Origin: an uncultured Nitrososphaerota archaeon
Lineage (GTDB): Archaea; Thermoproteota; Nitrososphaeria; Conexivisphaerales; DTJL01
Assembly (NCBI GenBank): GCA_963842885.1
Contig: CAWJIE010000002.1
Span: 222,020-286,019, forward strand
DNA: 64,000 nt
Direction of reading: 5' to 3'
Shown: positions 1 through 64,000 of the stretch, piece by piece
How the letters are laid out: every line of letters starts with the position of its first letter
Numbering within the stretch: the first letter of the stretch is position 1
Notes under the pieces: generated by a model
Database searches by the model: none
Seen by the model: the letters and a program-made list of their open reading frames with translations, nothing else
What the model was told of the DNA's origin: nothing
Made by a program: the position numbers and the translations under genes

Positions 1-104
1 ACGGCCAACAGGATCATGAGCGCCCCGCCGGCGGCGAGGGTGAGGACCGTCAGGATGAGAGTGCGAGGATTGCTCCCGCTCCTCCCTTCCGGGGGCTCAG
101 GCAT
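1..104 (-). CDS. N-terminus of a membrane/secreted protein (runs off window)
   Basis: ATG at 104 gives MPEPPEGRSGSNPRTLILTVLTLAAGGALMILLA; hydrophobic segment; AT-rich TATA-like element near 129-137. Confidence 0.55.
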   Translation of the reverse strand, partial: MPEPPEGRSGSNPRTLILTVLTLAAGGALMILLA

Positions 105-548
105 AAGCTCTTGTTCCTGTAGGCTCGGTATTTAACCTTCACATGAGGCGGAAAAGGAGGTCTCATACAGGGCTGCCGGTCGAAGCGGGGCGTGTCAGGG
201 CGCCACGATTTCGCTGGCCCTATTAGCTTTGTCAGCCATCTTCAACGAATTAAGGGACAGGTATCGGGCTCTCCTCAACAACACACTCCTGGCTCTCTCT
301 GCGGCGATTATCGCCATATCTGGTATGACATTCAATCTCCAATTCTGGAACAGGTGCTTCGTGCGTCTGACCTGGAGCACAACGGTAGGAAGCGCATAGA
401 GGTTTTCTGACTTCTGTAGGCCGTGGACGAGCGACGAGCTCCTCCCTGCGTCGGGCGTCGTCCAAGCAAGCGCCACTTCGGTGGAAACCTCAAAAAGGAT
501 GCCATCGAGCAATCATGTCGCAGAGGTGGGAGGACCGCGGACAGGAGG

Positions 549-1517
549 GTGGGATACGTCGGTGGCGGAGTCCTAGTCGTGCTGCTGGTCTTCGTCGCGG
601 CATCCTGCTACATGCCTCCCTCGTCTTCCATTTCGTACGTCGTCGGAGACCCCGAGATCAGCGGGAACTCGACCTCCATCACCTATCCTCCCGGCTACCA
701 GGGGCTGGCGCAGTACGTGCTGGTCCTCATCAACCAAGACCGGTCAAGCTTGGGTGTTCAAGCGGTCAACTTGAGCGTCGTCCCCTCCGGGCAGCAGCAT
801 GCGAATTCGATGCTGTTCTTCGGCTACTTCAGCCACTGGGACACCCAGGGCCTGAAGCCTTACATGCGGTACAGTCTGCTGAACGGAACAGGGGCGGTCT
901 TCGAAAACGTCGCCTGGCAAACCCAGAGTCCTTCTCGATACGCTAGCCTCGACGACCTGAAGTCGGCGCTAGTTGAGATGAACGTGCAGATGATGTACGA
1001 TGACTCCTCCTTCAACTGGGAGCACAGGAGCAACATACTTGATCCCAACCACGGCAGCGTCTCCCTGGGGATATCGTACGACGAACACAACATGTACCTG
1101 GTGGAGGACTTTGAGAACACCTTCATCAACCTCACCAGTCCTCTGGGGTTGTCCGACGGTGTCCTCCAGATAGAGGGGACGACTCCTTCCACACTCGACC
1201 TGACGGTGGCGGCAGTCTACATGGACGCCACACCCGCCAATATCAGCGTTAGCGCCCTGCGCCAGGACGCTCAATACACGGCCTCCTATGACCTGGGCAA
1301 AGAAATCGGAATCGTCCTGCCACCTTCCGACTACGGGATAACGGGCCCGCCTGGGACCCTATCTGCGAATGCCTTGACCTGGCAGACGGGACCGGGCCTG
1401 GTGAACCTGACCCTGCCTATGGAGCCATTCATCGCCTCTTTCGGCAGGGGAGTCTACACCGTCTACCTGCTGCGGTCGGATGGAGAGGCCATTCTGAGCT
1501 ACACCTTTTTCGTGTAG
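549..1517 (+). CDS. CAP/SCP-domain membrane-anchored extracellular protein
   Basis: Motifs LINQDR, QQHANSM..YFSHW, ENVA, EHRSNILDP; N-terminal TM helix; GTG at 549 after AGGAGG (ORF open from 423). Confidence 0.8.
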   Translation: MGYVGGGVLVVLLVFVAASCYMPPSSSISYVVGDPEISGNSTSITYPPGYQGLAQYVLVLINQDRSSLGVQAVNLSVVPSGQQHANSMLFFGYFSHWDTQGLKPYMRYSLLNGTGAVFENVAWQTQSPSRYASLDDLKSALVEMNVQMMYDDSSFNWEHRSNILDPNHGSVSLGISYDEHNMYLVEDFENTFINLTSPLGLSDGVLQIEGTTPSTLDLTVAAVYMDATPANISVSALRQDAQYTASYDLGKEIGIVLPPSDYGITGPPGTLSANALTWQTGPGLVNLTLPMEPFIASFGRGVYTVYLLRSDGEAILSYTFFV

Positions 1518-1569
1518 GGAATCCCGCTCGTCGCAAAGAGCCATGGTTTCAAAATGGCGCGGCAGAGAA

Positions 1570-2133
1570 TCAGGCGGTCCCCTTCGTCGCGTCTTCCATG
1601 GCCTTCCTGAAGACGGCCTCCCTCCGCTCGACGATCCTGTAGTAGTAGAACATCACCAGACCGGCGAAAACGAGGGTCGCACCCCAGTATATGCCGAGGC
1701 TGACCTGGTAGTACTGAACCCAGTCCCCTCTCACCGAGACGCTGTAGGTGGAATTGTACGACGTAATCATCAGGACGAAAGGGTTGAAGTACTTGACGGG
1801 TATCGTCAGGTTTGCGGTGGGGACGGTTTGGTCCAGCGTTATCAGATACGCGTCAGGGAGGTTGCCCGAAGGGTCCTGTTGCACGATTTGTAGGGTAACC
1901 GTTCCCGAACCGCCCTCAGAGGCCTGCACGTTCAGTGACTGTCCTGCCCTTGTTGGAGGGGTTTCTTCCAAGTCGGTCCAAGAGCTCAAAGCCTGCGTTT
2001 CGTTCGAGCCGATGCCCGGCCCCGTCTTGAAGATGGTCTCGGGCACTTGAATCATTGGAACGAATAAGCCGACAAGGACCAGCGCGACCCCCAAGAGCAG
2101 TGTCACCTGCCAAGCTAGTTTGAAACGATCCAT
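1570..2133 (-). CDS. Hypothetical membrane protein (two TM helices flanking an extracellular domain)
   Basis: 187-aa ORF with N- and C-terminal hydrophobic helices; adjacent to upstream gene. Confidence 0.75.
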   Translation of the reverse strand: MDRFKLAWQVTLLLGVALVLVGLFVPMIQVPETIFKTGPGIGSNETQALSSWTDLEETPPTRAGQSLNVQASEGGSGTVTLQIVQQDPSGNLPDAYLITLDQTVPTANLTIPVKYFNPFVLMITSYNSTYSVSVRGDWVQYYQVSLGIYWGATLVFAGLVMFYYYRIVERREAVFRKAMEDATKGTA

Positions 2134-2136
2134 GCG

Positions 2137-3102
2137 TCAGACATCTTTGCCCTTCGATTTTAAGCTTGAGGCTAGAATCCCTCGAATCTCGTTCCTCACT
2201 CCGCCCGGTGCGAAGACGAAGTCGGCGACGACATAGTTGTCGAGGATGGAATAGCTGGAGCCGTCAGGATAAAGGTTCCTCACATCGTCGAAACGCGCCT
2301 TTGAAACCCTGAGGTCCTGGAAGCCAAAGGCGTACTTCCCGTCGTAATTGCCACCGGAGTAATACACGGTCTTCGAGCCCATCGTGAAGTTCTGGAGCTG
2401 CGTGGAGAAGGAGACGTAATAGAACGCAAGGAAGTCGGAGCCCCCTCCCGTAGAGGCATAGACCGCGGCCTGGACGGTCTTGTTTTCAAATAGGCCCGGG
2501 CTTCCATCGAGCGAGAAGTCCATGGCCTTCTTTATGTCTCCTAGGGGGTCGGCCGATCCCTGGGTGTAGACGATGAAGCCGTTGTCGAAGAAGAGGTATC
2601 CCAGGGTGAGGGAGTTGTTAACGACGTTGTGGTTCAGCACCCTGTAGATCGTACTGGACCTGTAGTTCTCCTTGATCACGAGGTCGTTGGAGTTGAGCTC
2701 GTTGAGGACGGAGCTATACGCGATGGCAGTGGGCTGGAAGATGTCCACCTCTGTGCCGTTCTCGGTGATCGAGGGGGCGGGGAGGTCATAGGTCGCAACC
2801 GTCGACACATTTCCGGGCGTCAGCGCGAGGCTCGCCTGGTAGACGTTCAGGAAGGTGGCTCCGACATCGGAATAGCTTAGCCCGGTGGCCACGAGCTGGG
2901 CGACCTTTATCTCTCCCGCGCTTACGGCATTGGGTGGCACCAAGTCCATCCAGGGCTCTAGCGTCACGTTGTAATTCGTAGGGAAATGGTACACCGCAGG
3001 ACCTGACAAGTAAGGCAGCCCTAGGGTGATTGCGACCAAGGCCACGATCACGACGCTGAAACTGATAACGAAGGGCTTCCTGGAGTCTTTCTTCTTCGGC
3101 AT
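2137..3102 (-). CDS. Hypothetical membrane-anchored extracellular protein
   Basis: 321-aa ORF; basic N-terminus plus TM helix; several N-x-S/T sequons. Confidence 0.75.
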   Translation of the reverse strand: MPKKKDSRKPFVISFSVVIVALVAITLGLPYLSGPAVYHFPTNYNVTLEPWMDLVPPNAVSAGEIKVAQLVATGLSYSDVGATFLNVYQASLALTPGNVSTVATYDLPAPSITENGTEVDIFQPTAIAYSSVLNELNSNDLVIKENYRSSTIYRVLNHNVVNNSLTLGYLFFDNGFIVYTQGSADPLGDIKKAMDFSLDGSPGLFENKTVQAAVYASTGGGSDFLAFYYVSFSTQLQNFTMGSKTVYYSGGNYDGKYAFGFQDLRVSKARFDDVRNLYPDGSSYSILDNYVVADFVFAPGGVRNEIRGILASSLKSKGKDV

Positions 3103-3182
3103 CTAAGTGGCTCCTGAGCGTGCACGTTCTAAAATCTTTTGATTGGAACGATTAAAATAGCTGCCGTATCAGATGGTTTCCG

Positions 3183-3539
3183 ATGCGGCTGGTCAGCCTA
3201 ATCCTCCTCAAATCCCTCAAGTACTTCCTCATCATCGTCGCTTTTGACGCGATCCTCGGGTTCGGATTCTACCTGTACGCCGGCTTCGACATCGCGGCAG
3301 GCGTTCTGAGCGACATCTTGATCCTGGAGGTCGCCTTCCTCTTCATCTTCGGTGGGCTTCTGGACTTCTCACAGGCCCAGACGACGGTCAGCGCCCGGAG
3401 GCTCCTGGGCGACCCGGACTCGGAGTACTCCGCGGAGAAGCACCGAGAGGCGCAGGTGAGGGGAGCGATGCTCGTCCTGACGGGTGTATGGGTCATCTTG
3501 TTGGCCGTGGCTCTGTCCCTCCTCCTGCTCTCCCCATAG
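3183..3539 (+). CDS. Small membrane protein (3 TM)
   Basis: 118-aa hydrophobic ORF; TTAAAA TATA-like element about 25-30 bp upstream. Confidence 0.7.
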   Translation: MRLVSLILLKSLKYFLIIVAFDAILGFGFYLYAGFDIAAGVLSDILILEVAFLFIFGGLLDFSQAQTTVSARRLLGDPDSEYSAEKHREAQVRGAMLVLTGVWVILLAVALSLLLLSP

Positions 3540-3594
3540 CTCGCGCTGGGCTCATTCGAAAAAATATAAAATGTGACTTTCGGAATGTAGTTCT

Positions 3595-6057
3595 CTATTG
3601 GGGTTTGCGTCTGCTAAACAACAGCGCGAGGACAAGTGCGATGATTGCTATCAGGATGGCTCCGTATGCAACGTATGAGATCGAGTTGAAATCGGACTGC
3701 AGCGAATTCACCTTTGAGGTCAAGGTGTTGAGCTCGTTGGTTATCGTAGTCGAGAAGGTGGACAAGGAGCTCGACAGCGCCGTCACCTGGCTTGACTGGG
3801 CGTATGGAGTCAGTGCGTCGGTCAGCGCCTGACTGAATGTTAGTATGGTGTCGTTGAAGACGGGGCTGGTATCCGTGCCTTTCCCAGGCCAGTTCAGCCA
3901 TTGCAAGTAGACGGTGCCCGGTTGCGTAGGCGTGAACCAAACCGCGTAGACCCCGCCCGTACCTGTTGTCGTTGTAGCTACATCGGTCCAAGTGCCTGTT
4001 CCGGTCGAGGCGCTATAGTCATAGCTCGCTTGCAGTGTTATGAGGCTGCCGTTGATGGTCGCTCCTGAGGTCGGGTCCGTCAACACTCCTGATACTTCAA
4101 CCGGTGATCCGGCGACCAAGTATGTCTGCGCCACTATCGCTGGCGGTGTCGGTGGAATAACCGCTGATCCTCCTGAGTAGCCTGCCAGGGCCAGTTCAGC
4201 GACGGCCTGTGTCGGGCTATAGGGGTCCATTTGTAGGTTGGGATTGAACCAGTAGCCGTAGGCTGGAGCCCAAGGCGTGATGCCGGGGGTACCGAGTCCA
4301 TTCAACAGGCTGCTCACGATGAGTTGCCTGGGTACTAAGTAGCTGATGGCCTTCCTGACTGCCGCGGCAGCGGCGGCCGTTCCCACAGGTGTACCAGTTC
4401 CAGTTCCCCAGATGGGGTTCATGAGGTTGAAGCCCATTTCCTGGTAGCCCAGTTCTGGTCCCATGATAACGTTGGCGCCGATGCCCTGCAGTGTCGAAAC
4501 ATATGTGCCTAGGGCGTAGTTGGTGTCCAACTGATTAACTTCTCCCGACTTGTAAGCAGCTACCGCAGCGTCCGCACCATTAATCCAAACGACGTTGTAG
4601 TTCTTGACGGCGAATTGCCCGATGTTCTCGAGGCCCGTGGCGTTCCAGTAGCCCTCCCACGCAACTTCGTTCGCGGTGTTGCTCGTAAAGTCGTAGTTGG
4701 TAAGTACGTAGGGGCCATTGCCGAACGGACCCACGAAGTGACAACTGCCGTTGCCACCATATACTGCAGCGTTCCAAGTTTCCGTGTACCCAGTGGCCTC
4801 GACATAAGGCAGCGTGTTCCAAGTGCTGATTGCGTATTGCTCGAAGTAGTGCTTTGGCAGTGGGGATATGGTCATCCACGTCATGTTCATGAATGCGTAG
4901 ACTTGCGGTACGTCGAGTGTGAATGTGTTCTTGTCTATCGCCGTGGCATACCACGTAGCCGGAGCTTGTCCCGCCGGCGTCTGGTCGTCAATTATCGTCG
5001 TTCCGTTGAGATAGGTGAACTCGCCCTTCGTCCCTAGCTGGGCTAGCATGGTTCCCTGACCTACGTAACCACCGTTGGGGTCAAACAGCGACTGGAACGT
5101 GAAGACGTAATCATCTGAAGTCACGGGGACTCCGTCCTGGAAGTTGTTGGGTTTGAAGTTGACGGTCCAGTTGAGGCCGTCAGGTGTAGAGGTGATGGAG
5201 TTTGCGAGGGCTAGATAGTACGAGCTGGTGATTGAGTTCAACTCTTGCAGGCCCTCGAACGCCGGAGCGTAGATGAAGAGGGCGTAGAATGAGTTGCTCG
5301 TGGTGGTCGGTAGAGGGTTGAGATTGTTGTCGGGGAAGACGTTGCCCGCCTCGGCAAAGTTAAGGGTGCTCAGGCCGGACATGTGCTGCACATCGCTGGG
5401 GAAACCGACATTGTTAAAGACAGTATTGTTCCCATAAACCGCTAATGCCGGATCTCTAGCTATGATCCACTCGTTGTAGTAGATAGTGATCTGTGGAGTG
5501 TCCTGAAGTATCTGGGCCTGCAGGTTCCATATATCCTGCTGCTGCAGAGTCATGTTGGCGGTGCCGTAGACGCCATGCATCAATGCATTGGCTGCCGAGC
5601 TGTTGTAGAAGTAGTAGTTGTTGCCGGCCGGCGCCCAATCGCTGTAGTCACCCAGGAAGTTACTAAACGAAGAGTCAGGCGAGAGGCCCGTGGCACCCCA
5701 CCCGATGAAACCGGCGTCGTATCCTCCGTGGGCGAAGTCCGTTCCGGTTTGGCTCCAGTCGATGGAGCCATTGGCAAGGTAAGCGCCCAGGAAGAACATC
5801 CTGGTGTCAAGTTCGCTGAAGGTGACATAGAACACCTTCGCATCGATGCCTACGCTCGCCAATGAGCTAGCGATGATGGAGGCATACTGCCTCCTCGCTG
5901 CGTTCGACGTAGGGGCGATCAACGTGATGCTGAAGTACGCTGTGCTTTGTGCATAGGCCGAAGTACTAGCGACACCGGCAATCGAGCTGAAAAGAGTGAT
6001 GTAAATGGCGAGAGCTACCGCAGCTCCCAATAAGATTTGTCTATTCTGCGAAGTCAT
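3595..6057 (-). CDS. oppA: Peptide/oligopeptide ABC transporter substrate-binding protein (family 5) with C-terminal Ig-like domain, coiled-coil stalk and TM anchor
   Basis: LANSITSTPDGLNWT, FQDGVPVTSDDYVFT, GNGPYVL, VRKAISYLVPR motifs; near oppBCDF; start assumed at MTSQNRQ. Confidence 0.85.
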   Translation of the reverse strand: MTSQNRQILLGAAVALAIYITLFSSIAGVASTSAYAQSTAYFSITLIAPTSNAARRQYASIIASSLASVGIDAKVFYVTFSELDTRMFFLGAYLANGSIDWSQTGTDFAHGGYDAGFIGWGATGLSPDSSFSNFLGDYSDWAPAGNNYYFYNSSAANALMHGVYGTANMTLQQQDIWNLQAQILQDTPQITIYYNEWIIARDPALAVYGNNTVFNNVGFPSDVQHMSGLSTLNFAEAGNVFPDNNLNPLPTTTSNSFYALFIYAPAFEGLQELNSITSSYYLALANSITSTPDGLNWTVNFKPNNFQDGVPVTSDDYVFTFQSLFDPNGGYVGQGTMLAQLGTKGEFTYLNGTTIIDDQTPAGQAPATWYATAIDKNTFTLDVPQVYAFMNMTWMTISPLPKHYFEQYAISTWNTLPYVEATGYTETWNAAVYGGNGSCHFVGPFGNGPYVLTNYDFTSNTANEVAWEGYWNATGLENIGQFAVKNYNVVWINGADAAVAAYKSGEVNQLDTNYALGTYVSTLQGIGANVIMGPELGYQEMGFNLMNPIWGTGTGTPVGTAAAAAAVRKAISYLVPRQLIVSSLLNGLGTPGITPWAPAYGYWFNPNLQMDPYSPTQAVAELALAGYSGGSAVIPPTPPAIVAQTYLVAGSPVEVSGVLTDPTSGATINGSLITLQASYDYSASTGTGTWTDVATTTTGTGGVYAVWFTPTQPGTVYLQWLNWPGKGTDTSPVFNDTILTFSQALTDALTPYAQSSQVTALSSSLSTFSTTITNELNTLTSKVNSLQSDFNSISYVAYGAILIAIIALVLALLFSRRKPQ

Positions 6058-6264
6058 ATTCGTCGTGAAACCAGACTCCCACAATGCTATTTATACTTTG
6101 CGAACACGGATATGTTGTCTTCTTTTAACTGGAAGGCACCAGCGTGGGGTGCAGAATAGATGAAATGTCCACGCAAAAACTGCAAATTCTATCACCTTGT
6201 CCTATGCCTTGTGCCTAAAGCACCTCCTGGACAGGAACGTGCCGCGGGAGCCCCCCGGAGTCTC

Positions 6265-6894
6265 TCAGGGGTTGCCTGACTCCAGAAATTGCGCCCGACA
6301 ACCGCAGGCACCGGTCAGAAACTCCAAGAGGCCGTCAGCCGGCACGATCGGAACGCCCTCCACGGAAAGCAAGCCCGTCCGCGAAAGCACCAAGAGAGCA
6401 GGAAGAATCTCCTTAAGGCCGGGGATCCTGCGAGATTCGAGCAGAAGCTGGACCCTTTCCTTCTGCATCAACGCCGCCGGGCGGAGTCGACTGAGAACGT
6501 CACGACGCCAGTGCTTGCAGTCTATGGCAATGCCAAACCCGCTGAGGACGCCGACCACGTCTATCTCCCTCCTAGGCGCTTTCAAATGGTAGTTCATCCT
6601 GACGTTGTATCCGCAAGCCTCCAACGCGGAACCCGCGAACACTTCAAACTCCCTCCAGCTGAGGGCGCCCCCCAACTCATGCATTGAGGCGCCCTTCCCC
6701 CTGAGGTATATGGCTAACCTTACCTTCCCTCCCGGTGGAAGAGTCAGGCTGCCCGTCTCGAAACCCACAAACCCGATTGAACTTAACTCCTCTGCGATCC
6801 CGTATAGCGTTTCCGGACCCACAAGCATGGATTTCGAAATCTCCTCCACTTCATTTCGCCCCTCCTTAATGTAGCGCAACAGGTCCAGCATCAA
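6265..6894 (-). CDS. Mrr-like PD-(D/E)xK endonuclease with N-terminal HTH
   Basis: LSWREFE...REIDVVG...IAIDCKHW motif. Confidence 0.8.
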   Translation of the reverse strand: MMLDLLRYIKEGRNEVEEISKSMLVGPETLYGIAEELSSIGFVGFETGSLTLPPGGKVRLAIYLRGKGASMHELGGALSWREFEVFAGSALEACGYNVRMNYHLKAPRREIDVVGVLSGFGIAIDCKHWRRDVLSRLRPAALMQKERVQLLLESRRIPGLKEILPALLVLSRTGLLSVEGVPIVPADGLLEFLTGACGCRAQFLESGNP

Positions 6895-7117
6895 TGAAAG
6901 ACTCGCAGGTGACCCTCCCTAAACCACCTGCCTGAGCGCCTATTTTAGGATGCCCGGCGGAAGGGAAATGCCTGGAGGAAGGGTTCTTTGTTGGGATTCC
7001 CATCCTCTTGAGGAAGACTGAGGTTTTCGGGTCACTATTGCAGATAATCGTAGCGAAAGCCAACCGGTAACGACTAATCCATAGAAGGTTTAAATCCAAC
7101 TTCTCATAACTGAAAGC

Positions 7118-7471
7118 GTGTTAATGCCGCAATTCGGGCGCTATGCCAGGACCACTACCTGCAGAGAGAAGGTGTGGGAAATCCTCAGGCATGACGATGA
7201 ATGGGCGAGCGGCCCATTTACGATGAGGGAGTTTTGCGAGCGGCACAGGGTCGACCTGGAAACGGCTCTGAGCGCCTTGGGCACCGGCTCCAGCGTCGAA
7301 CGCATGGTCAGGGCGGCCCTCCAGAGCCTCAACAAGAAGGGCCTTGTCCAAGCAACGAGGACGTGGGGAGGCACGACCTACTCGAAGAACGTCTACATGA
7401 TCCATCAATCTCTGATTCCCCTCAACTACGGGAAGGCTCTGGTTCAGGCGCAGCGCCTGCGCCTTCTGTAA
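7118..7471 (+). CDS. Hypothetical winged-helix protein
   Basis: VRAALQSLNKKGLV wHTH-like pattern; TTTAAA box at 7089-7094. Confidence 0.6.
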   Translation: MLMPQFGRYARTTTCREKVWEILRHDDEWASGPFTMREFCERHRVDLETALSALGTGSSVERMVRAALQSLNKKGLVQATRTWGGTTYSKNVYMIHQSLIPLNYGKALVQAQRLRLL

Positions 7472-7558
7472 ACGTCGGGCGGTCGACAGGGCTCGGATTA
7501 GTTCACACTCCCGGCCCTCTGGCTTCGCTAAGCGGAACCTCCAATCATGGGCAGCGTC

Positions 7559-8557
7559 CTAGGCGAAATCCTTCCAGAAATGACACGAGACCCAATGACC
7601 ATAGCCTGCGTCCGTCCATGCTGGCTTCTCGGCCTTACAGATGTCCTTGGCGTACGGGCACCTCGGATGGAAACGGCAGGCCGGCGGTGGGTTGATGGGG
7701 CTGGGGACTTCGCCCGGGAGGATGATCCTCTGGACCTTCGTGTCGGGGTCGGGTATGGGTATGGCGGACATCAGCGCTTGAGTGTACGGGTGAAGCGGCT
7801 TGCCGAAGACCCTCTCCGTATCGCCCAGTTCCACAAATTCGCCCAGGTACATCACAGCGACGCGGTGGCTAATCTGCCGCACAGAACTCAGGTCATGCGA
7901 GATGTAAAGATATGACAGCTGCACCTTGTTCTGAAGGTCGATCATAAGGTTGAGGATCTGTGCCCTGATGGAAACATCCAGGGAAGACACTGGCTCATCA
8001 GCGACCACCAGCTTTGGCTCGACGGCGAGAGCCCTGGCTATGCTGACCCTCTGCCTCTGGCCGCCGCTGAATTCATGGGGATACCTTTCCGCATGGTAGG
8101 CTTCGAGACCCACCATCTCCAAGAGCCGGTAGACGCGTTCCGTCCATTCGGCCTTGGGAACATGTTGATGGATGACGAACGGTTCCGAGAGGATGTCGTA
8201 AATGGTCATCCTTGGATCCAAGGAGAGATAGGGGTTCTGGAAGACCAGCTGCATGCTCCTGCGTAGCTTGAACCGGTCAGCCTTCTTGCCCTTGCGGAAG
8301 GTCTCAAAGACGTCCAAGCCGTCAAATATGACCTTGCCACTGGTCGGAGGCTCCAAGTCGAGGACTACCTTGGCCGTCGTCGTCTTGCCACAACCGCTTT
8401 CGCCCACCAGAGCCAAGGTCTCACTCTTGCCTACAACAAAGTCAACATGATCCACTGCATGGACATCGCCTACCTTCTTCCTGGATAAGACGCCTCGCGT
8501 GTAAACTTCGAAGTACTTCACCAGGTCCTGAACCTCCAACAGTGTGCTATATCCCAT
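7559..8557 (-). CDS. oppF: Oligopeptide ABC transporter ATPase
   Basis: GESGCGKT, YPHEFSGGQRQR, PLHPYT, CRFHPRC. Confidence 0.95.
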   Translation of the reverse strand: MGYSTLLEVQDLVKYFEVYTRGVLSRKKVGDVHAVDHVDFVVGKSETLALVGESGCGKTTTAKVVLDLEPPTSGKVIFDGLDVFETFRKGKKADRFKLRRSMQLVFQNPYLSLDPRMTIYDILSEPFVIHQHVPKAEWTERVYRLLEMVGLEAYHAERYPHEFSGGQRQRVSIARALAVEPKLVVADEPVSSLDVSIRAQILNLMIDLQNKVQLSYLYISHDLSSVRQISHRVAVMYLGEFVELGDTERVFGKPLHPYTQALMSAIPIPDPDTKVQRIILPGEVPSPINPPPACRFHPRCPYAKDICKAEKPAWTDAGYGHWVSCHFWKDFA

Positions 8558-9552
8558 CTAGAGCGACCCCTTGAGCTGGAGCTCCTTCCACCGGTGACAG
8601 GCGACGCTGTGGTCGGGCGTGACGGCCTCCAAGACGGGGACCTTTTCTTTGCAGACCTCTATCGCGTAGGGGCAGCGCGGGTGGAACCGACACCCGCTGG
8701 GCGGCTCGATTAGGTTGGGTATGTTTCCAGGCACAGACACCAAGACCTTCTTCTTGTCAAGGCGCGGGACGGCCTTGAGCAGGGCCTCGGTGTATGGATG
8801 CTTAGGGCCGTTGAAGAGGTCCCACGTGTTGGCGGTCTCGTAGACCTGGCCCGCATACAGCACGGTGACCCGTTGAGTCATCTCGGCGATGATGCCCATG
8901 TCAGTGCGTGATCATCACGAGCGTCATCCCGAAGTCCTTCTTCAAAGTCTTCATGAGCTCCAGGACTTGCGCCTGTATGGTGACGTCGAGGTTCGTAGTG
9001 GGCTCGTCGGCGAAAAGCAGGGAGGGCTCGCATGACAGGGCTCTTGCGATGGCGATTCTCTGCTTCATTCCGCCGCTGAGCTCGAAAGGATATGCACGAA
9101 GCCGTTTCTCCGCTTCCGGGATGCCTACAAGCTCCAGAATCTTCCTGGCCTCGTCTCTGCGCTGCTGCCTTGTCAAGGCCCTTGTGCAGCCTGATCACTT
9201 CGGTGAGCTGGTGCTCTATCGTGTAGAGTGGATTGAGGCTGGACATCGGGTCCTGGAAGACGATGGCGATCCTCTTCCCCCTGAGCTTCCTCACCTCCTT
9301 CTCTTTCAGACTCAACACGTCTATGTTGTCGAAGGTGATCTTGCCGCCGACAATCCTACCCGGCCGCGGGACTATCCTCAGCGTGCTCAGCGCCGTGACG
9401 CTCTTGCCTGAGCCCGACTCGCCCACCAACCCGTGGGTCTCCCCCCTCTGCACTTGTATGGAAACCCCGTCGACGGCTTTGACGACGCCCGCCTCCGTGA
9501 AGAAGTATGTCCTCAGGTCGTGGATGTCCAGTATGTTATCCAAGGAGCTCAC
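8558..9552 (-). CDS. oppD: Oligopeptide ABC transporter ATPase (two apparent +1 frameshifts near 9160 and 8903)
   Basis: [23 protein letters not shown]|[10 protein letters not shown] spread over three consecutive frames. Confidence 0.9.
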
Positions 9553-10515
9553 TCCCTCAGCCTCGGGTTCAAGGCGTCAGATAGGCCGTCTCCGAGGAGG
9601 TTGAACCCTAGGACAATCAGCACGACAAGCATGCCCAGGGAAGAAGGAGACCCACCAGTAGGTGCTCACGTAAGTTGATCCTTCCTGGATCAAGAGCCCC
9701 CAAGTAGCGGTGTTGGGATCGCCGAATCCGAGAAACGAGATGACGACTTCCGTAAGGATGTTCCCAGCAACACTGAGGCTCGCGATGACGATGACCGGCG
9801 TCAGGATATTAGGGACGATATGCCTGAATAGTATTCGGAAGCTGCTCGCACCAAGGGCCTTCTCGGCCTGTACGAACTCAAGTTCTTTGACCCGGAATAT
9901 CTCACCCCTCACGACGAATGCAATGCCGGACCACCCGAAGAATCCCAAGATCAGAACGATCAATGTCAGGCCGAACCCCGCGTAGACCAAGACTGAATAC
10001 ACACGGGCGAAAAGGAGGATCAGCAGGAGGACCGGTATCACGAAGAAGACCTGTATTACGCCGAGGAGACTGGCGCTGATGATGCCCTTAGAATAGCCCG
10101 CCACAGCGCCCACTGCTATCCCTATCACCGTAGCCAACAGAGTCGCCGCAATCCCTACGTAGAGGTCATTGCGCGCTCCCCAAACGGAATCGCTAAAGAC
10201 ATCTATGCCAGCCAGTTCGGTCCCGAACGGGTGCTGCCAGCTAGGGGGCTGGCCCTCCTGTCCCTGGTAGAGGGCCTCGAAGCTTCTGGCCGGATAGAGG
10301 CTGATCAGATGCGACCCGTCGGGCAACCTTATCGAGGCCATGACGGGCAACACAAAGGCGAATATGAAGAAGGCGATGACGATGGCAAACCCCAAGAGGC
10401 CTGACTTGTTCCGTTTGAATCTCCTCCAGGCAACCGCCCACTGGGTCGCGCTCCTGCGCCTGGGCTTGGTGGGTAGCTTCGCGGAAGGTCCTGATGACGA
10501 GGAACTATTTGACAG
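9549..10515 (-). CDS. oppC: Oligopeptide ABC permease (frameshift near 9637; possible CTG start)
   Basis: AWRRFKRNK, HPFGT, ALGAS..RILFRHIVPN, SFLGFG, then after the shift [19 protein letters not shown]; frame open to CTG at 10515 downstream of GAGGTGA. Confidence 0.9.
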
Positions 10516-10527
10516 ACAACGTCACCT

Positions 10528-11532
10528 CTACGATACCCTGACCCTCGGGTCCACCATGCCGTAGACAAGATCCACGATAAGGTTCGCGAAGAGAACCATT
10601 ATGGTGATCACTATGGTGATACCTTCAACGGTGGTGATGTCCAGCGAAAGAGCAGCCTGAGTGAAGGCATACCCTAGACCAGGCCAAGTGAACGCCGTCT
10701 CAAGTGCTGGGGCTCCGCCCAAAGCAGCGCCTATCGAGAGGCCCACCAGAGTGATGATTGGTGATATGGCGTTCTTCAGGGCATGGCGGTAGGTGATCGT
10801 CCTGTCGCTCAGGCCACTGGCGTAGGCCGCTAGGATGTAGTCCTGCCTCATCACTTCGAGCATGTTTCCTCTCAGCACCCTCACCCAGGTCGCTATTTCA
10901 ACGTAGGTGAGGACAGCCATGGGGAGAATGAGATGCGCGATACTGTCCATGAACGGGCTCCCCCACCAGAGCCTCAGACCTCCTGCGGTCGCCCCGTAGG
11001 ATGGGAGTATCGGGATGTAGAACGCGAAAACAACTATGAGCATAAGCCCGAGCCAGAAGGTGGGCATGGAGTACCCGAAGATTGTCGCGCCCGTTATGAC
11101 GTAGTCCGACTTGGTGTACTGATGCTTGGCCGAGTAGATGGCGACGGGGATTCCTATGGCCAGAGAAAGGAAAAGGGCTGAAAGCTGGAGGTAGAGCGTC
11201 GTCCAAGTCCATGCTCCTATCTCTAGAGCAACGGGCCTGTTCGTCGTCGTAGATACCCCTAGGTTAAAGTGAATAAGATTCCAGAGATAGTAGAGGTATC
11301 GCAGGGTGACGGGCTGGTCGAGGTGATAGTAGGCCGTGAGTTCCGCGATAAGGGCAGGGGAAGGCTTCCTCAGGCCATGAAGGACAAGGGCGATCGGGTT
11401 CCCTGCCGCGTTGCCGACAAAGTAGACCAGTATCGTCACTCCGATTAAAATCGGAATCATGAATAGAATCCGTCGAATCACATAATTGAGCAGACTACCC
11501 ACGTAATCTGACCTCGGAGTCCAGTCGGGCAC
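10528..11532 (-). CDS. oppB: Oligopeptide ABC permease
   Basis: YVIRRIL, LDQP, SMPTFWLG, HLILP, RHALKNA, DLVYGMVDPRVR. Confidence 0.95.
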   Translation of the reverse strand: MPDWTPRSDYVGSLLNYVIRRILFMIPILIGVTILVYFVGNAAGNPIALVLHGLRKPSPALIAELTAYYHLDQPVTLRYLYYLWNLIHFNLGVSTTTNRPVALEIGAWTWTTLYLQLSALFLSLAIGIPVAIYSAKHQYTKSDYVITGATIFGYSMPTFWLGLMLIVVFAFYIPILPSYGATAGGLRLWWGSPFMDSIAHLILPMAVLTYVEIATWVRVLRGNMLEVMRQDYILAAYASGLSDRTITYRHALKNAISPIITLVGLSIGAALGGAPALETAFTWPGLGYAFTQAALSLDITTVEGITIVITIMVLFANLIVDLVYGMVDPRVRVS

Positions 11533-11600
11533 GAAGGCCCTCTTATACCTTGCTCAACGCGTATCGATTCAACCGAGCGGAGACCCGAAGGCGTGAATCA

Positions 11601-12735
11601 TTAGACGGCGTGTCCGTCAGACAAGGAGAGAAGAGCGTCAGCCGCCGTGTCGGAGAGATTCCGCGCAAACGAGAAGTCAGGCCCGCGGCTGATTATGAGG
11701 AGCGGGTCGGCCATCTCTCTGTCGAAGACACGAAGGGAATCCATCTTTAGAGGGAGGGAGACGAGCCCCGTCCTATGATGAAGTGAGAAGGGGGACCTGT
11801 AGTCGCCCTGCGGCTTCATCGAGCTCCAATCCACGAGGATCTGGCCCTTTCTGGCCTCCTTGTTCTCTGTCTGAGAGGTCGTGAAGGGCTCATTGAGCGG
11901 GAGACTGGCATAGTCCCTCCGGACATCCTCGTCTCTCAGAGCTGCTTCAAGCCGCATCTCAACGGCCCTCACGATATGGCGGAGAGCACCGAAGTCGAGG
12001 GGTTCCGAATCGCGTCCGATTCTGCATACAACCTGGAAGCCTCGAGAACCGCTGAACTTCACCATTGGACTACACCCCGCTTCCTTTAGAATGCGGAAGG
12101 TGACGGCTGCGGCGTAACCAGCGTATGAAAGGCCATCGGGTCTGCCAGCCAGATCGTCGCCCAGGTCCAAGTCGATCAGGAAGATGTCGGGCCGGCCGTC
12201 AAAGCCATGGACACAAGGGACGAAGTCGACGCAGTGGTCGTACACCAGCCTCGTGACATCCGCTTCATCACGGACCGTGAGGTTCACGGGCTTGGGCTTG
12301 TACTTGGCGTAGCGGACGAAAATGGCCTCTACCTCCTTGATGGGGTCCTTCCTGCCGGAGAAGACCTTGACGGCCGAGAGTGGCCTGTCTACGAGGTAGG
12401 GGAGCATGGTGTCCACCACAGAGGGATAGTACCTCTCGGCGCAGTACACAAGGTAGTAGCTCCTGTTGAGCACCTCCTTGCTGGTCCTTGCCATGCCGCC
12501 AACGTAGGCGTCGATGGCCCTTCTCCTGTAGAAGCCTTTGCCGTCCTCGCGCTATGAGGCCCTCCTTCACGAGAGAGGAAAGGGCCTCCCGGTAGTCTCT
12601 TTCTGTGGGCTCCGCCTCGCTCAGGAAGGTCATGTCACGGGTCACCTTCTCCATGATGTGATCGAGGGCCACGGCCTTGCCCTCCTCCTTGATGCTCATC
12701 AGAAAGGCTATCCTGTCGTGGAGGCTCAGCGTCAC
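11601..12735 (-). CDS. LigD-polymerase-like archaeo-eukaryotic primase-polymerase with N-terminal wHTH (frameshift near 12550)
   Basis: PDIFLIDLDLG, KFSGSRGFQV, ILVDW, SPFSLH motifs; upstream frame MSIKEE..REALSSLVKEGLI joins by removing one base. Confidence 0.75.
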
Positions 12736-12831
12736 ATGAACAGGGGAGCTGGCGTCGCTTCTCGTTGCTGCCACCGATGGGCGAGAGGGACGAGTCACGC
12801 TTTTAAGCGTCTCTGGTCCACCTCGTCGCAA

Positions 12832-13507
12832 ATGCGGGTGCGGGCGGCTCTCTTCGACCTGGACGGCACTCTGGTGGAGTTCAAGGTCGACTACAACCTG
12901 GGCAGGAGGATGATACTTCAGTACGCCAGGGACAGGGGATACGACATGGCGGGCCAGACGGACCAGAGGAACATGCACGACATCATCGAGCACTATGCCG
13001 TCATCGGAGACGAAAGCGCCCACGCCGATGTGAAGAAGTACGCGTACGACCTCATGGAGAAGCTGGAGGTGGAGGGTGCGGCCACGACGCGCCCATTCCC
13101 CGACACCATACCCTCACTGCAGGCGCTGAAGAGGGACGGCCTGAAGATGGGGATGGTGACCAACAGCGCCAGGAAGGCCGTGGAGATAGTCCTTCAACGC
13201 TATCCCCTCGGCCGGTACTTCGACGTCATAACCACGAGAGACGACGTAACGCGTGATCAAGCCTGACCCCGGGATCGTCCAGCACACCATAGAGGCCCTT
13301 GGCGTCAGCAGCGATGAGTGCTTCTTCGTCGGGGACGCGCCGGGGGACATGATGGCGGCCAAGTCTCTGCAGATGGTCTCCGTGGGCATCCCGCGGGGGT
13401 TCGCCTCGAAGGAGGCCCTCGTGGGTGCCAACCCCGACTACCTCATCCAGAGCCTGGATGCCCTCCCCGATTTGATATCAGACTTAAAAGCCCACAAGAA
13501 GAGGTGA
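12832..13507 (+). CDS. HAD-superfamily phosphatase (frameshift near 13255)
   Basis: FDLDGTL, VTNS, KPDP, FVGD...D motifs across two frames. Confidence 0.9.
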
Positions 13508-13514
13508 ACGTTCT

Positions 13515-14262
13515 ATGAGCGGAAGCCTCGTCGGGAAGCTCTTCGTGGTCACCGGAGGGAGTGGCGACATCGGCGGCGAGATAGCCCTGGCCGCCGCCGA
13601 AGAGGGCGCCAAGGTTATGGCTACCTACAACTCGGGGAGGGCGAAGGCCGTACGGCTGGAGGCCGCGGCCGTTTCGAAGAAGCTCCCCGTCGAAGTCGAC
13701 AGGCTGGACGTGTCCGACGAAGGAGCCGTGAAGGCGTTCTTCGAATCGGACAGCCGCTCGGCTCGGCCCAATCGATGCCCTCATCAACACGGCCGGCCAC
13801 TCGAGCAAGGAGACGTGGTTCGCCCCCATGGATGAGCTTGATTCGGAGAAATGGCTGGAGGTGATCAAGGTGGACCTGTTGGGGAGCTTCTTCTGCTGCC
13901 GCGAGGCCGCCAAGCACATGAAAGAGGGCTCTTCGATCGTCAACTTCTCTTCGGCGGCCGGAGTCACGGGTCACACTGAAGGGCTTCCGTACACAGCCGC
14001 CAAGGCGGCGCTCATAGGACTGACCAAGAGCCTCGCGGCCATCCTCGGGCCGGGGATACGCGTGAACGCCGTCGCCCCGGGCAACGTGGACGCAGGGAGC
14101 GTCGTGTGGTACGACGAGAAGGCGAGGGGTCAGATGGCTGCCGAAGCCTCGTTGAAGAGGCTGGGGACCAAGCGAGAGGTGGCCAATCTGGCCCTGTTCT
14201 TGGCCTCCGAGAAGTCGTCCTTCATCACGGGCCAGGTGGTGCTCGTTGACGGAGGGATATAG
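13515..14262 (+). CDS. Short-chain dehydrogenase/reductase (frameshift near 13750)
   Basis: TGGSGDIG, YTAAK, VNAVAPG, ITGQVVLVDGG. Confidence 0.9.
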
Positions 14263-14337
14263 CCCTCTCGCATGTCGGACTCTGCCCGAAACTTAAATAC
14301 ATCTCAGCCGGATTTCCCTTCTGGAAGGGTCATCCTC

Positions 14338-15039
14338 TTGAGTAGCGGCAGCAAGCCCGTGTCGGTTAACGTCGATCGCCTGGGCGCGAGGGACAGCTTG
14401 AAGGGCTTCATGAACAGCCTGGTGGCGGAAGGCGTGGAGGCGAGGATGAAGGAGGGGGACGGCTTCCTCTACATAGAGAGCACCTCCACCATCTATGGCC
14501 TGTCTGAGGAGGACCTGGCCAAGGTCGATTCGGGGAAGAGGAAGAAGATCGTCCCCGGGTTCGAGCCGAAGGCCTCCCTGTTCATCGAGGACGACTCGCT
14601 CCATTTCGATTATGGCCATGCGCTCCCTGGCTCGAAGACGTGCTCGGTGCTGCACGGGCACAGCAGCCGCATCTCGGCCGAGATCTTCGGGCAGGTGGGC
14701 CCGAGCGGCATGATCGTCGACTTCGGGGAGGCGAAGTCCGCCATCAAGGAGACCCTGGGGCTGGTGGACCACAAGTTCATCATCGGCAGGAAGTACGTCG
14801 TGGAACGGTCCGCCAAGTCCGTCCACGTCAAGTTCGAAGGTCCCAACGGCGCCTTCGATCTGAGGATGCCGCCGTCTCAGGTGGTCGTGCTGGATGCGGA
14901 GGCGACGAGCGAGAACATCGCCAGGTTCGTGGCGGGGAAGCTCCTGGAGGCCCTCCCACACGGCGTGGACGCAGTGAAGCTCTTCTTCTTCGAGGGAGTC
15001 AACAAGGGAGCATCGTCCTTCAGAGTGATGGGCCATTGA
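14338..15039 (+). CDS. queD: 6-carboxytetrahydropterin synthase (PTPS/QueD) with N-terminal extension
   Basis: FDYGH, CSVLHGH, GMIVDFG, VDHKF, ATSENIA; start uncertain (ORF open from 14272). Confidence 0.85.
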   Translation: MSSGSKPVSVNVDRLGARDSLKGFMNSLVAEGVEARMKEGDGFLYIESTSTIYGLSEEDLAKVDSGKRKKIVPGFEPKASLFIEDDSLHFDYGHALPGSKTCSVLHGHSSRISAEIFGQVGPSGMIVDFGEAKSAIKETLGLVDHKFIIGRKYVVERSAKSVHVKFEGPNGAFDLRMPPSQVVVLDAEATSENIARFVAGKLLEALPHGVDAVKLFFFEGVNKGASSFRVMGH

Positions 15040-15694
15040 AGGCGGTGGTCCTCCTGTCCGGGGGGATCGATTCCGCGTCCGCCCTCTACTGGTGCAAGGA
15101 GAAGGGCTGGGACGTCTACGCGCTCACCTTCGACTACGAGCTCGAGCAGTCGCCCGAGCTCAAGGCGGCCAGGAAGGTGGCCAAGGGGGCCGGCGTCAAG
15201 CGCCACCTCGTCGGTGGAGTCCCCCTTCTACAAGGGGTTGAAGGGTTCTCCATCTTCTCACAGGGGGAAGATCATCGATTCCGACAGCGGAGTGTCTCAG
15301 GCGTATGTTCCGGCCAGGAACATAGTCTTCTTCGGAATGGCGGCCGCGTACGCGGAAACCCTGGGGGCGCGGAAGATCGTGAGCGGGCATAACCTCGGGG
15401 ACGCCGAAAGGTTCCCCGACGCCTCGGAGGGGTTCATCGAAGAGTTCAACCAGCTTTTGCGGCTAGGGTTAAGAACCAGCCGCGGGCGAAGCAACATCGA
15501 GGTCGTCGCGCCATTCGCGAGAATCCTCCAAGACGCAGGTGCTTCGCGAGGCAGTGAGGCTGGGTGTGCCGTTAAAAGACACCTGGAGCTGCTACAACAA
15601 TGGAACGAAGCCATGCGGCGTCTGCTATGGATGCCGCGCGCGCAGGGAGGCTTTCGGCGATATCGGCGTCGAGGACCCGCAATCGGTGAAATAG
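15036..15694 (+). CDS. queC: 7-cyano-7-deazaguanine synthase (two frameshifts near 15213 and 15527)
   Basis: AVVLLSGGIDS, YVPARN, FPD, TWSCY..PCGVCYGC in successive frames. Confidence 0.9.
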
Positions 15695-15697
15695 AAC

Positions 15698-16393
15698 ATG
15701 GAACTGAATCTCGAAGCTGACGTCCAAAGCGAGTATAGCCGTACGGATGTCCGTGCCGGCGTCACCGGGCTGAAGATGATGTTGAGGGTCGGAAGGTACG
15801 TCCTGCCGGCCGATTTCACGGTGACCACCCTGACTCACCATTCCAGGGGGGTCCACATGAGCCGCCTGGTCAGGGCGGCGCAGGATCACAGCGATTCGGC
15901 CCACGTAGAGGATGCCCTGAAGGGCATCGTCAGGCAGGCGAACTCCACGCAGAAGGGCGCGTCGGCCACCGTCCGATTCAACTACCCATTCAAGGACATC
16001 TTCATACCGGTGGAGATAGGGCTGCAGAAGAACGTCTTCACCTACGTTTTGAAGTCGCCCGGGATAACCGCCTGCCCGTGCAGCAAGAAGATGGCCGGGG
16101 TGGGGCACATGCAGAGGGCTTGGCTGACTGTGGCGTTGAACTCTCGAACCTTCGTTGACATCGAGGAGCAGGCCGTCAAGATGCTGTCCTGCTTCAGCGC
16201 GGAGACGACGGCCATGATGAAGAGGGCCGAGGAGGCCATGAAGGTCGTGGAAAGCCAGAAGAACCCCAGGTTCGTCGAGGACGTAGTTCGTGACGCCGCC
16301 AGGAAGTTCCCCGAGGCGTTCTACGTCGAAGCAAGGAGCGAGGAATCAATTCACATGCACGATGCCGTCGCCGTCGTGGACCGCCGAATCTGA
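15698..16393 (+). CDS. GTP cyclohydrolase, FolE2/MptA family
   Basis: RGVHMSR, TACPCS, HMQR, NPRFVEDVVR, EESIHMHDA. Confidence 0.9.
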   Translation: MELNLEADVQSEYSRTDVRAGVTGLKMMLRVGRYVLPADFTVTTLTHHSRGVHMSRLVRAAQDHSDSAHVEDALKGIVRQANSTQKGASATVRFNYPFKDIFIPVEIGLQKNVFTYVLKSPGITACPCSKKMAGVGHMQRAWLTVALNSRTFVDIEEQAVKMLSCFSAETTAMMKRAEEAMKVVESQKNPRFVEDVVRDAARKFPEAFYVEARSEESIHMHDAVAVVDRRI

Positions 16394-16448
16394 ATCGCGG
16401 TCCTCTGTCGGGCGGGGTTTTCACGATGTGCGGCCGTCAGCGAGGAGT

Positions 16449-16510
16449 GGGCTCAGCCTAATGCCTTTAATGTCATCCTTGATCCTTGTAACTCTGATGC
16501 ATCACAGCCC
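16449..16510 (-). ncRNA. Candidate C/D box guide sRNA
   Basis: Minus strand GGGCT-GTGATGC-...-GGATGA-...-CTGA-GCCC, about 60 nt, terminal stem, intergenic. Confidence 0.55.
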
Positions 16511-16591
16511 GTCTCGGATTCACGCCGACGGGCTAAAAGACTTTTCAAGTTCACGAAGGGTTTAAACGACCTCGACTTACCTCATGGCCCG

Positions 16592-17152
16592 TTGGCCGTC
16601 GATTGGGTCGTCCTCGCCGATTGGGTCACGGTAGCCCTAGTGATATCCGTCGTGGTCGGCATCACCCATTCCTTGTTAGGGGTGGGCGTGGATGGTGACA
16701 GGCGAAGGCGGCAAAGGGCCGGTGAGCTCACGCAGCCCTCTACCGGCTACTTCATCCAGGTCACCGCCCAAGACGCGGACTCCTTGCTCCTCTACGGGGA
16801 GGAGATGCTGAAGCGGGGGAACCTTGACGATTGCGTCAAGACGGCCTATTCGGCCGCCGAGGAGCTCCTGCAGCTGGCCTCAGCCAAGATGAACGTCCCG
16901 ACTGAGCATTCCACTCTGGCCGACTTCGGCAGGAGGCTCACTGACGCCGGCTTGTTGCAGCTGGAGATCGGCGAACTCGAGCTGCTGGACACGGTGATAA
17001 GATTTGCAGGGGAGCCCCTCAACCCGCCGACGGCCACGCGGGCCCTGGGCGCCGCGTTCTACCTCCGCAACTATTTCATGCACGCCCCCGTAAGCCTGCC
17101 GAGCGACAAAAAGCCTATAGGCTCTGACGCCCCATCGAATCCTCTGGTTTGA
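16592..17152 (+). CDS. Membrane-anchored HEPN-like protein
   Basis: N-terminal TM helix; EEMLKRGNLDDCVKTAYSAAEELL resembles the HEPN/PaREP1 N-terminal helices. Confidence 0.6.
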   Translation: MAVDWVVLADWVTVALVISVVVGITHSLLGVGVDGDRRRRQRAGELTQPSTGYFIQVTAQDADSLLLYGEEMLKRGNLDDCVKTAYSAAEELLQLASAKMNVPTEHSTLADFGRRLTDAGLLQLEIGELELLDTVIRFAGEPLNPPTATRALGAAFYLRNYFMHAPVSLPSDKKPIGSDAPSNPLV

Positions 17153-17724
17153 AACGAGCGCACCCGTTCAAGAGCGGGATAAGGGTCTTGGGGTTAGCGG
17201 AGTCGTTCGTGCCTTCCAAGGACAGGGAGAGCCTGCTCGCCGGCGTCGTAATGCGCAAGGACCGGGTCATAGACGGCTTCGCGTTCACGAAGACGAAGGT
17301 GGGCGGAGACGATGCCACGAGGAAGATAATCTCCCTCTACGGCTCTCTTAGGAGGAACGACGTCAACGCCATCATGCTCTCGGGAGCCGTTATCTCCTTC
17401 TACAACGTCGTCGACCTTGATAGGGTGCACTCGGAGACGCGCCTCCCACTGGTGTGCCTGACCTACAGGGAGTCGACGGGCTTGGAGGACAGCATCAAGA
17501 GGCATTTCCCCAGGTCGTACAAGAGGAAGCTCGCCCGCTATGAAAGGCTCGGACAGAGGAGAGGCGTGGAGCTGAAGACCGGGAAGAGGGTCTTCGTCAG
17601 GGCTCTGGGCATCGACGAAGAAGACCTCAGGCACCTCCTGGATGCGTTCTCGCTCGAGGGGAAGTACCCCGAACCGGTCCGGGTCGCCGGGCTGCTGGCC
17701 GCGGCGATGCGCGCTATGGCTTGA
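17149..17724 (+). CDS. DUF99 family (endonuclease V-like fold) protein
   Basis: IRVLGLAESF, VGGDDAT, ISFYNVVD, YPEPVRVA. Confidence 0.85.
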   Translation: MKRAHPFKSGIRVLGLAESFVPSKDRESLLAGVVMRKDRVIDGFAFTKTKVGGDDATRKIISLYGSLRRNDVNAIMLSGAVISFYNVVDLDRVHSETRLPLVCLTYRESTGLEDSIKRHFPRSYKRKLARYERLGQRRGVELKTGKRVFVRALGIDEEDLRHLLDAFSLEGKYPEPVRVAGLLAAAMRAMA

Positions 17725-18565
17725 ACCTGAGGTCCAGGACGACCTGGCTGACGCGGGGACCCACCTCTCTGACCACCTTCCCCATCTCCAGGCTCAGCTG
17801 GGGGTAGTCGCCCTTGAGCTCGTCCCAAGCTACTTCGTACGGCTTCGAATCCTCGGTGGCGACGTGGGCGTAATAGTGGACCACGGCGTTGGACCTGCAG
17901 ACTTTGACGGCGTATTGCAGGTATTCCCTGGCCCTCTCTGGGAGAGGCATGATGACCCTGTCGACTCCGGAAGACAACTTCTTCCACAGTTCCGCGCAGT
18001 CGCCGAGCAGGGGAGCCACCCGCCCCTGCACCTTGTTGAGTGCCACGTTGCCCACCATGTAGTCGTAGGCCTCCTTGTTGATCTCGCAGCTGTAGACCAC
18101 GACGTCCCTGTGCCTCTTCGCTATGACTATGGAGTAGGTCCCCACCCCTGCAAACATGTTGAAAACCTCCTCCTTTGCACCCACGAGCCCGGCGATCCGG
18201 GCCCTCTCGGTGGAAAGACGAGGGGAGAAGTACATCTTGGAGATGTCCACCATGAACCGGCACCCGAACTCGGTGTAGAGGGTCGTGGAGCGGGCCTCGC
18301 CTCCCAGGAACTCGAGCCTACGTATCCTGAAGTCACCGTCCACGGGGCCCACCTGGTTCCAGACGGCCTTGATGTTCTTGACCTCCGAGAGGAGGGTGTT
18401 GGCTACGAGCTCCTTCCTCTCCTGGGGAAACGTCTCGGGAAGCTTGACCACGGCCAGGTCCCCTACGGCGTCGAAGCCGCCGGCTACCTGCTCTATTTCC
18501 TCTGGGAGGAGCTTACCTTCCAGGAGCTTCCGGAGCAGCTTTGTCAATGGCCGGGACTCGTCCAT
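17714..18565 (-). CDS. trm5: tRNA m1G37 / wyosine-type methyltransferase (Trm5/Met10+ family)
   Basis: FDAVGDLAV, YFSPRLSTER, MFAGVG, DRVIMPLP. Confidence 0.85.
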   Translation of the reverse strand: MDESRPLTKLLRKLLEGKLLPEEIEQVAGGFDAVGDLAVVKLPETFPQERKELVANTLLSEVKNIKAVWNQVGPVDGDFRIRRLEFLGGEARSTTLYTEFGCRFMVDISKMYFSPRLSTERARIAGLVGAKEEVFNMFAGVGTYSIVIAKRHRDVVVYSCEINKEAYDYMVGNVALNKVQGRVAPLLGDCAELWKKLSSGVDRVIMPLPERAREYLQYAVKVCRSNAVVHYYAHVATEDSKPYEVAWDELKGDYPQLSLEMGKVVREVGPRVSQVVLDLRFKP

Positions 18566-18654
18566 CCCGAAGTCTGGATTTCGCGGGTTAAAGGTTCTAC
18601 CTTCGCCTGAGGTGACCGCGGTGGCGCGGAGACTGCCGAGCCGGATAGAGCTCC

Positions 18655-20472
18655 CTATTTCGACTCTTCCCTGGTGGGCTCCGCCTTGCGAGCCACATAG
18701 TAGTACTGGCCCTTGTCCTTCTGCTCCCTGTCCAGCCTGCTGTCGGGCTTGTTCACGCGTGGTCTCCCGGTGCTCGCGTCCCTCCGATAGGTGATGGAGA
18801 TGTCGCTGAGGAAGAGGTTCATCCCCTTCTCCTTGGCCATCGGCGGGCTGGCATGGCCGCTGATGCCCGGCTCCCCCGTGAAGATGATGAGCGAGTCGGA
18901 GACTATGTCCACGAGCATGATGTCGTGGTCGATTATCACGGCCGACTTGTCCATGGACTTCACGTATCGCTGGACGGCCTTGGCCATGGCGATCCTGTCC
19001 TCGATGTCGGTGAATGCCGACGGTTCGTCCAGGGCGTAGATGTCGGCCTCCTTCAACAGCGCGACGACGACGGCCGTCTTCTGCAGCTCCCCGCCGCTGA
19101 GGCTGGAGACGGTCTTCTCCAGAAGCTTGTCCACCCTGAGGGGCTTGAGGAGCTGGGCCATGTTCTGGCCGCTGCTCCACCTGTCCCCGTTGGTGGCGTT
19201 GAGCAGGTCCTGGACGGTGCCCTCGAAGTCGCTGGTCAGGTACTGGGGCTTGTAGGCGATCTTGGCCTTGGAGAGGGCCTTTCCTTCGTCGGGTTCCAGC
19301 TGCGAAGCCAGGATCTTGAGGAAGGTCGTCTTGCCTAGGGCGTTGGCGCCGAGGACGCCGATCACCTCGCCCTGCTTGATGATCCCGCCTTCAGCCTCGA
19401 GCGTGTATGGCGGATACGACTTCTTGAGACTGGTGTACTCCAGCAGCGAGGCATAGGTGACGTCGCCGGACGGCGGAGAGAAGACGTCGAACGTGACGGG
19501 GCTCTCCCTGAATCGCATGTTCTCCCCGGGTATCCTGCCGTCGAGGAGAGAGTTGATGCCTTCAGAAGTGGTCATGGGCCCGGAGACGATGCCGTAGACC
19601 CCGGGGTCTCCGTAGATGATGTGGACGAAATCGCAGGCGTAGTCGAGGAAGGTGAGGTCATGCTCGACGAGAAGGACGCTCTTCCCTCGGTTGGCCAGCC
19701 CCCGGACGACCTTGGACACCTGAAGGCGCTGGTAGACGTCGTTGAAGGAGCTGGGTTCGTCGAAGAAGTAGATATCGGCGTCCCTTTCGGCGGCCACGAC
19801 GACGGCCAGCCTCTGCAGCTCTCCTCCGCTCAGCTCCTCGGGGAGCTTGCCGACGTCGTCGCTGAGGCTGAGCTGGGCCAGCAGCTCCCTCCCCCTTCCC
19901 GTCTCGTCGTACTGGTCGACGAGCTTCCCTATCGGCTCCTTCCAAGCCTTGGGTATCAGGTAGATGGCCTGCGGTTTCACCGAGGCCTTGATCAGCCCCT
20001 GTCTCAGCTTCTCGAAATGAGGCCTGAGCTCGGTCCCCTGGTACATTTCGAGGATGTCGTCCCAGGAGGGAGGGGCGTCCAGCCTTCCCAGGTTCGGCGT
20101 GAGGCTCCCCGAGAGGATGTTGATGCAGGTGGTCTTCCCCACGCCGTTCTTCCCCACCAGGCCGGTGACGCTTCCGGCCTTCGGCATGGGGAGGCGGTAG
20201 AGCCTGAAGGTGTTGAGGCCGTACTGGTGGACCTTGTTCTGGCCGATCTCCGTCGGGATGTTGACTATGTCGATGGCGTCGAAGGGGCATTTCTTGGTGC
20301 AGATGCCGCAGCCTATGCAGAGGACCTCGTCGATGACCGGATAGCCCTCAGGGTCGGTGAACTCAATCACCTTCTCGCCCATGAGCTCCGGCGGGCAGAA
20401 CTTCTGACACTCGTGCCCGCACTTCTTGAAATTGCAGGCATCTCTTTCCAATACGGCTATTCTATGCTGCAA
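18655..20472 (-). CDS. rli1: Ribosome recycling ATPase ABCE1/Rli1
   Basis: N-terminal FeS (CIGCGICTKKCPF), two ABC domains, TYRRD..GRPRVNK. Confidence 0.97.
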   Translation of the reverse strand: MQHRIAVLERDACNFKKCGHECQKFCPPELMGEKVIEFTDPEGYPVIDEVLCIGCGICTKKCPFDAIDIVNIPTEIGQNKVHQYGLNTFRLYRLPMPKAGSVTGLVGKNGVGKTTCINILSGSLTPNLGRLDAPPSWDDILEMYQGTELRPHFEKLRQGLIKASVKPQAIYLIPKAWKEPIGKLVDQYDETGRGRELLAQLSLSDDVGKLPEELSGGELQRLAVVVAAERDADIYFFDEPSSFNDVYQRLQVSKVVRGLANRGKSVLLVEHDLTFLDYACDFVHIIYGDPGVYGIVSGPMTTSEGINSLLDGRIPGENMRFRESPVTFDVFSPPSGDVTYASLLEYTSLKKSYPPYTLEAEGGIIKQGEVIGVLGANALGKTTFLKILASQLEPDEGKALSKAKIAYKPQYLTSDFEGTVQDLLNATNGDRWSSGQNMAQLLKPLRVDKLLEKTVSSLSGGELQKTAVVVALLKEADIYALDEPSAFTDIEDRIAMAKAVQRYVKSMDKSAVIIDHDIMLVDIVSDSLIIFTGEPGISGHASPPMAKEKGMNLFLSDISITYRRDASTGRPRVNKPDSRLDREQKDKGQYYYVARKAEPTREESK

Positions 20473-20673
20473 CGAAAATCACCCAGGCTGGGGGACGTCA
20501 TAAGACTGAATCGGATTGAGAGGACGAGACGGCGCCATTCAAGGCGTTTCGACGGTCTCCGAGTGGCGGTGGACGATATAAGGGTTTGTCGGCTTGCCCC
20601 GAGCTTCACCCACTAGGTCCTGCTGACGGTGCCGTTCGCGCGTGGGGCAAGACTTATCTCGTAATCAGTTCAC

Positions 20674-21117
20674 ATGTATGTCGGGTTGGTGAAGAAGGAG
20701 CCGTTCCACGGGACCAGTTTGACCGACCGCCAGTGGGAGGTCATACGCATGAGAGCTCAGGGGCTGACACAGGCCGAAGTGGCGAAGAGGCTCAAGACGA
20801 CCAGGGAGAACATCTCGATAATCGAACACAGGGCACACGACAAGATCTCTGCAGCCAAGGCGACCCTGGCGGCACTGAAGGACCTCGAGGTCACACGTGA
20901 AGTCCTCCTCCCCGGCGGCACGAGCGTCTTCGAAGCGATTTCGCTCATAGTGCTGAGGGCCGACATACTGGGGATCAAGTTGAACCTGTCGGCGGACTCC
21001 CTCCTCGCGTTGCTCAGGTCCAGGTGCAGGTCGAAGATCAGGGGGCACCACCTGGTGGCCGTCGTCAAGGCTGAGATAGCAGAAGACGGCGAGGTCTCCT
21101 TCAAGATAACCGTGTAG
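20674..21117 (+). CDS. Tfx family DNA-binding protein
   Basis: LTDRQWEVIRMRAQGLTQAEVA..TTRENISIIE..A..T pattern. Confidence 0.85.
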   Translation: MYVGLVKKEPFHGTSLTDRQWEVIRMRAQGLTQAEVAKRLKTTRENISIIEHRAHDKISAAKATLAALKDLEVTREVLLPGGTSVFEAISLIVLRADILGIKLNLSADSLLALLRSRCRSKIRGHHLVAVVKAEIAEDGEVSFKITV

Positions 21118-21218
21118 CGCTCAGGGCCCTCCCTGGGCGGGGAGAGGACCATCCTTCATGTGCGCAGAGAAAGTCGCATGTAAGACTTAACTACCTTGAC
21201 GGCCTCTCGAAGAATATA

Positions 21219-21428
21219 ATGAGACTCAGCGCGCGGAACCATGCCGTTGGAAAGGTGGTGTCGGTCGAAGAGGGGGCGATAGCTGCCCTGGTCAGGGTCG
21301 AGGTCAAAGAGCCGTTCACCGTCTCCGCCCTGATAACGAAGGACGCGTCAGAGGACCTGAAGCTGAAGGCGGGAGACGCGGTCACCGTAATCATAAAGTC
21401 CACCGAAGTGATAATCGGGAAGGAGTAG
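21219..21428 (+). CDS. Molybdenum-binding TOBE/Mop protein
   Basis: MRLSARN...ALIT...DLKL...IIKSTEV. Confidence 0.92.
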   Translation: MRLSARNHAVGKVVSVEEGAIAALVRVEVKEPFTVSALITKDASEDLKLKAGDAVTVIIKSTEVIIGKE

Positions 21429-21496
21429 CGAAGCGGGCCTCCTCAGCCTGGGCATGCGTCTTATCGACATGTCCACTGGCGGCTGACGTTCTAGGC

Positions 21497-22180
21497 CTAG
21501 TGAGAAACGAAGAAGGTTCCGGAAATCCTGCCCGACCCGAAGACCGCTATCCGGTCGACCAGTTGGCGCGCCTCCAAGTTGTCGTGCGTGACGTACATGA
21601 CAGTGAGGTCCAGCCGGTCGAAGATCCCTTTCAGCTCGGCTTTCAGGTGCTCCCGCAGCTCCTGGTCCATGGACGACAGAGGCTCGTCCATCAGCAGTAT
21701 CTTCGGCTGAGGGGCAAGGGACCTGGCGAGGGCGACGCGCTTCTGCTGGCCTCCGCTGAGCTGGCCAGGAAGGAGGTCCGCCAGGTCCTCGATGCGTAGG
21801 AGCTCCATCACCGACTGCGCCCTGCCTAGCGTCGCTTCTGGGGCCATCTTCGACCCTTTCAGGCCGAAGGTTATGTTGTCTGCGACGGTCATGTGTGGGA
21901 AGAGGGCGTTGTCTTGCATCACGTAGCCCAGGCCCCTTTCGGCCGGGTGGACCATCACTTCGGATTCAGAGCTGCCTACCCTGGTGACCAAATTCCCATC
22001 GATTTTCACTTCACCCGAGTCGGGCTTCATGAGGCCAGCCACGATGTTCAGCGTCGTCGACTTCCCGATGCCGCTGGGGCCGACGAGCCCCACGACCTCG
22101 CCGCTTTCGACGTCGAGATTGAGGTCCCTGATGACCTGCCTCTCACCGAAGGCCTTGGTCAGGCCGCTGATGGAGATCAA
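21497..22180 (-). CDS. modC: Molybdate ABC transporter ATPase (short, no TOBE tail)
   Basis: GPSGIGKST, LFPHMTV, LSGGQQKR; TTG start overlaps the modB stop. Confidence 0.88.
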   Translation of the reverse strand: MISISGLTKAFGERQVIRDLNLDVESGEVVGLVGPSGIGKSTTLNIVAGLMKPDSGEVKIDGNLVTRVGSSESEVMVHPAERGLGYVMQDNALFPHMTVADNITFGLKGSKMAPEATLGRAQSVMELLRIEDLADLLPGQLSGGQQKRVALARSLAPQPKILLMDEPLSSMDQELREHLKAELKGIFDRLDLTVMYVTHDNLEARQLVDRIAVFGSGRISGTFFVSH

Positions 22181-22962
22181 CCGGACTTGCTCCTCCCCCC
22201 AAGGAACTTGAACGCCACCAGCACGGCGAAAGAGAACAGGATCAGTATGACGGAGAGGACATCGGCGTTCACCAAGTTGCTCTCCATGGCGATGTAGATG
22301 GCTAGGGGCATGGTCTGGGTCACCCCCGGGAGGTTCCCGGCGAAGAGCAGCGTGGCGCCGAACTCCCCCAGGGCCCTGGCCCAACACATGATGAACCCGG
22401 CCACGATGCCTCTGCCGGCCAGCGGAAGCGTGATGCGAAGGAAGACGCGCGAATCGGACTTCGTGAGTATCCTGCCGCTGTCGATTATCCTCTGGTTCAC
22501 GGCCTCAAAGGCCGTCTTCGAAGAGCGGAAGTAGAAGGGGGAGGCCACGAATGTCTCTGCCATTATGACGGCCACCAGGGAGCCAGGCAGCACGATCCCC
22601 TGCGAAAGGAGGTACTGGCCTACAAGGCCCCTGGGGGCGAAGGCCAACAGGAGGGCGAGGCCTGCCACGGCCGGCGGGAGCACAATGGGGACGTCCACCA
22701 AAGTGTCGAGGAAGAATCTCCCGGGGAACCTCTTCCTGGCCAGGATGTAGGAGAGGGGAGTGGCGAACACGAGGACCACCGTCGCCGAGATGGTGGCCGT
22801 CAGGAGGCTGAGCTTCAGGGGCGTCAGAACGGCACCAGAGGTCACCGTGGCCGCCAGCTCCCCCGGGGTCACGTAGAGGAAGACAGCTGCCACAGGAATG
22901 GATATGAAAAGAAGGAAGGCGGCGCAGACCACTGCCACTAAGAAGGTCTGGAGCTTGTTCAC
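22177..22962 (-). CDS. modB: Molybdate ABC transporter permease
   Basis: PIVLPPAVAG, WARALGEFGAT, TQTMPLAIY. Confidence 0.95.
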   Translation of the reverse strand: MNKLQTFLVAVVCAAFLLFISIPVAAVFLYVTPGELAATVTSGAVLTPLKLSLLTATISATVVLVFATPLSYILARKRFPGRFFLDTLVDVPIVLPPAVAGLALLLAFAPRGLVGQYLLSQGIVLPGSLVAVIMAETFVASPFYFRSSKTAFEAVNQRIIDSGRILTKSDSRVFLRITLPLAGRGIVAGFIMCWARALGEFGATLLFAGNLPGVTQTMPLAIYIAMESNLVNADVLSVILILFSFAVLVAFKFLGGRSKSG

Positions 22963-22971
22963 GAGGGATTC

Positions 22972-23814
22972 CTAGGGGCTAAGGAAGCCAAAGTTGTTAA
23001 GGATTTGCTGCCCCGCGCTGGAAAGGAGGAAGCTGTAGAACTCCTGGGCGAGCTTCAGGTGCTGCGAGGTCGAGATGACGCCCACCGGATACTGGGCCAC
23101 GACGTTCACCGAAGCGGGGATGGTGATGAAGTTGATGTTGGCGGCCTGGGCGATGGCGTCCGTCTTGTATACTATTCCAGCGTCGGCCGTGCCGGTGACC
23201 ACCTTAGTTACCGTCTGCTCCACGTCGGTGTCATAGGAGATCACGTTGGCCTGGACTGCCTTCGTGAAGTTGGCGTACTGGGGCCCCACGTAGGCCGGGC
23301 TGCTGGAGTTCCCCCACGTCGACTGGATGTTGTTCAGTATGGTCAGGGAGTAGGCGCCGGCCGGGACGGACTTGTCCTCTAGCTCGACCCTCACGCCAGA
23401 TGCGGCGAGGTCAGAGATGGCGGTCACCTTGGACGCCGACGACTTGGCGACCATGACGATGAGGGAGTTCTTGGCGAAGATGGCCGAGCTGTTATAAATC
23501 AAGGAATGGTTGGCCACCTGCGTCATGTAGGTCGGGGAGGCCGAGAGGAAGACATCGCAGGGGTACCCCTCCAGGATCTGGGTCGCCAGGGCGTTGGAGC
23601 CAGCGAAGTTGAAGGTGATGTTGGCGTTGTACTTCGCGTCGAACGCGGCGCTGATGTTCTGCATCACGTTGGTCAGGCTGGCCGCGGCGTAGACGGTGAG
23701 CAGCTGAGGGGGGTTAGCCTTGGGTGCCCCCACCCCGGCGATGTACGCATAGGGGAGGCCCACAACGAGGATCAGTACTATGACGGCCACCGCGGCAATG
23801 GTAAGGCGGTCCAA
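22972..23814 (-). CDS. modA: Molybdate ABC transporter substrate-binding protein
   Basis: VYAAASL, FAGSNAL, DVFLSA, VPAG, ADAGIVYKTD. Confidence 0.95.
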   Translation of the reverse strand: MDRLTIAAVAVIVLILVVGLPYAYIAGVGAPKANPPQLLTVYAAASLTNVMQNISAAFDAKYNANITFNFAGSNALATQILEGYPCDVFLSASPTYMTQVANHSLIYNSSAIFAKNSLIVMVAKSSASKVTAISDLAASGVRVELEDKSVPAGAYSLTILNNIQSTWGNSSSPAYVGPQYANFTKAVQANVISYDTDVEQTVTKVVTGTADAGIVYKTDAIAQAANINFITIPASVNVVAQYPVGVISTSQHLKLAQEFYSFLLSSAGQQILNNFGFLSP

Positions 23815-23907
23815 CGATTATCATCTCCAGGTTATCCTGCGCCATTATATGTCTTGGAAATCGAAAACGTTTACTATTTGACGGCTGCCTTTGCGCCAGG
23901 TCCCCTC

Positions 23908-25213
23908 TCACACGAAGTCAGAGATCCTCCTCTGGTGGAGCATCTCCTTGATGATGGTGGAGGCGTGTATCCAGTACTCCCTCCTGATCTGGAATCCGGA
24001 GAGGATGTGGCTGAAGGCCGCCTCGAAGTTGTCGAACACGACCGGCGTCGAGTTCATGGCGGCCCTTATCGCCTCTCTGACGGTCCAGACGCCGAGGGGT
24101 AGGAGGTATCCCGGATAGATCTCCCTGAGCGCGAGGACGGTGGCCTGCCTCCTCTGGCTGGCCAGGTACTCCGCCGTGGCCAGGCGAACAGAATAGTAGC
24201 AACCTCCCGGCGCCGCGTAGGTCGTGCGGCCCCAGAAGGGTTCGAAGTCCCCCATCACTTCAGGCGAGGAGCCTCCCTGGTTCCACACCGTATTGGGGAA
24301 CCATGCCTCAATCCACTCGTAGCTGTAGTTGGCGGGGATGAGCATGACGAAGTATCTGTTGTTGAGATGGTCGTAGCTGAAGACCCTGTACTCGTCCAGC
24401 GTGGGGAACTCCCTGACCCTGTCCAGCAGCCACAGGGAGAGGTTGCTGTCGACGGCCGTTATGCTCCAGCGTGTGGGCACCATCTTCCGGTTCTTCGCGA
24501 CGCCGAACATGCCGACGGAGAAGGCCCTCTGGATCCTGCTCACGGGAAGCCCTCCTTCGTAGAGCCGGCAGACGGCGTCGACCGCCTTGAGGTCCCTGTC
24601 GTAGTGGGCCTTCTCGACGCGGCGGTCGGACGAGCCCGGGGAGAAGCCGTACTTGAGCAGGGTGCCCGACGGCCCAAAGGGCGGCGAGTCTTCATTGACT
24701 GTGAGCACGGGGAAGGGGGGCTTCTTCAGCAGCATCTGAGAAGCGACGGGGCGCGACGACAGACATGGATATCTGGAGCTGTTCGAGGAGGCCACGTGGC
24801 TCCTTGGCCTCCCCGACATGGGCCCTCTCGTTCCCCCGTATGAGGAGGGAGCGGTATTCAATTATCCTGTCGAAGGAAAACCTGAGCCACCTCTCGGGGG
24901 CGTCATAGATGGAGGTCTCCCCCTCCACCGGAGGGATCATCGGACCGAAGCTGACCTTGGGATATCCGAACCGTCCAACGAAGGCCGATGGAGGGGAGTC
25001 GCCGACGATCTCGGATGTGTCCAGCCTGGCCTTGATCTTTGTGAAGACCCTCGCCTTTAGCAGGATGGGGCAGCTCGGCTTCCCGCAGAGCAGCTTCGCC
25101 GAGCGACACGCCAGACAGACGGCATTCTTCCTCGCTCTTGTGACGTTGAGCGAAGGGGATATGCCGTTCAGCTCGAGAATATCATCGGGGAAGATACTGG
25201 AAGCTACCTGCAT
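23908..25213 (-). CDS. nreA: Nre family DNA repair protein (frameshift near 24762)
   Basis: CLACR..LCG..CP, SPPSAFVG..GYPKV, VPTRWSITAVD, C-terminal PIP box QRRISDF. Confidence 0.9.
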
Positions 25214-25344
25214 TGTTCAAACGAACCATCCAAGCAGGGTACTTAACGACCACCTTTCCGTCCGCAGCCTGACCCACTGTCGGGCGGACAGCCCTCCGGC
25301 AGCAGCCAGCAGGTCGGTACGGCGCGTCGATGTGGGATCGTCAT

Positions 25345-27677
25345 CTAGCGCTTCTTCAAGCCCATCAAGACCTTCTCGGGCGTCACAGGGAGGTCGTTGA
25401 CGGCGACACCCGTGGCGTCGAGCACGGCGTTCCTCACGGCCGGGGCCGGAAGCACCACGGGGGGTTCGGCGACGATCTTGGCGCCGAAGGGGCCCAGAGG
25501 GCCCGGCACCTCCACGATGAACGCATTGAAGTTCTTCGGGATGTCCATGCTGGTGGGGATGTAGTAGTCCGCAAGGTTGGGGTTGACCACCTTGCCTTCT
25601 TTGTGGATCAGCTCCTCCATCATGGCGTACCCCAGGCCCTGCACCGTCCCGCCGTAGATCTGTCCGAGCACGCCTGACGGGTTGACGGCCTTCCCGACGT
25701 CGTATGCGACATGGACGTCGGTGACCTGGTAGACCCCCGTCTCCTCATCCACTTGGATCTCCATTATCAGCGCGCCCCAGGTGTACTGCAGGTATGGCGT
25801 GCCCAGGCCGGTCTCGGTGTCCCAAGGGGCGGGCGGGGCCATGAAGAAGCCCTCCTCGCTCATCTTGACCCCCCTCCTGTGGGCCTCGGCGGCGAGGGCA
25901 GCCCACCCCACGGAATGTGGTGGAGTCGGTCCTGTCGTAGGCCACGCCGTCCTCTATGGTGATGTTATTCTCGCTGACCTTCAGAAGGTCGGCGGCCACC
26001 AGCTCCAGGCGCTTCCTGAGCCTCGCGGCCGCGATGCGCGACGCGTTCCCACCTATGACGACGGTCCTTGAAGCGACGGTGGGCCCCGTCTCCCTGTGCT
26101 TGCTCGTGTCGGGGCGAGCCAGCTTGAACCAGGTCAGGGGGACCCCCAGGACGGAGGCGGCGACCTGTATCACCCCTGTGACCGCTCCGGTCCCGAACTC
26201 GGTGAGCCCTGTCCCCAGAGTCACTATTCCGTCCCTGCCGATCTCTAGGAGGACGGCGCCGTAGTCGTTCCCTTCGGGACCTAGGCTGTTTCCGTGCATG
26301 AGGAGGGCGATGCCGATGCCCTTCTTCATATGACCCACCTGGTTGGAGTAGACCTTGCGCTTGTTCCAGTAGTCGCTGGAGGCCACGACCTTCTCGACGC
26401 ACTGAGGAAGGCCGCAGCTGCCGTCAATCAGATGGTTGGTGGCGTTGTGCTTCCCGGGCACGAGCATGTTCTTGAGCCTGAACTCGAGGGGGTCCATCGA
26501 CAGCTTCCTTGCCAGGTCCTCGATCTGGCACTCCATGGCGAAGACCGCCTGGGGGCCTCCGAAGCCCCTGAAGCTGCCCGCGTACGGTATTGTTGGTGTA
26601 GACGAGGTAGCTGTCGGCCTTGACGTTGGGCACTTCATAGGCCCCCGTGCAGTGGAAGATCCCCCGGCCGATGACGAAGACGCCCAGCGAGGCGTAGGCT
26701 CCAGCGTCCAGGTAGAGCTCCACTTCGTCCGCCTGGAGCTTCCCATCGGCCGATACCCCCGTCTTGTGCTTCATCACGTAGGGATGCCTCTTCGTGTGCA
26801 TGACCATGGACTCCTCGCGATCCATGCTGCAGTAGACCGGCCTCTTCAGCTTGAGAGCGGCCAACGCCGCCGTGCCGCATACGTCATAGGGCGTCTCGTC
26901 CGACTTGGGGCCGAAGGCGCCACCGGTCACCGCCTGGATCACGCGGACCTTCTCGGCAGGGAGGTTGAGCATCTTGACCAGCGCCCCCCTCGTGTGATGC
27001 GGGCTCTGCATGGAGCCGATCACGGTGACCGAGCCGTCGGCGGAGGGGATGGCCATCCCCACCTCGGTCTCCATGGCGTACGCGTCCTGGAACTGGGTCC
27101 TGAACGTGTTTTCGAGGACGACGGAGGAGCCGGAGAAGCCCTTCAGCACGTCGCCCTTCCTGATCTTCATCTGCTTGGCGACGTTCCCTTCGTCGTGGAC
27201 CTTGACGGAGTAGGGCTGCATCGCCTCCACAGGGTCGAAGACGGCGGGGAGCAGGTCATATGTCACCTTGATGGCCTCGGCCGCGTCCTGGGCGATGGAG
27301 GCCGTCTCAGCTACGACCGCACCGATGATGTCCGCGGTGGACCGGACGACGCCGGGGGAGAACAAGGGCCTGTCGGGGAGGACCGCCGAGGATTCGTTGA
27401 TGCCGGGGATGTCTCTCCATGTGAGGACATCGACCACGCGGGGCATGCCCTTGGCTCGTGACACGTCGACTTCTCGGATGGTGCCGTGTGCGATAGAAGA
27501 ATGGAAGAGCTTGGCGTGGAGGGTGCCCCGTACGAGCATGTCGCCCGTGTACACCGGCCTGCCAAGGACCTTCTCCAGGCCGTCGATGCGGGCGACGGAC
27601 TCGCCTACATAGAGGAGCTTCCCCTCCTCCCCCTTCTCCTTGACATTCTTCAGGAACTGGGAGACTTCTGGGGTCAT
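25345..27677 (-). CDS. Xanthine dehydrogenase family molybdopterin-binding subunit (frameshifts near 26587 and 25914)
   Basis: GGAFGPK, GSFRGFGGPQ, TVASRT, GQIYGG..QGLG, GPFGAK..EP. Confidence 0.9.
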
Positions 27678-28156
27678 GGCCTCACCGCCTCCGAGGCCTC
27701 TTGAATGGCCTGAAGGATTGGGTAGTATCCGGTGCACCTGCAGAGGACTCCGCTTATGCCCACCTTGATCTCCTCCGCCGAAGGCTTGGCGTTCCTGGAT
27801 ATGATGTCCTTGGCGGCGACGAGCATGGCGGGCGTGCAGAATCCGCACTGGGCGGCGCCGTACTTGAGGAACTTCTCCTGAAGCAGCTTCATCTGGGGGT
27901 CCTCGACAAGGCCTTCGAGGGTCGTGACCACCGAACCCCTGCACTGGGCGGCGAGGACCAGGCAGGAGTTGACCAGCCTTCCGTCGAGGAGGACGGCGCA
28001 GAGGCCGCAGTCGCCGGTGCCGCAGCCCTCCTTCACGCTCTTCATATCGAGACGGTCCCTGAGGACGTCCAAGAGGCGGTCGGCAGAATCGACGTGGAGA
28101 GAGCGCTCCATGCCGTTCACGGTCATGGTGACAAAGTGCTTGGACAACCCGATCAT
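27674..28156 (-). CDS. Xanthine dehydrogenase family (2Fe-2S) subunit
   Basis: KEGCGTGDCGLC, QCGFCTP, LCRCTGY. Confidence 0.93.
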   Translation of the reverse strand: MIGLSKHFVTMTVNGMERSLHVDSADRLLDVLRDRLDMKSVKEGCGTGDCGLCAVLLDGRLVNSCLVLAAQCRGSVVTTLEGLVEDPQMKLLQEKFLKYGAAQCGFCTPAMLVAAKDIISRNAKPSAEEIKVGISGVLCRCTGYYPILQAIQEASEAVRP

Positions 28157-29033
28157 GCCTCCCTGATGCGGAAGGCGCAGAGCTCGAGGAGGCGCTTCAG
28201 GTAGACCTTGGCGATCTCCGTACGGTATTCGCCTGAGGCCCTGAAGTCTGTCTTCAGCAGGAGCTCGGAGGAGAGGACCTCCTGGGCCGATGCCACAGTC
28301 TCCGCGTTGAGCTTCTTGCCTGCCAGGGACTCCTCGGTGGATGTTGGCCCTCTGAGGGACCCTCCCCGCCACCCTGTTGAGCGCGACGCGCGCCTCGCGC
28401 ACGGTCTCTCTGTCTCCCTCGGCGGTGAGGACGACGGCCTCGTTCACCAGCGCTATTATCAAGATGTTGCGCCTCCCCATCTTATCGTACGCCGATCCGC
28501 TGTCGGGCGGGAGCGAGCCCAACTCGATCTCTGAGAGCACCTCGCCGCTCTTCCTGAAGACCGTCCTCTTCCCCATGATGAAGTCCTTCAGCAGGAGGCT
28601 CCTCTCACCCTTGACGCTGGACGAGCTTCACCCTGGCGTCCAGGGCCAGGAAGACGGGGATCAGGTCCTCGGAGGAGGTGGCCGAGCAGATGTTCCCCCC
28701 TACGGTGGCGACGTTGCGTATCTGGGGGTCGCCGAACTTCCTCGCCGCGTCGCGGATGAGCTCGAGGTCCCTCCCTATCAGCGGTGACTCCAGGAGGTCG
28801 CTGACTGTCGTAAGCGCCCCTATGTGGATGGAGCCGTCCTCTTTGCGCATGTAGCGTAGCTCCTTCTCCAGTCCGGAGATGTCGAGGAGGTTGACCGCCG
28901 AAGCCCGGCGCCTCCGCAGCCTGGGAAGGAGGTCGGTGCCTCTTGCGATGACCGATGTCGTCTCTCCGTAGTCGCCGAGATAGCTCAGGGCATCGTGGAG
29001 GTCTGTGGGCACGTAGATGTCGTATCCTGGCAA
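28153..29033 (-). CDS. Xanthine dehydrogenase family FAD subunit (frameshifts near 28619 and 28343)
   Basis: GTDL, IGALTT, QIRNVATVGGN, DFRASGEYR across frames. Confidence 0.88.
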
Positions 29034-29040
29034 CGGCAGC

Positions 29041-29321
29041 TCATCCTCCGCCCACGGGGGGCACGAACAGCACCACGTCGCCGTCCTTGAGGCCGAAGTT
29101 GGAAGCGTCCTTCAGCCTGTACGCCTTTCCGTTGTGATAGACCAGGGAGTACGGCCGGGGCATTCCCCTGGGAATCATAGAGCGGCTGGCGGAACGCCTC
29201 ACCCATTTCGCTGAGACAGGGAGTCCAAGAGGCCTCTGAGGTCGCCAGCCTCCACCTCCAGCTCGCTCTTGTTGGAGCTGGGTATCAAGTCAAAGAACAG
29301 CCTGACTTTGATCCTCGCCAA
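29041..29321 (-). CDS. MoaD/ThiS/SAMP ubiquitin-like sulfur carrier (two apparent +1 frameshifts)
   Basis: Reconstructed MARIKVRLFF...LKDGDVVLFVPPVGGG-stop with C-terminal diglycine; not recovered as one ORF in the track. Confidence 0.8.
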
Positions 29322-29500
29322 ATCTGCTTTCGTGTCTGAAAACCCCCGTTCCTGTTAAAAAATCTTTGCGAGCTTGCGGGGAGAGTCGTCCTCAGCGAAG
29401 TCCGCGGACGCGTCGCTCCGCCGGTGGACGCCGGCGGCGCCGCCGGCACAAATCTTATACGATGAGTGCGCAAGCCATTAGAGGACGAACGGTCGAAGCG

Positions 29501-29579
29501 GGGCCCGTCTTCTAGCCTGGATCAGGATGGCAGCCCGCGAAGCTGTTGATCGAGGGTCCAAATCCCTCCGGGCCCGCCA
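29501..29579 (+). tRNA. tRNA-Arg(GCG) with encoded CCA and atypical loop residues
   Basis: Acceptor GGGCCCG/CGGGCCC, anticodon stem GCAGC/GCTGT with loop CCGCGAA, T stem GAGGG/CCCTC with loop TCCAAAT, ends GCCA. Confidence 0.9.
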
Positions 29580-29628
29580 ACTTTCATTAGCCGTTCGGCG
29601 GTGAACCGCGGCGCCGGCCCCGATCGCC

Positions 29629-30177
29629 TTGACAGCCTTTATAGCCCTACGAAGTAATGAGCTATGCGAAGGCCGCTTGGACGACAGAGAAAGCAGGGTC
29701 CTCCGGAACATGGAACGCTTGGTCAAGGCCGAGGCTGACGGAGGCTATGACGCCTTCGTCCAGGAGGTAACGAGGAAGCGGACTGAATGGTACGAAGCCA
29801 ACAAGGATGTTCTAAGACTGGAAGGCTCCGAAGTGCGCAGGGGGTACACCCTCCTCGTCATCCGATATCTCGGGCTGGACCCTGCCCAGGTGCCAGTGGT
29901 CTTCGAGGACGGGACCCGCATCATATGGAGGTCCTCCAACTTCTGCCCTCTCCTCGAAGCGTGCAAGAGGCTTGGGAAGGACACGAGGGACGTCTGCAGG
30001 AGGGCTCAGGAGGCTCCGGCCCAGGCGCTGGTGTCAAAGGTCCACCCCCGCCTGAGGTTCTCGCGAAACTACGACAGGATCAGGCCTTACGAGCCGTTCT
30101 GCGAAGAGATGATTCGAGAAACTATAGGTTCGTCTCTTTCAGGAAAGAGACTCCATGGCCATGGGGATGACCTATGA
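29629..30177 (+). CDS. Hypothetical protein with a Cys cluster (V4R/ATC-hydrolase-like ligand-binding fold)
   Basis: NFCPLLEAC..DVC..PFCEEMI pattern; true start may be downstream. Confidence 0.65.
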   Translation: MTAFIALRSNELCEGRLDDRESRVLRNMERLVKAEADGGYDAFVQEVTRKRTEWYEANKDVLRLEGSEVRRGYTLLVIRYLGLDPAQVPVVFEDGTRIIWRSSNFCPLLEACKRLGKDTRDVCRRAQEAPAQALVSKVHPRLRFSRNYDRIRPYEPFCEEMIRETIGSSLSGKRLHGHGDDL

Positions 30178-30300
30178 AAGGACGCTGAAGAAGGAGACGC
30201 TCGCGGACGAGCGGGACCTTCGCGCCCCGAAATCAGTGTCCTGACGGCGCGGACGGATGGAATAACGGCGAGATCCTCTTGAAGGACGGGCAGGAGAAGG

Positions 30301-31524
30301 CTACCTGGAACCGATCCTTCTGGCCACGTCTATGTCGCCCTTCCGCATGAGCATGGCCCGCTTCACCCTCGCCATGGCGATCTCTTCCGCGACGGCCCGC
30401 ATGGAACGGCCCGTCCCGAGCACCTCTTGGGTGACCACCTCCGTGTTCTTCGATATCTTGTACTCGATCAGGTCGAACGCCTCCTTCTCCGTCCCTCCCT
30501 TGTACTCCACATAGGAGCCTATGACTCCGCCCGCGTTGACCAGGAGGTCGGGCAACACCCAGACCCCTGCCGAATGGAGCGCCTGGTCAGCCTCCTTGGT
30601 GGTGGGGATGTTGGCCGCCTCGACGACCATCTTCACCTTGGACGCCAGCAGCTGGAGGACCGTCCTGTCGTTGATGACGTCGGAAGTGGCCGCCGGGATG
30701 AAGATGTCGCAGGGGACCTTGAAGACGTCTTCCCTGTCGCCCTTTGAATACGAAGGAAGGCTCGCCAGGACCGGCTCCTTGGTGGACTGCTTCATCTCGT
30801 TGAGTATCTTCGGGATGTCCAGGCCGCCCGGCTCGGCCATGGAGCAGCTGACGTCTGATATGCCGACGATCTTGAAACCCATCTCGTCCAGGAACTTCGC
30901 GGTGAAAGAGCCGACGTTGCCGAAGCCCTGGATGCAGACCCTGGCCTCCTTCGGGTCCAGGCTGAGCTTCTGGAGCTTGTTGAGGAGGTTCACGGCCAGG
31001 TTGGTGGCGTGGGCGACGCCGTAGCCGGTCGTCCCCAGCTCATGAGGGATGCCTCCGATCTCGGAGGGCTTCCCCGTGCAGGCCTTCATGTCGCCGACCT
31101 CGTGGGCGAAGACGGCCATCTCGAGCTCGGTGGTGCCCATGTCGGTGGCGCCCACGTACTGGTTGGGGACGTAGGGTTTGATGGCCTTGGCGAAGGCCCT
31201 GACCCAGGCGGCCCTGTCCGTCTTCGAAGGGTCGCCGCGGATGCCCGCCTTCGCTCCACCGAACGGAAGGCCGGCCAAGGCGACCTTCCAGGTCATGACC
31301 CTGGCGAGCCTGAACACTTCGAGCGGCGTCACGGTGGGTGAGAACCTGATGCCGCCCTTCCCCGGCCCGCTGGCCGTGTTGTCGATGACCAGGACCCCCT
31401 GCATCCTTGTATCGGGGTCGTAGACCTGGACCACCTTCTCGGGTCCCCATTCGTCTCCCATGCTCCAAACGTCGATGTCCTGTATCCTTTCCGTCACGTT
31501 GACACGCACGTTCGAGTCACTCAC
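30301..31524 (-). CDS. gdhA: Glutamate dehydrogenase (Glu/Leu/Phe/Val DH family)
   Basis: GPGKGGIRF, MTWK..LPFGGAKAG, TGKP..GG, QGFGNVG, PDLLVNAGGV. Confidence 0.92.
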   Translation of the reverse strand: MSDSNVRVNVTERIQDIDVWSMGDEWGPEKVVQVYDPDTRMQGVLVIDNTASGPGKGGIRFSPTVTPLEVFRLARVMTWKVALAGLPFGGAKAGIRGDPSKTDRAAWVRAFAKAIKPYVPNQYVGATDMGTTELEMAVFAHEVGDMKACTGKPSEIGGIPHELGTTGYGVAHATNLAVNLLNKLQKLSLDPKEARVCIQGFGNVGSFTAKFLDEMGFKIVGISDVSCSMAEPGGLDIPKILNEMKQSTKEPVLASLPSYSKGDREDVFKVPCDIFIPAATSDVINDRTVLQLLASKVKMVVEAANIPTTKEADQALHSAGVWVLPDLLVNAGGVIGSYVEYKGGTEKEAFDLIEYKISKNTEVVTQEVLGTGRSMRAVAEEIAMARVKRAMLMRKGDIDVARRIGSR

Positions 31525-31641
31525 AGCATTCCGCCGGGGGGGTAGCGCTGAGGTTTCCATATAAGAACTTCCATAGGTTGCGCGGCATCAGGGGTTGCGG
31601 TGTGGCTGCGTGGAGAGGGGGGAGGCGCGTCGTCCGGGCGC

Positions 31642-32298
31642 TCAGACCTGTGAGATGGAGGCGCCGCGGGTCGGCCTACGGAGGTTCCGAAACAGCCAGT
31701 AGAGGGAGAAGGCGGCGACCACGACCACTGCCCATGCGTAGGCGAATCCTTCGAAGGAGTACTCGATGGAGATGGCCTCCAGGAAGGCGGCGAAGAACAG
31801 CGTTAAGACGACGAGCAGGACGGAGATGGCCGCCCGGGGAACCTCGGCACGAAGGCCTCTCCTGAAGGCGGCGTAGACCAGGAGGAAGCTCTCCGCCACG
31901 GCGATGGCGTAGGCCGCCAGTTCGAACCAAGCATGAGGGGACAGGAACGTTGTGATCAGAAGCAGGGCCGCAGGGATGCCTGAGGATGAGCCCAACGCGG
32001 AGTATATCTGGCCGGTCGTCAGGGTGACGCCGAAGAACAGGTACCACCCAAAGCCGGGGACGAACTCTTCGAGGGCGATCCGGACATTGTTGACGAAGAT
32101 GTCGATGGTCTTGGAAATCAGAGAAGCGTTCTGCACCTCGGAGACCAGCCCTTTTGTGTCGTTCAGCAGGGAGTTGGCTTGATCCGCCGGGAGGGTGACG
32201 AAGGAGACGGCGGCGAAGAGGGCCACCTGTAAGACGAATACCACGACCACCACCTTGAGCCAGCTGTTGTCGAACAGCCGCTTCCTCGCAGGCTCCAT
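31642..32298 (-). CDS. SpoIIM/DUF95 membrane protein
   Basis: IFVNN, PHAWFELAA, AAFLEA. Confidence 0.85.
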   Translation of the reverse strand: MEPARKRLFDNSWLKVVVVVFVLQVALFAAVSFVTLPADQANSLLNDTKGLVSEVQNASLISKTIDIFVNNVRIALEEFVPGFGWYLFFGVTLTTGQIYSALGSSSGIPAALLLITTFLSPHAWFELAAYAIAVAESFLLVYAAFRRGLRAEVPRAAISVLLVVLTLFFAAFLEAISIEYSFEGFAYAWAVVVVAAFSLYWLFRNLRRPTRGASISQV

Positions 32299-32418
32299 CA
32301 GACGCTCGCCGGCGGCTCTCCTATTTCATTCCATCGGCCGATACCACTCTTTGAAGCCGACCGACCGACGGGTGCAAGCCTGCGCGGCCAGTCCCGCTGC
32401 CCGGGCCCAAAGAGGGAG

Positions 32419-32470
32419 CCTTCAGTCCATTCGCTCCTCGTCATGGCACCCTGACCCGACATCACTGAGG
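32419..32470 (-). ncRNA. Candidate C/D box sRNA overlapping the guaA stop codon
   Basis: Minus strand CCTCA-GTGATGT-11 nt-GCCA-TGACGA-12 nt-CTGA-AGG. Confidence 0.5.
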
Positions 32471-34006
32471 CTCTATCGTCGAGGGCGGCTTGTTGGTGAT
32501 GGCATAGGTCACCATCGAAACCTCGGGGAGCCTGTTCGTGATCTTCCTGCTGGCGGCGTCAAGGAGCTCGCTGGGCAGGCGGACCCAGTCAGCTGTCATC
32601 CCGTCCTCCGAAGTCACGGCCTTGAGGGTGACGAGGAACCCGTCACGCCGCTGGTCGCCGGTGACGCCGACGACCTTGTCGTCCCCGACGATGGCGAACG
32701 CCTGCCAAAGGCTCTCGTAGAGGCCGGCGGAGCGCAGTTCGTCCTCGAAGATGGCCCCGGCTTCGCGGCAGACCTTCAGCTTCTGGGGTGTCACTTCGCC
32801 TATGACCCTGACGGCCAGGCCAGGTCCGGGGAAGGGATGGCGGACCAAGAACTCTCGTGGCATCCCCAGCTGGGATGCGATCCTCCTGACTTCGTCCTTG
32901 TACAGCTCCCTGAGAGGTTCCAGGAGCTTGAACGACATGCCCTTCGGCAGGCCCGCGACGTTGTGGTGGGCCTTTATCCTCGAGGCGGGCCCCGCCGTTG
33001 AGGCGCTCTCTATGACGTCAGGGTAGAGGGTCCCCTGGGCCAGCCATTGGAACGGGCCGTACTTGTCGTTGAACTCTTCGAAGACCTTCACGAACTCCGC
33101 CCCGACAGTGAGCCTCTTCTTCTCAGGTTCCTTGACCCCCTTGAGCGCGCTCAGGAAGCGCTTGGACGCGTCGATGTGGACGACCTTCAGGCCCAGCAGG
33201 TCACGGAGCGTGTGCATGACCTCCTCGCTTTCGCCCTTCCTGAGCAGGCCGTGGTCCACGAAGAGGCAGGTAAGGTTCTCGCCGACGGCCTTGGAGATCA
33301 TCAGGGCGAGGGTCGATGAGTCGACTCCTCCGCTGACCGCGCAGAGGACCCTGTCGGCGCCGACGGTCTTCCGTATCTCTTCGATCTCCGAGCTGACGAA
33401 GTCCTCCAGCCTCCAGGCCTTCTTGCAACCGCACACATCGTAGACGAAGGCTGCCAGGATGGCCATGCCATACTCGGTCTGCGTGACTTCGGGGTGGAAC
33501 TGGATGCCGAAGACCCTGCGTCGGCGGTCCTCGATTGCGGCGAAGAGGGAGTTGTCTGATGTGGCGGTCACCTGGAATCCCTTCGGCATCTTGGTCACCT
33601 GGTCGCCGTGGCTGGCCCAGATGCGGCTGCGGGGAGGGACCCTCTGCAGGAGGGAGGAGCCGGCGCGCACCTTGAGGGTGGACTCGCCATATTCGCTGCT
33701 CAGGGCGGGCTTCACTGCCCCCCCGAAGAGGTGGGCTATGAGCTGGTGGCCGTAGCAGATGCCCAGGATGGGGAGCCCAAGGTTGAGGACGTCGGGCGAA
33801 GGCTTCGGCGCACCCTTCGCATATACGCTGGCGGGGCCGCCGGAGAAGATGAGCCCCTTCGCCCCACTTTCGCGGACCTCGCTGGTCGGTATCGAACAGG
33901 GAACCAGCCGGCACGGCACCTCGAGTTCCCTGACTCGCCGGACTATGAGGTGCGCGTACTGTCCTCCGAAGTCGAGGACGAGGATCCCGCCTTGGGCAGG
34001 CTTCAT
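32462..34006 (-). CDS. guaA: GMP synthase (fused glutaminase and synthase domains)
   Basis: LDFGGQY, GICYGHQ, QFHPEV, SGGVDS, IKAHHNV, KPPSTIE. Confidence 0.97.
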   Translation of the reverse strand: MKPAQGGILVLDFGGQYAHLIVRRVRELEVPCRLVPCSIPTSEVRESGAKGLIFSGGPASVYAKGAPKPSPDVLNLGLPILGICYGHQLIAHLFGGAVKPALSSEYGESTLKVRAGSSLLQRVPPRSRIWASHGDQVTKMPKGFQVTATSDNSLFAAIEDRRRRVFGIQFHPEVTQTEYGMAILAAFVYDVCGCKKAWRLEDFVSSEIEEIRKTVGADRVLCAVSGGVDSSTLALMISKAVGENLTCLFVDHGLLRKGESEEVMHTLRDLLGLKVVHIDASKRFLSALKGVKEPEKKRLTVGAEFVKVFEEFNDKYGPFQWLAQGTLYPDVIESASTAGPASRIKAHHNVAGLPKGMSFKLLEPLRELYKDEVRRIASQLGMPREFLVRHPFPGPGLAVRVIGEVTPQKLKVCREAGAIFEDELRSAGLYESLWQAFAIVGDDKVVGVTGDQRRDGFLVTLKAVTSEDGMTADWVRLPSELLDAASRKITNRLPEVSMVTYAITNKPPSTIEPQ

Positions 34007-34058
34007 AGAGAAAAACCTGCTCGACACATATTTAAACGTGGTTTGGCGCCAAGAAGAC

Positions 34059-34640
34059 ATGGACTGGCTCGGAACGGTGAAGGAGGACCTCCTCAAGGCC
34101 TCCATCGTCCAGATGAAACAGGCCGACAGAGTCTATGACTACATAGTCAACCCCCTAAGCTCTGGTGTTCCGGAGATACCCAGCCAGGCGCTATGGGGCT
34201 GCGGATACGAAGTCGCCAGGATCCTCAACCTCAAGGGGGCGGACAAGATAATGGCCCCCGAGGCCATGGGCTTCCACATCGCCACCGCGTTGAGCATGGT
34301 GACGGGCCTTCCCATGCTCATGATACGAAAGCGTTCGTACTTCCTGCCCGGGGAAGTCGCCGTGCACAAGAAGACCGCCTACGAAGAATCCGTCATGTAC
34401 CTGAACGGCGTCAAAGAGGGGGACAAGGTGGTCCTGGTGGATTCGATCATAGCCACCGGGGGGACGCTCCTTCCCATAATCCAGACCCTTCAGAGGCTGG
34501 GGGTGGTCGTCCACGACGCCGCAGTGGTCATAGAGAGGGATGGGCTGAACGGCGTCGAAATCATAGAAAGGGAGACGGGCATCCATGTGAAGACCCTCCT
34601 GAAGATAGACATCGTCAACGGCAAGGTCAACATCAAGTAG
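34059..34640 (+). CDS. hpt: Purine phosphoribosyltransferase (archaeal Hpt/Apt type)
   Basis: YIVNPLSSGVP, EAMG, IRKRSY, VDSIIATGGT. Confidence 0.8.
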   Translation: MDWLGTVKEDLLKASIVQMKQADRVYDYIVNPLSSGVPEIPSQALWGCGYEVARILNLKGADKIMAPEAMGFHIATALSMVTGLPMLMIRKRSYFLPGEVAVHKKTAYEESVMYLNGVKEGDKVVLVDSIIATGGTLLPIIQTLQRLGVVVHDAAVVIERDGLNGVEIIERETGIHVKTLLKIDIVNGKVNIK

Positions 34641-34688
34641 GCCGAGCTCCTGCAGGCAGCGGTCCGACGCGCCTCCCCGCGGAGGGCT

Positions 34689-35357
34689 TCAATCGTGGCT
34701 GCGAATGTACGAAGTCACCCAGAAGGGTTTCCCCAAGGCCCCGGCGTTCTTGACCTGTGGAAGGCGGAGGAGGAAGTATGACACCGCCGCGACGAAGATG
34801 AGCTGCACGACGTTGAAGACCGCCGTAAAGCCCAGGACGAAGAGGAGCGCGTTGCCCTCAGTGACGGTCACACCGATCAATAGGAACGAGGCGGCGACGA
34901 AGCCCACGATCCCCTTGACCGTGTAGATTAGGACTATGGCGACGTAGTTGGCGAAGGTCATCATTATCGCCCTTGTGACGAGGCCGAAGGAGGTCCCCCA
35001 GCCTGCGGCCTTGCCCAAGCTGGGATGGCTCCTCCTGGACGCTATCGCCATCCCCAGCCATATGCCTGCGAGGGAGGAAACGATCGCGACGAGTTTCAGC
35101 ACGGGGCCCACCGGGGCGTTCTGACCGATTGCCATCAGGGTGATGAATTCCACGACAGACGCGGTCATCGCGGGGGCCGGACCGAAGATGAAGAACGCTA
35201 GGATGATGGCGATCTCTCCCAGATCGAACTGAAGGTAGGGCACCAGCGGGAAGCTGAGGACAAGCGCCTGAGATATGGTGGTGAGTATGACGGCGAGGGC
35301 ACCGAACACCGCGCCGCCCACTATGAGCTGATTCCTGCTCCGAACGCTCGGCTGCAA
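34689..35357 (-). CDS. ECF transporter S component
   Basis: FPLVPYLQFDLGEI motif; about 6 TM helices; divergent from ribK. Confidence 0.8.
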   Translation of the reverse strand: MQPSVRSRNQLIVGGAVFGALAVILTTISQALVLSFPLVPYLQFDLGEIAIILAFFIFGPAPAMTASVVEFITLMAIGQNAPVGPVLKLVAIVSSLAGIWLGMAIASRRSHPSLGKAAGWGTSFGLVTRAIMMTFANYVAIVLIYTVKGIVGFVAASFLLIGVTVTEGNALLFVLGFTAVFNVVQLIFVAAVSYFLLRLPQVKNAGALGKPFWVTSYIRSHD

Positions 35358-35455
35358 GTCGTTGGTAATTACTCACATCCTGGTATTTAGGCATTAGTGG
35401 TAACAACCATTTAAGTAGTAGATGTCACCTCGTGATATGCGAGGCCGATAAGCAC

Positions 35456-36166
35456 ATGGTCAAGGCCAAGAAGTACGCGCGCTCTCCCTATTTCCCCACC
35501 CTTGTCGAGCTCCTCCTCCTCGGGGCGAAGAGCAGGTTCGTGGCTCTGACCACCGACGGGCTGGCGGAGCAGCTGGGGAAGTCCCAGCAGGCCGTTTCCC
35601 AGCACATCCTGGAGCTGGAGCGACAGGGGTACGTCGAAAGAGAGAAGGAGGGAAGACGCTTCAACATCAAGCTCACGGACAAGGCCGTGAACGACCTCAC
35701 TTCCTACTACCTGACCCTGCGCAGCGTCCTCGAAGAGGCCCCCGACATCTACGAGTTCAACGGCGAGCTCTTCACGGGCCTGGGAGAGGGCGCCTACTAC
35801 ATCAGCATGGAGGGTTACAGGAAGCAGTTCAAGGAGAAGCTTGGGTTCGTGCCCTTCCCCGGGACCCTCAACCTCAGGCTGGATTCGCGGACGGACAGGG
35901 TCCAGCTGGAGCAGCTCAGGGCGAGGCCTGGCATACTGATAGAGGGCTTCAAGGACGGGACGCGCTCGTTCGGGGCCCTTCGGGTCTTCCCTGCCCTGAT
36001 CGAGGACGAAAGGGGAGGGGTCCTGGCCATAGACCGGACTCACTACGACGTCTCCGTGCTGGAGGTCATCGCGCCCAAGAACCTCAGGGGCACCCTCGGA
36101 ATCAAGGACGGAGCGAAGGTCTCGGTGAAGGCGTTCCTTCAGACTCCGATGACGAGGTCCGGCTGA
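35456..36166 (+). CDS. ribK: CTP-dependent riboflavin kinase with N-terminal wHTH (RbkR type)
   Basis: SQQAVS..LE..GY, TGLGEGAYY, GFVPFPGTLN, RTHY..LEVIAP. Confidence 0.93.
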   Translation: MVKAKKYARSPYFPTLVELLLLGAKSRFVALTTDGLAEQLGKSQQAVSQHILELERQGYVEREKEGRRFNIKLTDKAVNDLTSYYLTLRSVLEEAPDIYEFNGELFTGLGEGAYYISMEGYRKQFKEKLGFVPFPGTLNLRLDSRTDRVQLEQLRARPGILIEGFKDGTRSFGALRVFPALIEDERGGVLAIDRTHYDVSVLEVIAPKNLRGTLGIKDGAKVSVKAFLQTPMTRSG

Positions 36167-36209
36167 AGGGAGGGCTGGCCACGTCCGATTCGCGGGTGAT
36201 GTAATCGGG

Positions 36210-36776
36210 ATGTCCGGATTCGCCATACGGGAGGCAACCCTTGACGACCTTGATGTCCTGGTCAAGCAGAGGCACAAGATGTTCGAGGACATGCAGCCGC
36301 GCACGAAGGAGGAGCACGCCATCGGGGACAGGACCTACCGCGGATGGGTGAAGCGGATGATGGAGGACGGGCGCCTGGTGTTCTTCCTGGCTGAAGACAC
36401 GAAGGGGAGGGTGGTCGCCGGTGGCGGTATATGGCTGCACGAGCGGCAGCCGCGGCTCAGCGACAAGGGAGGGCTCGCCCCCTATCTGCTCTCCATGTAC
36501 ACCGATCCGGCGTTCAGGGGGAGAGGCTTCGGCACCTCCATAGTGGAGCGTGCGGAACGTTGGTCAAATGAGCACGGCTACCATTCGATGAGCCTCCATG
36601 CCTCCAAGATGGGGCGAAAGCTCTACGCCGAGCTGGGCTGGAAGAGGGGCTGGGAGATGTACAAGGAGCTCGACGCTCCGGCCGCGGGCGAGAGCAAGAA
36701 AGGGCGGGCTTCCGCAAAAGGGCCGAGACGCCCGCGGACGCCACTTTTAAATAAAGCCAAATTCCGTACCCAGTGA
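36210..36776 (+). CDS. GNAT family acetyltransferase
   Basis: MYTDPAFRGRGFG, LHAS..GRKLY. Confidence 0.9.
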   Translation: MSGFAIREATLDDLDVLVKQRHKMFEDMQPRTKEEHAIGDRTYRGWVKRMMEDGRLVFFLAEDTKGRVVAGGGIWLHERQPRLSDKGGLAPYLLSMYTDPAFRGRGFGTSIVERAERWSNEHGYHSMSLHASKMGRKLYAELGWKRGWEMYKELDAPAAGESKKGRASAKGPRRPRTPLLNKAKFRTQ

Positions 36777-37441
36777 TGTCAGCTGCACGTAAGAACAAGA
36801 ACGTACACGTCATCACTCATCCGCTGGCACAGTCCATTCTCACAGATCTCAGGAACAAGGACACAAGCCAGATCCCCTTCAGGAAGGGTCTCGTGAAGCT
36901 GGGTCGCCTGACTGCACTCGAAATCATCTCCTCCTTCCGCACGAAGGAGGTCTACGTGGAGACGCCGCTCAAGGTCAAGGCCAAGGGCGTGGTCGTCCCC
37001 GACATGGAGCACATCGTCATCATCAACGTGCTTAGGGCTGCCACGGCGCTCGTGGAAGGGATGCTGAAGTCCTTCCCCTACGCCAGGCTGGGGGTGCTCG
37101 CCGTGCAGAGGGTCGAAGAAAAGGAGGGAGTAGAGAACGTCAAGCCGGTGAAGTTCTTCGTGAAGATACCAAAGTTCAACAGCGAAGACACCGTCATCAT
37201 AGCCGACCCGATGCTTGCCACAGGGGGGACCCTGCTGACGACCATAGCGGAGGTCTACAAGGTAGGCAAGCCGAAGAGGCTCATCCTCGCCACCGTGATC
37301 TCCTGCGACTACGGCGTCAACAAGGTGACCAAGAAGTATCCTGAGGTGGAACTCTACACCGTGGCCATAGACCACGAACTGAACACCCACGCCTACATAG
37401 TGCCAGGGCTGGGGGACGCTGGGGACAGGTCCTTCGGTTAG
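36773..37441 (+). CDS. upp: Uracil phosphoribosyltransferase
   Basis: VLRAA, ADPMLATGGT, YIVPGLGDAGDRSFG. Confidence 0.97.
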   Translation: MMSAARKNKNVHVITHPLAQSILTDLRNKDTSQIPFRKGLVKLGRLTALEIISSFRTKEVYVETPLKVKAKGVVVPDMEHIVIINVLRAATALVEGMLKSFPYARLGVLAVQRVEEKEGVENVKPVKFFVKIPKFNSEDTVIIADPMLATGGTLLTTIAEVYKVGKPKRLILATVISCDYGVNKVTKKYPEVELYTVAIDHELNTHAYIVPGLGDAGDRSFG

Positions 37442-37458
37442 AAGGAAACCACACAGGC

Positions 37459-39039
37459 TCAGTTTTGTTTCAGTGCCCGCTCTAGAGAGGATATCGTCCT
37501 CTCGACGCCAGTATCGACGATGTAGGGGCCGAGGCGCGGGCCCTTCTCGCTGCCCAGGAGGATTCTGTAGAGGAGCTTGAAGTAATCTCCCGGCGCCATG
37601 CCGTTCCTCTTCGCGATCTCGAATATCTCGAACTGCACCTTGTCGGCTTCTCGGGTGTTGCGCAGGGCGGCTATGAGCTCCTCCACGACCTTCCTCTCTG
37701 GGGGCGAGACCTCCACCTTCGGCGGCTCTCCCATGACCTCCGTGGACCAGTTCCTCGCCATCTCTATCCTTTCGAGCAGCTCGGGCGTGGGCTCCGCAAT
37801 CATCCGGTACGACTGGAGGCGCCTGGTGCTGTAGCCGGCGACGTCCTCGGCCGGCGCCGAGAAGGCTATCTCGGCCAGGAGCCTGTAGGGGATGTGGACG
37901 GAGGGGCCCTTCGGCGGATGCAGGAAGTTGGTGTATTCGTAGAGGCCCTTCAGCCTGGCAGCCTTGTCGTCGGATTCGACCTTGGCCTTGCCGAAGTAGA
38001 CGTCCTCTAGGTAGTCGTATTCGTCCATGTACTTGGGGATGTCCACGGCGGAGAGGTTCCTCGTCCCGGCTATGCGCTTGTACATGAGCAGCACCAGGCT
38101 CTTGGTGGAGCCGTAGCGGAACCACCTCTGCGGCGTGAAGACGTTGCCGGCCGACTTGGATATCTTCTTCCCGGACTTGTCCAGGAACATCTCGTACTGG
38201 ACGTGGAAGGGAGGGTGGAAGGAAAGCACGTTCTCCGCCACCCAGTCGTTGACCTTGACCGAGTCGGCTATGTCCTTGCCGTAGGCCTCGAACCGGATGT
38301 CCAGGGCCGCCCATCGGGCGGCGAACTCCACCTTCCACGAGAGCTTTCCGTCTCCTGCCGAGAGCTTGGCGTCTCCTTCGTGTCCGCATCCTTCGATCTT
38401 CCTCTCCCTCAGCTCGGTCCCTTCGCATCTGTAGTGGACCGAGGAGGTCTTCGGGTCCCAGCCCAGCGCCTTGGTCGTGTACATCCTGCCGCAGTTGGCG
38501 CAGATGGCGAAGTAGGGGAGGGTGTCCTCGTACTTCTCCTGCCCGGTCAGCTCCCGTATCATCTCGCCTATCTCGGCGCTCCTGGAAAGGATCATCTCCG
38601 CCTGCCTCCCCAGGGCGTTCCTCTTGTAGGCCTCCGCCCCGCTTTCGAAGCGGTAGACGGCGCCCACCCTGTCCAGGGCGTCCCTCAGGAGGCTCCCCAT
38701 GTGGGTGCCGTAGGTGGAATGGCAGCCGAAGGGATCGGGTATCCTGGAGACGGGCATGGCGATGTAGCGTTCCAGGTCCTTGCTCAGGCCCGCGGGGACC
38801 TTCCTCAACCCGTCCATGTCGTCGGTGAAAGCAATGAGCTCGCTCTTGACTCCCTGGTCCTCCAGCGCGAGTTTGGCTCCGTACCCCCTCAGGGCGTCTC
38901 CGAGGCTCCCCACGTGGGGGATGCCGCTGGCTCCCAGTCCCGACTCCACCCTCACGAGGTCGGTACTCCGCCCGAGGGACCTCTCCCTTTCGACGATCTC
39001 GCTGGCCAGCTTGTCGAGCCAGGTCCCCCTCCCTATCAT
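37459..39039 (-). CDS. lysS: Lysyl-tRNA synthetase, class I
   Basis: SGIPHVGS, DDMDGLRKVP, KLSWKVEF, KISKSAGN, GPRLG. Confidence 0.96.
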   Translation of the reverse strand: MIGRGTWLDKLASEIVERERSLGRSTDLVRVESGLGASGIPHVGSLGDALRGYGAKLALEDQGVKSELIAFTDDMDGLRKVPAGLSKDLERYIAMPVSRIPDPFGCHSTYGTHMGSLLRDALDRVGAVYRFESGAEAYKRNALGRQAEMILSRSAEIGEMIRELTGQEKYEDTLPYFAICANCGRMYTTKALGWDPKTSSVHYRCEGTELRERKIEGCGHEGDAKLSAGDGKLSWKVEFAARWAALDIRFEAYGKDIADSVKVNDWVAENVLSFHPPFHVQYEMFLDKSGKKISKSAGNVFTPQRWFRYGSTKSLVLLMYKRIAGTRNLSAVDIPKYMDEYDYLEDVYFGKAKVESDDKAARLKGLYEYTNFLHPPKGPSVHIPYRLLAEIAFSAPAEDVAGYSTRRLQSYRMIAEPTPELLERIEMARNWSTEVMGEPPKVEVSPPERKVVEELIAALRNTREADKVQFEIFEIAKRNGMAPGDYFKLLYRILLGSEKGPRLGPYIVDTGVERTISSLERALKQN

Positions 39040-39097
39040 ATTGCCCAATACAGGCGGATGGATGGAAAAACGTGAGATAAAAAGGAGAGGGAGGCGC

Positions 39098-41266
39098 CTA
39101 ACGGTAGTACGGAACAGGCGCCTTCTCCAGCGGCTTGCCTTCCCTGGACGCCCTGACCTTCTTGATGGCATCCTCCAGATTCTTCTGCGTGAGCACCGCC
39201 TCGCTCATGTGTTTCTTGGTGTCCTCGGGCTCCGGATACTTGGAGACGAACTCCTGAAGCACCAGGGAGACGGCCGTGTTGATGACCGAAGCGAGGTCGG
39301 CTCCGCTCAGCCCCTCGGTGAGATCCACAAGCGCCTCGAAGTCCACGTCGGCGGTCAGCGGCTTTCCGACGGAGTGTATCTTGAGTATGGAGAGGCGAGC
39401 TGCCTTGTCGGGCATCCCTACGAAGATGAGCTTGTCGAAGCGTCCCGCCCTCAGAAGGGACGGGTCCACCATGTCGATCCTGTTGGTCGCCGCCAGCACC
39501 ACCACTCCCGAAAGGGCCTGGATGCCGTCCAGCTCCGTGAGCAGCTGGCTCACGACCCTTTCCGTGACCATGCTCTCCCCGCCCATCCCCCTCGTGGGGG
39601 CTAGGGCGTCGACTTCGTCGAAGAAGATGATACAGGGAGACGCCTGGCGGGCCCTCCTGAAGACCTCCCTCACGGCCCTCTCCGACTCGCCGACCCACTT
39701 ACTCAGAAGCTCTGGGCCCCTGACGCTGATGAAGTTGGCTTCGCTTTCAGTGGCCACGGCCTTGGCCAGGAGGGTCTTGCCCGTGCCCGAGGGACCGTGG
39801 AGCAGTATCCCCTTGGGGATGCTGTAGCCCATGTGCGTGTAGGCGTCGGGGTACTTCATGGGCCATTCGACGGCCTCCTGCAGCTCCTTCTTGGTCGCTT
39901 CGAGCCCTCCGATCTCCGCCCACTTGACCTCCGGCGTCTCGAGGTAGACCTCCCTCATGGCCGAGGGGGTGATGTCCTTGAGCGCGTCCTCGAAGTCCTT
40001 CATGCAGACGGTGAGCTTGGACAGTGTCTCCGGCGGGATCTTCTCCTCCTCCAGCTTGATTTCGGGGAGGTGGCGCCTCAGGCTCTTCATGGCTCCCTCC
40101 TTGCAGAGGTACTCCAGGTCCGCGCCTACGTAGCCGTGCGTCACTGCCGCCAGCTTCTCGGTGTCGACGTCGCTCACCAGCGGCATGTGGCGGGTGTGAA
40201 TCAGGAGTATCTCCAGCCTTCCCTTCCTGTCTGGGACCTTGATCTCGACCTCCCTGTCGAACCTCCCTGGCCTTCTGAGGGCCGGGTCGATCGCGTTGGG
40301 CCGGTTGGTGGCCGCGATGACGACCACCTTGCCCCTCCCCTCGAGGCCGTCCATGAGCGAAAGCAGCTGGGAGACGACCCTGCGCTCGACTTCGCCCGTG
40401 ACCTCCTCCCTCTTGGGGGCGATGGAGTCGATTTCGTCGATGAATATGATGGAGGGCGACTTCTCCTTGGCCTCCTTGAATATCTCGCGAAGGCGTGCCT
40501 CGGACTCGCCGTAGAACTTGCTCATGATTTCAGGGCCGCTGATTGAGATGAAGTGGGCATTGGTCTCGTTGGCCACGGCCTTGGCCAGGAGGGTCTTCCC
40601 CGTGCCAGGCGGGCCGTAGAGCAGGACTCCCTTGGGAGCTTCGATGCCCAGGCGCTCGAATAGCTCGGGGTGCCTGAGCGGGAGCTCGACCATCTCCCTG
40701 ATCTTCTGGATTTCGTCCTTCAGGCCGCCGATGTCCTCGTAGGCCACCTGGGGGACTCCGCGGAGGAGCTCTCCTCTCTCAGATAGCTGGAACACGGTCC
40801 TTTGGCTGATCACCACGGCATCGGAGACGGGCGTGATCCCGACGACCTGGAAGGTGAGCCTGCCGCCGAAGTAGGGGACCATTATGTTGTCGCCCCTGGT
40901 GACCGGTACGCCTTCGAGCGCGTCGGTTATGTATCGCTCGTCGATGGGCGGGATGTTCTCCAGAGGAGCCACCACGACCTTCTCGGCGGGCAAGGCCTTG
41001 ATCTTCTTGACCTGCACGCTGTCGCCTATCGCCACCCCGGAGTTGTTCCTGGTGAGCCCGTCTATCCTTATGATGCCCCTCCCTTCGTCCGAGGGGTAGA
41101 GGGGCAGGCACTTCGCAACGGTCTTGCGCTTCCCCTTGATCTCGACCACGTCACCGGTGGACGCCGCGAGCGAGTCCATGACGTCGTAGTCAATCCTCGC
41201 TACGCCCCTGCCTACGTCCCTGGTGTAGGCCTCCAATACCTTGAGGTTAACGGAATCAGCACTCAA
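39098..41266 (-). CDS. cdc48: Cdc48/VAT AAA+ ATPase
   Basis: [12 protein letters not shown]-domain; two AAA domains ([16 protein letters not shown]); C-terminal HbYX tail YYR. Confidence 0.97.
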
Positions 41267-41284
41267 TATAGAGACTCTCCTTGC

Positions 41285-41788
41285 CTATTGAATCCGAATC
41301 TCCCTGTAGCCCTTATTAGTATTGCTTCTCAATTTAAATCGAACTTCTAGTATACCATTCTTGTACGTCGCTTCGGAGGACTGGGGATCGACGGCCTCTT
41401 TGAGGCTGAAGTTGGCGTGGTAGGTCCGGTCGGGGGTCTCGGCCGACACGTCCATCGTGTCGTCCGTCGTCTGGAGCTTTATCTCCCCCTTGTCCACGCC
41501 GGGGACTTCGCATATCACCCTGAGGCTGTCCTTGTCGACGAACTGCTCTATGAGAGGCTCCCTTGTCCCTCCGGCGGCCATGGAATCGCCGAAGGTCCTG
41601 AAGAAGGGCTCTCCTTCAGGTCCGAACTCCAGAGTGAAACCTCTGGTGATGGAGCGATTCATCGGCAGCCCGTTGTTCCTGAACTGCCTGAGCATCCCCT
41701 CCATCTCCTTCTCGATTTCGTTCATGAGATCGTCCATGTCATCGAACAGGCCGCGGTACTCTTTGTCGTCCATGTCTCTAACCACCAT
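41285..41788 (-). CDS. hsp20: Small heat shock protein Hsp20
   Basis: REPL, EVPGVDK, ATYKNGILEV; directly upstream of cdc48. Confidence 0.93.
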   Translation of the reverse strand: MVVRDMDDKEYRGLFDDMDDLMNEIEKEMEGMLRQFRNNGLPMNRSITRGFTLEFGPEGEPFFRTFGDSMAAGGTREPLIEQFVDKDSLRVICEVPGVDKGEIKLQTTDDTMDVSAETPDRTYHANFSLKEAVDPQSSEATYKNGILEVRFKLRSNTNKGYREIRIQ

Positions 41789-41862
41789 CTTAACTCCTAG
41801 TTGCCAACCGTCGGTTATAACTAAAGGTTTATTTAAACCTTTATCCCCAACCATGAAACGCG

Positions 41863-42225
41863 ATGGAAGCCCTGGACATCATAGGGTCACCGAGCCGCTG
41901 GAGGCTGCTCGAGCTGCTTTCCACAGGTGACAAGAGCGTCGCCGAACTCGCCGAATCCCTTCACATCTCCAACCAGGGCGTCCTGAAGCACCTGGCCGTC
42001 CTGATCGAGGCCGGGCTGGTGCGCGAGGTCAGGCCCGCTGGGGGAAGGAAGGTGGGGTACGCGCTGAGGAACAGCGTGTTCCTCTGCAAGCGTGAGGATG
42101 GGGACGGGGAGCTGTTGGTCTACTACAGGGGGAAATCCAAGGCGGCCAGGCTCGCCCCCGAAACCGAGTTCAGGGCGAATCGCCTTCTCAAACGATTCAA
42201 GCTGCTGCTCGACAAGTCCTACTGA
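41863..42225 (+). CDS. ArsR-family wHTH regulator (possible heat-shock regulator)
   Basis: SVAELAESLHISNQGVLKHLAVL..AGLV; divergent from hsp20-cdc48. Confidence 0.8.
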   Translation: MEALDIIGSPSRWRLLELLSTGDKSVAELAESLHISNQGVLKHLAVLIEAGLVREVRPAGGRKVGYALRNSVFLCKREDGDGELLVYYRGKSKAARLAPETEFRANRLLKRFKLLLDKSY

Positions 42226-42230
42226 ACGGG

Positions 42231-42557
42231 TCACAGCTGGGGAGGCTGATCGGGGTTCGGGTTGTTGACGTTCTCGTTGATGACGTCCGCCATATAGTGC
42301 TCCCTGACGTTGATGGTGACCTTCTTCACGCCTTCGACGCTCTCGGCGGCGTTCTTGGCGTCGGTCGCCAGCTGGTAGGCCAGGATGGCGGGGCAGACGG
42401 GCGTCGTCATCCTCAGCTGGATGTATACGCTGTTGTCATCGGCCACCTCGACCTTCTCCACTACGTTGAGCTCGACGATGGGGACGCCCACCTCGGGATC
42501 GACGACGTAACCCAGCTTGTCCCAGATCGCTTCGCTCAGCTTCTGCTTCGAACTCAT
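42231..42557 (-). CDS. DUF59/SufT Fe-S assembly protein
   Basis: VVDPEVG..IVEL, MTTPVCP. Confidence 0.9.
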   Translation of the reverse strand: MSSKQKLSEAIWDKLGYVVDPEVGVPIVELNVVEKVEVADDNSVYIQLRMTTPVCPAILAYQLATDAKNAAESVEGVKKVTINVREHYMADVINENVNNPNPDQPPQL

Positions 42558-42619
42558 TCGAGGCAGACAAGATTGGTCGCGCTATAATAATCTGCTGGAA
42601 GTAACCTGCCGAAGCCCGT

Positions 42620-43408
42620 TCAGATGAGGAGGGCCTCGCGGCGGAGGCCTGCCAGCCTGTCGAAGGATTCGAGCGGGTCGTGAACGCTCTCCACGGTGAA
42701 CAGGAGCGAAGTGTTGAGGAAGAGCCTCTTGATTTCGCCGAAGTCCGTCGTCCCCTTCCCGATGGCCAGATGCTGGTCCCAGCTGCCTTCGTTGTCGTGG
42801 AGATGGAGCTCGGCCAGGTCCGATGACATGTCCCTGACGAATTCCTTCAGCGTCCCGGAGATGTTGGCGTGGCCGACATCCAGGAGCACGGGCAGCCTGG
42901 ACCCCGCCATGGAGAAGAACCTCCTGAAGTCGTCGGGCTTGATCAGGATGCCATTCTCATGGGGGATGTCGTTCTCCACGGCCATGTGCTGGCCAATCGA
43001 ACAGCTGTAGTCCCACACCTCCATGAGGGACTCGCAGTTGGTCTCGAAGGCAGCCTCCGGCGCGACCCCGGCATCGGCGGTGCCGGGATGGACGACGACG
43101 TTGAGCGCGTCGAACTTGGCCGCTCGCTCGAGGCTCCTTTCCACGGCGTCGATGGAGAGCCTCCGTTTCGCCGCATCCGAAGAGGCGACATTGATGTCCT
43201 CGTAGGGGGAGTGGACCGTGAACCTGAAACCCGTCTGGGCGAAGTCCGTAAGAACCTTGGTCGAGACGTTCGTCAGCCTTAGAGAGCCGTTGTCGACTAT
43301 CTCGAAATACCCAGCCTCCTCCGCGATGGGCTCGGTGAGGAGGGAGATGACGGAATCGAAACCCTTCTTCTGTATCACGAGGTAGAGGGTCGAAAGGCCG
43401 AGTGGCAC
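42620..43408 (-). CDS. Sugar-phosphate isomerase/AP endonuclease 2 TIM-barrel protein
   Basis: HSPY, VVHPG, VEN, LDVGHA, HLHDN..DQHL..G. Confidence 0.9.
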   Translation of the reverse strand: MPLGLSTLYLVIQKKGFDSVISLLTEPIAEEAGYFEIVDNGSLRLTNVSTKVLTDFAQTGFRFTVHSPYEDINVASSDAAKRRLSIDAVERSLERAAKFDALNVVVHPGTADAGVAPEAAFETNCESLMEVWDYSCSIGQHMAVENDIPHENGILIKPDDFRRFFSMAGSRLPVLLDVGHANISGTLKEFVRDMSSDLAELHLHDNEGSWDQHLAIGKGTTDFGEIKRLFLNTSLLFTVESVHDPLESFDRLAGLRREALLI

Positions 43409-43505
43409 GCCGCCGGCCTAGCGGCGACGCATCTTTAAAGCTTTGAAGCAAGTAGCAGACGGACGGAGAGCCTTCGACATGCGGAAGCTCCGGCTGTGAC
43501 CATCG

Positions 43506-44621
43506 TTGCCCGAGATATGGTTGCCGTATGGTCAGGTCGAGGTTGTGATCAACGCAAAGGCGGAGATTCTCAGCGAAGTCCTCGAGGCGCCCGGCCAGGG
43601 GCTCGCAGAGGAATCGCTCCAGGAGATGTTGAAGGCGGTCCCCAGAAAGAGCTTCGTCGTCCTCGACGGCTCCAACGTGGCCGTGGACCTGCTGAACAGG
43701 CTGGCTACCCTTTGGCAGGCGGCCCCGAAGGACATCTCCGTTCACGGAGGAGGGAGGTGGAGCCCTTCGGCCAGGAAGAGGCTGGCCCGCTACGGCTACT
43801 CCGTCTCGGCCGACAAGCCGACGGTGGAGCTGGGGGTGGTGGACGGCGTCCTGATCCGCTCCCTTCCCCATCTCAGGCAGGACGACTCTCTGGTGTTGGC
43901 CGAAGCCAGCTTCGACCCTGTCTACGGCACCCGAGGCGCGGCCGCCGTCATGGGCGAGTCCCTCGGGCTGGGCGTTGAGGCGGTGAAGAGGTGGAAGGGG
44001 GAGCCCGCCTCGGCCACGGAGACTGACCCGGGATGGTTCGCCGGGAGGCTGGCGGAGGAGCTGGGGAACCCCTTCTGCCTTGAATATGTCCGCTCGAAGA
44101 GGGGATTGGCCGCATTCAACATCGGGTCCTGCTCCGATGTCCATTCCAGGTCCGTCCAGCTGCTCACCGAATCCCGGCTCCTGTCGGCGGCCAAGAGCAG
44201 GCTGCTCGTGGTCTCCCCTGGGGGCGCCGACGCCGACTCGACGCTCCATTCTTCGCTGCTGGCGCTATGCAACCAAGCCGCGGCGGTGGGCGCCGACGCT
44301 GAAGTGATCCTCGTCGCCGAGGCCATGGAGGGACTGGGGAGCGAGGCCCTGCGGTCGCTCTGCGACATGAACGTCCGGCCTGAGAGCCTCGTCCACGTCG
44401 ACGGCTACGAAGACATAGCCATGCTGAAGTGGCTGAAGTCCAACATGAAGCTCCACGTGATTTCAACCCTTCCGCGGACCCTGGTGGAGAGGAGGTTGGG
44501 GCTTCTTCCTCACGCGTCGGCCAAGAACGCGTTCGAGGAGATAGAGTCTCGCCATGGCTGGAAGCTGAAGGCCACCATGGTCAGGGACGGCTCTTTGACG
44601 TCCGTGCGCGCCGCTCAGTAG
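43506..44621 (+). CDS. Degenerate LarA/DUF2088-like protein
   Basis: IWLPYG N-terminus, SPGG..D.TL, VAEAMEGLG. Confidence 0.7.
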   Translation: MPEIWLPYGQVEVVINAKAEILSEVLEAPGQGLAEESLQEMLKAVPRKSFVVLDGSNVAVDLLNRLATLWQAAPKDISVHGGGRWSPSARKRLARYGYSVSADKPTVELGVVDGVLIRSLPHLRQDDSLVLAEASFDPVYGTRGAAAVMGESLGLGVEAVKRWKGEPASATETDPGWFAGRLAEELGNPFCLEYVRSKRGLAAFNIGSCSDVHSRSVQLLTESRLLSAAKSRLLVVSPGGADADSTLHSSLLALCNQAAAVGADAEVILVAEAMEGLGSEALRSLCDMNVRPESLVHVDGYEDIAMLKWLKSNMKLHVISTLPRTLVERRLGLLPHASAKNAFEEIESRHGWKLKATMVRDGSLTSVRAAQ

Positions 44622-45727
44622 AGAGGCACGAGAGGCGGGTAGAGGAACAACAGGTAGACGACTGCAGCCAGGCCCATCAATGCGACGTAGACGTAGATGT
44701 TCCTGTTGGAGGGCTTAGATGCTTGGTCAAGGACGGGGATCTCCCTGGCACCCCACGAGACAGCGAGCATGAAGAGGGCCATCCAGAAACTGACGAAGAC
44801 GACGACGAAGAGGGAGGCCATGATCGCTATGGAGAGTTCCCTTGCGCTGAGGACGCTGGAGGCGGTGCGCCCTCCATCGAGGAGACGGCTGGGAACGATG
44901 TTGGCCAGGCTGATCAGAAAGCAGAACCAGCCCGCGTAGACGAGAGGGGAAAGCACGATTACGTCCTGCGATGCGGGGATTCAGGAAGGTCTGGACGAGG
45001 TACTGCAGGCCGAAGGGCACCTTCAGGGGGACCAGATTCAGGTTGGAGCCGAAGGCGATCGTGGCCGCCTGCTGTGTCAGCACGTGCGTGTCACCTAGGC
45101 CTACAGCTAAAGCGATGGCGGCGATGACCAATCCCGCGACGTTGGCCCAGATCCCCCACCAGAACTCCGAGTCACGGTTCACCGGAGGCTTGCCGGGGGA
45201 GAGGATGGTCCCAAACGTAGGGATGGTGGCGGGGAGTCCGGGGATGAAGTACGGGATGGTAGGGGGCTCTCCTCTGCGAAGCCTCTGGACGTAGAGCACT
45301 CCATACCGCGCCCCCAGGAAGGCCATCATGAAGCCGGCGTAGAGGACCGTGTCGATGAGGACGCCGGAGCGTGGAAGCGCGGCTGCGATGGCGGACGCCC
45401 TCAGCCATCCATCCGCCGACAACGGTGGCGACGGTGGCGAAGAACAGGATGATGGGCACGTAGACCTGACGTTTCGGGAGGCCCTTGGCCGATTCGACGT
45501 ATAGGACCAAGCCGCCGTCGGTGGAGCGGAGCAGGGGAAGGAGACCCTTGGGTTCTGAGGAACCGGACGAGTTCCTCGAACTTCTCCTTGTAGGAGTCGC
45601 CTTCCCCGAGGGAGAACTCGGCCGCATCAGATCCCTTGTAGTAGACATCCTTGACGTCGAACCTCTCCCTTACGAAACGCTCCACCTCCGAGATCTCGGC
45701 CAAGGACATGCGAAAAGGACTCGTCAC
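44615..45727 (-). CDS. M50/site-2 protease-like membrane protein (three +1 frameshifts; HExxH not evident)
   Basis: PYFIPG..TFG, SPLVYAGW, NIVP..LDGG. Confidence 0.75.
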
Positions 45728-45791
45728 TGCCCTGAGGCGATTAAGCTTTAAAGGTTAGTGCCCCAGACAGGAGGGTCGAAGGAACTGCGCC

Positions 45792-46289
45792 TTGTTGGAT
45801 GAAGTGATTCGCAGGGTAGGTGACTATACGTTGAGGAGGTGCTCGGCGGCGGAGATACCCTCCGTCGTACTGGTGAACGAAAAGACGCTTCCCGAGCATT
45901 ACTCCGACGTCTTCTACTATGACCTCCTTGACAGCTTCCCGGAGGGCTTCCTCGTCGCTGAGACGGCGGGGACCGTAGTGGGTTATCTGATGCTCAGGGT
46001 GGAGTTCGGCTTCTCCAACATCAAGGGGTTCAGCCTGACGAAGAAGGCCCACGTCGTCTCGGTCGCCGTGCTCAAGGAGCATCAGAGGAAGGGGCTGGGG
46101 TGGGCGCTGATGGAGGAGGGTCACAGGGCGGGGGCCGCGAAGGGCTGCAAGGAGGTCTTCCTCGAAGTCAGGGTAGGCAACACGCCCGCCATCGACCTGT
46201 ACAAGAAGATGGGTTATTCAACGGCGCAGAGGCTCTACTCCTACTACAGGGACGGGGAGGACGCCTTCCTCATGTCCAAGGGATTATAG
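45792..46289 (+). CDS. rimI: N-alpha-acetyltransferase Ard1/RimI
   Basis: LPEHY, HVVSVAV..RKGLG, LEVRVGN, YYRDGEDA. Confidence 0.93.
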   Translation: MLDEVIRRVGDYTLRRCSAAEIPSVVLVNEKTLPEHYSDVFYYDLLDSFPEGFLVAETAGTVVGYLMLRVEFGFSNIKGFSLTKKAHVVSVAVLKEHQRKGLGWALMEEGHRAGAAKGCKEVFLEVRVGNTPAIDLYKKMGYSTAQRLYSYYRDGEDAFLMSKGL

Positions 46290-46296
46290 ACCGGGC

Positions 46297-47952
46297 TTGG
46301 AAGCGACGAATCCGGATTCCTTCAGGGCCTTTTCGGACGCCTTGGAGCGAGTCAGGGGGACCTCCAGCAAGAACGCGAAGATCGAAGCCCTGGGCGAATA
46401 CTTCAGGACGCTCTCGGGGCCATCTCTGGGGTCGGTGGCGCGTTTCCTGGTGGGCAAGGAGGTGTCTCAGGGCGACATCGGCGTCGGCTGGAGGCTCGTC
46501 CTCGACGCGCTGGGGGACGTCGTGAGCGTCAGCGGCGAGGACCTTTCGCAGGGATACCTCAGGCACGGCGACCTGGGCAGCGTCGCAGAGGAGCTCTTCG
46601 CGAAGGGTCGGAGGGCTTCGTCGCTGACCCACGAGGCGCTCACGATATCCAGGATAGCACGGGCCTTCGACGACATGGCGGCGTCAAGGGGGAGCGGCAG
46701 CGCCCTGAACAAGAGGAGGATACTGGTGGGGCTCCTGATGGACGCGGAGCCCGTCGAGGCCAAGTACCTGATAAGGATAATCACCAACGAGCTCAGGGTG
46801 GGGGCGACCGGGGGACTCGTGGAGGGGTCGCTCGCCAGGGCGTTCGGGGCGGACCCGGAGGCTGTCCGCAACGCCCTCCTGGTCACCGGCGACGTCGGCG
46901 AGGTGGCCGAGCTCATGTCCAGCGGAAGGATGGACGACGCCCGCCCGAGGCTCTTCAGGCCGGTGGCCTTCATGCTGGCGGAGCCGAAGGCCAGCGCTCG
47001 GGAGATAGCAGACCACTTCAGGAAGGAGGTCTGCGCCGAGATGAAGTATGACGGAATCAGGCTGCAGGCGCACGTCGGGGCCGAGGTCAGGCTCTTCTCT
47101 CGGCGGATGGAGGACGTCACCTCCACCATGCCAGAGATCAGGGACTCCCTGGTAGGCCTGGGCCACGAAGCCATCCTCGACGGGGAGGCGCTGGGCTTCG
47201 ACGGGGAGAAGCCGATACCCTTCGTGAAGATGCAGACGAGGCTGCACCGGAAGGACATCACCCCGGAGGAGCGGGAGAGGACCCCCATATTCTACTTCGT
47301 CTTCGACCTCCTTTACCTGGACGGCAGGTCCCTCCTGGACGAGAGCCTGGAGAGGAGGCGCGAAGCCCTTCAGGGGCTGAGCCTCTCGGGAAGGGCGAGG
47401 ATCGCCCCCCAGAGCAGGGCGACCACCGCCGAGGAGCTGCAGAGCCTGTTCACTGAAAGCAGGCGAAACGGTTACGAAGGCCTGATGGCGAAGGACCCTT
47501 CGTCCCCCTACACCCCGGGGAGGCGGGGAGGGCTTTGGGTGAAGCTCAAGGAGGAGCTGGACACGCTCGACACCGTCGTGGTCGCGGCGGAGTGGGGGAA
47601 CGGCAAGAGGGCCGGCCTGCTGTCGGACTACACGTTCGCCGTCTGGGACGGGGGCGAACTGCGGGTGATAGGGAAGGCGTACTCGGGCCTGACGGACGAG
47701 GAGATAGGGTTCATGACCGGGAGGATGAAGGAGCTGGCCGTAAGGTGGGAGGGCCAAAGATGCATCGTCAAACCCGAGGTGGTCCTCGAGGTGACCTTCG
47801 ACTCCATCCAGATGAGCGACAGGCACGACAGCGGGTTCGCCCTGCGGTTTCCCAGGATCAAGAACATACGGCTGGACAAGTCGCCCGACCAGGCCGACAC
47901 GCTGGAGAGGGTCAGGGCGATCATACGAAGGGCAGCGAGTGAAGTGACCTAG
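46297..47952 (+). CDS. lig: ATP-dependent DNA ligase
   Basis: KYDGIR, LDGE, FDLLY, EGLMAK, WVKLK, LRFPRI. Confidence 0.95.
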   Translation: MEATNPDSFRAFSDALERVRGTSSKNAKIEALGEYFRTLSGPSLGSVARFLVGKEVSQGDIGVGWRLVLDALGDVVSVSGEDLSQGYLRHGDLGSVAEELFAKGRRASSLTHEALTISRIARAFDDMAASRGSGSALNKRRILVGLLMDAEPVEAKYLIRIITNELRVGATGGLVEGSLARAFGADPEAVRNALLVTGDVGEVAELMSSGRMDDARPRLFRPVAFMLAEPKASAREIADHFRKEVCAEMKYDGIRLQAHVGAEVRLFSRRMEDVTSTMPEIRDSLVGLGHEAILDGEALGFDGEKPIPFVKMQTRLHRKDITPEERERTPIFYFVFDLLYLDGRSLLDESLERRREALQGLSLSGRARIAPQSRATTAEELQSLFTESRRNGYEGLMAKDPSSPYTPGRRGGLWVKLKEELDTLDTVVVAAEWGNGKRAGLLSDYTFAVWDGGELRVIGKAYSGLTDEEIGFMTGRMKELAVRWEGQRCIVKPEVVLEVTFDSIQMSDRHDSGFALRFPRIKNIRLDKSPDQADTLERVRAIIRRAASEVT

Positions 47953-48439
47953 GCTCAGCCGCGCGTTGAGTAATGGTCTCTCAACTCGACCGCCAGCCCC
48001 TCGATGAACCTCAAGGATGTAGCGTGGTAGTACTGCCGGGTGTAGATGACCACGAAGTTGGCCCTGCTCCATCCGAGGCTTCTTCGCCTCGTTGGTGATT
48101 TTGTCCGGAAGCTTTGCTCCAATATTCATACATGCTCGTACATGATTACAGTACGAATACGTATTAAATGACCCATATCGGCCCGCTGACGATGAGCTAA
48201 CTAAGTGTCTTCCGGGGCACCATTCATACAGGCTTTGTACGAATGGTCATACCGATTCGAGGCATGTCATCTTCCACGCCGCCTCCTGGAGCGCCCTCTC
48301 CTAGGTGACCCAAAGGGATGCCCTTTCGCTCTCCGGCTTCTCCTAGAAGAGCGGGAGTCAGATGAGCCAGCAGTGACTCCCGAGCATCCTTATCTACGGG
48401 TCGGGGTTCCCTGTCACAAGTCGGAGAAGGGAAACTGGG

Positions 48440-49030
48440 TTGTACGCGGAGATCCTGGCCTCCATCACGTTCGCGCTCGTCGCCTATCAGGACTTCAGGG
48501 AGAGGATGGTCTCCGACTACGTCTGGATACCCGCCATATTGGCCGGTGTCGTCATGCTCTGGGAGAGGCCCGAAGTCTGGGTCTTCTCGCTGGCCAAGGT
48601 GGGCATCTTCGGGGCGCTGGGCGCGCTTTCGATATTGCTCGGCCTGTTCGGCCAGGCCGACGGCCTGACCATCATAGCCATGGCCGTGGGGACCTCGGTG
48701 TACTCCCCCATCCCCCAGATGTTCGCCGCCGCCGTGGTGGCCATCGCACACATACTCTACCTCGCCATCAGGCACGGCTCGCTCAAGATTGAGAAGACGA
48801 TGCCGGTAGAGGAGGCCGTTAAGCAGAACGTCTGGATCCCGCTGGAGGTGACCTGCGACGGCAAGACGGTGGAGCTGGACAGCTCCCCCGAGAAGGCCTG
48901 GGATGCCCTAAAGGACTACCTGGGGAAGGGCGCGACTGTAAAAGCGTCGTACGGAGTGCCTTTCGCGGGCTACCTGGCCGTAGGCTACTTGGTGGCCTTC
49001 GCCGTGCTGCTGGTGCTGGGGCTCGTCTAG
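48440..49030 (+). CDS. A24 prepilin/preflagellin peptidase-like membrane protein
   Basis: YQDFRERMV.D, FGQAD, C-terminal ASYGVPF. Confidence 0.75.
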   Translation: MYAEILASITFALVAYQDFRERMVSDYVWIPAILAGVVMLWERPEVWVFSLAKVGIFGALGALSILLGLFGQADGLTIIAMAVGTSVYSPIPQMFAAAVVAIAHILYLAIRHGSLKIEKTMPVEEAVKQNVWIPLEVTCDGKTVELDSSPEKAWDALKDYLGKGATVKASYGVPFAGYLAVGYLVAFAVLLVLGLV

Positions 49031-49251
49031 CTCTTCTGCGTATAGCTCCACGCGATGAGGATGGCCAGGGATATCAGGGAGGTCGCCAGGCCCACTATGG
49101 CCGCGTTGGCCAGCTGTTTGTCGCCGAATAGCGTATAGAGGGCATTCATTATCCCCTGGAAGATGCTGGTCTTCTCCATGAGCAGGTACCCAAGGAATCC
49201 GATGGCATATCCCAGAATCCAGAAGCCGAACAGAATTGTAGTTCTTCCCAC
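49027..49251 (-). CDS. Small membrane protein
   Basis: 74 aa with two TM helices; TATA-like element upstream. Confidence 0.65.
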   Translation of the reverse strand: MGRTTILFGFWILGYAIGFLGYLLMEKTSIFQGIMNALYTLFGDKQLANAAIVGLATSLISLAILIAWSYTQKS

Positions 49252-49340
49252 GATTTCTTCGCCTCGATGGGCCTTGTTTTAGCTGTGCATATTTAGTGTC
49301 TACAGAGCAAAAACAGTTGATTTGTCGGTCAAAGCCTGTG

Positions 49341-49348
49341 CCGAGCTA
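49341..49348 (+). repeat. Left copy of 8-bp target-site duplication CCGAGCTA
   Basis: Identical to 50614-50621 and abuts the left TIR. Confidence 0.8.
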
Positions 49349-49373
49349 GATACTGCAAAGTTATCGGTTGATG
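49349..49373 (+). repeat. Left terminal inverted repeat GATACTGCAAAGTTATCGGTTGATG
   Basis: 19/25 ungapped identity to the reverse complement of 50589-50613. Confidence 0.8.
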
Positions 49374-49410
49374 TGGGTTCTTAATAGCATGTCCGTGGAA
49401 CATCTTTGGG

Positions 49411-50601
49411 TTGCTGGCTCGGAAGGCGGTGAGGCAGTCACACATTCCATCTGCGGAGGTCCTCGCCCTTATGCGGTCGTTCAAAGAAATGACGAACGAG
49501 TGCATCCGCATAGGCCTGGCCAACGATGCTTCGACCCTCAGGCGGCTGAGCGTCCTTTCATATCACGCTCTTGCAAGGTTCCGCGTCCCCTCATATTACA
49601 AGCTGTGCGCGATATCAAGGGCCGCTGGCATACTGGCGTCAAGGAAGAAGTCAATCAGGAGGGAGTATCCGACCAAGTCGCCATTCCTGATGAGGCCGAT
49701 ACTGACCTCCTGCTATGGCTTCAAAACTGTCGATGGTGCCCTCAGCATACCAGTTGGATGCGGCCAGCATCAAGAGATATCGCTGAACAGGCATACATTG
49801 GGGGTCCTGTCCGACCCGACTCTGAAAGTGAGGTCCTTCACGCTGACGGAGGCGTCTCTGTCAATCTCCTACTCGAAGGAGGTGGAGGAGGTGAAGGGCA
49901 TAGCGGGCGCAGTCGGCGTGGACAGGAACCTGCGCAACCTCACGGTCGGTGACGAGCGAAGCGTGACCTACTATGGAGTTGCGAAGGCCGTGGACATAGC
50001 GGAGATTGCCAAGAGTGTTGTCAGGTCGTTCAGAAGGAACGACGTCAGGGTTCGGAAGATGATAGCCTCGAAGTACGGGAGGAGGAGGCGCAATCGCATC
50101 CAAAACATCCTTCACAGGGTCTCGAAGATGGTCGTAGCCGGCGCCGTGAAGGAGAGGCAAGCGATAACCTTCGAAGACATCCGAGATATCCGGAGGCTCT
50201 ACCAGAGGGGAAACCTGCAGGGGAGAGGCTACAGAGGGATGATGAACAGCTGGTCCGTCGCTGAAATCAAGAGACAGATCGAGTACAAAGCTACATGGGC
50301 CGGCATACCCGTTTTACATCTAACGAAGGCTGAGACCAGAGGGACGTCGTCGAGCTGCTACCGATGCGGGGAGAGACTCCAAGGGGCAGTGAGGGAGGAC
50401 GTCCAGCACGACAGACAGCTCTGGTGTCCGAAGTGCGAGATGTGGCTCGACAGAGACCTTGTCGCGGTCATGAACATATCGCGCAAAGGGTGGGTGAGGT
50501 TCGCCCATTCAAAAGGCGAGGCAGTTGAAGCTATGAGGGGGAACCAGACGATGCCTGTAATCCTCAGAGTCGATGTCTCGAAGGGGAGCGTCAACCGATG
50601 A
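49411..50601 (+). CDS. tnpB: RNA-guided endonuclease TnpB (Cas12f-like size, 396 aa)
   Basis: RuvC-I AVGVDRN, RuvC-II ITFEDI, Zn finger CYRC...CPKC, RuvC-III DRDLVAVMNI; TTG start about 25-30 bp after CTTAATA. Confidence 0.95.
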   Translation: MLARKAVRQSHIPSAEVLALMRSFKEMTNECIRIGLANDASTLRRLSVLSYHALARFRVPSYYKLCAISRAAGILASRKKSIRREYPTKSPFLMRPILTSCYGFKTVDGALSIPVGCGQHQEISLNRHTLGVLSDPTLKVRSFTLTEASLSISYSKEVEEVKGIAGAVGVDRNLRNLTVGDERSVTYYGVAKAVDIAEIAKSVVRSFRRNDVRVRKMIASKYGRRRRNRIQNILHRVSKMVVAGAVKERQAITFEDIRDIRRLYQRGNLQGRGYRGMMNSWSVAEIKRQIEYKATWAGIPVLHLTKAETRGTSSSCYRCGERLQGAVREDVQHDRQLWCPKCEMWLDRDLVAVMNISRKGWVRFAHSKGEAVEAMRGNQTMPVILRVDVSKGSVNR

Positions 50602-50613
50602 CTTCCCAGAACC
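50589..50613 (-). repeat. Right terminal inverted repeat (reverse complement GGTTCTGGGAAGTCATCGGTTGACG)
   Basis: Pairs with the left TIR; contains the tnpB stop codon. Confidence 0.8.
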
Positions 50614-50621
50614 CCGAGCTA
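50614..50621 (+). repeat. Right copy of 8-bp target-site duplication CCGAGCTA
   Basis: Identical to 49341-49348; includes the TAG stop of the neighbouring minus-strand gene. Confidence 0.8.
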
Positions 50622-51689
50622 TATCCACGAAGGGAGGCTGGTGTCGTTCGCCCTGAACAGGTAGACGGATGTGCTCCAGCCCGTCTGCACAACCACCTGG
50701 TAGGTCGCGTTGTAGGCCAGCGGGAGGTCACTGACGAAGTTGAGAGTCTCGGATGTGGCGCCGTAGTAGACGGTGGCGTTCTCAACGTAGCCGTTCAGTG
50801 TCGTCGAGAGCCCGAAGAGGTTGGATGGAAGGAGGGTGGACTTGCTGAGCGAGACGGAGACCGTCGAACGCGCGACGTTGTAGAAGGCCACGTTGTCAAA
50901 ATGCGCGTCGGCGTTATCAGGGGCAATCCGGAACCCAAAATATGAAGTGGTGTCGTTGGCGACAATCGGCTCATCCACGACGTAGACGGGATCGCCCGGA
51001 TTGTAGAGCGTGCTCGAGTTGGCAAGGAGGTACGCCTCTATCAGCCTGTCGACCCGGGGTGTCCCGAGCTGCAGCTCGTAGTTGGTCCAGGAGTTCATCG
51101 CCCTGACTCCGCGCAACATTATGATCCCCGCGGAGGCGGTGGACTTGTCGCAGATGGATTCATTGTAGTCGGAGTCCGTGCACATGGAGTAGTTGCCCAG
51201 CACCATCGTCAGCGGGAAGGTTTCGTTCCCCGCGGGGTACCACAGGAAGAGGGTGACCCAGACGGAACTTGTTCCCACATTGACGACGTTGCCCGTGAAG
51301 AAGAGGTCAAAGCCGAACGCTATGGAGTTGTTTATCAGAAGCGGAAGGACCCTGGAGGTGCTGTCGTTGTACCACACAAAGGCGCTCTGCCCAGGGTCGT
51401 GGATGTAGAGCGACCTGTCTCCCGAGGCCGCGCCACCGCTCACTATCACGGCGACGCCCGAGCCTGATTCGGCGATGGCCCAGGAGTTGTCGATCAGCTC
51501 GAAGCCCCCGTTGGGCGTGATGGGCGTGAACGTGTTCGGAGCGAAGGTGACCTTCTCGATGGTGAACGGAAAGGCAAGGGGCCCCCCGAACAGGGCGACG
51601 ACCACGACGCCAACGACGAGCAGCCCCACGAGCAGGAGCCTGAATCGCTTAGTGCTCATCCTGGGTTTCTGCGGGGAGACCTTGGACAT
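50619..51689 (-). CDS. Hypothetical membrane-anchored extracellular (glyco)protein
   Basis: Basic N-terminus plus TM helix; many sequons. Confidence 0.75.
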   Translation of the reverse strand: MSKVSPQKPRMSTKRFRLLLVGLLVVGVVVVALFGGPLAFPFTIEKVTFAPNTFTPITPNGGFELIDNSWAIAESGSGVAVIVSGGAASGDRSLYIHDPGQSAFVWYNDSTSRVLPLLINNSIAFGFDLFFTGNVVNVGTSSVWVTLFLWYPAGNETFPLTMVLGNYSMCTDSDYNESICDKSTASAGIIMLRGVRAMNSWTNYELQLGTPRVDRLIEAYLLANSSTLYNPGDPVYVVDEPIVANDTTSYFGFRIAPDNADAHFDNVAFYNVARSTVSVSLSKSTLLPSNLFGLSTTLNGYVENATVYYGATSETLNFVSDLPLAYNATYQVVVQTGWSTSVYLFRANDTSLPSWI

Positions 51690-51846
51690 CAGAAGCAGGA
51701 GAAAGCCGACGTCATTAAAACCTATCGAATCTTGGAGCCCAGCGGAACTCGACCGCCACGCACTCCCGTTCGGCGAGCGTGCATCTCACGATGGAGGACT
51801 CACCGTAGGGAGGAGGAATAAGAAAAAGGGGGGTCAGGAAGGAGTA

Positions 51847-54461
51847 CTACTTCTTCCTGATTAGTATGACGATTTCGAGTACTACTGCGATCGCAACGAG
51901 GATTATGGCTATGTACAGTACGGTTGTCATCGTGCCGAGGTTAGCAGTGTTGCTGTTGATGGTGTTGACTGTCGATGTCTGCGAGGTTACCTGCCCACTA
52001 AGCGTGGCAACGTTGCCGGAGAGCGTCGAGACTTGGCTCGAGACTCCGCCGACAGCCGTGTTGACTCCACCTACCGCCGTATTGACGCCGGCCACGGCCG
52101 TGGTCAGGCTCGCGAACGAGGCGCTGTCGCTGGAACCCAGGCTGGTGATGGCCGCGTTCACCGAAGTGAACCCGGTGTTCATCGAAGACTGGAGTCCGCT
52201 AACAGCAGTGCTCACTCCCGACACCTGCGTGCTCAGCGATGTGACGGACGTGGAGAGCGCAGTCAGAGATGACTGGATGGCGTTGACGGTGGTCGTGAGG
52301 CTGCTCACGCTTGTGGCAAGGTTGCTCACCGAGGTCTGTAGGGTGGTCATGCTGGTGCTAAGCCCACTCAGCTGGGAGAGTATCTCCGAGCCTTCGTAGG
52401 TTGAGCCGGTCACCGACAGCATGAACGTTGCCTTCAGCGCGGCCGGGTTGGTATCGAAGAGATATCCGTATTGCTCGTTGTCCGTGCTCACATCGAACAC
52501 TTGTACGACGTGAATCATCGGGACACCGGCTGCGACGAAGGATGAGCTCCATTGACCAGTCGCGTTGGCAATGTCCCAACCATCGGTGTCGTCCTGTGAG
52601 AAGAGTTGGTAGGAGGCCTGCAGCGTCGGTATGTTGTCGTAGACTATAGCTGGTGCCGCATAGTAGGTGCCAAAGACTGCCTCTAGATAGTCATATAGAT
52701 AGTAATCTAGTGTGTAACCACTGTACCAAGGAAATGCGCTGTAGTCGTATCCCCAGATGTGGCCTGTGCCTAGTCCCTCGCCTGTGATTGTAACTATTGT
52801 TCCGACGGCCGCTGTAGTAGTGCTGATGGCGTATGAATCATTGACCCAGAAGCTCACAACCGCGTATGAGCCCAATATTGGATCTGGACTACCCGGAGCT
52901 GGCGCTCCACCGTCAGTCGTCGGCACAGCTTCCAAACCAGTTGTGTTGGCATATATGAAGTGCCAACCTCCGAATGTCTCTGGGATAGTGAACGGGGCCG
53001 TTGTGAACCCGCCCAACAGTGAAGTGGTCATGTTAGCGATCAGGACGAAGTCGTTCAGGTCTCCGTCGTCGAATCTGAATGTGTTGACGATGCCCAAGAA
53101 GTAGACGGTCACAGTTGTGTTGGAGTCGAATCCCCAGCCCTGGACCCTGATACTAGTTGTGGGGTTGCTGCATGTTCCGCTTGAAGGAGTTACTGCCAGC
53201 GAGGTCTCTACGTAGATAGTGAAGTTCCAGTCCCAAGAGTTGTCCACGAAGGATATCATGTGATATCCCACGGGCAGGTCCGGAACTGTGAATGATGCAT
53301 TGAAGTAGCCCATAGCGTTGACGGGACTTATGAACGTGAGCGGCATTGCTACTTGGCCGGCTAGTCCGTAGTCCGCGAATGCTGTAACCGTTCCTGAGGA
53401 GTAGAAGTCGGTGCCATTGACCATGATCGTCCCTAGCACGACAGCGTCGACCTCCGCAGTGGTCATGCCGTTGGGGGTGCTATCGTAAGGACCGGATGTC
53501 GCCGAGTCTATGTTGTAGCCTGTGTTGTCAAAGGACCATATGTTGTAGAACGCCCTTCCGATGTAGTTGATGTTGGCGAACAGGTCAAGAGATGGAACTA
53601 AAGCAGGTAGGTGGCCGGTAGTGGTGTTGAAGGCCTCGACGTAGGGGGTGTAGGTTGCAGCGGCAAATGGATTGTTATCTAGCTTGCCCTCGTCAGGCAT
53701 CTTGAAGGTCCAGCTGAAGGCTCCGTTTACGGGGGTCACGATAGTGCTCATGTAGAATGCGTCATTGAAGTGATACACAGTGATGTTCACTAAACTGGGA
53801 GTACCCCATGCGGCGCCTGTCACAGTGACGGGGTATCCAGCCGGATACCCTATGCCTGTGCTCATGTCCGGGCTCACGTATATGTTAGGTAGGATGTCCA
53901 CCTGTTGGGAGGAGACCGCCACGGCTCCCGAGGAGCCGTCGAAGACCTTGATGAAGTAGTCGCCTCCGATTACGTTGAATGGAACTGCGCCGATCACCAA
54001 GTAGTCGGTGCCAGTATAGCCGTAGTAGAAGGTTGGAGACGTCCCGTTCTGCCAGATCGAGCCTGCGAACTGCACTTGAGTGAGTGGGCCAAGCGCTTCC
54101 AAGTTGGCTACGTAGAAGTTACCCGTGTAGACAATGTCGCTGGATTGAATGCTCGCCCCTCCAAGGGTGGAGAGGTACAGCGAGAAGACGCCGCCTGAGA
54201 AGTCAACCCCACTGAATTCTATTGCGAAATAGGATGGAGTGCTGGGTAGAGCCCCCCGTCTTGGCTATATGCATTCCAGTCTCCGGCGCGCACGCCTACG
54301 GTGTATGTCGCTGGGTAGTAGGTAATGCCGCTGGTTAGAGCGTTTGTAGTTCCAAGGGTCGGATGACCCGTGGAAGCGTGAACTGGGATTACTGCCATTG
54401 TGCTGAATAGGAAAAGTACGATCAGTAGTAAGCTCTTATATGATTTCGTGTCTGTTTTCAC
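51847..54461 (-). CDS. Large surface/S-layer-like glycoprotein with C-terminal coiled-coil stalk and TM anchor (frameshift near 54245)
   Basis: Signal peptide (..IPVHA) in 54219-54461 joins the long frame; Ser/Thr-rich heptads; YIAIILVAIAVVLEIVILIRKK; lower GC by eye. Confidence 0.7.
52045..52105 (-). repeat. Degenerate 21-bp tandem repeat encoding (TAVxGVN) heptads
   Basis: TAVAGVN-TAVGGVN-TAVGGVS in the stalk. Confidence 0.6.
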
Positions 54462-54581
54462 CTTATCGTAAGCCTAACTACCCTGCGGACTCCTTATAAT
54501 ACTTGTGAACAAAAGTTCTAACACATTTGTCTAATCCCCTTATATCACAGCTTATAAGGGGACCCCTCCCAATCCGTCTCA

Positions 54582-55091
54582 TTGAAGCAATACCGCTCTC
54601 GCCTGGATATCATCGCGAACATCCTCGAGAGCGCACAGGGGGGAGGTGCCAAGCTCACCAAGTTGCTCTACGGCTCCTCCCTTTCATCCAAGAGGATGCA
54701 GCAGCTCCTTCCGCTGCTCATCGCCTCCGGCCTCATCGAGAGGAGGGAGGACGGCTTCGCCACGACGGACAAGGGAAGACGGTATACCAGGGTCTACCAT
54801 GAGCTGATCTCCCTGGTGTCGATGGGCTCTCCTGGGTTCACGATCCTTGACCCTGCCCTGGTGCAGAAGGCTTCGGATTCCGTCGAGTCCGCGAGGAAGA
54901 TGGACAGGGAAAGGGGGACGCTGGTCCTGCAGGGAAAGACCAGCCCTGTACTGCAGGCGGCCGCATACTACATACTGGCCAAGCGCGAAGAGATGCCCTT
55001 CACCCTCTACGACGCCTCAAGGCTCTTCGGGGTTTCCATCACGCCGGTCAGCAAGGCCAGGAAGCTCCTCGAGGAGCTACTCCCCTCCTAG
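54582..55091 (+). CDS. wHTH regulator fused to a TFIIB/TFB cyclin-like repeat
   Basis: RSRLDIIANIL..TKLLY..T.KG (archaeal wHTH) plus GKTSPVLQAAAYYI..TLYDASRLFGVS..VSK (TFB repeat). Confidence 0.7.
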   Translation: MKQYRSRLDIIANILESAQGGGAKLTKLLYGSSLSSKRMQQLLPLLIASGLIERREDGFATTDKGRRYTRVYHELISLVSMGSPGFTILDPALVQKASDSVESARKMDRERGTLVLQGKTSPVLQAAAYYILAKREEMPFTLYDASRLFGVSITPVSKARKLLEELLPS

Positions 55092-55164
55092 GTTCGTCAT
55101 CCTCCTTCGTCCAAGCCCGCGGCTGGAAAGAAGAAAACGAAAAAAACGTTGAGGTTTTGTAGTC

Positions 55165-58100
55165 TTACATTGACACGATGAAGATGAACGAGAGTGTGTT
55201 GCTACTGTGGAGTATAGACGCCTGGTAGTAGTACATCCGGCCGACGTTCAGCTTGTAGGTCCAGGAGCTCGCGTAGCCCCAGCTGCAGGAACCTGACGTA
55301 GGCTTGACACTGAGGTAGAAGGTGGAGCTTGCAGACAGTACGACCGGGGTAGGCAGCGTTATGTTGTACCATCCCGCGGCGGAGGTGGAGATGGAGGTCG
55401 TGTACAAGGAGGTGCCGAACATCGTAGTCCCCAGTGAGACCTGCACAGTGCCGGTGCCCGAGAGGTAGACCTTGATGACCTTTGCAGTTTCAGCCGAGCT
55501 GTTGGTCGTGAACACCTGGGACCCTCCAAGAGGTACGGAGAGCCAGGAAGGCGAGGATGTCTGAGCCGTGGCTATCACTCCAGGCAGTGTGGTGACGTTG
55601 AACTGGGCGGAGGCCTCGTAGTTGAGCTCGTCCCAGGCCGTTACGATGTAGACGCACGGAGCTGGCGCGTTAGCGGGGATAGTCAAGGTCTTCGTGAAGC
55701 CGTAGTTCCCGTTGGTGTAAGTGTAGCCCACGTAAGAGTTGTTCAAGTACAGCCATATTTCGCCCGGATTGAAGCTGTAGCCCGTTACGACTAACGACGT
55801 TCCGGCAAGGCCTGACGCGGGGGTAAGGGTGATGGCCGGAGCTATGTAAAGGGATGTCATGCCAAGTATGTTGTAGTCGTCCCACACAGCAATCTCTGAG
55901 CTGGACGCCGGCTCCGGGGGTATGGTGAGCGTGTAGGAGAAGCCGCCCGTGGAGTTGGTCTCTACATCGAAGTAACCACCGTTGTAGTCAGTCCACACGG
56001 TGACATACTCGGTCGGGTAGTAGCCGATTCCCTGCAGGAGCACGTTGCTCCCTGAGTGGGCAGTGGTGGTATTGAGGAAGAGCTGGCCGCTATCGCTCAG
56101 GGTGGCGGTGTTGCTATCATAGCCGCTCCCTTCGTCGTATGCGTAGAGGTAGAAGGTGTCGCCAGGATACCAGTTAATTGGTTCGGGGAGCACGAAGGTG
56201 CCATCGGTGCCAGCCGTAGTACTATAGAAGAAGGTCCAGGTCGGATACATGCCACTTGTGTCCTCTCCGTAGATGCTTACGCTGCCCGAGGGCGTGAACG
56301 CGAAGCCATTGATATTGTAGTACTCCGTGGTGCCGTTGGCGAAGAAGTTCGCAGGCGTCAGGGTGATGGTTGGATAGTAGTAGAAGCCCAGGACGTCGCT
56401 GATGAGCGAAGGCAGGTTGGGCGTTCCCAGGCCTGTGACGAGGTCGTATCCCACGCCGGCGCTGTAGCCGATCGGTTGGTCTGGTGCTTCCCACCATGCG
56501 TAGTCGCCCTGGTTGTTGCCCACCGTCACGTCGTACCAGTCACTCGCGTACGTAGAGCCGTACGTAAAGAAGTATAGGGCGTTGGCTATTGCTCCTGCGG
56601 GTACTAGGTGGTCGGCAGACAGGGCCGCGTCGACGAGGGCGACCATGCCTCCCCATTCGGGGGATCCTACGCTCGTCCCTCCCACATCCCAGAAGTCTCC
56701 ATAGTACACTATGAAGACGCCCGTCTCTGGGTCGGCGATTGCTGCGACGTCAGGAACTCCCCTGGCTGTCAACCCTGTTGTAAGGTACTGTCCAATGTTC
56801 GACTCGAAGTAATCGCTTTCTCCGCCACCAGTGGCCCATCCGTTGAAGATGCTCCAGCTCCATGTGCTTTCGAAGACCCTCCCTCCTCCCGTAGAGTACG
56901 GGGGAACTCCTGTCACGGAGTCCACCCTCTGGAAGAAGGCGGTGGTGCCTCCCACAGACAGGACCCAGGGGTCCGAGGCCGGGTAGCCCACGTTCAGGAA
57001 GCCTAGGCCGTTGGCGCCTCCGTCGTCACCCGATGAGGCTATGGGAGTTATGCCCTCCATGGCAGCGCACTGGTATATCTCGTCCACGGCGAAGATTATC
57101 CCGGGGGTCATGAATGGCTCGGGGGATGACCAGCTCTGGGAAATCACCTGTGCGAAGGACGGTCCCTGTGACACGATCCAGTCGACTGCCTGGAAGAGCG
57201 AGTCGTAGGCGTCTACCGATAGGACGAGGGCGATGGACGCGCCCGGCGCAAGGGCGTGTGACTGCTGCAGGTCCAGCGTGGTCTCGAAGTCCCATCCGGT
57301 GATTTCGCCCGAGTACAGGGCGGGAACACCAGTGGGGGTGTACACGTTGACCACCGGGTCTGGTAGATAGTTCCAGGAATCGTAGTTGTAGAGGTCGTTG
57401 ACGGCGTTGACCGCGTCATAAGCGTCCACGATGGCGATGGTGGTGCCGCTCCCGATGTTACCCCCGGCGTAAACTGTGGAGGCACCGTAGGCCTCCTCGA
57501 TCTGCTGGGGGTAGTATATTCCGCCGGCCAAGCCCGTGGTCATATCGCTCCTGTTGGCCGCCTGTCCGAGCTCCGTGGCACCGACGTAATCGGGCGTGAA
57601 GAGCGAGAAGTTGGTTAGGCCGAACACCGCCGCCACCTTCAGGGTGGAAGGCAGCTGCACGGCCTGTGTGTTGACGAAGAAGGTGCTATTGCTGCCCTTG
57701 AAGAGCTCGAACTGTGTGTGAAGCGCTGAGCCGACCGCGACAGCGGTGCCCTGCGCTCCGATCATGAGCCTATCGCTGCTGGTGTAGGTTACGGTCAGGC
57801 CGTTCGAGGTGAGGTAATCGACTATCGCTTGGTAGTCGCTCTGCAGAGGTGCAAACTGAGCCTGCAACTGTGCCGGGGTCAGATAGTGCATGAAGTTGGA
57901 AGAGTTCCTGTCGTAGATGGACTTGAGGTAAGATGTAAACGCTGCTTCATTGCGCAATGGCAGCATTATGCTGAAACTCACTGGAACGCTAGAGGTTAGG
58001 CTGCCCGCTGCCTTAGATCCGTTCGTGACCGGGAGGACGCTCCCGGCTATTGTGGCTAGAGGGGTCTGCGACCCACTCACTCCACTCGAGGTTCCCGATA

Positions 58101-58209
58101 GGAGGGAGTAGGTCACGCTTCCGCTAGTGGCGGACAATGCCAGAATTGCTAGAAGGAATACGGATGTCAATGATACAACGAGCTTTCTTGAGAATCTCAT
58201 TGCGAACAC
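55165..58209 (-). CDS. S53 sedolisin/kumamolisin-family protease with prodomain and C-terminal beta-sandwich repeats
   Basis: Prodomain HYLTP..F; catalytic E..LD (ETTLD), SSGDDG, GGTS..SP; GYDLVTGLGTP. Confidence 0.92.
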   Translation of the reverse strand: MFAMRFSRKLVVSLTSVFLLAILALSATSGSVTYSLLSGTSSGVSGSQTPLATIAGSVLPVTNGSKAAGSLTSSVPVSFSIMLPLRNEAAFTSYLKSIYDRNSSNFMHYLTPAQLQAQFAPLQSDYQAIVDYLTSNGLTVTYTSSDRLMIGAQGTAVAVGSALHTQFELFKGSNSTFFVNTQAVQLPSTLKVAAVFGLTNFSLFTPDYVGATELGQAANRSDMTTGLAGGIYYPQQIEEAYGASTVYAGGNIGSGTTIAIVDAYDAVNAVNDLYNYDSWNYLPDPVVNVYTPTGVPALYSGEITGWDFETTLDLQQSHALAPGASIALVLSVDAYDSLFQAVDWIVSQGPSFAQVISQSWSSPEPFMTPGIIFAVDEIYQCAAMEGITPIASSGDDGGANGLGFLNVGYPASDPWVLSVGGTTAFFQRVDSVTGVPPYSTGGGRVFESTWSWSIFNGWATGGGESDYFESNIGQYLTTGLTARGVPDVAAIADPETGVFIVYYGDFWDVGGTSVGSPEWGGMVALVDAALSADHLVPAGAIANALYFFTYGSTYASDWYDVTVGNNQGDYAWWEAPDQPIGYSAGVGYDLVTGLGTPNLPSLISDVLGFYYYPTITLTPANFFANGTTEYYNINGFAFTPSGSVSIYGEDTSGMYPTWTFFYSTTAGTDGTFVLPEPINWYPGDTFYLYAYDEGSGYDSNTATLSDSGQLFLNTTTAHSGSNVLLQGIGYYPTEYVTVWTDYNGGYFDVETNSTGGFSYTLTIPPEPASSSEIAVWDDYNILGMTSLYIAPAITLTPASGLAGTSLVVTGYSFNPGEIWLYLNNSYVGYTYTNGNYGFTKTLTIPANAPAPCVYIVTAWDELNYEASAQFNVTTLPGVIATAQTSSPSWLSVPLGGSQVFTTNSSAETAKVIKVYLSGTGTVQVSLGTTMFGTSLYTTSISTSAAGWYNITLPTPVVLSASSTFYLSVKPTSGSCSWGYASSWTYKLNVGRMYYYQASILHSSNTLSFIFIVSM

Positions 58210-58594
58210 ATGGTGCTTCAGGGAGCATAAAAAGCCTTTGTTGAGGATTCCATTGCAAACTCATGGCGCCTAAGGGGATATGACTTTAGATAATATGAGA
58301 ATCCTTTGGAGCCCATGCCACCAATCTATTGCGGAGAGTAAGAGCCCCTTTGGGCATCTCTTGACAGTGCTTAGGGTAAGTCTCCAGTCCTGGCAAGGAG
58401 AGAAGTCCTCGTCGGCGAGCGACTGGCGAGTGGCTTGGCCGCTTGGCCGTTCTTTCGCGGGGAACGCACCTCTTGGAAGGCCAGAGCTGTCGCTTCAAGT
58501 GGGCCAATCAAGGGGCCGTTCAAGAAGTTGTATGCCGTAGAGAGGGCCGTTCAAAAACGTAATACTATATCCTGCCCTGGGCGTCACTGTTGGT

Positions 58595-59792
58595 ATGAGC
58601 AGCAGAAACCGCGTCCTTTTCTCGGGCTTGATGGCGGTGATCCTGGCCGCCGTCATCATAGGGGCTTCCAGCTACGCAGGGTATCTCCCCGTCGCCACCC
58701 AGAACTCCACGGGCGGGAGAGGGGGCGCGGGTAGTCAGGGAGGGACCTCTCCGCAGGGGACCTACGGGACGCTTTCAATCCTAGTTACAGACCCTCCTCA
58801 GGTCCCCGAGGGAGTAACAGCCGTCTACATAACCTACGATGAGCTGGCCGTGCACTCCGCCGCCAGCGACCTCTACCATGGATGGATTCGAGCTCAACGT
58901 CTCGGGGACAATCGAGTCCATGGGCTTGGTCAACGTAAGCCAGACCATCGCTGCTGCGCAGCTCCCCGCCGGAAGCTACGACTTGGTGAGGTTCAACGTT
59001 TCGAGCGTCATGGTGACCTACGACAACCTGACCTATTCGGCGGAACTTTCGTCTCACACCTTCATCGCCACCTTCGTCGGGGGCCTCCAGGTGAATAGCT
59101 CTCAGGCAAGCGCCGCGCTGGTAAACATCGAGCCGATGGTTCTCAACGTGGGGTCGGCGTCCGCCCCCCAGTTCGTCTTTCGTATGACCCTCAATGCCCT
59201 GGTCTTAGCCCGATACTACGTCAACTCCGATTTGATGCAACCCGGATTCCGAATGGACCTCGGCAACATGTCGTGGTACGAAGGCTTTAGCTCCAACGCG
59301 ACGCGGAGCCTGACGATAGGCTCGGCGACCTTGACTAACGAATCCCTGTCGGTCACCGTAACCAATTCGGGTAACGTGACGCAGACCGTGGAGTTGGTAG
59401 TCGTGACGCCGGCTCTCTATGCCACGGGGCCACCGGGCATGCAGCCGATGTACCGGCTCCCAGCCTTCTATGGCTCAATAGTGTTCGCCGTCGAACCCAA
59501 CGGCAGCCTTCAGCCCATTTCCATGGGGACGCCGCAGCTGGGGGTGGCGTCCGCCATCGCCTCCTGGCTTGGGCGAGGCGACTTCAATCTGACGGCTGGC
59601 GGCTCTGCGACGTTCTCCTACCAAGGAGCACTTCCACTTACGTCCGACCCCACCGGCCTGGGGATGGGCATGGGCGGCGGTAACCTGACGGTCACTCAGC
59701 CGGGAGGGGGCACGACCTCGCCCACCGTCTACGAGATAACGGTCATCGGCGATACGGCGTCAGCCAGTATCTCGGTCAATGTCCTGGGCTAG
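58595..59792 (+). CDS. DUF4382-like membrane-anchored extracellular protein (frameshift near 58887)
   Basis: GTLSILVTDPPQVP..AVYITY..VH, LPAGSYDLVRF. Confidence 0.75.
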
Positions 59793-60028
59793 GGCCCCTT
59801 TCGCTCCGAACTACATGATCCGCCGCCGAGCCCCGTCAGAGGAGGCGGGAGGGTCCACAGCAGTTTTCGCGCTTCCGTGCCATTCACACCAAGTGCAACC
59901 CTGGTCAGTACGACCATGGTCCACGTGCAGCCGGCCGTCCTAATTTATTGGTCATCCTTTATCTTAAGTAATAGAAATCACATTTATAAGGAGGCTTTCT
60001 TACTGGTAAAGGTGGAGAGGATACCATA

Positions 60029-60487
60029 GTGAACAAATTCGACGATATCGACATGAAGATACTCAGGGAGCTGGTCATTGACGCTGGGCAGTCGGTTCCC
60101 AAGCTGAGCAAGAAGATCCAGGTCAATCCATCTGTAACTTACAGCCGGATCAAGAGGCTGTCCAAGAAGGGCCTCATCAAGAATTTCACGGTCGCGGTCA
60201 ACGAGGACCTCCTCGGCTGGAAGGTCTTGGCCTACGTGGGTGTGAATTCTGACGCCAAGGAACGGGACGCCGTGCTGAAGGCGCTCCTCGACGAACCCGA
60301 AGTGCGCGAAGTCGCCGAAGTGACCGGGAGGTTCGACTTCCTGGTGACGATCAAGTCGAGGAGCCTAGAGGAGCTGCACAACGCCGTCTCCAGCAAGATG
60401 GGCAACATCAGCGGGGTCCAGCACACGGAGACCTTCATAGCGATGAGGACCGGCGTAAAGCCGCCGACCTACGCATCCACCGGCTAG
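60029..60487 (+). CDS. Lrp/AsnC family transcriptional regulator
   Basis: DDIDMKIL..RIKRL..GLI, EVTGRFD, TETFI. Confidence 0.93.
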   Translation: MNKFDDIDMKILRELVIDAGQSVPKLSKKIQVNPSVTYSRIKRLSKKGLIKNFTVAVNEDLLGWKVLAYVGVNSDAKERDAVLKALLDEPEVREVAEVTGRFDFLVTIKSRSLEELHNAVSSKMGNISGVQHTETFIAMRTGVKPPTYASTG

Positions 60488-61731
60488 AGCAGGACCCTGT
60501 TCAGTTCACTCATCTTCGGCTCGATGGTGGGCACCGGGCCCACGAGTTTCCTCAGGGCCTCCACGTCCTTGAGGCCGGAGCCTGTGACGAGCACTACGAC
60601 CACGTCGTCCCTATCGATTGAGCCGACCTGCCGCAGCTTCCTGGCCCCTGCCAGGGCTGCCGCTCCGCTGGGTTCGGCGAAGACCCCTTCGCACCTGGCC
60701 AGGTCCCTGACGGCGTCAAGTATCTCCAAATCTTCCACGGTCTCTCCCTGACCCCGGGTCTTCGCGACCCCCTCCATGGCGCAGTCCGCGTCCCACGGGT
60801 AGGGGTCCTCCAGACCAGACGCGATCGTGTGGGGGTGCGGCTCGGCGACGACCTTCGACGCCGGGATGCCAGCCTTCAGGGCCCGCACGAGCGCCGAGTT
60901 CCCTGATGGCTGCACCGGGACGAGCCTGGGGTACTCCTCCGCCAGACCAGCCTCTCTCAGGTCCCTGACCCCCTTCCAAAGGCCGGCCAGGAGGCAGCTG
61001 GACCCGGTTGGCGCCAGGAGCCAATCGTAACCCTTCCACTCGAAATCCTCCGCCAGCTCGAACGGGATGGTCTTCGGTCCCTCCACCTGATACGGGTTGA
61101 AAGGCCCGAAGCTGGGGGAAGGGTACCAGCCCTTCCGTCGGACGGCCTCGCGCATCATCGTGACCGTCGGGTCCTCTCCACGTTCGATGCCGCGCACCTT
61201 GACGACCCGCGCGCCATAGAGGGCCAGCTGGGCCACCTTGGCGTCGCTGGCCGTGTCCAAGACGAACGCCACGACCTCCAGGCCCGCCCTGGCGGCGTAC
61301 GCGGAGAGGGCCGCTGCGGCGTTCCCGCTGCTGGCCGTCGTCAGGGTCTTCGCCTTCTTCTCCACGGCCTTGGCCACGCTTACAGCCATCGCCCTGTCCT
61401 TGAACGAGCCCGTGGGGTTCCTCGTTTCGTCCTTCAGGAGGAGGTTCGGGATGCCGATGAGCTCCCCAAGGCGGCGGGCCCTGATCAGGGGAGTGCCCCC
61501 TTCGCCCAGCCTCGCCGCGAACCTCTCTTCGGCGGGGAGGAGCTCGGCCCAGCGCCACACGTCCCTGGGCCTGGCTCCGAGTGAGCCCTTCGTAAGGGTC
61601 TCCTTCACCCCCTCGTAGTCGTATGAGATGTCCAGCCTCCCCAGATCGTCCTCATCGCACATCACCGGTATCGAACGGGGGTCGTACCGCGTGCCGCACC
61701 TTGAGCATTTCATCCCTGTGACTTGACTCAA
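60484..61731 (-). CDS. thrC: Threonine synthase-like PLP (fold II) enzyme
   Basis: LGEGGTPL, NPTGSFKDR, ASSGN, EPSGAA, VTGSGLKD. Confidence 0.8.
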   Translation of the reverse strand: MSQVTGMKCSRCGTRYDPRSIPVMCDEDDLGRLDISYDYEGVKETLTKGSLGARPRDVWRWAELLPAEERFAARLGEGGTPLIRARRLGELIGIPNLLLKDETRNPTGSFKDRAMAVSVAKAVEKKAKTLTTASSGNAAAALSAYAARAGLEVVAFVLDTASDAKVAQLALYGARVVKVRGIERGEDPTVTMMREAVRRKGWYPSPSFGPFNPYQVEGPKTIPFELAEDFEWKGYDWLLAPTGSSCLLAGLWKGVRDLREAGLAEEYPRLVPVQPSGNSALVRALKAGIPASKVVAEPHPHTIASGLEDPYPWDADCAMEGVAKTRGQGETVEDLEILDAVRDLARCEGVFAEPSGAAALAGARKLRQVGSIDRDDVVVVLVTGSGLKDVEALRKLVGPVPTIEPKMSELNRVLL

Positions 61732-61828
61732 TTCCTCACTGCCATGGTCGAGCCCCGCCCGATATTTACGTCTGCCAACCCGCGGAACGCTTAAAGTAGC
61801 GCGGCCTCTCCTTCGCTGCCGAGATACC

Positions 61829-62848
61829 TTGACGGGTGAGCTTCGGGGAAGGGACCTGCTGTCGACGCAGGACTGGACCAGGGACGAGCTGGCGCTTGCG
61901 ATAGACAAGGCGATCGAGATAAAGCGGCAGTATCGTGCGGGCACCGTGCCCGAGCTATTCAAGAACAGGACCATGTTCATGCTCTTCTACAACACCTCCA
62001 CGAGGACGCGCTCGAGCTTCGAGGCCGCGGCCACGCTGCTGGGAGGCCACGCCCAGTTCATCGACTTCGCCACGACACGGGGGTCGGAGGGCGAGGCGGT
62101 GAAGGACGTCGCCAGGATGTACGAGAGGCTGGGCCACGTCCTGGGGATCAGGGTCCTCGAGAACGCCGTCGACTTCCTCTACGGGAAGGGCCACCAGGTG
62201 ATCCAGGACTACGCGGACAACTGCGACATACCCACGGTTTCGATGGCGGACGACATGTTCCATCCGACTCAGGCCATAGCGGACATGATGACTCTGATGG
62301 AGAGGATGTCGGGGGACGTGAGGAAGAAGAAGTACGTCATCGCCTGGGCGTACAGCGACCACGTCCGCAGCTGGGGAAGCGTCCAGGACGAGGCCCTCAT
62401 CGCGTCGCGCTTCGGGATGGACGTCACGATGGCGTACCCTGAGGGATTCGACCTCGACCCCAGGATAATGGGGTGGGCGAAGGGGAACGCCTCCGACAGC
62501 GGCAGCGAGTTCACGGTCTCCCACGACCTCGACGAGGCGCTGAAGGGGGCTCACGTGGTCTTCCCCAGGAGCTGGGCCAGCCATGAGTGCACTTCGGTGG
62601 GGATGAACAGGTTCGGGAAGGAGAAGGAGGCCGAGCTCCACGCCAGGCACAAGGCGTGGATACTGGACAAGGGGAGGCTGGACCTGATGGACCGGGACGC
62701 CCTGGTGACGCACGTCCTCCCCGTCTTCAGGGGGCAGGAAGCCACTGACGAAGTCATGGACGGTCCCCACAGCGTCATCCTGGACCAGGCCGAGAACCTC
62801 CTCTACGTCAGGGCTGCGCTGCTGGCTCTCCTCTGCGGGACGCTATAG
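61829..62848 (+). CDS. Knotted-type carbamoyltransferase (YgeW/AOTCase-like)
   Basis: STRTR, HPTQ, WAYS, RFGMDVT.AYPEG.DL, RSWA, HVLP; lacks the classical OTCase SMG loop. Confidence 0.8.
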   Translation: MTGELRGRDLLSTQDWTRDELALAIDKAIEIKRQYRAGTVPELFKNRTMFMLFYNTSTRTRSSFEAAATLLGGHAQFIDFATTRGSEGEAVKDVARMYERLGHVLGIRVLENAVDFLYGKGHQVIQDYADNCDIPTVSMADDMFHPTQAIADMMTLMERMSGDVRKKKYVIAWAYSDHVRSWGSVQDEALIASRFGMDVTMAYPEGFDLDPRIMGWAKGNASDSGSEFTVSHDLDEALKGAHVVFPRSWASHECTSVGMNRFGKEKEAELHARHKAWILDKGRLDLMDRDALVTHVLPVFRGQEATDEVMDGPHSVILDQAENLLYVRAALLALLCGTL

Positions 62849-62858
62849 GGAAAGGGCA

Positions 62859-63815
62859 CTACTTCACTACGTGGGTTCCGCTCTTGCCGTCGACGGCGGC
62901 CTTGAGGTGGCTGAGCTCGGCGATGATGGCTTCGCTGCCGCCGCTCTCCACGAACCTCAGGGCGGCGAGGACCTTGGGGCCCATGCTCCCCGCCTTGAAA
63001 TGCCCTTCATCATAGTACCGCTTCATCTCGGCGTAGGTGACCTTTCCCAGCTTCCTCTGCTGAGGCGTGCCATAGAAGAGGCATGCCGCATCTACGTCAG
63101 TGAGGATCACGAACTTGTCGGCTCCAATCAGGGAGGCCAGCCTCTGGCCCCCGAGGTCTTTGTCGATGACCGCTTCGACGCCCTTCGCCTCCGTGCCGTC
63201 CTCGATGATGGGGATGCCTCCACCTCCGCTGGCTACGACGATGAACCCGGCGTCGACAAGGGTCTTGATGGCGGACCTCTCAGCCAGGATCTTCGGGTCG
63301 GGGGACGGGACCACCCTCCTCCAGCCCCTGCCTGCGTCCTCTTTGTAAACGAAGTCGGGATGGAGGGCGGCCAGCTTCTTGGCCTCCTCCTCACTGTAGA
63401 AGGAGCCCACCGGCTTGGTGGGGTTCTTGAAGGCCTTGTCCTCCTTGTCCACCAGCATCCTCGTGATGAGGGTGACGGCATACTTGTCGACTCCCCTCTT
63501 CTTGAGCTCGTTCCTGAGGCCCTGCTGGATCATGTAACCGATGAAGCCCTGAGTCTCCGCCCCGCACGCGTCCATAGGGAAGGGCGGCAGACCGTGGACC
63601 TTGAAACCAGCGTCATGGCGCAATAGGTCGTCCCCCACCTGGGGGCCGTTCCCATGCGTGATGACGACCTTGTACCCCGCCTGTACGAGGTCTGAGATTG
63701 GCACGGCGGAGCTCTTGACGTTCTCGTATTGGGCGGCGAAGGAGCGTTCCTGCCCACGCTGCAGGAGCGCGTTACCACCGAGCGCGATGACGACTATTCC
63801 CTTTTCATCGGACAA
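62859..63815 (-). CDS. arcC: Carbamate kinase
   Basis: [49 protein letters not shown]. Confidence 0.96.
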
Positions 63816-63938
63816 GTCCCCTAATACCTCGGCTGAATCCCTTTCAAGGCAGAATATAAGTCTTGGGCGGAGGAGAGGGAGACCGGCTTCACACTGGGAA
63901 AGGCGATGAAAAAGGACGCGTCAGTCCCCCTACATCTT

Positions 63939-64000
63939 CTACTCGTTGTCGATGAAGTCGCTCGGCGGCGGGATGTCCGGAGGAAGCCCCTTGCGCTTCC
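63939..64000 (-). CDS. fusA: C-terminus of elongation factor EF-2 (partial)
   Basis: Reads KRKGLPPDIPPPSDFIDNE-stop, typical of the aEF-2 C-terminal RKGL motif. Confidence 0.75.
   Translation of the reverse strand, partial: KRKGLPPDIPPPSDFIDNE

Follow-up and report, generated by a model that had tools for sequence, protein, structure and literature searches.

The tnpB gene in the window, by which we mean the whole 64,000-nucleotide stretch analyzed (G000:C2:222020-286019, G000 being the assembly under study), is carried by a discrete transposon that is a DDE-associated TnpB element, distinguished by a probable IS6-like partner and by a TAM-like signature that is confined to one side and backed by controls. 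The sequence-only reading had allowed that TnpB-DDE associations might have been noted in large surveys, and they are in print: the available text of one study already describes TnpB within DDE ends, including copies without a transposase (PMC10691335). The partners of DDE-associated TnpB listed in the accessible part of a 2026 review are ISL2, IS630, and IS1031, not IS6, and the same review treats as open why prokaryotic DDE transposons rarely keep TnpB and what its role there is (PMC13565253). Our literature search, which most subscription papers lay outside, returned no paper linking TnpB to IS6 and none on SWIM-bearing archaeal IS6, and the word TnpB does not occur in the available part of a published survey of thaumarchaeal mobile elements. 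The clade offers a large natural experiment: it comprises no fewer than 92 sites, one closed genome has expanded the element to 30 copies, and TnpB-free relatives whose ends are of the same type serve as a control.

The element is 1,265 bp long and has 25-bp terminal inverted repeats (TIRs), an 8-bp target-site duplication (TSD), and a single intact tnpB. As claimed from the sequence, the octamer CCGAGCTA is present at 49341..49348 and again at 50614..50621 (both + strand). Alignment of the left arm (49349-49373, + strand) with the reverse complement of 50589-50613 (right TIR, - strand) also reproduces the 19/25 identity claimed for the repeats. The left tip is eroded, reading GATACTG in place of GGTTCTG; the right TIR ends in CAGAACC. 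Between them, tnpB (49411..50601, + strand) encodes 396 aa from a TTG start and stops within the right TIR. A TATA-like box read from the sequence (49380..49387, + strand) precedes the start by ~25-30 nt, and an AT-rich box lies at a comparable distance in many copies, as judged by eye, so the tnpB transcript may be leaderless. The convergent neighbor of tnpB (50619..51689, - strand) is a host gene for a membrane or secreted protein with no Pfam or NCBIfam match in profile searches. Its TAG stop lies inside the TSD and was preserved by the duplication. The T-run predicted near the regenerated stop is present, at 49308-49315 rather than 49307-49314 and ~30 nt rather than ~35 bp away. Upstream of the insertion site, window:48440-49030 encodes a type IV prepilin peptidase (PF01478).

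Empty alleles confirm these boundaries. A public metagenome contig (run X2), with 17 differences from the window flanks over 1,187 letters, passes directly from 49340 to 50614 and lacks exactly 1,273 bp, the element plus one TSD, with 8 letters that fit either side. Because this contig is nearly identical but empty, close relatives differ in whether they carry the insertion. A single CCGAGCTA also marks the site in G002 and at a paralogous locus of the same assembly (G000:C4, C4:17099), the kind of empty site that the sequence-only reading proposed to look for. G003, G001, and G004 carry one related 8-mer there by left-flank alignment. By BLAST coordinates, G002, G001, and G004 are free of an insertion, and G003 has a short unaligned gap; three of the four congeneric genomes are thus empty with a similar 8-mer. 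The element is therefore a discrete, truly bounded insertion and not a product of chance. The second copy of the locus (G000:C4:16580-about 24000) starts within the prepilin peptidase gene and is 90-94% identical to G002, as compared with 75-87% for the window versus G002; it reflects either horizontal transfer or a mixed bin.

Profile searches match the window protein to PF07282 (over the cut-off) and to TnpB models, with a score of 99.4 on NF040570 (cut-off 100). The RuvC residues D171, E255, and D349 and four zinc-binding cysteines are kept. In an AlphaFold model (pLDDT 82.3), the best Foldseek matches are AsCas12f, OsCas12f, and TnpB, the Cas12f matches at 14-18% identity. The 396-aa TnpB with a D-E-D triad, a zinc finger, and a stop in the right TIR was thus recovered in every part as first described, and the sequence and the modeled TnpB/Cas12f fold identify it as a likely OMEGA nuclease with a C4 zinc finger. 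Of 91 clade proteins, 84 retain both an intact triad and an intact zinc finger, which argues against both a TldR (nuclease-dead repressor) and a CAST-effector type. Cas12f recognizes a T-rich PAM of the TTR kind, resembling the (T)TR of this clade; the guide here, in contrast, is predicted to be transposon-derived. The clade supplies many archaeal nucleases of ~400 aa for which a TAM of two to three bases is predicted, plus a subclade with another. Two long-branch TnpBs, L007 (G001) and L008 (G004), have the first zinc cysteine replaced and carry CTTT, not TR, before the TSD.

The same architecture recurs throughout the clade. A protein search yielded 2,007 TnpB homologues among 8,000 scored; their sources, where named, are Nitrososphaerales, Thaumarchaeota, and Bathyarchaeia. 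Contig C5 of G000 holds four more full-length tnpB copies, two with an internal stop, whose TSDs are 7/8, none, 8/8, and 8 with a one-base offset. In a first set of 110 tnpB loci, 96 of them assessable for a TSD, the 8-mer after the right end recurs exactly upstream of tnpB in 35/96, and five shifted 8-mers do so in 0-2/96. Pooling the loci gives a TSD in 102 of 248 assessable (repeats of one place included), which reduce to 92 distinct TSD-flanked sites, 79 with a perfect TSD, and element lengths of 1,195-1,521 bp. The closed genome G492 gave 41 search matches, from which 30 full elements were delineated, 23 of them TSD-flanked. All 30 have open frames of at least 373 aa, and nearest-copy identity is 84.6-99.5% for the 29 copies with a full-length partner. 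By sequence, the TIR/TSD architecture is clade-wide, which bears out two expectations of the sequence-only reading: copies with different 8-bp TSDs occur in G000, in relatives, and in G492, and, in the pooled loci, TIR ends are found throughout the TnpB clade. The TnpB protein tree is a quick version in which the long branches L240, L248, and L007/L008 are unreliable. A plasmid search with TnpB returned only TnpBs of 20-27% identity among the matches listed (25 of 104).

These counts bear on whether the element could be an IS1341-type (IS200/IS605) solo tnpB that acquired TIRs and a TSD by chance. Some homologues carry the NCBI name 'IS200/IS605 family accessory protein', but empty alleles lose exactly one 8-mer, 92 sites are TSD-flanked, and no Y1 TnpA lies nearby. 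The 76 upstream ORFs, taken from 53 of 86 loci, include neither a Y1 TnpA nor a serine recombinase, so the cis-encoded Y1 TnpA of IS200/IS605 and serine recombinase of IS607 have no counterpart at the loci examined. This reading has virtually no chance of being correct; the TSD counts versus shifted 8-mers, the empty contig, and the G492 copies refute it. As described in the available texts, IS200/IS605 and IS607 have no TIR and no TSD, whereas the tnpB element here has both (PMC10055086, PMC13565253).

The mover was sought elsewhere in the genome. No IS6-like transposase occurs within the 110 tnpB loci, which reach 1.5-4 kb past the gene, and no autonomous element combining transposase and tnpB was found in these loci or in 60 transposase regions. 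G000 contains four PF13610 matches, three over the cut-off, with one transposase (C5:415125-416255) lying between matching TIRs at C5:414111-417030. This helper candidate has ~377 aa with SWIM, zinc-finger (a second one), and DDE domains; PF13610 is over the cut-off. Homologues are found in 135 of 401 genomes of the class, and a comparison with viral contigs gave one partial match only. An autonomous IS6-like element in G492 has its first 18 nt identical to those of four tnpB elements. A SWIM-finger IS6-like transposase encoded elsewhere in the genome very likely moves the tnpB element in trans. The original proposal of a non-autonomous element with DDE ends and a mover in trans thus gained support from the same-ended IS6-like DDE transposases in G000. 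Its IS6-type assignment stands as IS6-like, but not as strict IS6/IS26, given a score on NF033587 of 106.1 versus a cut-off of 125 and the extra SWIM domain.

The likeness to IS6/IS26 is partial. The right end and the helpers share with IS6/IS26 ends GG at positions 1-2, G at 7, an 8-bp TSD, and PF13610, as given in the available texts (PMC7986276, PMC6807381); the window's left tip reads GA instead of GG. Strict IS6/IS26 elements are ~800 bp with a short cis transposase, whereas the tnpB element has no transposase, and the helper elements differ in the ~377-aa protein, its SWIM and second zinc finger, and their passengers (2.3-5.7 kb) and tandem arrays. Archaeal IS6-like members may lie outside the IS6 family altogether, according to the accessible part of one source (PMC6807381).

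A TnpB-free control set was built from 60 regions around the better helper matches, with 73 transposase matches. In 38 of the 73, an 8/8 TSD accompanies inverted repeats of at least 16/22, none with tnpB; the repeat-pair script favored pairs with a TSD, and a few pairs may be false. These elements were picked by likeness to one transposase, from which the true helpers may differ. Their ends are symmetric, the first 7 nt being identical in 26 of 37. TSDs are kept in 23/30 G492 elements and 38/73 helper matches, compatible with a cointegrate or another route. Among L146-L205, the TIR variant differs from one autonomous IS6-like element to the next but is usually the same at the two ends of an element, which suggests that the ends are homogenized. 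Five TnpB-free SWIM/IS6-like transposons of 2.3-4.6 kb (L156, L161, L168, L171, and L182, in G553, G581, G655, G290, and G266, respectively) carry passenger DNA and form tandem arrays whose neighbors share one 8-bp TSD, as if the target were reused.

The right end of the tnpB element probably has a second function. When aligned, 40 of the 74 candidate right ends support a predicted omegaRNA scaffold at 50484..50613 (+ strand; 5' limit approximate) that overlaps the tnpB 3' end and the right TIR, the latter doubling as the predicted scaffold's 3' end. Of the 16 pairs in the model, 13 show compensatory changes, and pairing holds in 95% of cells; none of 500 shuffles was as good, and slid controls reached 24-42%. 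Covariation places two helices in the window at 50517-50523/50574-50580 and 50583-50588/50602-50607 (+ strand), and the right TIR itself forms one omegaRNA helix. The predicted structure draws all its support from covariation; a comparison with Rfam gave no match to E 1, and single-sequence folding was not significant (z -0.75). A pseudoknot motif occurs in 76/80 elements but overlaps conserved codons, and a compensatory change occurs in a single related pair (L006, L012), which faintly suggests pseudoknot pairing.

By the TnpB paradigm, the predicted guide would span 50614..50633 (+ strand), beginning with the 8 nt of the right TSD copy and continuing into the right flank. Flanks past CAGAACC are mutually unrelated, such that conservation stops at the guide boundary. 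Across 32 sites, left tips differ from the consensus at a mean of 2.0/7 positions and right tips at 0.16/7, and GGYTCY starts 30/32 right ends as compared with 9/32 left ends. Conserved right tips and eroded left tips, alongside symmetric ends in TnpB-free elements, fit a right end that also serves as an RNA scaffold. The idea that an eroded left tip marks an immobile element found no support: the same erosion recurs in related copies that occupy separate sites (L043/L044; L082/L112/L113), and the copy in the window, though young, is eroded too. Several deletion derivatives retain the omegaRNA end and have lost most of tnpB (L341-L343, L348, L349, and L369 in G492; L226 in G002; G000:C1:38557-38641); they could possibly act as stand-alone guides used in trans.

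If the guide starts at the right TSD, a TAM must adjoin the left TSD on its 5' side. The window has TG at this position (49339..49340, + strand), within GTG; the clade consensus is (T)TR. In the first set, TG or TA directly precedes the left TSD at 26/32 sites, against 8/32 on the mirror side and a background of 9.6%. Pooled, TR is found at 79 of 92 distinct TSD-flanked sites and at the mirror position in 14/92, a background level, with kin among the TR sites not independent. Main-clade sites outside G492 contribute 53/59. Within G492, TR precedes all 23 TSD-flanked copies (mirror 4/23; background 14.8%) and 6/7 copies without a TSD, and omegaRNA-only derivatives there have it in 4/4 TSD-flanked cases once oriented. 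TnpB-free IS6-like controls show TR at 4/27 and 3/26 ends (tandem neighbors and repeats removed), in line with background. The autonomous G492 element with the shared 18-nt end has TR on neither side, as is also true of two sibling ends, this in-genome control being one TSD-flanked element. A divergent TnpB subclade with the same TIR type reads TAT or TAC at five sites in three genomes, a small set; that the motif changes despite a common TIR type indicates that it follows the nuclease. TR is missing at six of the 85 main-clade sites, although the triad is intact in five of these, and two sites read CTTT (L007 and L008). Among 20 end matches in G248, TR occurs in 9, distributed by eye as 5/6 left, 3/12 right, and 1/2 unassigned. 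Positionally, the predicted target thus adjoins the candidate TAM at 79/92 sites, and TG/TA probably serves as the TAM for TnpB cutting of the empty site and for element retention.

We favor, with some reservation, a mechanism in which insertion is blind and TnpB then drives retention of TAM-adjacent copies. The transposase would insert a 1.2-1.5-kb unit without regard to TR, generating an 8-bp TSD. From its anatomy and covariation, the omegaRNA would end at the right TIR, with the TSD and right flank as guide. An empty allele would read TAM (TR), TSD, and flank and be cut. The filled allele would be safe, since its left junction offers the TAM but 8 matching nucleotides only and its right junction a full match, but behind ACC. 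When an empty allele appears, either after an excision sealed at the 8-bp repeat or by arrival through DNA exchange, break-induced gene conversion would restore or spread copies lying 3' of TR. Copies without the motif would be lost, such that nearly all survivors adjoin a TAM. Microhomology repair, which could seal such an excision, occurs in archaea. TnpB homing is established for IS200/IS605 (available text of PMC10055086). TnpB-free relatives here show no motif, unlike the shared motif of IS200/IS605, which favors retention after blind insertion. Two comparisons fit retention anecdotally: in the orthologous pair L014/L017 (88% alike), TA and the TSD persist beside a decayed left TIR, and the left TSD is gone from L006, whose orthologue L012 has no TR at the site.

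Several points count against retention, among them the main-clade sites without TR, the choice of control elements, and a TSD in no more than 102 of the 248 assessable loci. Selection must purge ~85% of new copies, and with no TR-less copy among 23 in G492, some 99.0-99.5% alike, the purge must be fast. Cointegration without excision is reported for IS6-family members in the accessible part of one source, which would make empty donors rare (PMC7986276). The first 14 nt of the window guide match G000:C4:17099 (18/20 overall, behind GTG), making the second copy of the locus a potential self-target; an efficient nuclease should cut such a target in its own assembly, unless the contig comes from another strain.

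The G492 bias could also arise at insertion. A particular, poorly sampled helper might have its own one-sided TR preference, co-evolved with TnpB, a possibility we regard as unlikely but worth serious consideration. IS200/IS605 sets the precedent, with TnpA and TnpB reading the same motif in the available text (PMC10055086), and the near-complete G492 bias and the heterogeneous control set leave room for it. However, TR is absent from both sides of the autonomous element with the same 18-nt end and from the sibling ends, the symmetric autonomous ends give little basis for one-sidedness, and the TAY and TR subclades have a common TIR type.

Alternatively, TnpB-omegaRNA might, independently of the guide, bias the trans-acting IS6-like DDE transposase to insert directly 3' of the TAM. 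The occurrence of TR in G492 copies that are 99% alike, the switch of motif with TnpB subclade, and its lack in TnpB-free elements are what this steering would produce. However, strand transfer would then hit positions +1 to +8 behind the TAM, which would be TnpB's own binding site; in known structures, TnpB binds the positions directly behind the TAM. The nuclease is also intact, unlike CAST effectors. A guide-directed form is excluded, as the flanks of sister copies are unrelated. A search in G492 for identical young copies, which would separate selection from steering, found no two, and the lack of identical copies implies time enough for selection. We consider guide-independent steering rather improbable; if true, it would constitute a minimal partnership of OMEGA nuclease and DDE transposase, unlike both CAST and IS200/IS605. 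That G492 has no TR-less copy keeps both steering and helper preference alive as readings. A TAM-like motif found only with TnpB, on one side, means either that homing by itself suffices to shape where a DDE element survives or that TnpB influences the landing site.

The motif might instead be a by-product of landing beside archaeal promoters (BRE/TATA on the other strand), with TnpB a passenger. Insertions of the tnpB transposons do show a bias toward TATA-like words: these occur within the first 22 nt of 15/86 right flanks (3/86 and 1/84 further out), and in 26/91 outward left flanks versus 10/91, the latter partly due to TA itself. However, TR is present in 55/65 sites without a TATA-like left flank and missing both from the mirror side and from TnpB-free elements, making this explanation very improbable for the clade; it may hold for L007 and L008 (CTTT). 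Given the 15/86 right flanks, many guides would be promoter sequence.

The clade can be compared with several known systems. As in IS200/IS605 (IS1341) and IS607, the predicted omegaRNA overlaps the gene and transposon ends, the guide would come from the right flank, and the TAM would lie at the left junction; in those families, however, the transposase reads TnpB's motif, whereas TnpB-free relatives here show none, as far as the available texts describe them (PMC10055086, PMC13565253). The predicted TAM here lies 8 bp from the element end, outside the TSD, unlike that of IS200/IS605. The published DDE-1 to DDE-6 branches likewise hold TnpB between inverted terminal repeats and are mobilized in trans, but they are defined by a DDE gene near tnpB, which has no IS6-like counterpart in the 110 loci here; DDE-5 is among branches with rearranged catalytic sites on plasmids, whereas this clade has the canonical D-E-D in archaeal genomes (available text of PMC10691335). 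DDE-5 also has a comparable motif, a TA placed 8 bp upstream of the end according to a supplement caption (PMC10691335). The clade may fall within DDE-5 or another of these branches. Fanzor in eukaryotic DDE transposons is likewise an RNA-guided nuclease in TIR/TSD elements, in which the 5' TSD contributes to the TAM and the 3' TSD to the scaffold according to the accessible review text (PMC13565253). Unlike in Fanzor, the TSD here is of free sequence and would form the guide seed.

Other structures with these ends were also observed. Miniature elements of ~70 bp in G000 consist of a pair of TIRs, in no case flanked by a matching TSD (G000:C2:16105-16174, C2:22864, C3:50570-50639, C3:169535-169603, C3:171283-171351, and C3:256102-256170). 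L358 in G492 (1,454 bp) joins an omegaRNA end to a piece resembling an autonomous IS6-like element, and its ORF resembles, by eye, the N-terminus of another transposase. L096 and L110 have identical left sites and different right flanks, with a TSD present in one and absent in the other, which we read as replacement of a flank after insertion.
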